27,707 nucleotides of DNA from IMG/VR virus record IMGVR_UViG_3300020045_011125, positions 1 to 27,707 of that record. The stretch is one strand, 5' to 3'. The notes below the pieces were generated by a model. It ran no database searches, had not been told where the DNA came from, and saw only the letters and a program-made list of their open reading frames with translations. Below, in pieces: positions 1 to 27,707 of this stretch (position 1 is the first letter of the stretch; each line of letters starts with the position of its first letter). Origin of the DNA: a virus. Taxonomy: Duplodnaviria; Caudoviricetes. The translations under genes were made by a program, and so were the position numbers.

Positions 1-1842
1 AAGGAATATTACACAGGTCAGCAGAACGATTTTTCTACTTCAAAAACAGAACCTTTTTTTCAATATAATTCTATATCAAATATGGTAGGACAAAACGTAT
101 CTACCATAACCCCTTCAATAGTATTTAAGAATCCAAGATTATATGTAACAGCGAATAAAAAGCCTTATCAAACGAAAGACGGTAAAATATTTGACACTGT
201 AGCAGCTTCTAAGGCGTTTGAGATACTGATGAATTATTATTATAAAGAACTTCGTCTTAAGAGACAGACAAGGAAATGTGTTGTAGATGCTCAAATAGAT
301 ACGTGGGGTGTTATGAGACTTGGATATATGGCTAACATAGAAAAAATAAACGATGGTGAAGAGTTAGAAGTAAATGAAATAATAACCGGTGATTCTATTT
401 ACGCTTACAGGCTATCTCCTAGTTGTTTTAGAGTAGACAGCAAAGCAAAAGATCATCAATTAGAAGATGCAGAATGGGTTGCTTTTAAATGGGTTTACAG
501 TTTAAGGGATATACAAAGAAATCCAAGATTTAAAAATAAGCAGAATTTAAAGACTAATTATCATTATCAAGTAGATTATGGGGTACAGAATAAATTAATG
601 AACGCAATGGACGTTATTGGAACTGATAGTAAAAATGATTATGAAGGCGTAGAAGGTTGGGAAGTATGGAATAAAAAAGAGAAAAAGATATATGATATAT
701 GCCTAGATCATGACAAGATATTGTCTGAGAGAAATTATCCAAATTGGGGAATAGATTCTTTTCCTGTAGAGATTTTATATTTCAACGAGAACCCGGACGA
801 ATTGTTCCCCATATCTGACATTTCAAACTATATAGACGAACAGGACGATTTAAATTTGCTACAGACAATGTATTTGGAAAGTATAAAAAAGATGTCCTCT
901 CAAAAATTCCAGATGCCATCTGGATTTTTAGCTGCAGAAGAGTTATGGAAATTAGAACGTGGTCCCTCTGGAACAATAATACAAACTCAAGGGCAAGGAG
1001 AAATAACACCTATAGCCCATCAGCAGCAATTACAAGATATTCTTATGGCTATAAGATTAATGAGAAATAATATAAAAGAGCATGCAGGCGTTGCAGCCTT
1101 TGAAAGAGGTACGGCAGAAAAATTAGATACTGCTACAGAGGCAGGCCTTATTTCACAGGGAGTAAGCATAGCAAGGGAAGACAGAAGGGACATTGTAGAA
1201 GATTTTACTGTCAGAATAATATCAAAACTTGCAAAGATATTGCAATCAACTTTGTCAGAAAAAACAATTAGATTAAAAGATGATGAATTTAAGGAGTTAA
1301 GCAAGAATGGATATGACAAGATAGATAAAATAATTGGAGCCGATGGACCGTCTTTAATACCGTGGTTGACGTTATCAAGTGAAGATATAGAAGGCGATTA
1401 CGAATTTAATATGGAAGTCGGCAGCATGATGCCGATAAATAAAGAGACGAGGAAAAAAGATATTAATGAAGTTATTAAAATTCTTACGCCTTTTATAAAC
1501 ATTTTTAATGGACAAGAATTAGCTAAGAGGTTATTTGAAGCCTACGAGATAAGAGATTACGAAAAAATATTCAAACTTATTCAACAGATACAACAAGAGA
1601 CACTGCAAAGGCAGCAGATGGATGTACAAATGGAATTAGCAAAGGAGATGCCTAAGAAACAACTTGACGTACAGAAGGCAAGGGAAAAGAATCAGACTAA
1701 CGTCATTATAAACAGAGAAAAAAATGTTATGGCTGAAAGAGAAGGAAAGAGGAGCTTTATGCAGGATATGTTGAAAAATATTTTTTCGAGTAAAAAAAAT
1801 AAAAATTCTAAAACAGATAAAAAAAGTGAAAAGAAGGAATAA
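1..1842 (+). CDS. Portal protein (P22-like), 5'-truncated by window edge
   Basis: Frame is open from base 1 (KEYYTGQQ...) into ORF 82..1842; about 600 aa; TATEA motif, C-terminal Gln-rich coiled coil; lies upstream of scaffold and capsid. Confidence 0.88.
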   Translation, partial: KEYYTGQQNDFSTSKTEPFFQYNSISNMVGQNVSTITPSIVFKNPRLYVTANKKPYQTKDGKIFDTVAASKAFEILMNYYYKELRLKRQTRKCVVDAQIDTWGVMRLGYMANIEKINDGEELEVNEIITGDSIYAYRLSPSCFRVDSKAKDHQLEDAEWVAFKWVYSLRDIQRNPRFKNKQNLKTNYHYQVDYGVQNKLMNAMDVIGTDSKNDYEGVEGWEVWNKKEKKIYDICLDHDKILSERNYPNWGIDSFPVEILYFNENPDELFPISDISNYIDEQDDLNLLQTMYLESIKKMSSQKFQMPSGFLAAEELWKLERGPSGTIIQTQGQGEITPIAHQQQLQDILMAIRLMRNNIKEHAGVAAFERGTAEKLDTATEAGLISQGVSIAREDRRDIVEDFTVRIISKLAKILQSTLSEKTIRLKDDEFKELSKNGYDKIDKIIGADGPSLIPWLTLSSEDIEGDYEFNMEVGSMMPINKETRKKDINEVIKILTPFINIFNGQELAKRLFEAYEIRDYEKIFKLIQQIQQETLQRQQMDVQMELAKEMPKKQLDVQKAREKNQTNVIINREKNVMAEREGKRSFMQDMLKNIFSSKKNKNSKTDKKSEKKE

Positions 1843-1848
1843 ATAAAA

Positions 1849-2103
1849 ATGCCTATTTATAATTACTATTGTCCAGAATGTAAAAAAGAATGGGAAGCCT
1901 TTCATACTGTTAATGAAAGACATAATGAGAAATGTTGTAATAAGAATCCAGATATAATAATAACAAGTTTCTCAAAGAATCAAGTTCAATGTTGCGATTA
2001 TTACGATCATGGGCTTGGAGAACGTGTAACAAGTCCAGGACATAGGAAAAGGTTAATGAAAGAAAGAGGGTTGGTTGAAGTAGGAACGCAGAAATTATTT
2101 TAA
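1849..2103 (+). CDS. FmdB-family zinc-ribbon protein
   Basis: MPIYNYYCPEC..E N-terminus; C-terminal 'GLGERVTSPGHRKRLMKERGLVEVG' is typical of post-portal small proteins. Confidence 0.8.
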   Translation: MPIYNYYCPECKKEWEAFHTVNERHNEKCCNKNPDIIITSFSKNQVQCCDYYDHGLGERVTSPGHRKRLMKERGLVEVGTQKLF

Positions 2104-2112
2104 AATATTTTC

Positions 2113-2140
2113 TTGACAAATAAAATAAATTATATACTAT
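2113..2140 (+). promoter_or_regulatory. Sigma70-type promoter
   Basis: Perfect TTGACA (2113-2118), 16-bp AT-rich spacer, TACTAT (2135-2140), in an intergenic gap. Confidence 0.65.
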
Positions 2141-2162
2141 TGTAATTGAAAGGGTAATTTTT

Positions 2163-2291
2163 TTGAAAGATTTTATAGATTATATTAAAACTTTATTGGA
2201 TAAAAAGTTCTATGGGGAGGTGGTAATAAAAATAGAGCACGGAACGATTGTTTTGATAAAGAAGGTTACGGAAAATATAAAAATAAAATAA
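2163..2291 (+). CDS. Small DUF2292/YezD-like protein (42 aa), absent from ORF track
   Basis: TTG start after GAAAGGGT; MKDFIDYIKTLLDKKFYGEVVIKIEHGTIVLIKKVTENIKIK matches the helix + 'FYG.V.I...G.I..I...E.IK' pattern. Confidence 0.72.
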   Translation: MKDFIDYIKTLLDKKFYGEVVIKIEHGTIVLIKKVTENIKIK

Positions 2292-2321
2292 AGTAGTTTA
2301 AAAACAGTATCAATACACTTG

Positions 2322-2367
2322 GGCTGTAATGACTTAGGAAACTAAGTTGTTACAGCCTTTTTTTTTT
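2322..2367 (+). terminator. Intrinsic terminator
   Basis: 16-bp stem GGCTGTAATGACTTAG / CTAAGTTGTTACAGCC (two G-U pairs), GAAA tetraloop, 10 T. Confidence 0.85.
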
Positions 2368-2428
2368 GCCCAATTTTGTTGTTTTTAAATCACAAAGGGA
2401 AAAACCCAAAAAAGGAGATAAATAAAAA

Positions 2429-3145
2429 ATGGAAAATGAGACAGTAACTCCAGAAGTAACATCCACAGAAAGTATTGATGCGCCTACTGAACCTGTTACA
2501 CCTGAACCTGTTACACCTGTAGAAACGGTTGATTATCAAAAATCTTTTAATGAATTAAAAGAAGAGCATGAAGGATTGAAGAGTAAATTCACTAATTATG
2601 GCGGTGTAGATGGATTGTTAAAGACTGCTGAATATTTAACACAGAATGAAAGATTTCAAAAGTTTTTAAAAGAAGAACAGACAAGAAACTTGACTGGTTC
2701 CAATGAAGAAACGATAGACCCTGAACAACAGGCGGGCATAGAAATGGCAAGGAAGATAGCAAGAGAAGAGGCAATGAAAGAAGTAAAACCTCTTTTAGAA
2801 AAAGCACAAAAAGAACATATAAACAATGTTTTTAAAGAAATGGATTCAGATCCTATATATGGGGATATGTGGAAAAATTATAAGAAAGAAATAGCAGAAT
2901 TTTCAAAAATGTTGCCAATGGAAAAGCAAAATTCCCCAACAGTAAAAGATTTAAAAATTTTATTTCTTGCTGCTATAGAAAGTAGGGGAGACACAGAGAA
3001 GATAATGGCTAAAATATACGAAAATAAATTGAATAAAGCAAAAGCTAATTCAATAAGTAAAACAGGGGACAGCATAGATAAATCTGCAAAGAGACAATTT
3101 AGCAGTATAAAAGAATCTTATTTACATGCTGTGGGTGAAAATTAA
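2429..3145 (+). CDS. Capsid scaffolding protein
   Basis: Acidic Pro/Thr-rich N-terminus, helical charged body, AAGGAG RBS, directly upstream of the capsid gene. Confidence 0.75.
   Translation: MENETVTPEVTSTESIDAPTEPVTPEPVTPVETVDYQKSFNELKEEHEGLKSKFTNYGGVDGLLKTAEYLTQNERFQKFLKEEQTRNLTGSNEETIDPEQQAGIEMARKIAREEAMKEVKPLLEKAQKEHINNVFKEMDSDPIYGDMWKNYKKEIAEFSKMLPMEKQNSPTVKDLKILFLAAIESRGDTEKIMAKIYENKLNKAKANSISKTGDSIDKSAKRQFSSIKESYLHAVGEN
2487..2519 (+). repeat. 15-bp tandem repeat (EPVTP x2)
   Basis: CTGAACCTGTTACAC twice plus a partial copy. Confidence 0.85.
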
Positions 3146-3166
3146 TTTTTAAAAGGAGATAAAAAT

Positions 3167-4153
3167 ATGCCGGGAGTAACAGAATCACGAACATTTGACA
3201 GTGTTTTAACAACTACTCTTGCAAACTATAGAGAGAAGTTGGTAGATAATATTTTTGACGAATATGCTTTTCTTTCCTATTTAAATGGAAAATTAGGGAA
3301 AGCGATAAGAAATGGCGGAAGTATAAAAAGGCTACTTGATGGAGGAGATTCCATAGTAGAACATCTTTTATATGAGACAAATTCTACTATTTCTTCTTAT
3401 TCAGGTTCTGAAACTATTGATACTACTATACAAGACGGTATGACAATAGCAAGATACAATTGGAAGCAGTATGGAGGTTCTATAGGTTTTACAGGCCTCG
3501 AGAAAGCACAGAATTCTGGACAGGCAGCTATGATTGACTTAATAGAGGCCAGGACCAAACAGGCTATTATGACGTTAAGGAAAAATCTTAACCAGGATGC
3601 TTTTGGAGATGGTACAGGTAACAGTAATAAAACCTTAACAGGTCTTCAGGCTTTAGTGTCTACTACAGCAACAGTTGGGGGATTGAATCCTACAACCTTT
3701 GCATGGTGGGTAGCACAGTCAACAACTTCAGGAGTGTTTTCAACACAGGGTTTGGCTGACATGACAACTACTTTTTACAATTGTGCACAAGGCAGCTCTG
3801 ATACCCCTGATGCAATATTTACAACTCAGACAATTCTTGAAGCATTTGAAAATACACTTGTTCCACAACAGAGATATGGTAATGAAGACGAACTTGCAAA
3901 AGTAGGATGGAGACATCTTACGTTTAAATCAGTACCAGTGTTTTATGATTTAGACTGCCCTTCTGGGAATATGTATTTTTTGAACAGCAAGTATTTAAAT
4001 TTCTGTGTTCACAAGAACCATGACTTTGTAATAACACCTGCTGTAACAAGGGAAGATAAAGACACTACATCTTCAAAAATACTTTTTTACGGAAACATGA
4101 CAACTAACAACAGAAGGAAGTTAGGAGTTATGACTTCCATAACTGCTTCTTAA
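3167..4153 (+). CDS. Major capsid protein (HK97 fold)
   Basis: 328 aa; 'TTTLANY...LVDNIF', 'GG.SI', 'YSG.ET', 'WKQ', 'GLE..QNSG..AMIDL', 'GDGTG...K.LTGL', 'MYFLNSKYL' motifs of a widespread podoviral capsid family. Confidence 0.92.
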   Translation: MPGVTESRTFDSVLTTTLANYREKLVDNIFDEYAFLSYLNGKLGKAIRNGGSIKRLLDGGDSIVEHLLYETNSTISSYSGSETIDTTIQDGMTIARYNWKQYGGSIGFTGLEKAQNSGQAAMIDLIEARTKQAIMTLRKNLNQDAFGDGTGNSNKTLTGLQALVSTTATVGGLNPTTFAWWVAQSTTSGVFSTQGLADMTTTFYNCAQGSSDTPDAIFTTQTILEAFENTLVPQQRYGNEDELAKVGWRHLTFKSVPVFYDLDCPSGNMYFLNSKYLNFCVHKNHDFVITPAVTREDKDTTSSKILFYGNMTTNNRRKLGVMTSITAS

Positions 4154-4174
4154 TTGTCAGGAGGATAATGATTA

Positions 4175-4552
4175 ATGAGAAAAATTTTTAAAAAAGTAAA
4201 AATATCAATAACCATTGGATTGATAGCGATATGTTTTTTAATTTATCCAATGGTTTGGGAATCTATAGCGCATAATTTGTTGACACAAAATGTAAAAACT
4301 CAGTCTATGGGTAACATGAAGACAGTAATAGCAGACTTGGAATTAAACCCAACAGCTCATGTTTATCATACAGGACTACAGTATGTTTTTTATTTTGGGA
4401 TAACACCAAGAGGCACAGCAGCTGCTACTACAAACGTGGTTACAGTGCTAAATTCCAATGATGGAACTTTTAATTCAAGTCCGGGTGATATTTATATAAC
4501 TTATGAAAGTACATCTTGGGCTACAGGTTCAACGTTAACAATTGGAAAGTAA
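4175..4552 (+). CDS. Putative decoration-like protein with N-terminal signal/TM segment
   Basis: GGAGG RBS; basic then hydrophobic N-terminus followed by a Thr-rich beta domain; directly after the capsid gene. Confidence 0.5.
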   Translation: MRKIFKKVKISITIGLIAICFLIYPMVWESIAHNLLTQNVKTQSMGNMKTVIADLELNPTAHVYHTGLQYVFYFGITPRGTAAATTNVVTVLNSNDGTFNSSPGDIYITYESTSWATGSTLTIGK

Positions 4553-4587
4553 ATTTCAAACAAAAAAAATAGGAGGATATAAAAAAA

Positions 4588-5067
4588 ATGATAATTCAGG
4601 GAACAAATAGGACAAGTGCTGCTAAGATCTTTCAGCAGGTTCACAATGTATCAGGAACAACTGCTACTACAGGTTTGGGTATGAAATTTGTAGGCGGAAC
4701 TCCTGCACAGATAGCTTCAACAGATGGTATACAGGCTGTTCCTATAGCAGCTTCAAATACTGCTGATTTAGCTTGGTTTGCAGGGATAGCAACGCAGGAT
4801 ATACCTAATGATAGTTATGGTTTGGTTCAGTGTTGGGGTATAAATACAAGCACACAGTTATCAGCAGAGGCAAATAAAACAGTAGCACCCGGAGCAACTA
4901 ATGATATGTGTTTGTTAAGACCCGGAGCAGTAGCAGGCACGTTTACAAGTGCTTTAGCAAATGCGGCAGCTATAGTATCTGTTATGGGCAAATATATACA
5001 GATACTTAACACTGTAAATATTTCAGGAGGAACTCCTTACGGGACTACGTTTATAAGAGCTATATAA
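4588..5067 (+). CDS. Putative capsid cement/decoration protein
   Basis: Ala/Gly/Thr-rich; 'FAGIA..DI....YGLVQ.WG' cement-like motif; followed by terminator. Confidence 0.65.
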   Translation: MIIQGTNRTSAAKIFQQVHNVSGTTATTGLGMKFVGGTPAQIASTDGIQAVPIAASNTADLAWFAGIATQDIPNDSYGLVQCWGINTSTQLSAEANKTVAPGATNDMCLLRPGAVAGTFTSALANAAAIVSVMGKYIQILNTVNISGGTPYGTTFIRAI

Positions 5068-5094
5068 AAAAAATAAAAAAGAAATAAAAAATTA

Positions 5095-5135
5095 GGCTGT
5101 AGGGACAGAAATGTCCTTGACAGCCTTTTTTTTTT
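5095..5135 (+). terminator. Intrinsic terminator
   Basis: GGCTGT-AGGGACA / GAAA / TGTCCTT-(G)-ACAGCC then 10 T. Confidence 0.85.
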
Positions 5136-5152
5136 GTGTTAGAAAATATGGT

Positions 5153-5320
5153 ATGAAAAATAATACTATCTACTACCGTTGTAAAGACTGCGGAAGAATA
5201 CTTAATCAGAAAAGAATAAGAAAAGGTGAATGTATGGGTCATTACATTATAGAATTATCAAGGGGTACATTTTGGGAATGGGTCATGGTTACTTGGTGGA
5301 GAATTAAGGGGGAGAGATGA
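5153..5320 (+). CDS. Small Zn-ribbon-like protein (55 aa)
   Basis: YYRCKDCGR...C.GH; start moved to Met15 because ATG 5111 lies inside the terminator hairpin. Confidence 0.6.
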   Translation: MKNNTIYYRCKDCGRILNQKRIRKGECMGHYIIELSRGTFWEWVMVTWWRIKGER

Positions 5321-5568
5321 TAGAAATAAAAGGTGGAAGAATTGAAACACAAGGAATAAATGATATGGATGAACTATATTATGAAATAACACCTTTATAT
5401 ATTAAAACAACTTTTAATTCTCGTAAAAAAATATTATGTTGTCTTGATAAAGAATATAAATATTATAAAGATATGCCAATAATTACAAGTCAAGAAGTTC
5501 CTGAAGGCGAGATATGGTTTGTTAATTCTAAAGATGAAATAATGGGTAAAATAACAGGGGTAAGTTAA
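5317..5568 (+). CDS. Hypothetical protein
   Basis: ATGA overlap with the upstream gene, GGGGAG RBS, TAATG coupling to the next gene. Confidence 0.6.
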   Translation: MIEIKGGRIETQGINDMDELYYEITPLYIKTTFNSRKKILCCLDKEYKYYKDMPIITSQEVPEGEIWFVNSKDEIMGKITGVS

Positions 5569-6299
5569 TGATTAAAAAAATACTATTCGGACTCCTTAAC
5601 AATGCCCATACCGAGCCAGAGGCATATGATAATCGTATGCAAATGATGTTACGTTTGGGAATGTTAGACACTGCTTCTAAAAATAAAATTAAAGTAGAAA
5701 ATATAGAATATCCTGAAGATATAGAATACGATTTTTCAATAGCAACCATAGGAGATACCTTTCCGGCCCTTGCAAGAGAGAGAATGGCAGAAGTAGCTGT
5801 AGATGATGGTTTTGACTATTTATTCATGGTAGACGATGATATGTTGTGTATGCCTAATCTTTTTGAAAGATTAGTAAGGCATAACGTAGACATTGTGGCA
5901 CCACTTGCCTTTACAAGACGGCACCCAATTTCACCGGTAGTTTATGCTTTAAATAAGGGATACGATCCTTTAACAAGGCAAAAATATTTTATCAATAACA
6001 TAGTTCACAATTATCCAAAAGATACATTGTTTGAATGTGACGCTGTTGGATTTGGTGCCGTTCTTATTAAAACTTCTGTATTTAAAGGAATGAAAAAGAA
6101 TTGGTTTATGTCGACCTCTCCGGCTGGCGAAGATATACAATTTTGTCATCTTGCAGGAGAACAAGGCTTTAAGATATTTTGCGATAGTTCGACTAAGATA
6201 ATACATCTTGGGGCCAGAGAACAGATAGATGAAGTGGTATATGAAAAAGAACAGAAGAATAAGGAGTATAGGGAAGTGATGGGTGAATTTAAGAAATAG
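5568..6299 (+). CDS. Glycosyltransferase family 2 (GT-A)
   Basis: 'ALARE.MA', 'YLFMVDDDM' DxD, 'AVGFGAVLIK..VF', 'GEDIQFC', 'IIH' motifs. Confidence 0.88.
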   Translation: MIKKILFGLLNNAHTEPEAYDNRMQMMLRLGMLDTASKNKIKVENIEYPEDIEYDFSIATIGDTFPALARERMAEVAVDDGFDYLFMVDDDMLCMPNLFERLVRHNVDIVAPLAFTRRHPISPVVYALNKGYDPLTRQKYFINNIVHNYPKDTLFECDAVGFGAVLIKTSVFKGMKKNWFMSTSPAGEDIQFCHLAGEQGFKIFCDSSTKIIHLGAREQIDEVVYEKEQKNKEYREVMGEFKK

Positions 6300-6331
6300 A
6301 TAAATTAAGAAATAGATAAATTAAGAAATAG
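6289..6331 (+). repeat. 16-bp tandem repeat (about 2.7 copies) spanning stop codon and next RBS
   Basis: TTAAGAAATAGATAAA at 6289 and 6305, partial at 6321. Confidence 0.9.
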
Positions 6332-6341
6332 GAGGATTAAT

Positions 6342-7262
6342 ATGTACGGAATATGCCGAGTAGATGGAAAGAGTGGGCATTATTGGTGGGTTCGTTTGAA
6401 TTATGTTGGTAGTAAGCCTACTATTCAAAAATGTTTCAGAGGAGATAAAGAACAAGCATTAAAAGAAGCAATCGCTTTTAGAGATTTTCACGCTATCAAG
6501 CCTCCAAGAGAAAAATATATAGAAAATTCAAAATATGAACAATGGCATACACCTAAAGAGCTTAAAGACAAATGGAAGGAAGAACGGTTGGAGAAAAGGT
6601 TGAATTTTTATAAACAAACAGGACAAAAAGTTGTGCATGTTGGTACAGGGATCGAAGCTGCAAAAAAAGCAAGGGCAATGGGGGCAAGTAAGGTTACTTG
6701 TTGGAAAATCAAGACAGGTAAAAGTGATTCATATCAAATTTATAACCAACTAAAAGGAGAAAACATAGAATGGAAAGACAGGCCTACAGGCAAAAAAAGG
6801 GATATAGAAATACAAAAACAGATAGGTAAAAAAAGAATTGTTTTAGGTACAGGAATAGAAGCGGCTCTTGAAGCAAAAAAGTTGGGAGCTTCTCAAGGTA
6901 AATGTTTAAATATACTAAACAAAAAGCAGTCCTTTTTTAATTCTTGCTGGACATTGCCCCATTATGAAGTAAATGGATTTCAGCAGGAATTGACGGAAGA
7001 TATTATTGAAAAAATAAATAATACTGTTTCAAGATATGTAAAAGAAGATTTTCAGATGGATGTTACTACAGAGGTTATGTTGAATTTTGCATCCAGGACA
7101 GAGATAGACAACATAGATGATTTCATAAGAGCATTAGTTTTTAAATATAATCAGATAATCAGATTAGAAAACAATGGAAGGTATATGGCAAATAAAAAAT
7201 GGGATACTTATGATTTTGAAAGAGCAAGATATGATGAAATGACAGAGAGAATTGAGTTTTAA
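6342..7262 (+). CDS. Putative DNA-binding protein: N-terminal AP2-like domain plus duplicated helical module
   Basis: 'YGICRVD...WWVRL...K.F...K.QAL.EAIAFRD' AP2-like pattern; repeat 'GTGIEAA..A...GAS...C..I' at 68-aa spacing. Confidence 0.6.
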   Translation: MYGICRVDGKSGHYWWVRLNYVGSKPTIQKCFRGDKEQALKEAIAFRDFHAIKPPREKYIENSKYEQWHTPKELKDKWKEERLEKRLNFYKQTGQKVVHVGTGIEAAKKARAMGASKVTCWKIKTGKSDSYQIYNQLKGENIEWKDRPTGKKRDIEIQKQIGKKRIVLGTGIEAALEAKKLGASQGKCLNILNKKQSFFNSCWTLPHYEVNGFQQELTEDIIEKINNTVSRYVKEDFQMDVTTEVMLNFASRTEIDNIDDFIRALVFKYNQIIRLENNGRYMANKKWDTYDFERARYDEMTERIEF

Positions 7263-7344
7263 ATAGGGAGTAAAACAGTTCCATGCAAAAGATTAATGTT
7301 CGCTCAAGCCGCTTACTTTACTTTTGCATGGTTTCCCCTTATTT
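7261..7344. other. Long intergenic hairpin
   Basis: CCATGCAAAAG (7281-7291) / CTTTTGCATGG (7321-7331) perfect 11 bp; outer AAATAGGGAG / CCCCTTATTT. Confidence 0.7.
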
Positions 7345-7346
7345 TT

Positions 7347-7403
7347 TCTAACGTAGCTCAGTTGGTAGAGCCTTGGTGCGCGGGTTCGAGTCCCGTAGGT
7401 AGC
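7347..7403 (+). pseudogene. tRNA-like element lacking anticodon arm
   Basis: Canonical TA-GCTC-AGTTGGTA-GAGC D-arm and GCGGG-TTCGAGT-CCCGT T-arm joined by only 8 nt; acceptor stem degenerate; no CCA. Confidence 0.75.
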
Positions 7404-7412
7404 TACTTTAAT

Positions 7413-7619
7413 ATGAAAGACAACTTAATAAATACAATATTTTTAATATATATAGGCTGGACTTTATCGGTTTTGATAAATCTATTCATATTTGATGGAT
7501 TTTGGATGAATCCTAACGGATATAGAAGATATCTGTATTATTTATTAATTGAAGCAGACAAAACAAAACACCATGACTTTGTTAGACATTTGTATGAAGA
7601 TGGGGTGATTAAAAAATGA
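7413..7619 (+). CDS. Small membrane protein
   Basis: One hydrophobic segment; start moved to Met40 since the longer ORF reads through the tRNA-like element. Confidence 0.55.
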   Translation: MKDNLINTIFLIYIGWTLSVLINLFIFDGFWMNPNGYRRYLYYLLIEADKTKHHDFVRHLYEDGVIKK

Positions 7620-7945
7620 AAACAGAAAAAACTTACGAACAATTTGTTAATAATTTTAAAGCTAAAATGAGTATTTTTTTACATGAAAATAAATATTTTA
7701 ATGAAAATAAAATAGATTATTCAGCAAAAGAGCCTTATATGGGATTTACTGATTATCCTTTGCCTAATATGGTAAATTTATCAGAACAAGAAAAAGAAAT
7801 TTGTTTTAAATATTATAATTTGCCTCATGAAGATTGTTTGAAAAATAATATATTTTATGAATTGACTAAATGTTATTTTAAAAAAACTATTTTGTCAAAA
7901 TATAAACATTTTTTAGATAGGTACATACAGGAAAATGAAAAATGA
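7616..7945 (+). CDS. Hypothetical protein (very AT-rich)
   Basis: ATGA overlaps at both ends. Confidence 0.6.
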   Translation: MKTEKTYEQFVNNFKAKMSIFLHENKYFNENKIDYSAKEPYMGFTDYPLPNMVNLSEQEKEICFKYYNLPHEDCLKNNIFYELTKCYFKKTILSKYKHFLDRYIQENEK

Positions 7946-8643
7946 TAGACATAATAATACCAACCTATGACAACGTAGACCAATTAGTACAATGTGTTTA
8001 TTCATTGGGGAAAGAACCTAACATTATCATTGTAAATAATGGTTTCCATCCATTAGAAAATTTTATACGGCAAGACAATGTTAAGATATTAACCCCTGGG
8101 GTTAATTTAGGCTGGGAAGGCGGACTTAAACATGGTCTCGAACATTGTAATAACGATATAGTAATATTTTCTAATGATGATATATTTATACCTTATTCAA
8201 GTGCTCATTGGCAGGAAAGTATTTACGATTGGCACGCTGTAAATGAAAAAGGTGCATTGGGATTTACTTCAAACTGTGTAAGCGGAAAACAAAATATATG
8301 GTATAGAAATGATGAAACAATAATTCAAACTACTTATCTTGTAGGGTTTTTTATGGTTTTAAATAGAAAGTCTTTAGACGCGGTAGGTGGTGTAGACGAT
8401 ACCTTGTGTGGAGGTGATGATATTGACCTTTCTATACGATTAAGGAAGGCAGGATATCCTTTATATATAGATACAAGTATTTTTATTTATCATCACGGTT
8501 TTCAGACAGGAACAAAATTAAATGGGGACCACACTAAAGAAGGCGGGTGGAACAGCAACAAGATGATAGAAGAGACTAATATGGCTTTAATAAAGAAACA
8601 TGGGTTTAATTGGTGGTTTAATACTATGAGTGGGGTGTTATGA
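7942..8643 (+). CDS. Glycosyltransferase family 2 (GT-A)
   Basis: 'IDIIIPTYD', 'IIIVNNG', 'NLGW.GG', 'FSNDD', 'VGG.D', 'GGDDIDLSIRLRKAGY', 'IYH' motifs. Confidence 0.92.
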   Translation: MIDIIIPTYDNVDQLVQCVYSLGKEPNIIIVNNGFHPLENFIRQDNVKILTPGVNLGWEGGLKHGLEHCNNDIVIFSNDDIFIPYSSAHWQESIYDWHAVNEKGALGFTSNCVSGKQNIWYRNDETIIQTTYLVGFFMVLNRKSLDAVGGVDDTLCGGDDIDLSIRLRKAGYPLYIDTSIFIYHHGFQTGTKLNGDHTKEGGWNSNKMIEETNMALIKKHGFNWWFNTMSGVL

Positions 8644-9491
8644 GAATATCAAACAGTTATTTAGGTTCAACGATAGGTAGAAATGATGGGGCACCTCTTT
8701 ATTATACAAATATAATGCGAAAATTAGGGCATGACGTCGTCCGACCTTGTGGACTTAAACCGATAGAACCTTTAGGTAAATGTGACTTTCATTTATGGGT
8801 TGATTGGGGCGAGGATGCCTTAAAACCTATGTTACCCAATGAACCTATAAATATGTCTTCTTATCATCCTTCTGTATATATTGCCTCGGATACTCATCTT
8901 GGATTTGACTACCGTCTCAACAAGGCAAAAGAGTTTGATTTTGTATTTTGCAATCAGAAAAGAGCTGTAGAAGAATTTGGAAAAAATGGAGTAAAATCAA
9001 CATGGCTTCCTCATGCCGCAGAACCTATGGCATATCCATGCATTCCTGAATGTATGAAAAAATATGACGTAAGTTTTGTAGGATATGTTTCTTTTCCTAA
9101 AAGAAGAGATGCTTTAGATAGAATTTTTAAATCTTTTGACAATTTTTTCTATGGACAAAGATTATTTGAATCAGCAGCAGAAATGTACAGAAAATCAAAG
9201 ATAGTTTTAAATACTGCTGCAGTTGACGATGTCAATATGAGAGTTTTTGAAACCCTTGCAACAAAGTCTTTCCTTTTAACTGAAGACATTCCTACCATAC
9301 ATGAATTATTTACAGACGGAAAACATTTAGTAACTTATAAAAATCTTGACGATGCTATTGATAAGATTAAATATTATTTGCAAAATGATGAGGAAAGGAA
9401 TAATATTGCCTTAGAGGGATATAAGGAATTTATATCTAAACATACTTATCAACATCGTTTTGAGACAATATTAAAAAGCATAAATTTATAA
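8640..9491 (+). CDS. CgeB-like glycosyltransferase (GT-B, Glyco_trans_1_2 type)
   Basis: 'WLPHA', 'YDVSFVG', 'SKIVLN', 'NMRVFE', 'FLLTE', 'IA..GY......HTY.HR' motifs. Confidence 0.9.
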   Translation: MRISNSYLGSTIGRNDGAPLYYTNIMRKLGHDVVRPCGLKPIEPLGKCDFHLWVDWGEDALKPMLPNEPINMSSYHPSVYIASDTHLGFDYRLNKAKEFDFVFCNQKRAVEEFGKNGVKSTWLPHAAEPMAYPCIPECMKKYDVSFVGYVSFPKRRDALDRIFKSFDNFFYGQRLFESAAEMYRKSKIVLNTAAVDDVNMRVFETLATKSFLLTEDIPTIHELFTDGKHLVTYKNLDDAIDKIKYYLQNDEERNNIALEGYKEFISKHTYQHRFETILKSINL

Positions 9492-9509
9492 AAAATAAGG
9501 AGTTAAAAG

Positions 9510-9860
9510 ATGATTTCAGACAACACTGTAGGTTCTGCTAAAGTATACAGCGCTGCTGTTACAGGTACAAAGGTTGGGGTAACAACAAAAGATGAAGTAC
9601 TTATTTTTAGTATAAGTATTTTTAGCGATACAGGGGCCGGTTATTTGCAATTTTTCGATGCACAAGCTGCCGACGTTACGGTAGGAACAACTACACCCAC
9701 TTTTGTATTATATATTGCGGCTGGTGGCGATAAAGCTCAACACTTTGAATTTTCAAAACCTATAAAATTTAGTACAGGCTTGACTATAGCTGCTACTACT
9801 ACAAGAACAGGCAACAGTACTGCTACTGTTGAAACTTTGATAACTTATGCGGATGCATAA
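9510..9860 (+). CDS. Putative virion protein (Thr-rich jelly-roll-like)
   Basis: 'YLQFFDA....VTVGTT.P', 'I.FSTGLTIAATTT' pattern; AAGGAG RBS. Confidence 0.6.
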   Translation: MISDNTVGSAKVYSAAVTGTKVGVTTKDEVLIFSISIFSDTGAGYLQFFDAQAADVTVGTTTPTFVLYIAAGGDKAQHFEFSKPIKFSTGLTIAATTTRTGNSTATVETLITYADA

Positions 9861-9880
9861 TAAAAATATAGGAGATAAAA

Positions 9881-10246
9881 ATGTATAAATATGGAACTTT
9901 TTTGAATGGATTTATACCTGTAGTATCTAAAGAAAAGTATAGAGTAAAAGATTCACAATCTGTTCCTGTTGGAGATTGTGATTATATTATGGTAAGTGGA
10001 TATTGCAAAGGAAAAGGTTACGGTAATGAAGGCTTTGTAAAATTTAATTTTGCATTATCTATAAATGGAGAAAGATATGACACAGAACCCTTTGATAGTG
10101 TAATAGTTCCAATGAATGTCAGCGGTATAGTACAAGCAAGTAAATGTTTAAAAATATCTGGAGCTGCATCGATTGCACTGATTAGTATAGAATCTAATGA
10201 GGATGCTTTTGATATAAATTGTAGTTGGGGTAAAAACGTTAGATAA
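9881..10246 (+). CDS. Hypothetical, probable beta-sandwich virion protein
   Basis: AGGAG RBS; beta-strand pattern with 'F..S.NG..YD'. Confidence 0.5.
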   Translation: MYKYGTFLNGFIPVVSKEKYRVKDSQSVPVGDCDYIMVSGYCKGKGYGNEGFVKFNFALSINGERYDTEPFDSVIVPMNVSGIVQASKCLKISGAASIALISIESNEDAFDINCSWGKNVR

Positions 10247-10265
10247 ATAAAAAGGAGAAACCTAA

Positions 10266-10658
10266 ATGGAAGATCGTTCATGGGCACAAGGAATGACACA
10301 AGAACAATTCAATAATGAATTTCAGAGAAGACATCCAACTTGGGATATGATCCCTGATATTAAAAATTATCTTAAAAATGAACAACCTTTAAAAATGGGC
10401 ATGGATCCCTTTAACCCTGAAATGTTAGAAAAAGATCTTTGTGCTCAAGAAGAGATAGAAGCCAAAAAATCAGCAAAAGTATATAAAATGCCGGAACAAC
10501 CTGAAGACAGGTCAAAAAGGTTTCAAGAACAAAACACAATACATAATTGCAAGTATTGCAATAGAGAAGTTAAAAGCAGGATAGGCTTATTAAGGCACGA
10601 AAGTTTATGCTTGGCAGAAAGTAAAGTTGATAAAAATTTAAACAAGATCTTGGCGTAA
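10266..10658 (+). CDS. Hypothetical protein with C-terminal C2HC zinc finger
   Basis: CKYC..EVKS..GL.RHE..C. Confidence 0.65.
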   Translation: MEDRSWAQGMTQEQFNNEFQRRHPTWDMIPDIKNYLKNEQPLKMGMDPFNPEMLEKDLCAQEEIEAKKSAKVYKMPEQPEDRSKRFQEQNTIHNCKYCNREVKSRIGLLRHESLCLAESKVDKNLNKILA

Positions 10659-10692
10659 CTTTTAAACAAGAGGAAATATATAAGGTAATAAA

Positions 10693-10962
10693 ATGGCAAA
10701 CGCAAAAGGAATGCAACCGTCAGCAGTTGAAACAACATCATATTATACAATAAAATATGATTATGATTCTAATGATAATTGTATATATATAGGCAAAGCA
10801 AATATTGGAACAGTTACAAGTGTGGCAAGTTGGCAGATAGCGAGGCTTACTTGGACAGCAGGAACTGTAAGTGGTTTTAATTGTACTGCACAAGAATGGG
10901 CAGATGGAGACATGGCTTTTGACAATATTTGGGATAATAGGGCGTCATTGTCTTATTCTTAG
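10693..10962 (+). CDS. Small conserved phage structural/fibre-associated protein
   Basis: 'YIGKA..G.......WQI.R......WADG...FD.IWDNRASLSY' pattern. Confidence 0.65.
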   Translation: MANAKGMQPSAVETTSYYTIKYDYDSNDNCIYIGKANIGTVTSVASWQIARLTWTAGTVSGFNCTAQEWADGDMAFDNIWDNRASLSYS

Positions 10963-10971
10963 GAGATAAGT

Positions 10972-11505
10972 ATGGGGTATGTATTAAATCCGTTTACCGG
11001 ACAATTAGATAATGCAGGAAGCGGGGGCAGTGATCCTGCTGCTGGTTTTACTCTTGCTGGGAATATTATATTAGGTGAAAACACCTCTTTATTTTTAGAT
11101 CCTGTCTTATCTGCTGATGGTAAATATTGTGGCATTACGGAAGTGGTTACAGCAGGAGAAACAATCGCTTTTGGTGAATTGGTTTATCTTAAAGCATCAG
11201 ACAGTCAATGGTATTTGGCAGATGCAACTGCCGCTTCTACCTCTGGGGATGTCAGGCTGGCAATAGCAGTTACTACAGGCGCAGATAATGGCAGCATGAC
11301 TATTTTGACCTATGGGAAAATAAGGGCAGACGCTAAATTCCCTACCTTTACAGTAAGTGCTCCTGTGCATATTTCAGAAACCGCTGGGGCAGTGGTTGTG
11401 GCAGCTCCTACAACTACTGATTCTGTGACAAGGCGAATAGGTTTTGCAAATACAACCGATGAATTGTTTTTTAACCCTTCAAATGATTATTACACTCACA
11501 CATGA
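10972..11505 (+). CDS. Fibre/spike-associated protein with cement-like domain
   Basis: 'NPFTGQLD' N-terminal motif; 'AGE.IAFGELVYL...W.LADA', 'P......R.IG.A......FNP'. Confidence 0.6.
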   Translation: MGYVLNPFTGQLDNAGSGGSDPAAGFTLAGNIILGENTSLFLDPVLSADGKYCGITEVVTAGETIAFGELVYLKASDSQWYLADATAASTSGDVRLAIAVTTGADNGSMTILTYGKIRADAKFPTFTVSAPVHISETAGAVVVAAPTTTDSVTRRIGFANTTDELFFNPSNDYYTHT

Positions 11506-11951
11506 AATACGAATATGCTGGCATAAAATATGACATTGACGAAAGATATTCTTTCAAAGATTTCACTGGGAGGAATCTCAAAAAAGAGGATATCCCCAAT
11601 AATGTAGTTATTTACGGTTCGTGTTTTTCACAGGAGATTGTTGATAGGAATATTTTTAGAGACGACATGACAGGCGTGACTTTTATAAAATGTAACCTTG
11701 ATAATTGTTTTATTCCAGTAGGTAACGTAGTTGTTGATTGCTGGCAGAGAAAGTTTAGTTGCCAGAACGATGGCAACGACTGGATTTTAGATAAAGATAG
11801 CAAGCCTCTAAAACCTGTAAATCATAAAATTTTTACTAAACTGTCATTACCTATGCCGGACCCTAAAGATATACCTGTTGTAAAATGTGAAGAATGTATT
11901 GACCTTTTGAAAGCCGCTAAAACAAAACAATTATCGTTTGAGGTAATGTAA
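11502..11951 (+). CDS. Pentapeptide-repeat-like protein, possible spike chaperone
   Basis: 'SFKDFTGRNL', 'GSCFSQE', 'VTFIKCNLDN'; translationally coupled and directly before the spike gene. Confidence 0.45.
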   Translation: MKYEYAGIKYDIDERYSFKDFTGRNLKKEDIPNNVVIYGSCFSQEIVDRNIFRDDMTGVTFIKCNLDNCFIPVGNVVVDCWQRKFSCQNDGNDWILDKDSKPLKPVNHKIFTKLSLPMPDPKDIPVVKCEECIDLLKAAKTKQLSFEVM

Positions 11952-11953
11952 AA

Positions 11954-13567
11954 ATGGCACTACCAGCAACAGCAGTTTTAGAGGTTAGATCAACCGCTAC
12001 AGCCAACAATGTAAATGGAGCTGGGTTCAATTCTGCACGTGGTGGTACTGATTACACTTTGCAAAATGCGGCTCAATTGACTAATACAGACCTTACTTGT
12101 ACTGCGGCATCTACTACAGTCACATCGGCTGGTGGGGGCTTTACTGATGCCATGAAAGGCAATTATATACATCTGACCGCATTGACCGGCACAGGCGCTA
12201 TTGTTGGATGGTATGAAATTGTATCTGTTACGGACACAAACAATGCAGTTTTAGATAGAACCCCTACAGATGGAGCAAACAATATTACGGCTGGTACATT
12301 TTATGTAGGCGGGGCTGCGAGTTTAGTATCTACATTGGATGATGATTTTTTTGAGATGTGTGTAGCTGGGAATATTATATATGTTAAGGGTGGGGCTACC
12401 CCAATTACCTACACATTGGGCGAAGCTGTTAATATGGTCGCTGCTGGAGGTACGCAAGCTCCTATTAAAATAATAGGATATTCAACAACAAGGGGGGACA
12501 ATCCAACGGATGGTACACGCCCAACTTTTGCTTGCGGGGCAAATAATTTTAATATGAGTACCAATTGGGAGATATCTTTTGTCGAATTAACAGGGACAGG
12601 ATCAAGTTTGCTTTCATTAAGTAATGCAGGGAAAAGTGTCCATTGTAAAGTTACAAATAGCTCTACAACTGCCAATAGAGTTGCAATTGGGGGAGGGTTA
12701 GATTGTCTTTTTTTGAGTTGCGAGGGGATATCTTATAGAGGCAGAGCTCTGTCTGTTGGTGGAACTAGTCAAATAATAGGGTGTTATTTACATGATAGCA
12801 ACGTGGCTATATATGGCACCACAAGCATTTCAGTTAATATTATGGATACTATAATGGCTCATTGTGCAACTTTGAATTTTGGGCTTACAGGGGCATTGTT
12901 AGTAGGTTTTTTGGGTATCAATAATATTTTTTATGGTGCTGAAAATAAATATGGGACGGGAGTATCCTTTGTTACTGGGACTACAGATGTTAGATTAATA
13001 AATAATATTTTTTATGGTTTTGTAACAGCCGTAACTCATGCTGATGTTCAATCTGTAGGATACGATGATTATAATTGTTATAACAATAATACTACTGATG
13101 TAAATAATTGGACAAAAGGGAGTAATGATGTTACAACAAATCCCGCTTTTACCAATGTTACACAAAAAGTAAATTTAGGCACAGTTACATCAACTACCAA
13201 TGTGTTGACAGACGATGGAGCGGATTTTAGCACTATAACGGATAATGTTGACCATATTTTAATACGGTCAATGACTGGTACTGGTGGTGTTACTGATACA
13301 TTTTTTGGCATTACTGCGCACACTGCTACAACCCTCACTTTAACTAGCGACCTTACATCGTCAGGGGGAGGGAGTAATATTGTTTATTCAATAACGTTGG
13401 GAAATGACTTTTTACCAACAGCAACTTTATCTGGATATCCAGGAATTTTCCCTGGGGGATTTACAACAGGCAGTAAGACCATAGGTGCAGTACAAAAGGC
13501 GGCTTCATCAGGGAATATAAAAACCTATAATGGAGTAGCAATTTCAGGGATAAGTACAATTAGTTAA
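11954..13567 (+). CDS. Right-handed beta-helix (pectate-lyase-like) spike/fibre protein
   Basis: 'GNIIYVKGG...YT', 'GT..API.IIG', repeated 'INNIFYG', 'DYNC.NNN', 'NPAF...NDF', 'IGAVQ'. Confidence 0.8.
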   Translation: MALPATAVLEVRSTATANNVNGAGFNSARGGTDYTLQNAAQLTNTDLTCTAASTTVTSAGGGFTDAMKGNYIHLTALTGTGAIVGWYEIVSVTDTNNAVLDRTPTDGANNITAGTFYVGGAASLVSTLDDDFFEMCVAGNIIYVKGGATPITYTLGEAVNMVAAGGTQAPIKIIGYSTTRGDNPTDGTRPTFACGANNFNMSTNWEISFVELTGTGSSLLSLSNAGKSVHCKVTNSSTTANRVAIGGGLDCLFLSCEGISYRGRALSVGGTSQIIGCYLHDSNVAIYGTTSISVNIMDTIMAHCATLNFGLTGALLVGFLGINNIFYGAENKYGTGVSFVTGTTDVRLINNIFYGFVTAVTHADVQSVGYDDYNCYNNNTTDVNNWTKGSNDVTTNPAFTNVTQKVNLGTVTSTTNVLTDDGADFSTITDNVDHILIRSMTGTGGVTDTFFGITAHTATTLTLTSDLTSSGGGSNIVYSITLGNDFLPTATLSGYPGIFPGGFTTGSKTIGAVQKAASSGNIKTYNGVAISGISTIS

Positions 13568-13578
13568 AGGAGGATAAA

Positions 13579-13968
13579 ATGTTTAAAAAATTAGTCATCA
13601 TTTTGTTAATAGCAACAATATGTTCGACTGCCTACGCATTGCCAACAACTGCAAAAAAGGGATTATCTTGGACTCCACCAACTGAATACGCAGACGGTTC
13701 TCCCATGCCTGATACTGCCCTTTTGGGATATAAAATATACTGGAGTACGATAAGCGGAGAATACACAAACGCCAATAGTAAAGATATAGGCAAGCCACTT
13801 ACTCCTTATGTATTATTTACAAGTTTATATTCAACGATCCCTAAAACAGGAAAATATTATTACGTAATAACTGCCTATACGGCAGACGGGGAAAGTGCTT
13901 TTAGTGGTGAGGTGTGGGCAAATTTTTTTTCTCTTTCCGCTCCTCCCCTTAACCTTTTGGCTGAATAA
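13579..13968 (+). CDS. Fibronectin type III domain protein with Sec signal peptide
   Basis: MFKKLVIILLIATICSTAYA; 'LSW.PPT', 'GYKIYW', 'YYYVITAY...ES.FS.EV'. Confidence 0.8.
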   Translation: MFKKLVIILLIATICSTAYALPTTAKKGLSWTPPTEYADGSPMPDTALLGYKIYWSTISGEYTNANSKDIGKPLTPYVLFTSLYSTIPKTGKYYYVITAYTADGESAFSGEVWANFFSLSAPPLNLLAE

Positions 13969-13976
13969 GGATAATT

Positions 13977-14780
13977 ATGGCATCAGTAGCAGAATGGAAA
14001 CTTAATGATAATGCAGGAAATTCGAGTTGGCTTGATTCTTCTGGAAATGGGAATCATTTAGCAGGCGATAGCAATCCCACTTCTGCCACGGGACATGGTG
14101 GCACTGTTGCGGCTGCTGTTGATTTATCGTCAGCTATACTATATATAGCTGAAGTATCACAAATCGGTCTTGATTTGTCAACTGCGTGTATTTTGTCAGC
14201 ACGAATTAAAATATTTGATTCAACGCAGATAGGATACATAATTAGTAACAGTTATTTTGAAAATTTTTCATATTTATTGACATACGAAAATTCAGGAACA
14301 AATCTTTTCAAGATACGTTTCCAATGCTCCACTAATGGGAATACTTTTGATTTTGATCTTTACAATGATACAAATTTAAATATTAACACATGGTATCACA
14401 TCTGTGTTGTTTGGGATGGTATAGATATTAGAATATATGTAAATGCAATTTTGGATTGTACCCCTTTGGCATTTACAGGTACTCTTTTTAATAGTAACGG
14501 TGGATATATTATTATTGGAGGTACTGGTGTTGTAGATAATCTCACTTCTGGATATAGTGGTATTTTGGACGATGTCCGCATCTATGATAACGCCACAGAT
14601 ATTACTCCTGCTGAATTATATGCACTTGGGGATGATTTTGCAGCGGCAGTTGTGCCAGCAGCCCCCTCTGAAGATAATTCCCGAACAAAAACGAAACAAT
14701 GGGACAGTGTTCACACAACAACAGAGGCAAATTATAGGGCAAGAGAATTGATGTTTGGCGGAAAAAGAGGGAGGAGATAA
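13977..14780 (+). CDS. LamG/concanavalin A-like domain protein
   Basis: 'WKLND..G....DSSGNGNH', 'NTWYHICVVWDG..IRIYVN', 'YSGILDDVRIYD'. Confidence 0.9.
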   Translation: MASVAEWKLNDNAGNSSWLDSSGNGNHLAGDSNPTSATGHGGTVAAAVDLSSAILYIAEVSQIGLDLSTACILSARIKIFDSTQIGYIISNSYFENFSYLLTYENSGTNLFKIRFQCSTNGNTFDFDLYNDTNLNINTWYHICVVWDGIDIRIYVNAILDCTPLAFTGTLFNSNGGYIIIGGTGVVDNLTSGYSGILDDVRIYDNATDITPAELYALGDDFAAAVVPAAPSEDNSRTKTKQWDSVHTTTEANYRARELMFGGKRGRR

Positions 14781-14799
14781 TGAATAAGGGAGATAAAAA

Positions 14800-14997
14800 A
14801 TGGCTTTAAAAAATAAAAAAAATACATATATTATTTATCTACCTGTATTTGAAAAAAATGGTGAAGTTGACTATAATTATGTTGACTATAATTATGTTGA
14901 CTATAATTTAACACAAGAACCTGATGGTAGTGATCTTATTGATGGATGGAGCTATAAACCGTTTAAAATTGTTCCTTTTATCAAAGGAGAAAAATAA
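14800..14997 (+). CDS. Hypothetical protein with VDYNY repeats
   Basis: AGGGAG RBS; TAATG coupling to the next gene. Confidence 0.55.
   Translation: MALKNKKNTYIIYLPVFEKNGEVDYNYVDYNYVDYNLTQEPDGSDLIDGWSYKPFKIVPFIKGEK
14866..14908 (+). repeat. 15-bp tandem repeat (about 2.9 copies)
   Basis: GTTGACTATAATTAT at 14866 and 14881, partial at 14896. Confidence 0.9.
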
Positions 14998-15686
14998 TGG
15001 CATTAACCTATCTACAATTAGTAAACAGGGTATTAAAAAGAATAGAAAATACAGAAATTTCCGAAGTAACAACGGCAACAGGTAACGCATTAATAATAAG
15101 TGAGATGATAAATGAGGCACAAACTGTTATATCTAATGAGGCTAATTGGCAGTCTCTTTATACAACCAGAACTTTTGCTACTGTTGCATCGACTGCTTTT
15201 TATGATTTAGCAACTGACTTTGGGAAAGGTATTGATTTAATAAATACCACTTCAAATTTGATACTTAATGAATGTAATATACAGGACATTGACGCTTTTG
15301 ATTCTGATGCCTCTGATACCGGGACACCTACTTATTACGCTATAGCAGGCAACCAATATAGGCTTTATCCCACACCAAGTGCCGTAGAAACAATAAGAGA
15401 CAGATATTATAAAGTTCCTACGACCTTATCAGCAAATACGGGGACAAGTACATTGCCGTTAGAATGTGAACCTTGTATAATTTATTATACCCTTGCAAGG
15501 ATGCATGAGACAATGAAAGAGAATGACGAAGGAGATCGTTGCCAAGTTCAGTATCAGAAATTCTTAGAAGCGGCAAAGAAGACAAACGCTGTAAAAATTA
15601 ATCAGATGCACGTTTTTAGGGCGTATGGTGCTAGTAGAGGTACTTCAATGGCAGTGTTTCCTGCGGAGTATGGGAGAGGGAGATGA
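14997..15686 (+). CDS. Head-tail adaptor / tail tubular protein A
   Basis: 'TYLQLVNRVL.R', 'INEA', 'W..L', 'Y.L..DF', 'GTP.YY.......LYPTP' motifs. Confidence 0.85.
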   Translation: MALTYLQLVNRVLKRIENTEISEVTTATGNALIISEMINEAQTVISNEANWQSLYTTRTFATVASTAFYDLATDFGKGIDLINTTSNLILNECNIQDIDAFDSDASDTGTPTYYAIAGNQYRLYPTPSAVETIRDRYYKVPTTLSANTGTSTLPLECEPCIIYYTLARMHETMKENDEGDRCQVQYQKFLEAAKKTNAVKINQMHVFRAYGASRGTSMAVFPAEYGRGR

Positions 15687-15690
15687 AAAA

Positions 15691-16002
15691 ATGTATGGTG
15701 TGCCTGATGTTGATGCGAATGATATTTTCAAAATAAGTAAAAATAAAAATTTAAAAATAAATGCCATAATGTATGTAGGGGTTTATGATATATGTCATAA
15801 TAAAGAAAAATTAATTTTATTTTTTAAAAAAAAGAGAATTTTTATAAAAAGCATAGAATGCGAGGGTTGGATGGATAGATTAAAAATTAAAGTTTTTTCA
15901 AACTTTTTAAGAGCTAAAAAATATGAATATACACCTTGTTTATATTATTTAGATTCAGATATTTTAAATGAATTTTGGGATAAAATAAATGCCAACAACT
16001 GA
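15691..16002 (+). CDS. Hypothetical AT-rich inserted gene
   Basis: Start reassigned to ATG 15691 with GGGAG RBS; sits between adaptor and nozzle. Confidence 0.55.
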   Translation: MYGVPDVDANDIFKISKNKNLKINAIMYVGVYDICHNKEKLILFFKKKRIFIKSIECEGWMDRLKIKVFSNFLRAKKYEYTPCLYYLDSDILNEFWDKINANN

Positions 16003-17830
16003 ACCAGCAACAAGCATACAAAATTACCCTATGTCAATCGGGGGGGTGAATATTAGTAAAAATGTTGTTGAGTTACACCCTAAAGAATGCGTGTCAATGC
16101 AGAACGTTGTGTATAAGAACGGAATAAGAAAAAGGAAAGGGAACAGGAAAGTCAATTCTAATCAGGTTGTAGCCTCTAAAAAGATCCTGGGAGTTCACAA
16201 ATTTTATTATAGTACTTCTAAACAACTTTTGGCGGCGTGTGATACGAAGATAGTTTACGAGAATGGCGGGGTATGGACGGATGCTGTTACGGGGTTGACG
16301 AGTGATAGCGGGTGGCGGGCGGCAACGAGTTTTGCAACTTCTGTCTTTGATGCGGCAGCTACGAATTTAACAGGAATATCGATAGCAACTGATGGGACTC
16401 TTTGGGTTAGTGATGCAACTACCGACAAGATATATCACATAACAAATACAGGAACATTGATAAGTAGTTTTGCAACATCCGTTTTTGATGCAAGTGCTAC
16501 TGATGTAACAGGAGTATCAGTAGCGAATAATGGGACACTTTGGGTCTGTGATGCTGACACTAACAAAATCTACCACCTCGAACTCCTCAACAACAGCACC
16601 ACTTTCACCTCTTGGGGTGCAACTTCAAAATGTTACATTGCAAACGGTGTTGACGCTCCTCGTTCTTGGACAGGTTCAGCGGCGGCAACAGTTACGGCAG
16701 CACCTTCTCTTACTAAACAATTTTTACCTTATCAAGACCGTTTGCTTTCTATAGATAATAATAATAGAGGTTTCTTAAGATGGTCGGCTTCTTTTAGTGA
16801 CAGCGCAACTTGGGAAACTGCAGCAGCTTGCGGGGTGCAGCCTGATACGGATATACATGGGATGATACATCATTCTTTTAATAATAGTACTGCGGGACCG
16901 CAGTCGGCTGTTTTATTAGCCGGGGCTTCTGATATGTTTATATTTCAAGGAGCAAGCCTTGTTGTTCCTTTTACGGCTGGGAATTATACCATTTTCCCTC
17001 TTGGATTAAAGGTAGGATGTTCCGCTGTCAGGACTATGGCATGGACACCTATAGGTACTATCTGGCTGGGAAATGACAGACAAGTTTACCTGTTAAGATT
17101 TGACTCTGCAACTGCTATACCAATATCTCAAAAGATATATTCTTTCAACAATAATTTTCAAGGTTTAGAAAAGATACCTTCTGAACAGATTAAAAACGCT
17201 TGCGGTATCTACCATGAAGGGTATTACAAATTATCTTTTGCAGGGGCAGACAGCACTTTAAACAACTTCCAATTTTGGTTAGATATAAATAATTTTTACA
17301 AAGATGACTTGAATCAATACGGACCGTGGTACGGCAAAATGACAGGACAGACTATAGGTTGTTACGCTGTGCAAAATGGAACAGGGGACGGCGGCGAGTT
17401 GGTAATGGGAGAACAGAACGAAACCACCGGCGGATTTGTTTATATTCAGGATAATAACCAAGTTTATGGAGATCAGGCGGATTCATCGGGAAATAGCGGG
17501 ACTGCTATTGATATCAGTTATCAAACCTTTTATAATCCTTTGGGAGATCCTAATTATAAAAAGATAGTACCTCATATAGAATTAGAGGCTTTAACTTCAG
17601 CTACTAATATAACAATGGCGTATAATGATATAGACGCTTCTGCCGGGACAAGTTCTACATTTACAGTTTCAGGGACTACAGGATCTCCGGCAAGAAAAGT
17701 ATTACATATGTCTCCTGTTTTAAATATGAGGAGATTATCCTTAACTTTAACTCATAGCAGCGCAACTGCTGATTTTCAGATATATTCTATCAATGCAAAA
17801 ACTAAAGAGATGTTTTTACCTTTTACATAA
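15989..17830 (+). CDS. Tail nozzle / tubular protein B (P22 gp10-like beta-propeller)
   Basis: 'GG.N......L.P.E.....N......RKRKG', 'YQDRL', 'LRWS', 'GC.A.RT', position after adaptor. Confidence 0.82.
   Translation: MPTTEPATSIQNYPMSIGGVNISKNVVELHPKECVSMQNVVYKNGIRKRKGNRKVNSNQVVASKKILGVHKFYYSTSKQLLAACDTKIVYENGGVWTDAVTGLTSDSGWRAATSFATSVFDAAATNLTGISIATDGTLWVSDATTDKIYHITNTGTLISSFATSVFDASATDVTGVSVANNGTLWVCDADTNKIYHLELLNNSTTFTSWGATSKCYIANGVDAPRSWTGSAAATVTAAPSLTKQFLPYQDRLLSIDNNNRGFLRWSASFSDSATWETAAACGVQPDTDIHGMIHHSFNNSTAGPQSAVLLAGASDMFIFQGASLVVPFTAGNYTIFPLGLKVGCSAVRTMAWTPIGTIWLGNDRQVYLLRFDSATAIPISQKIYSFNNNFQGLEKIPSEQIKNACGIYHEGYYKLSFAGADSTLNNFQFWLDINNFYKDDLNQYGPWYGKMTGQTIGCYAVQNGTGDGGELVMGEQNETTGGFVYIQDNNQVYGDQADSSGNSGTAIDISYQTFYNPLGDPNYKKIVPHIELEALTSATNITMAYNDIDASAGTSSTFTVSGTTGSPARKVLHMSPVLNMRRLSLTLTHSSATADFQIYSINAKTKEMFLPFT
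16328..16577 (+). repeat. Two 46-aa NHL-like repeats inserted in nozzle gene
   Basis: SFATSVFDA.AT..TG.S.A..GTLWV.DA.T.KIYH at 16328 and 16466 (138-nt period). Confidence 0.85.
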
Positions 17831-18239
17831 TATTTTTATAATATTTATTATTACTTCTTGTGCTCAAGGCGGTAAAGATGAAATATATTTCATCAAAGAC
17901 CAAGAGACAAAAGCAGGTCAATGGATACAGTCTAATGGTTTTTTTGTTGATACAGAAGAAATGGATAAAAGGTATTATGAGACAATGGTATGTATGGGAT
18001 TGTCTGGGATTGAACCTCATATAAATATTATACTCAAAGAACCTTATGAGGCTTTCCCTTGCGGCGTGTTGCCTAATGGTTGCGGTGGATTATTTGATTT
18101 CAGTACTAATAATCCTACAATAACTATAAGTGCAGATTTGATAAGGTTAAAACATGAATATGTTCACTTTTTACTTTGGAAAATAAATAATGACCCAGAC
18201 CCTGAACATAAATCAGACTGGTATGATAGGTGTAGTTAA
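17793..18239 (+). CDS. Putative lipoprotein with zincin HExxH motif
   Basis: Hydrophobic stretch ending ITSC (lipobox-like); 'LKHEYVH'; 'C......CGG.F'. Confidence 0.65.
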   Translation: MQKLKRCFYLLHNIFIIFIITSCAQGGKDEIYFIKDQETKAGQWIQSNGFFVDTEEMDKRYYETMVCMGLSGIEPHINIILKEPYEAFPCGVLPNGCGGLFDFSTNNPTITISADLIRLKHEYVHFLLWKINNDPDPEHKSDWYDRCS

Positions 18240-18241
18240 AT

Positions 18242-18760
18242 ATGATTTACGAAACTTTATCCATTTTATTTGATGACAAAGAAACGGAAATAGTAATCCG
18301 AGACGCTACAATCTGGGATGCGTATCAGATTGCAGACTTATACATTGAAATGTCAAAAGAAGTTGATATTTTAGGCACTGAAGTAGATAATATTGCTAAG
18401 GAAAGATTTTTATTATATATATTAAATCAACCTATTAAGATATTTGTTGCTGAATGTGAAAATGATAAAAATGATAATAAAAAGGATAATAAGATAATAG
18501 GTTTTATAATGGGATATACTACAAATTCTCACTATGAAACTTTAAAAAAGAGGGGACTTTGTGAAGGCTGGTATTGTAAACCCGAATATAGAAAATATAA
18601 AATAGGTATTAAATTAAAGAATTATTTAGAAAAGTTTTTTGAAAATAATACAAAAGTTATTGAATTCTTTTGTAAATATGATGATAATATAATTAAAAGA
18701 TATATAAAGATGGGATATAAACCATTAATAGTAAAAATGATAAAAATAAATGAGAGGTAA
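18242..18760 (+). CDS. GNAT-family acetyltransferase-fold protein
   Basis: 'IRDAT..D', 'IFVAE....IIGF', 'WYCKPEYRKYKIG..L', 'Y.KMGY'; usual position between nozzle and ejection genes. Confidence 0.85.
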   Translation: MIYETLSILFDDKETEIVIRDATIWDAYQIADLYIEMSKEVDILGTEVDNIAKERFLLYILNQPIKIFVAECENDKNDNKKDNKIIGFIMGYTTNSHYETLKKRGLCEGWYCKPEYRKYKIGIKLKNYLEKFFENNTKVIEFFCKYDDNIIKRYIKMGYKPLIVKMIKINER

Positions 18761-18766
18761 AATAAT

Positions 18767-19543
18767 ATGCCTAAAAATGATGGGGGGCCTGTACAAGTAG
18801 CAGAACCTAAAAATCCTTACCTTAGTTACATACCTGGAATAACAGGGAGTAAAGATCCTAAAGCTGGGCTTGATTATGCCAATAAGGCTGAAACATCGTT
18901 AGATTTTACTCCTTTTGATTTTAATCAATCCAAATATGCTAAGCCTTTAGCCGATTCTTTATTAAATCCTTCTTTTGCTCCCTCATCGGAAGCAGAACAA
19001 AATCTTTTGGATACTATAATGTCTCAAACTCATGGAGCAAGTGCCTATAGAGGATTAGGCCCTTCTTCTCAGGAAGCTCTGGCATCAAGTATAGCTCCTA
19101 CGTTGGTAGAATTTAATCAACGTAAAATAGCAAACATAATGGCAGCGTTAGGGCTTGATTATCAGACAGGATTGACAGCAAGAGGGCAGGATTTATCAGC
19201 TAATCAGGCGAAGTCAATGCTTGAACTTCAACTTGCAAATTTGGCATCTCCTCAACCTGTTATCACTGAAGGGCAGTTGAACACAGGCGGCGGTGATGAG
19301 GTTAGGACAGGTCAGCCTGTAGGGGCACCTACAGGAACTTATACAAAGACAGGACAACCTGTACAAACACCAACAGTAGATTATGGGGAAGACATAAAAA
19401 GAGATAACCCGCGCGCCTTTAGCGGGGAATATCCTGCACCTGGAACACCTGCATACATATATGCAGTAAAAAATATAAAAAATCCAAGTGATCCTTTGTA
19501 TATTCCAAATTCAGCCAGATTATCTGGGGATAGAAACGATTAG
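18767..19543 (+). CDS. Putative internal virion/ejection protein
   Basis: 'RGLG.SS', 'ARGQDL' and Q/A-rich helices; position after GNAT. Confidence 0.6.
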   Translation: MPKNDGGPVQVAEPKNPYLSYIPGITGSKDPKAGLDYANKAETSLDFTPFDFNQSKYAKPLADSLLNPSFAPSSEAEQNLLDTIMSQTHGASAYRGLGPSSQEALASSIAPTLVEFNQRKIANIMAALGLDYQTGLTARGQDLSANQAKSMLELQLANLASPQPVITEGQLNTGGGDEVRTGQPVGAPTGTYTKTGQPVQTPTVDYGEDIKRDNPRAFSGEYPAPGTPAYIYAVKNIKNPSDPLYIPNSARLSGDRND

Positions 19544-19554
19544 GAGGAATCAAT

Positions 19555-20049
19555 ATGTCTCCATTAACATTAGCATTAATATTGGGCGCAACCGGTGCTT
19601 TAGCAGGCGGATTATCAGGCGGGGATAATTGGGAACAAGGTGCCCTAATGGGAGGCTTGTTAGGAGCGGGGGCTGGTTATGGCGGTGCCGCTTTTTTTGC
19701 ACCTGAAGCAGCGGCGCTCCCTGCTGCAACTTCAGGCCTGACATCGGCAGGGGCATATTCAGGATTACCTGCTTATGCAATGACAGGGGGTACTACTACA
19801 GCGGGAGCTGGGGCAGGTGGAGCATTAAGTGCAGCTTTGGGAGGAGGCACAGCAACAGGTGCGGGTACAGCAGCTGGAAGTTATGGATTTAGACAAGGCA
19901 TAAATGATTTTATGCTTGCTAATACAGTTGCAAATCCACGAACAGGTATGTTGGCACAGTTATTAAACGAACCTCCTCAACAACAAATTCCATATAGACC
20001 AATGACACCACCAATATTGATACCAAAAAAAAGAATTATAGGGGGTTAA
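19555..20049 (+). CDS. Gly/Ala-rich DNA-transfer (ejection) protein
   Basis: Glycine-zipper hydrophobic N-terminus 'GATGALAGG...GALMGGLLGAGAG'. Confidence 0.65.
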   Translation: MSPLTLALILGATGALAGGLSGGDNWEQGALMGGLLGAGAGYGGAAFFAPEAAALPAATSGLTSAGAYSGLPAYAMTGGTTTAGAGAGGALSAALGGGTATGAGTAAGSYGFRQGINDFMLANTVANPRTGMLAQLLNEPPQQQIPYRPMTPPILIPKKRIIGG

Positions 20050-20050
20050 A

Positions 20051-21430
20051 ATGGCAGATAGACCAAGTGTAATTTATATTCCAAGAAGTCAACCTCAATA
20101 CGTTCAAAAACCTTCTACAATGGATCAGGTAGGAAGTGGACTTAATACTTTAGCAAGTTTGCTTGGTGTTGTACAAGGCGGTATGAATGTATATGACAGA
20201 TTTAGCGCAGGTTCGCCAGCTGCACAAGCATTAAAGGCAAAAAAAGAAGCTCAACAAATTGCCACACTTCAAAGTGAAGCGGTAGGCGAATTGACAAAGG
20301 CACTTAGTAGAGATCCTGAAGGGGCTATTCCTGAAGAGGCTTATGGTGTTATCAATTCTCAATTAGCAGGTGCTTTAAACGATTTAAAAACACCTATAGG
20401 TTCTTCTTTAGAAGGTACAGCGCCAATGTTAAAAGGATCACCAACTGAAATATCAGGCGCAGAGACAGCTTTATCACAAGCACAAGGAACACCTGTACAA
20501 AGTAACGATTTAATGTCTGTACTTGGGAGGATGTCTCAAGGCATGTCCCCTGAACAGAAAAGAGCTACCTTGCCATTTTTTGAGAAGTTAGTTGGGAAAA
20601 AATTAGAATCTGATTTAAATATTGCAGAACAAAAAGCAAAAGTTCAGGATAAAATTTTAAAGACAGAAGATTTAGTAGACTTGGGAACTATTCCTGGCTT
20701 TGAAGATTATGCTGGCACAACAGTAAGAAGAGATAAATTATCTGGTTTAATAGGACAAAAATTAACTTCTGAAATGGTAGGAGAAAAGATAAAATCTACT
20801 GAAAAATTATCAGAAAAAAGATTAAACCAAAATGAGTTGGATAGAGAATCAAGAGAAAACATTGCTAAAGAAAGAATTGCTTACTCAAAAGGATTATCAG
20901 AACAAAGAACAGAAGACGCAAGAGGCAAATTTGTAGTCAGTAATTTTAAAAAAGATTACAGGTCAACTTCTTATAATGCTGTAATTCCTCCAATAGATAA
21001 CGCTTTAACAAATTATCAGTCTTATCTTGATGGGAAAGTATCAAATAGAGTACTTGATGACCATTTAATGGTAGCTCTTGCAAAATTAGAAGATCCTAAA
21101 ACAGGGGTAAGAGAGGCCGAAGTGGCAAGAATAAGTAAAGTTGTGCCTACTTTCTCTTTAGATAACATAGAAAGAGTAAGAAATAAATATTTTGAAGGTG
21201 GTAGTTTAGATGAAAATACAAGACGAGAAATAGTCGCTACTTTAAATATTATAAAAGATTTAAGAACAAATGATTTGAATGAGGCGAAACAGGAATATTT
21301 ACAAGATGCACCTGAATCTTATAAGAATATGATTGATCCTACTATTAAAAGGGTAGAGAGTAAAGGAACAACAAAGTCCCCTAATAAAAAATATAAATAT
21401 GAAAATGGTAAAATGATAGAGGTTAAATAA
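20051..21430 (+). CDS. Putative ejection protein
   Basis: Helical, 459 aa; 'KL.DP.TGVRE.E' motif; coupled to the largest gene. Confidence 0.65.
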   Translation: MADRPSVIYIPRSQPQYVQKPSTMDQVGSGLNTLASLLGVVQGGMNVYDRFSAGSPAAQALKAKKEAQQIATLQSEAVGELTKALSRDPEGAIPEEAYGVINSQLAGALNDLKTPIGSSLEGTAPMLKGSPTEISGAETALSQAQGTPVQSNDLMSVLGRMSQGMSPEQKRATLPFFEKLVGKKLESDLNIAEQKAKVQDKILKTEDLVDLGTIPGFEDYAGTTVRRDKLSGLIGQKLTSEMVGEKIKSTEKLSEKRLNQNELDRESRENIAKERIAYSKGLSEQRTEDARGKFVVSNFKKDYRSTSYNAVIPPIDNALTNYQSYLDGKVSNRVLDDHLMVALAKLEDPKTGVREAEVARISKVVPTFSLDNIERVRNKYFEGGSLDENTRREIVATLNIIKDLRTNDLNEAKQEYLQDAPESYKNMIDPTIKRVESKGTTKSPNKKYKYENGKMIEVK

Positions 21431-24117
21431 TGCCTATAACTGTTGAAATACCTGAACATAATACATCTGTTGAATTTCCTGATGGCACACCTCCAGAAGT
21501 GATGCAAAAAGCTATTGAAAGTAACTTTCCTTCAAAAATATCTCAATCTCAACCTGTTACTCCGTCGATTCCTGAAGAGGTAACGTCTAAATTTAAGGAA
21601 ATCCCAACAATTCAAGGCGGAACAAGTTACGAAGTTCCTAAGCCTTTCAATTTACTTGGTGAAATAGGTAAAATGGCAACTCTTGGATCAGCAGAAGGTG
21701 TTATTCCTTTTGGGAAAGCACCTACTGTAAAAGAGGTAGCTTCTGCAATAATGCCTGAAACTGCTGCACAGGTAGGTGGTTTGATAGGGGGAGTTTTAGG
21801 GGGTCCGCTGGGAGCAGGTGTGTTTGCAGGGGGAGGCAGTATAGCTTCTGACGTTGGTAAAAGTTTAGCTGGTAAAGAAGTGGGGGGCTTTACAGGTGTT
21901 ATGAGTAGAGCCGCAGGTGAAGGGGCAATACAAGGGGTATTGGATATGTTTTCCATTCCTGTTGGGAAAGTAGTAAGTAAGGCAGCGGGTAAAATAGCAA
22001 CGGAAGCCACAGGAGGATTGTTTAAAGATATTGCAGGTAAAACTATAAAAACAAGTGAAAAGGTAATATCTCAAAAGGTTTTTGATACCGTTAATAAGGA
22101 CTCAAGTAATGCTTTAAAAACAATAAATCTTAATGTAGGTAGTTTTGATGGATTATCGCCAAAAGAAGCCTCAAATCTTGTAAAACAAAAAATGAACGAA
22201 CATGGCATCCCCTTAGATTCTCCTGCCAGGACTATTTTTGACAGAATAGCAGGGCTGTCTTGGATTGAGAGAAATTACGAAAAAGAACAACTCAATAAAG
22301 TTACTAAAGCGATGACAGATTTGACAGGAAAGAGATTGTCTGATAAGGAAAAGATATCTTTAGTGAGCACTATTCAAAATATTTTAGGCAAAGCTGTAGA
22401 AACTGAAAAAGGCTTTATATCAAGTATAGCAAAAGGTCAAAAAAACCTTGAAGAATCTCAACTTAAAAATGTTGACAAAGAAAACCTTGACACTGCTTTG
22501 AAATATTTCTTTGGGGAGAATGCGCCCACATATAAAACTTTAAGCAATCCTGTCCAATTTGCAAATGAACTTATTAATTTAAAAAGACAAAGAATTTATG
22601 AAAATGAATTAATTCCACCTATTAAAAAATTTACAAAAAAATTAGCTTCAGAAGGAAAAAATATATACCCTGAATTAACTGAAACAAGTAAAATGTTCAG
22701 AAAATATGATATTGAAAGAAAATTTAAAGTGGGTACAGGCGGACCAATTGAAGAATTGTTAAATTATATAAAAACAGACAAAAAGGATTCAGGAGTATCT
22801 AAACATGTAATGGATTTAGTAAGTGGTGATCCTAATCTTGAACAATGGATGATTGAAAAATATGGTAAAAATATTACTCAATATGATCCTTCTGAAATAG
22901 TAAGAATTGTTACTGCATTAAATGACAAAATAAGCGATGTTCCTGGTATTAACAATTATGCAAAAGGTGAAATAAGAGCTGCATTAAAATCAGATTTAGG
23001 TAATTTTTTCACTTCTAATAGCAGAGAAGATTTAGCAAATTTATATAAAACTAAATTGACTGAATATGGGAAGATATCTGATAAATTAGATGCTATTAAA
23101 AACCTTTCAGAAAAAACACCCAATACATTATTTGAAACTTTAACTCCTGACGGCATGACTGATATTAAAAATGCCTTAACAGAAACAACAAAGGATAAAA
23201 GTGATAATATATCAAAACTTTTAAAACAAGGTCATGCCGCATACATAACAGGAATTGACGAAGTAGGCGGTATATCTATTGAAGAGATGAAAAAGAGAGC
23301 TGCTAAACTTGGGAAGGCTGGACTTGAAGATTTATGGGGAACAAAAGGGGCAAAAGATACTGTTGATTTTATAAATGATCTTGCCTCAAGATCTTCAATT
23401 AAAAAAGATGCAGTAACCGCTTCTATGCCTAAACTTCCTACGCATAATGTCTTTTTTGAGCAACTTGCCAATACTAAAGAAGGATTAAAATATATAGTTC
23501 CTGAATTATTAAAAAATCCAAAGCAGATATCTGAAGTCCAATCTTTAATAGGTAGGGATGCTTCAAAAAAGATGGTAGATGCCTTTAATGACCATCTTTT
23601 CCCACTTACCGCTTCTGGGGCGTTCCCTATCAAAGAAGCGGTAAAAACATTAGAAGCTATAGAAACTGACCATGTTAAACATGAAGCATTGAAACAAGTT
23701 TTTAAAGGGAGAGAGGAACAACTTGCAGCTATTAAAGATTTGATATATACAGTCAGCAAAGGTGCAAAAGGAGCACAAGAAACAAGTTCTCACTTTGGCG
23801 CGAATGTTACCACAGGTTTGACTGGAGGTGTTGTTTTTATAACTTCGCCTTTAGCAGTTGCGCCTATTGCTATTGGTTTGGCAGGATTACAACAAATACT
23901 TCATAACCCTGGACTAACTAAAAAATTGGGACAAGCTCTTACAGGCACTGCTGATAAAAAAATACTTGACGAATTAGCTAAAATAACAGTAAAATCAATG
24001 GAAAATAATTTTATAAACAATTTGAAAAGTACAACTTCTATAACAACTAACCAAGAAAATAAGACTGAACCGGGGATGTTGGAGAAAGCCTTAAATTATG
24101 GTAATTCAAAAAGATGA
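21430..24117 (+). CDS. Large internal virion/ejection protein
   Basis: 895 aa; N-terminal 'VEFPDGTP.E', glycine-zipper 'GGLIGGVLGGPLGAG', hydrophobic C-terminal segment. Confidence 0.7.
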   Translation: MPITVEIPEHNTSVEFPDGTPPEVMQKAIESNFPSKISQSQPVTPSIPEEVTSKFKEIPTIQGGTSYEVPKPFNLLGEIGKMATLGSAEGVIPFGKAPTVKEVASAIMPETAAQVGGLIGGVLGGPLGAGVFAGGGSIASDVGKSLAGKEVGGFTGVMSRAAGEGAIQGVLDMFSIPVGKVVSKAAGKIATEATGGLFKDIAGKTIKTSEKVISQKVFDTVNKDSSNALKTINLNVGSFDGLSPKEASNLVKQKMNEHGIPLDSPARTIFDRIAGLSWIERNYEKEQLNKVTKAMTDLTGKRLSDKEKISLVSTIQNILGKAVETEKGFISSIAKGQKNLEESQLKNVDKENLDTALKYFFGENAPTYKTLSNPVQFANELINLKRQRIYENELIPPIKKFTKKLASEGKNIYPELTETSKMFRKYDIERKFKVGTGGPIEELLNYIKTDKKDSGVSKHVMDLVSGDPNLEQWMIEKYGKNITQYDPSEIVRIVTALNDKISDVPGINNYAKGEIRAALKSDLGNFFTSNSREDLANLYKTKLTEYGKISDKLDAIKNLSEKTPNTLFETLTPDGMTDIKNALTETTKDKSDNISKLLKQGHAAYITGIDEVGGISIEEMKKRAAKLGKAGLEDLWGTKGAKDTVDFINDLASRSSIKKDAVTASMPKLPTHNVFFEQLANTKEGLKYIVPELLKNPKQISEVQSLIGRDASKKMVDAFNDHLFPLTASGAFPIKEAVKTLEAIETDHVKHEALKQVFKGREEQLAAIKDLIYTVSKGAKGAQETSSHFGANVTTGLTGGVVFITSPLAVAPIAIGLAGLQQILHNPGLTKKLGQALTGTADKKILDELAKITVKSMENNFINNLKSTTSITTNQENKTEPGMLEKALNYGNSKR

Positions 24118-24289
24118 ATACGTTAATGAATATGTTCTTAATGAGATATGTTTACTCAAACATAAAGAGGTTGCCGAATTGAAAAAAAAAGTGGAAACAA
24201 TAGAAGATAAATTATCTAAACTTAATACTACCGGCTGGATGATAGTAGCCGGTATTTTTGTTGAAATTGTTTTAAGATTTTTTAAATAA
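24098..24289 (+). CDS. Coiled-coil plus single TM protein (holin-like)
   Basis: 'C..KH' then coiled coil then WMIVAGIFVEIVL. Confidence 0.55.
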   Translation: MVIQKDEYVNEYVLNEICLLKHKEVAELKKKVETIEDKLSKLNTTGWMIVAGIFVEIVLRFFK

Positions 24290-24295
24290 AATAAC

Positions 24296-24435
24296 CCTTT
24301 AAATGAAGATATTAATTTATGTATAAATAGTACTCTATTTTTTACGCATGGGTGAGCTAAAAAATAGAGGAACCATGCTACTTTATATGTAAATGTGGGT
24401 CTATACAAATTTCGCCAAAAATCTTCATTTAAAGG
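24296..24435. ncRNA. Candidate structured RNA (nested stems plus pseudoknot)
   Basis: 15-bp perfect terminal IR, inner TGTATA/TATACA, 12-bp hairpin whose loop GCATGG complements downstream CCATGC. Confidence 0.6.
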
Positions 24436-24456
24436 TAACTAAATAGGAGGCTATAT

Positions 24457-24606
24457 ATGCCCTTAATGTCAGGAAGTTCAAAGAAGGTAATAGGGAAGAA
24501 TATAAGAACTGAAATAAAGGCAGGGAAACCAAGGAAACAGGCTATTGCTATTGCAATGTCTAAGGCTGGGAAGAGTAAAAAAAAAGTGAAAAAGACGAAG
24601 TATTGA
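24457..24606 (+). CDS. Small basic phage protein (49 aa), absent from ORF track
   Basis: AGGAGG RBS; [43 protein letters not shown].., the common 'QAIAIA' family. Confidence 0.85.
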
Positions 24607-24671
24607 AAGATTGTGGTTGGACTATCAATAATACTTGGCGTTGTATTTAATTTATTTAAAAGGAGGATAGT

Positions 24672-24989
24672 ATGAATGAAATAAAAAATTGCAGAGTAGA
24701 AAATTTTAAAAATCCCATTACAGACTGCCCAGGAGGAGGTTGTGTAGAAGGGATAGGAATTAACATTCGATGGCAAGAAGGCGCAATACAGGAATCGGGA
24801 GTAAATGGAGCTTTTGTTGAAACTGTAATATCAGCGGCTATTCAGCGGTTAGATTTTTTTCAGGATTCTCCTTTTAAATGCAGGGAGAACGCAGTAGCAT
24901 TAACTCATCTTGAGACCGCTCTTCTATGGTTAGAAAAGAGGACACAAAACCGAATAGATAGGGGAGTAGAGGGAACTCATAAAATCTAA
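24672..24989 (+). CDS. tad1: Tad1-family anti-defence signal-sponge protein
   Basis: 'I.WQEGA..E.GVNG...E.......RL..FQ.SPF.CRENA.ALTHLE.AL.WL..R...RI.RGV.GT' closely follows the Tad1 C-terminal consensus; AGGAGG RBS. Confidence 0.85.
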   Translation: MNEIKNCRVENFKNPITDCPGGGCVEGIGINIRWQEGAIQESGVNGAFVETVISAAIQRLDFFQDSPFKCRENAVALTHLETALLWLEKRTQNRIDRGVEGTHKI

Positions 24990-25001
24990 AAGGAGGAATA
25001 G

Positions 25002-25145
25002 ATGGAACATAAAAATCACAAAAAAGAAAATAAAGAAATGGAATATAAAGAAATGAAAAATTCAGACAAAGCAATGGCGATGCATTGTTCTGAATGTAAA
25101 AATGGTATGAAAGGTCATATGATGACTAAAGGTAAAAAGAAATGA
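25002..25145 (+). CDS. Small Lys/Met/His-rich protein (47 aa), absent from ORF track
   Basis: AGGAGG RBS; MEHKNHKKENKEMEYKEMKNSDKAMAMHCSECKNGMKGHMMTKGKKK; ATGA overlap with the next gene. Confidence 0.65.
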   Translation: MEHKNHKKENKEMEYKEMKNSDKAMAMHCSECKNGMKGHMMTKGKKK

Positions 25146-25324
25146 CTAAAAACTTATTCAATAAAAACCTTGCAACAACGATCCCTGCATCTTTACCAAT
25201 TTTAATAGATACAATATGTAAAATGTTTGGTATTGTTTTATCTCAAGATACTTTTAATATTATTATAAGTTGTGCTATTGCTATAACAGGATTATTGGCT
25301 AAAGCGATAGATAAAAATGATTAA
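25142..25324 (+). CDS. Putative holin
   Basis: 60 aa, two hydrophobic segments, 'KN..TTI' and 'GLLAK..D' pattern. Confidence 0.55.
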   Translation: MTKNLFNKNLATTIPASLPILIDTICKMFGIVLSQDTFNIIISCAIAITGLLAKAIDKND

Positions 25325-25436
25325 CCAATATAGGCTTATTAAAAATTACGCTGTAGATAAAAATAGCTAATCCTGTAAAAATTACCCATAGTAATAAAGA
25401 TAAAGCTAAATTAATGAAAAGATATTTGATGTTCAT
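25299..25436 (-). CDS. Small membrane protein (45 aa), absent from ORF track
   Basis: MNIKYLFINLALSLLLWVIFTGLAIFIYSVIFNKPILVNHFYLSL; GGAGG RBS; ATGA overlap with 25433..25615. Confidence 0.55.
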   Translation of the reverse strand: MNIKYLFINLALSLLLWVIFTGLAIFIYSVIFNKPILVNHFYLSL

Positions 25437-25615
25437 TTTTTAACCTCCGTTTTTGATTCATTTTTCAACTCCTTAAAAGGACAAATCCTACAATCATTTT
25501 CTGTTATTGTTGGTTTGCATAAATTATTACAAAAATCCTTTATTTTTAATATTGCTTCCGCTCTTAACTCTGCCATCAGTACATTTTTATATGCTGTTTC
25601 TTGGTTCATTTTCAT
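25433..25615 (-). CDS. Hypothetical Cys-rich protein
   Basis: C...C ... C..CP; GGAGG RBS. Confidence 0.6.
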   Translation of the reverse strand: MKMNQETAYKNVLMAELRAEAILKIKDFCNNLCKPTITENDCRICPFKELKNESKTEVKK

Positions 25616-25617
25616 TT

Positions 25618-25815
25618 TTATTTTACCTCCCCATTAAAAATCTTTTTAGTCTCATGGATCAATCTTAACTGTTCCTCTGTAGGATGAAAAGCAATCAAGG
25701 CTCTTAACTCGTCTTTTTTATATATTAAAAATCCATCATCTATTTTGTTATATTTTTCGTTATTATTAACAAAATAGATATTTTCATTGAGTGTTTTTGA
25801 GAAAATTTTAATCAT
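25618..25815 (-). CDS. Hypothetical small phage protein
   Basis: AGGAG RBS; 'S..L.E.IY..Y...EL..L....L..IH..KK.F.G.V' pattern. Confidence 0.6.
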   Translation of the reverse strand: MIKIFSKTLNENIYFVNNNEKYNKIDDGFLIYKKDELRALIAFHPTEEQLRLIHETKKIFNGEVK

Positions 25816-25872
25816 TTTTTATTGCTCCTGCCGGACAATTTACTTCCATAACACTTTTCTCCCTTTATATTT

Positions 25873-26121
25873 TTAAAATCCTAAATCATCCCAAAACAAT
25901 TCAATTTTACCCTTTCGATGAAAAAGAAAGAAGTCAATAGCAAGACTTGTTAAATGTTTAGAATTTTTAGTCTTGCTAAGTCCTTGTTTAATATATATAT
26001 CTTGTTGTTCTTGTGATCTTTTAGCTTCTCCAAATGTTAATTCGTAACCTTTTTGATAAGCATAATCAATTAACTTTGACACTAATAATACAAATTTACT
26101 TTGTTGCTGTCTGAGTGTCAT
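25873..26121 (-). CDS. M15-family peptidase (endolysin-like), C-terminally truncated
   Basis: 'L...Q..F.....LI.YA...GY.LT.GEA.R', 'SKH...LAID' (H-x6-D); ends at 82 aa with no final GG.W/D..H motif. Confidence 0.75.
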   Translation of the reverse strand: MTLRQQQSKFVLLVSKLIDYAYQKGYELTFGEAKRSQEQQDIYIKQGLSKTKNSKHLTSLAIDFFLFHRKGKIELFWDDLGF

Positions 26122-26179
26122 TATTCCCCCTTTCTGTCCAATCCCTCGTACTCTATTTTTTTGTATCCGATATTGTCAT

Positions 26180-26362
26180 TCATTTTTTTAACCCCTTATC
26201 TAAATATCTCATTATTTTTTTAATATCAATTTCTAAATTATGAATATATGCTTTTAGAATTAATATTTCTTTTGAATTTTTTACTATCGTTGACATTAAA
26301 CAGTCAGAGCAATAATTTGTTGCTTTATCTTCGATTTCTAAATGACAATTAGAGCATTTCAT
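26180..26362 (-). CDS. Small zinc-finger plus coiled-coil protein
   Basis: MKCSNC...YCSDC. Confidence 0.6.
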   Translation of the reverse strand: MKCSNCHLEIEDKATNYCSDCLMSTIVKNSKEILILKAYIHNLEIDIKKIMRYLDKGLKK

Positions 26363-26365
26363 TTT

Positions 26366-26518
26366 TTACCCCTTTCTATTAGGATACAATTCTTTAACAC
26401 ACTTCCAACAAACATGTTTAATTTTTCCCTCTACATTTATTGTGTGAAGTTTTTCATTAACTAATAATCTCCCACATTTTTCACAATTATAATTATATGC
26501 TTTTATCTTAGATTTCAT
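26366..26518 (-). CDS. Small zinc-finger protein (50 aa), absent from ORF track
   Basis: MKSKIKAYNYNCEKCGRLL...HVCWKCVKELYPNRKG; fills the gap between flanking genes. Confidence 0.65.
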   Translation of the reverse strand: MKSKIKAYNYNCEKCGRLLVNEKLHTINVEGKIKHVCWKCVKELYPNRKG

Positions 26519-26523
26519 TTTTT

Positions 26524-26760
26524 TTAATCCTCTTTCAATGCCCTTTCTATTTCATTTATAGGTGTAGTGTTTTCAACTTTAACTTCTTTAATATATTTTT
26601 CTTTATATTCTTCCGGTGTAACTGCTACCGGTTTTATTTTCCTTTCTTTATTCTTAGCAGTATTGCCTTTTCTATATCCTTCTTTATATCCCTTCTCAAA
26701 CGCTTCAGACATTATCTTGTTTAAATCTATATTCATTAATTTTAATATTTTGTTTCTCAT
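26524..26760 (-). CDS. Hypothetical protein
   Basis: ATGA overlap; 'AFEKGYKEGYRKG' motif. Confidence 0.6.
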   Translation of the reverse strand: MRNKILKLMNIDLNKIMSEAFEKGYKEGYRKGNTAKNKERKIKPVAVTPEEYKEKYIKEVKVENTTPINEIERALKED

Positions 26761-27128
26761 TTTAAAATCTCCCCTGTATCAAAAATTCCTTGTTGCCGTT
26801 CCATTGCTGATATCTTATCAGTTTTAATACATTCTCCGGTATCATCTCGGTACATTTTTTTAACGTCTGCATTCCAATCAAATTCCCAATGACACGTAAC
26901 ATCTCTATATTCGTATTCATTAGATATTTTACGGGACAAGATCTGTATTTCTGCCTCAGTTTTGGTCAGTTGCGCCTTAAAATCAGCGGCAAGATCTTTC
27001 ATCCTTGACTCTATTTGCGAATAATCCTGTGTATTTTTAGCCAAACTTTTAGAGTATGCCAACAGTTCTTCGTGTGTTAATATTACTGGTAGATTCATTT
27101 CTATTGTTTTTTGTTTTGTTATGTCCAT
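26757..27128 (-). CDS. Conserved phage hypothetical protein (coiled coil plus 'R.DTGE' domain)
   Basis: AAGGAG RBS; 'LPV.LT.EEL', 'V.C.W.FDW...K...R.DTGE.I....ERQ'. Confidence 0.7.
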   Translation of the reverse strand: MDITKQKTIEMNLPVILTHEELLAYSKSLAKNTQDYSQIESRMKDLAADFKAQLTKTEAEIQILSRKISNEYEYRDVTCHWEFDWNADVKKMYRDDTGECIKTDKISAMERQQGIFDTGEILK

Positions 27129-27157
27129 TTTGAATTTTCTCCTTTTTAAAGACTTTT

Positions 27158-27544
27158 TTAAGCCCCCCTTAAATAATTTTTAATTTCATCCCTTGCCTCT
27201 TCAAACGAATAACAAACAACAGCGTGCCATTGATGTTTGTTTAAAAAATCTAAATAATCTTGTTGTTCTTTAGAAATTTTACCTTTTTCAGACTTCATTT
27301 CTATAACCAGCCCTTGATAATAATAAATTGGATAAGGCAGCCAGATATCAGGGACTCCCCTTTTAACTCCTTCTGCCTTTAACCTGCTTGCTGTTATAAT
27401 ATCCCTAAGCCCCCCATTAGGAACAGCAAACATATACTCAAGCATCCAATATTCAATATCCTTTTCAACCATCATCCTTGCCCAAGTAAACAATTTCACT
27501 TGTTCATCATGTTCATAAGTACTATGCTTTTTTACTTTTTTCAA
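27158..27544 (-). CDS. VRR-NUC domain nuclease
   Basis: 'EHDEQ', 'AVPNGG', 'LKAEGV..GVPD', 'IEMK...G..S.EQ' PD-(D/E)xK motifs. Confidence 0.9.
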   Translation of the reverse strand: MKKVKKHSTYEHDEQVKLFTWARMMVEKDIEYWMLEYMFAVPNGGLRDIITASRLKAEGVKRGVPDIWLPYPIYYYQGLVIEMKSEKGKISKEQQDYLDFLNKHQWHAVVCYSFEEARDEIKNYLRGA

Positions 27545-27683
27545 TTGCTATCACCTCTGTAATGTGTTCCTTAAAATACGTTGTTATGTTATACCCATGC
27601 CGGCTGATAATTTCAACAAATTTTTCTACTTTTTCTATTGGCAAATTTATTGTTATTTTCTTCTTGATTCTTGTGTCTTTCAT
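27522..27683 (-). CDS. Ribbon-helix-helix-like DNA-binding protein (53 aa), absent from ORF track
   Basis: Perfect AAGGAGGTGA RBS; MKDTRIKKKITINLPIEKVEKFVEIISRHGYNITTYFKEHITEVI.. Confidence 0.6.
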   Translation of the reverse strand: MKDTRIKKKITINLPIEKVEKFVEIISRHGYNITTYFKEHITEVIAIEKSKKA

Positions 27684-27707
27684 TTATTTATCACCTCCTT
27701 CTAATAG

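Follow-up and report, generated by a model that had tools for sequence, protein, structure and literature searches.

A possible MITE-like insertion with a predicted rod-shaped transcript upstream of a Tad1-family gene in a podovirus-like phage

The stretch of DNA analysed here (the window, 27,707 nt) is a whole 27.7-kb phage record with a podovirus-like layout, with convergent small genes on the - strand. The + strand encodes a portal, a capsid protein, an SU10-type adaptor, glycosyltransferases, and large orphan proteins. Three glycosyltransferase-like genes (5568-9491) occupy the interval between capsid and tail genes, in the same order in the related phage loci L272 and L273, and are possibly involved in virion glycosylation. 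Within the 613-aa tail gene, positions 16328-16576 hold two 111-nt direct repeats, 75% identical, which match an NHL-like insert absent from most relatives. An endolysin-like ORF of only 82 aa (25873-26121, - strand; phrog_465, E 8e-10) lies on the opposite strand to holin-like genes and appears truncated or split; in L272, too, the holin-like genes are directly followed by an ORF on the other strand, of 195 aa.

The element considered here (24296-24435, 140 nt) lies within the 167-nt gap that separates a 63-aa ORF from the gene for a 49-aa basic protein. The features of the region, read from the sequence or from the predicted fold, are as follows:

24098-24289, + strand: 63-aa ORF, coiled-coil-like with a hydrophobic C-terminus, putatively a small lysis-type membrane protein
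24292-24295: left copy of TAAC, candidate target-site duplication
24296-24310, + strand: left terminal inverted repeat, 15 bp (5' strand of helix P1)
24315-24332, + strand: 5' strand of the predicted middle helices, 13 bp with 24382-94 and 5 bp with 24376-80, including three G-U pairs
24333-24369, + strand: P3, a perfect 12-bp hairpin with a 13-nt loop containing GCATGG, in which two more G-C pairs are predicted
24370-24378, + strand: predicted 6-nt bulge and CCATGC, the complement of the loop (cis pseudoknot disfavoured)
24375-24446, + strand: mini-ORF MLLYM, then an in-frame 17-codon ORF whose stop overlaps the next ribosome binding site (RBS)
24395-24420, + strand: predicted 3' bubble, 26 nt, weakly structured, opposite 4 nt
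24421-24435, + strand: right terminal inverted repeat, 15 bp (3' strand of P1)
24436-24439: right copy of TAAC
24445-24450, + strand: AGGAGG, RBS of the basic-protein gene, outside the element
24457-24606, + strand: 49-aa basic protein of phrog_2423, a family without assigned function (E 7e-20; weak DUF6496 match below cut-off)
24672-24989, + strand: 105-aa Tad1/Acb2-family protein (PDB 8KBB, phrog_2428)

The preliminary description of this locus took the gap to be the biggest non-coding one hereabouts. It is the second of 37 on the + strand, after a 325-nt gap that contains a DUF2292-like ORF. That longer gap precedes a scaffold-like gene. At 2111-2360 it contains a promoter-like sequence close to the sigma-70 consensus and, at 2163-2291, the DUF2292-like ORF of 42 aa (Pfam E 0.033, below cut-off), along with a long hairpin and a T run that together probably form a terminator upstream of the capsid genes. 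The element begins 6 nt past the stop codon of the 63-aa ORF and ends 9 nt ahead of the RBS. Subtracting 144 bp (the 140 plus one TAAC) would leave a stop-to-start gap of 23 nt, an ordinary spacing here, where nine of the 37 gaps are 18-35 nt and 35 are at most 65 nt. No transposase is found among the 47 window proteins, and no origin, integrase or packaging gene adjoins the element, which is bounded by neither promoter nor terminator; no sigma-70-like promoter was found in 24255-24456.

The 63-aa ORF belongs to no family, matching only itself and, weakly, one other among 1.84 billion representatives. The Tad1-like gene recognized in the preliminary description is genuine as judged by sequence comparison: seven PDB sequences match, the best being 8KBB ("Thoeris anti-defense 1", E 4.5e-20), with phrog_2428 at E 1.7e-29 and PF24729 below cut-off, placing the 105-aa protein in the Tad1/Acb2 family. 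It is without some 5-7 residues (the GPLGR..R..P loop) kept in nearly all of 47 aligned relatives. It is followed by a 47-aa basic ORF and then a 60-aa hydrophobic ORF. The basic-protein and Tad1 genes had been regarded as a cassette; since none of 201 loci (80 with basic-protein relatives and 121 with Tad1 relatives, flanks up to 2-3 kb) has both, no conserved cassette is seen. The MLLYM mini-ORF is present as previously noted, with a spacing of 4 nt from GAGG to ATG, compared to 5-15 nt in those + strand genes that carry a motif of this kind (24 of 38), and going by the sequence it is probably not translated.

The + strand of the element has a predicted fold of -43 kcal/mol (z -5.23, beaten by none of 200 shuffles; z -5.16 for the - strand), which bears out its earlier recognition as a discrete, strongly structured element. 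With hand-chosen ends it is the best of 395 140-nt windows (z -6.7, 12 shuffles each), and on the grid its window (z -5.2) is tied with one at 4971, again with 12 shuffles each. The runner-up folding windows, 4971-5110 (z -5.2) and 14771-14910 (z -4.6, 12 shuffles), each span a gene junction. The predicted ensemble is a 47-bp bulged rod, with nearly all pairs at probabilities of 0.86-1.0. From the base it consists of P1 (15 bp), a bubble of 4 x 26 nt, a 13-bp helix (24315-27/24382-94, 0.86-1.0), a 1-nt bulge, a 5-bp helix (24328-32/24376-80), a 6-nt bulge, and at the tip the 12 bp of P3 with two extra pairs in its loop. The longest near-regular helix is thus 18 bp with a 1-nt bulge, and the others are 12 and 15 bp. 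The middle helices are present in prefix folds once their 3' strands exist, and are predicted to persist to 55 C. Unpaired bases are mostly on the 3' side (33 nt vs. 4 nt). The three non-Watson-Crick pairs are all G-U on the + strand, which is predicted to fold at -42.0 kcal/mol vs. -36.6 for the - strand, a weak hint of selection on RNA. Both strands also fold as DNA (-25 and -22 kcal/mol), and three pieces of the 3' arm, read as reverse complement, account for 45 of the 49 nt in the 5' arm.

The terminal repeat is perfect (15/15 bp), with no G-U pairs and sharp ends, and is the longest of 33 perfect inverted repeats of at least 10 bp, within 400 nt, in the window. A perfect repeat of at least 15 bp within 200 nt occurred once in 60 block-shuffled genomes. 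TAAC abuts both arms exactly, forming a 4-bp direct repeat overlooked in the preliminary description. Flanking direct repeats of at least 4 bp were found at 10 of 598 chance inverted repeats in shuffled sequence and at three of 167 natural ones in 278 fetched loci (omitting masked N runs and 29 loci picked by repeat pattern), so the control rates are 1.7-1.8%. TAAC is a short repeat, recognised only in retrospect; its duplication would have come about by insertion. On a rough score with mononucleotide shuffles, the element is 21st of 61 repeat-bounded segments in 925 kb (the window and the fetched loci), and of the best 25 of these 61 no other has any direct repeat at its flanks. Other records contain inverted repeats near Tad1-like genes that are perfect over 21-23 bp (L162:4172-4341 and L189:867-1125).

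An alignment of 41 tail proteins led to eight related loci, of which L272 and L273, the closest phages, keep the gene order, with capsid identities of 44% and 55%. In the syntenic stretch of L272 there is no gap, as the large orphan gene and two ORFs of 68 and 66 aa run into one another with 4-nt overlaps; in L273 the syntenic gap is 6 nt. In the stretches compared, neither locus has a match to any window protein from 24098 on or to the element, and neither has a rod-like stem at the syntenic position. The element, basic-protein gene, Tad1 gene, and 47-aa ORF are therefore considered an accessory block, and since the whole 850-bp block is absent from L272, that locus is not an empty site. A terminator-like G+C-rich hairpin within the 63-aa ORF (24229-24254, + strand) would, if active, split the accessory block from the late operon; such hairpins are at chance level (one found vs. 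1.5 expected). Locus searches with single proteins found no relatives for the 63-aa, 613-aa and capsid proteins, and for an 895-aa protein only itself.

Searches for the element elsewhere were made at several levels. There is no second copy within the 27.7-kb contig. With blastn, 141 weak records were found among phages, none covering 80%, and six partial ones among plasmids. The pattern of both arms has no match in viral contigs and 29 in genomes, none with a similar interior. Eight of the 29 were set aside as tandem-repeat arrays in Bacteroidota (L202, L203, L211, L213, L216, L219, L221, and L222); these are palindromic arrays of a 7-base unit with long hairpins, located around position 1501 (84 in L222), three of them in one Prevotella genome, and are unrelated to the element. 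Among GTDB genomes the end pattern has 39 exact 20-base matches, with three loci having a 3-mismatch partner and none a direct repeat. No insertion sequence (IS) with the same ends was found among these matches or in 132 genomes at one mismatch, a search that more diverged ends would escape. One pair of inward-facing ends 4.4 kb apart (G075) was rejected: it encloses ordinary enzyme genes, one arm is in an ORF, and there is no direct repeat. A covariance model built from the single sequence, which is insensitive, found no homologue in 224 sources (97 + 100 + 27), nor in any of the 132 genomes. DNA searches of three phyla, in samples of 401 genomes, gave two, zero, and six partial matches of 21-47 nt, chance-like and without a rod fold. 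Upstream of basic-protein relatives there is no such rod among the regions listed, and the covariance model covered all 80 loci. The metagenome collection was scanned with the Tad1 alignment only. Genome lineages were chosen only for containing relatives of the neighbouring genes; with this choice and the insensitive one-sequence model, the absence of homologues is weak evidence.

Comparison with known RNA classes was similarly negative. Rfam 15 gives no match at gathering score and, at E up to 10, three chance matches (E 2-7.7), none to a ribozyme or riboswitch. An integron attC site was rejected, there being no 7-base R box consensus on either strand of 24270-24460; a retron ncRNA, there being no reverse transcriptase among the 47 window proteins of a contig that may be incomplete; and a tRNA or tmRNA, ARAGORN having found no genes.

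The element is real and well-formed, and probably of a known kind. The explanation we favour, tentatively and at a little less than even confidence, is that it is a MITE-like, non-autonomous insertion whose transcript is predicted to be a long bulged rod and not a pseudoknot. Its ends are sharp and perfect over 15 bp, where terminal inverted repeats of at least 10-15 bp are expected of MITEs, and the abutting TAAC copies are within the expected range of 2-10 bp; it is 140 bp long, A+T-rich, intergenic, and without transposase or notable coding capacity, and it forms a stable stem-loop (z -5.2). In the preliminary description a MITE was named as an alternative that, like an Rfam match, would overturn its model; the anatomy (terminal repeat and TAAC) lends support to the former, while the latter is absent. 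Against a MITE are the lack of a second copy, parent IS, window transposase, or empty site in the searches made, the shortness and after-the-fact recognition of the direct repeat, the G-U bias, and a low base rate in viruses. The occurrence of MITEs in phages is documented, and they are reported as directly detected in 0.01% of viral sequences (PMC11602168). If the flanking TAAC copies are taken to raise the likelihood roughly 10- to 25-fold, weighing this against the low prior brings the matter to about even, as a judgement and not a computation.

If the element is such an insertion, a host transposase acting in trans would have inserted it behind a stop codon and ahead of the following RBS, with TAAC duplicated in the process, and the insertion would have been tolerated because it left both genes and the RBS intact, as their reading frames and the RBS itself are seen to be. 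It would then be co-transcribed in the late + strand mRNA as the predicted rod, whose 18-bp and 12-15-bp helices may be cut or bound by host RNase III. Incidentally to this, the basic-protein and Tad1 message may become more or less stable, as with Neisseria and Yersinia MITEs: in the account of bacterial MITEs in PMC2229807, NEMIS RNA is a proposed RNase III target and ERIC RNA changes mRNA stability.

The main rival, possible but distinctly less probable, makes the same prediction at the RNA level and differs in origin. It would be a phage-native intercistronic stem, resembling a T7 RNase III signal or a 5' stabilising leader, that processes or stabilises the basic-protein and Tad1 mRNA, with TAAC there by chance. 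The fit of the element between the preceding stop codon and the following RBS, the concentration of unpaired bases on the 3' side, and the G-U pairs favouring the + strand all accord with it, and there is precedent in T7 polycistronic RNA, where RNase III is described as acting at five signals (PMC3867540). According to the same source, irregular helices may be cut on a single strand, which leaves 3' hairpins with a stabilising effect; the idealised RNase III helix is 22 bp, and many cellular substrates are shorter than about 20 bp. The longest near-regular helix of the rod, at 18 bp with its bulge, is under that ideal. No such stem is seen at the syntenic position in L272 or L273, and no sigma-70-like promoter was found nearby (24255-24456); this explanation also leaves TAAC unexplained, at a chance rate of less than one in fifty.

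An unlikely third explanation is a quasi-palindrome that is neutral or acts at the DNA level. Template switching in replication or recombination could have produced it when the block was acquired, or it may serve as a cruciform or protein-binding site. The folding of both DNA strands, the near-complete match of the 5' arm to the reverse complement of three 3'-arm pieces, and the location of the element on the border of a block that L272 lacks are in keeping with this, and segments of similar score are not rare by the rough ranking above. It accounts for neither the direct repeat nor the G-U bias, however, and no adjacent origin, integrase or packaging gene is present.

Still less likely is a discrete phage small RNA from the late transcript that the basic proteins encoded nearby may bind, with GCAUGG of one molecule kissing CCAUGC of a second in trans. 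The loop complement is modestly non-random (p 0.034 for its occurrence anywhere in the 66 nt downstream and 0.004 for starting within 7 nt), yet it is disfavoured in cis by geometry; perfectly paired ends are a feature shared with stable small RNAs, and there are two small basic ORFs downstream. Half of CCAUGC, however, is paired in the rod at 0.95-0.99, the covariance searches revealed no homologue in the 224 sources or the 132 genomes, and neither promoter nor terminator marks out such a transcript. A more elaborate version, very improbable in our estimation, would have a 140-nt rod cut from the late transcript, oligomerising by loop-to-bulge kissing and assembling with the two basic proteins as the RNA arm of an anti-defence block beside Tad1.

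Least likely is the model of the preliminary description, a pseudoknotted ribozyme or ligand-sensing cis-switch over the basic-protein and Tad1 genes, which we consider very unlikely. Its P1 and P3 complementarities are present, and both are in the predicted rod. The complementarity of P2 (24320-25/24402-07) exists as well, but none of its pairs exceeds a probability of 0.1, its bases going into the 24315-27/24382-94 helix; similarly, GCATGG and CCATGC are complementary, but 24376-78 are taken by the 24328-32/24376-80 helix. P1, P2 and P3 together reach -24.7 kcal/mol vs. -39.3 for the rod, a deficit of some 15 kcal/mol. A hybrid of P1, the 13-bp helix, and P3 that leaves room for the knot comes to -29.9 kcal/mol, and the six Watson-Crick pairs of the knot would add -12 kcal/mol of stacking before any pseudoknot penalty, approaching the rod, so that energy alone excludes P2 and not the knot. 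Geometry was considered with a coarse A-form model, checked against an expected deep-groove minimum of 10 A at 6-7 bp, and two control knots passed it. Pseudoknot loops have to cross the grooves and are constrained by how long the opposite stem is, as outlined in PMC2853144; in the model, a stacked H-type knot across the 12-bp stem would need about 45 A (some 6.5 nt) where 3 nt are present. With strict tethers none of 600,000 placements was allowed, while one extra nt per loop gave 359 of 600,000 rigid placements that were clash-free and unstacked, and fraying P3 to 8 bp, at the cost of its only G-C pairs, allowed 114 of 20,000 checked placements. The strict tether model is somewhat too tight, so that a strained side-by-side form of the knot is conceivable. 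The interhelix loop would be 6 nt, whereas over 90% of PseudoBase knots are reported to have one of at most 2 nt (PMC1802631). With stacked geometry excluded in the model and the deficit of P1, P2 and P3, the H-type pseudoknot is not supported. A pattern for the pseudoknot core has three viral matches, chance-like and none a rod. A ribozyme gains no support, with no Rfam ribozyme at E up to 10 and no hammerhead core motif, nor does a translational switch: no predicted pairing of the element with the RBS region exceeds a probability of 6e-5, and, whether or not the element is present, the RBS is predicted to be paired to the same extent with the early part of the coding sequence. That no locus among the 201 has both basic-protein and Tad1 relatives also weighs against this model.

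If the element is a MITE, it would be a host tag for a podovirus-like phage, as shared MITEs are described as linking viruses to hosts (PMC11602168). Mobile DNA would, moreover, have landed just upstream of an anti-defence gene, where it could change mRNA processing; this is of modest import. A self-assembling phage RNA beside Tad1 would, if true, be a new type of RNA in counter-defence, although this is a long shot.

Among known systems, the element resembles H-type pseudoknots and the small ribozymes and riboswitches of Rfam 15 in having a hairpin loop complementary to a 3' segment. It differs from the pseudoknots in its 12-bp first stem, 3-nt spanning loop, and 6-nt interhelix loop, and from both in having a stronger competing helix and no family match. 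The ends of IS1380-family elements start with CC, and their target duplications are 4-5 bp. The ends of the element resemble these, but no transposase with such ends was found and the link, by analogy, is only a lead. To T7-type RNase III signals, as described in PMC3867540, it is similar as an irregular double helix between genes in a phage polycistronic region, and unlike them it has a perfect terminal repeat with direct-repeat flanks, is absent from related phages, and is only a putative RNase III substrate. The viral MITEs (vMITE and si-vMITE) of PMC11602168 are called where they form multi-copy families or are 95% identical to a cellular MITE, whereas the element is likened to them by its anatomy; its terminal repeat, direct repeat, and length lie within the ranges given there (terminal inverted repeats of 10-15 bp or more, target-site duplications of 2-10 bp, and 50-800 bp overall). 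Bacterial MITEs, in the account of Delihas (2008; PMC2229807), are under 200 bp, A+T-rich, with terminal inverted repeats, target duplications, and end-paired stem-loops. The element differs from those described there (Correia/NEMIS, ERIC, RUP, RPE, and YPAL) in having no TA terminal motif and in being a single copy in a phage, with no similar record found; with them it shares a length of 100-200 bp, a non-coding, A+T-rich, intergenic character, terminal inverted repeats, a flanking duplication, and a long stem-loop in which the 5' and 3' ends are paired.
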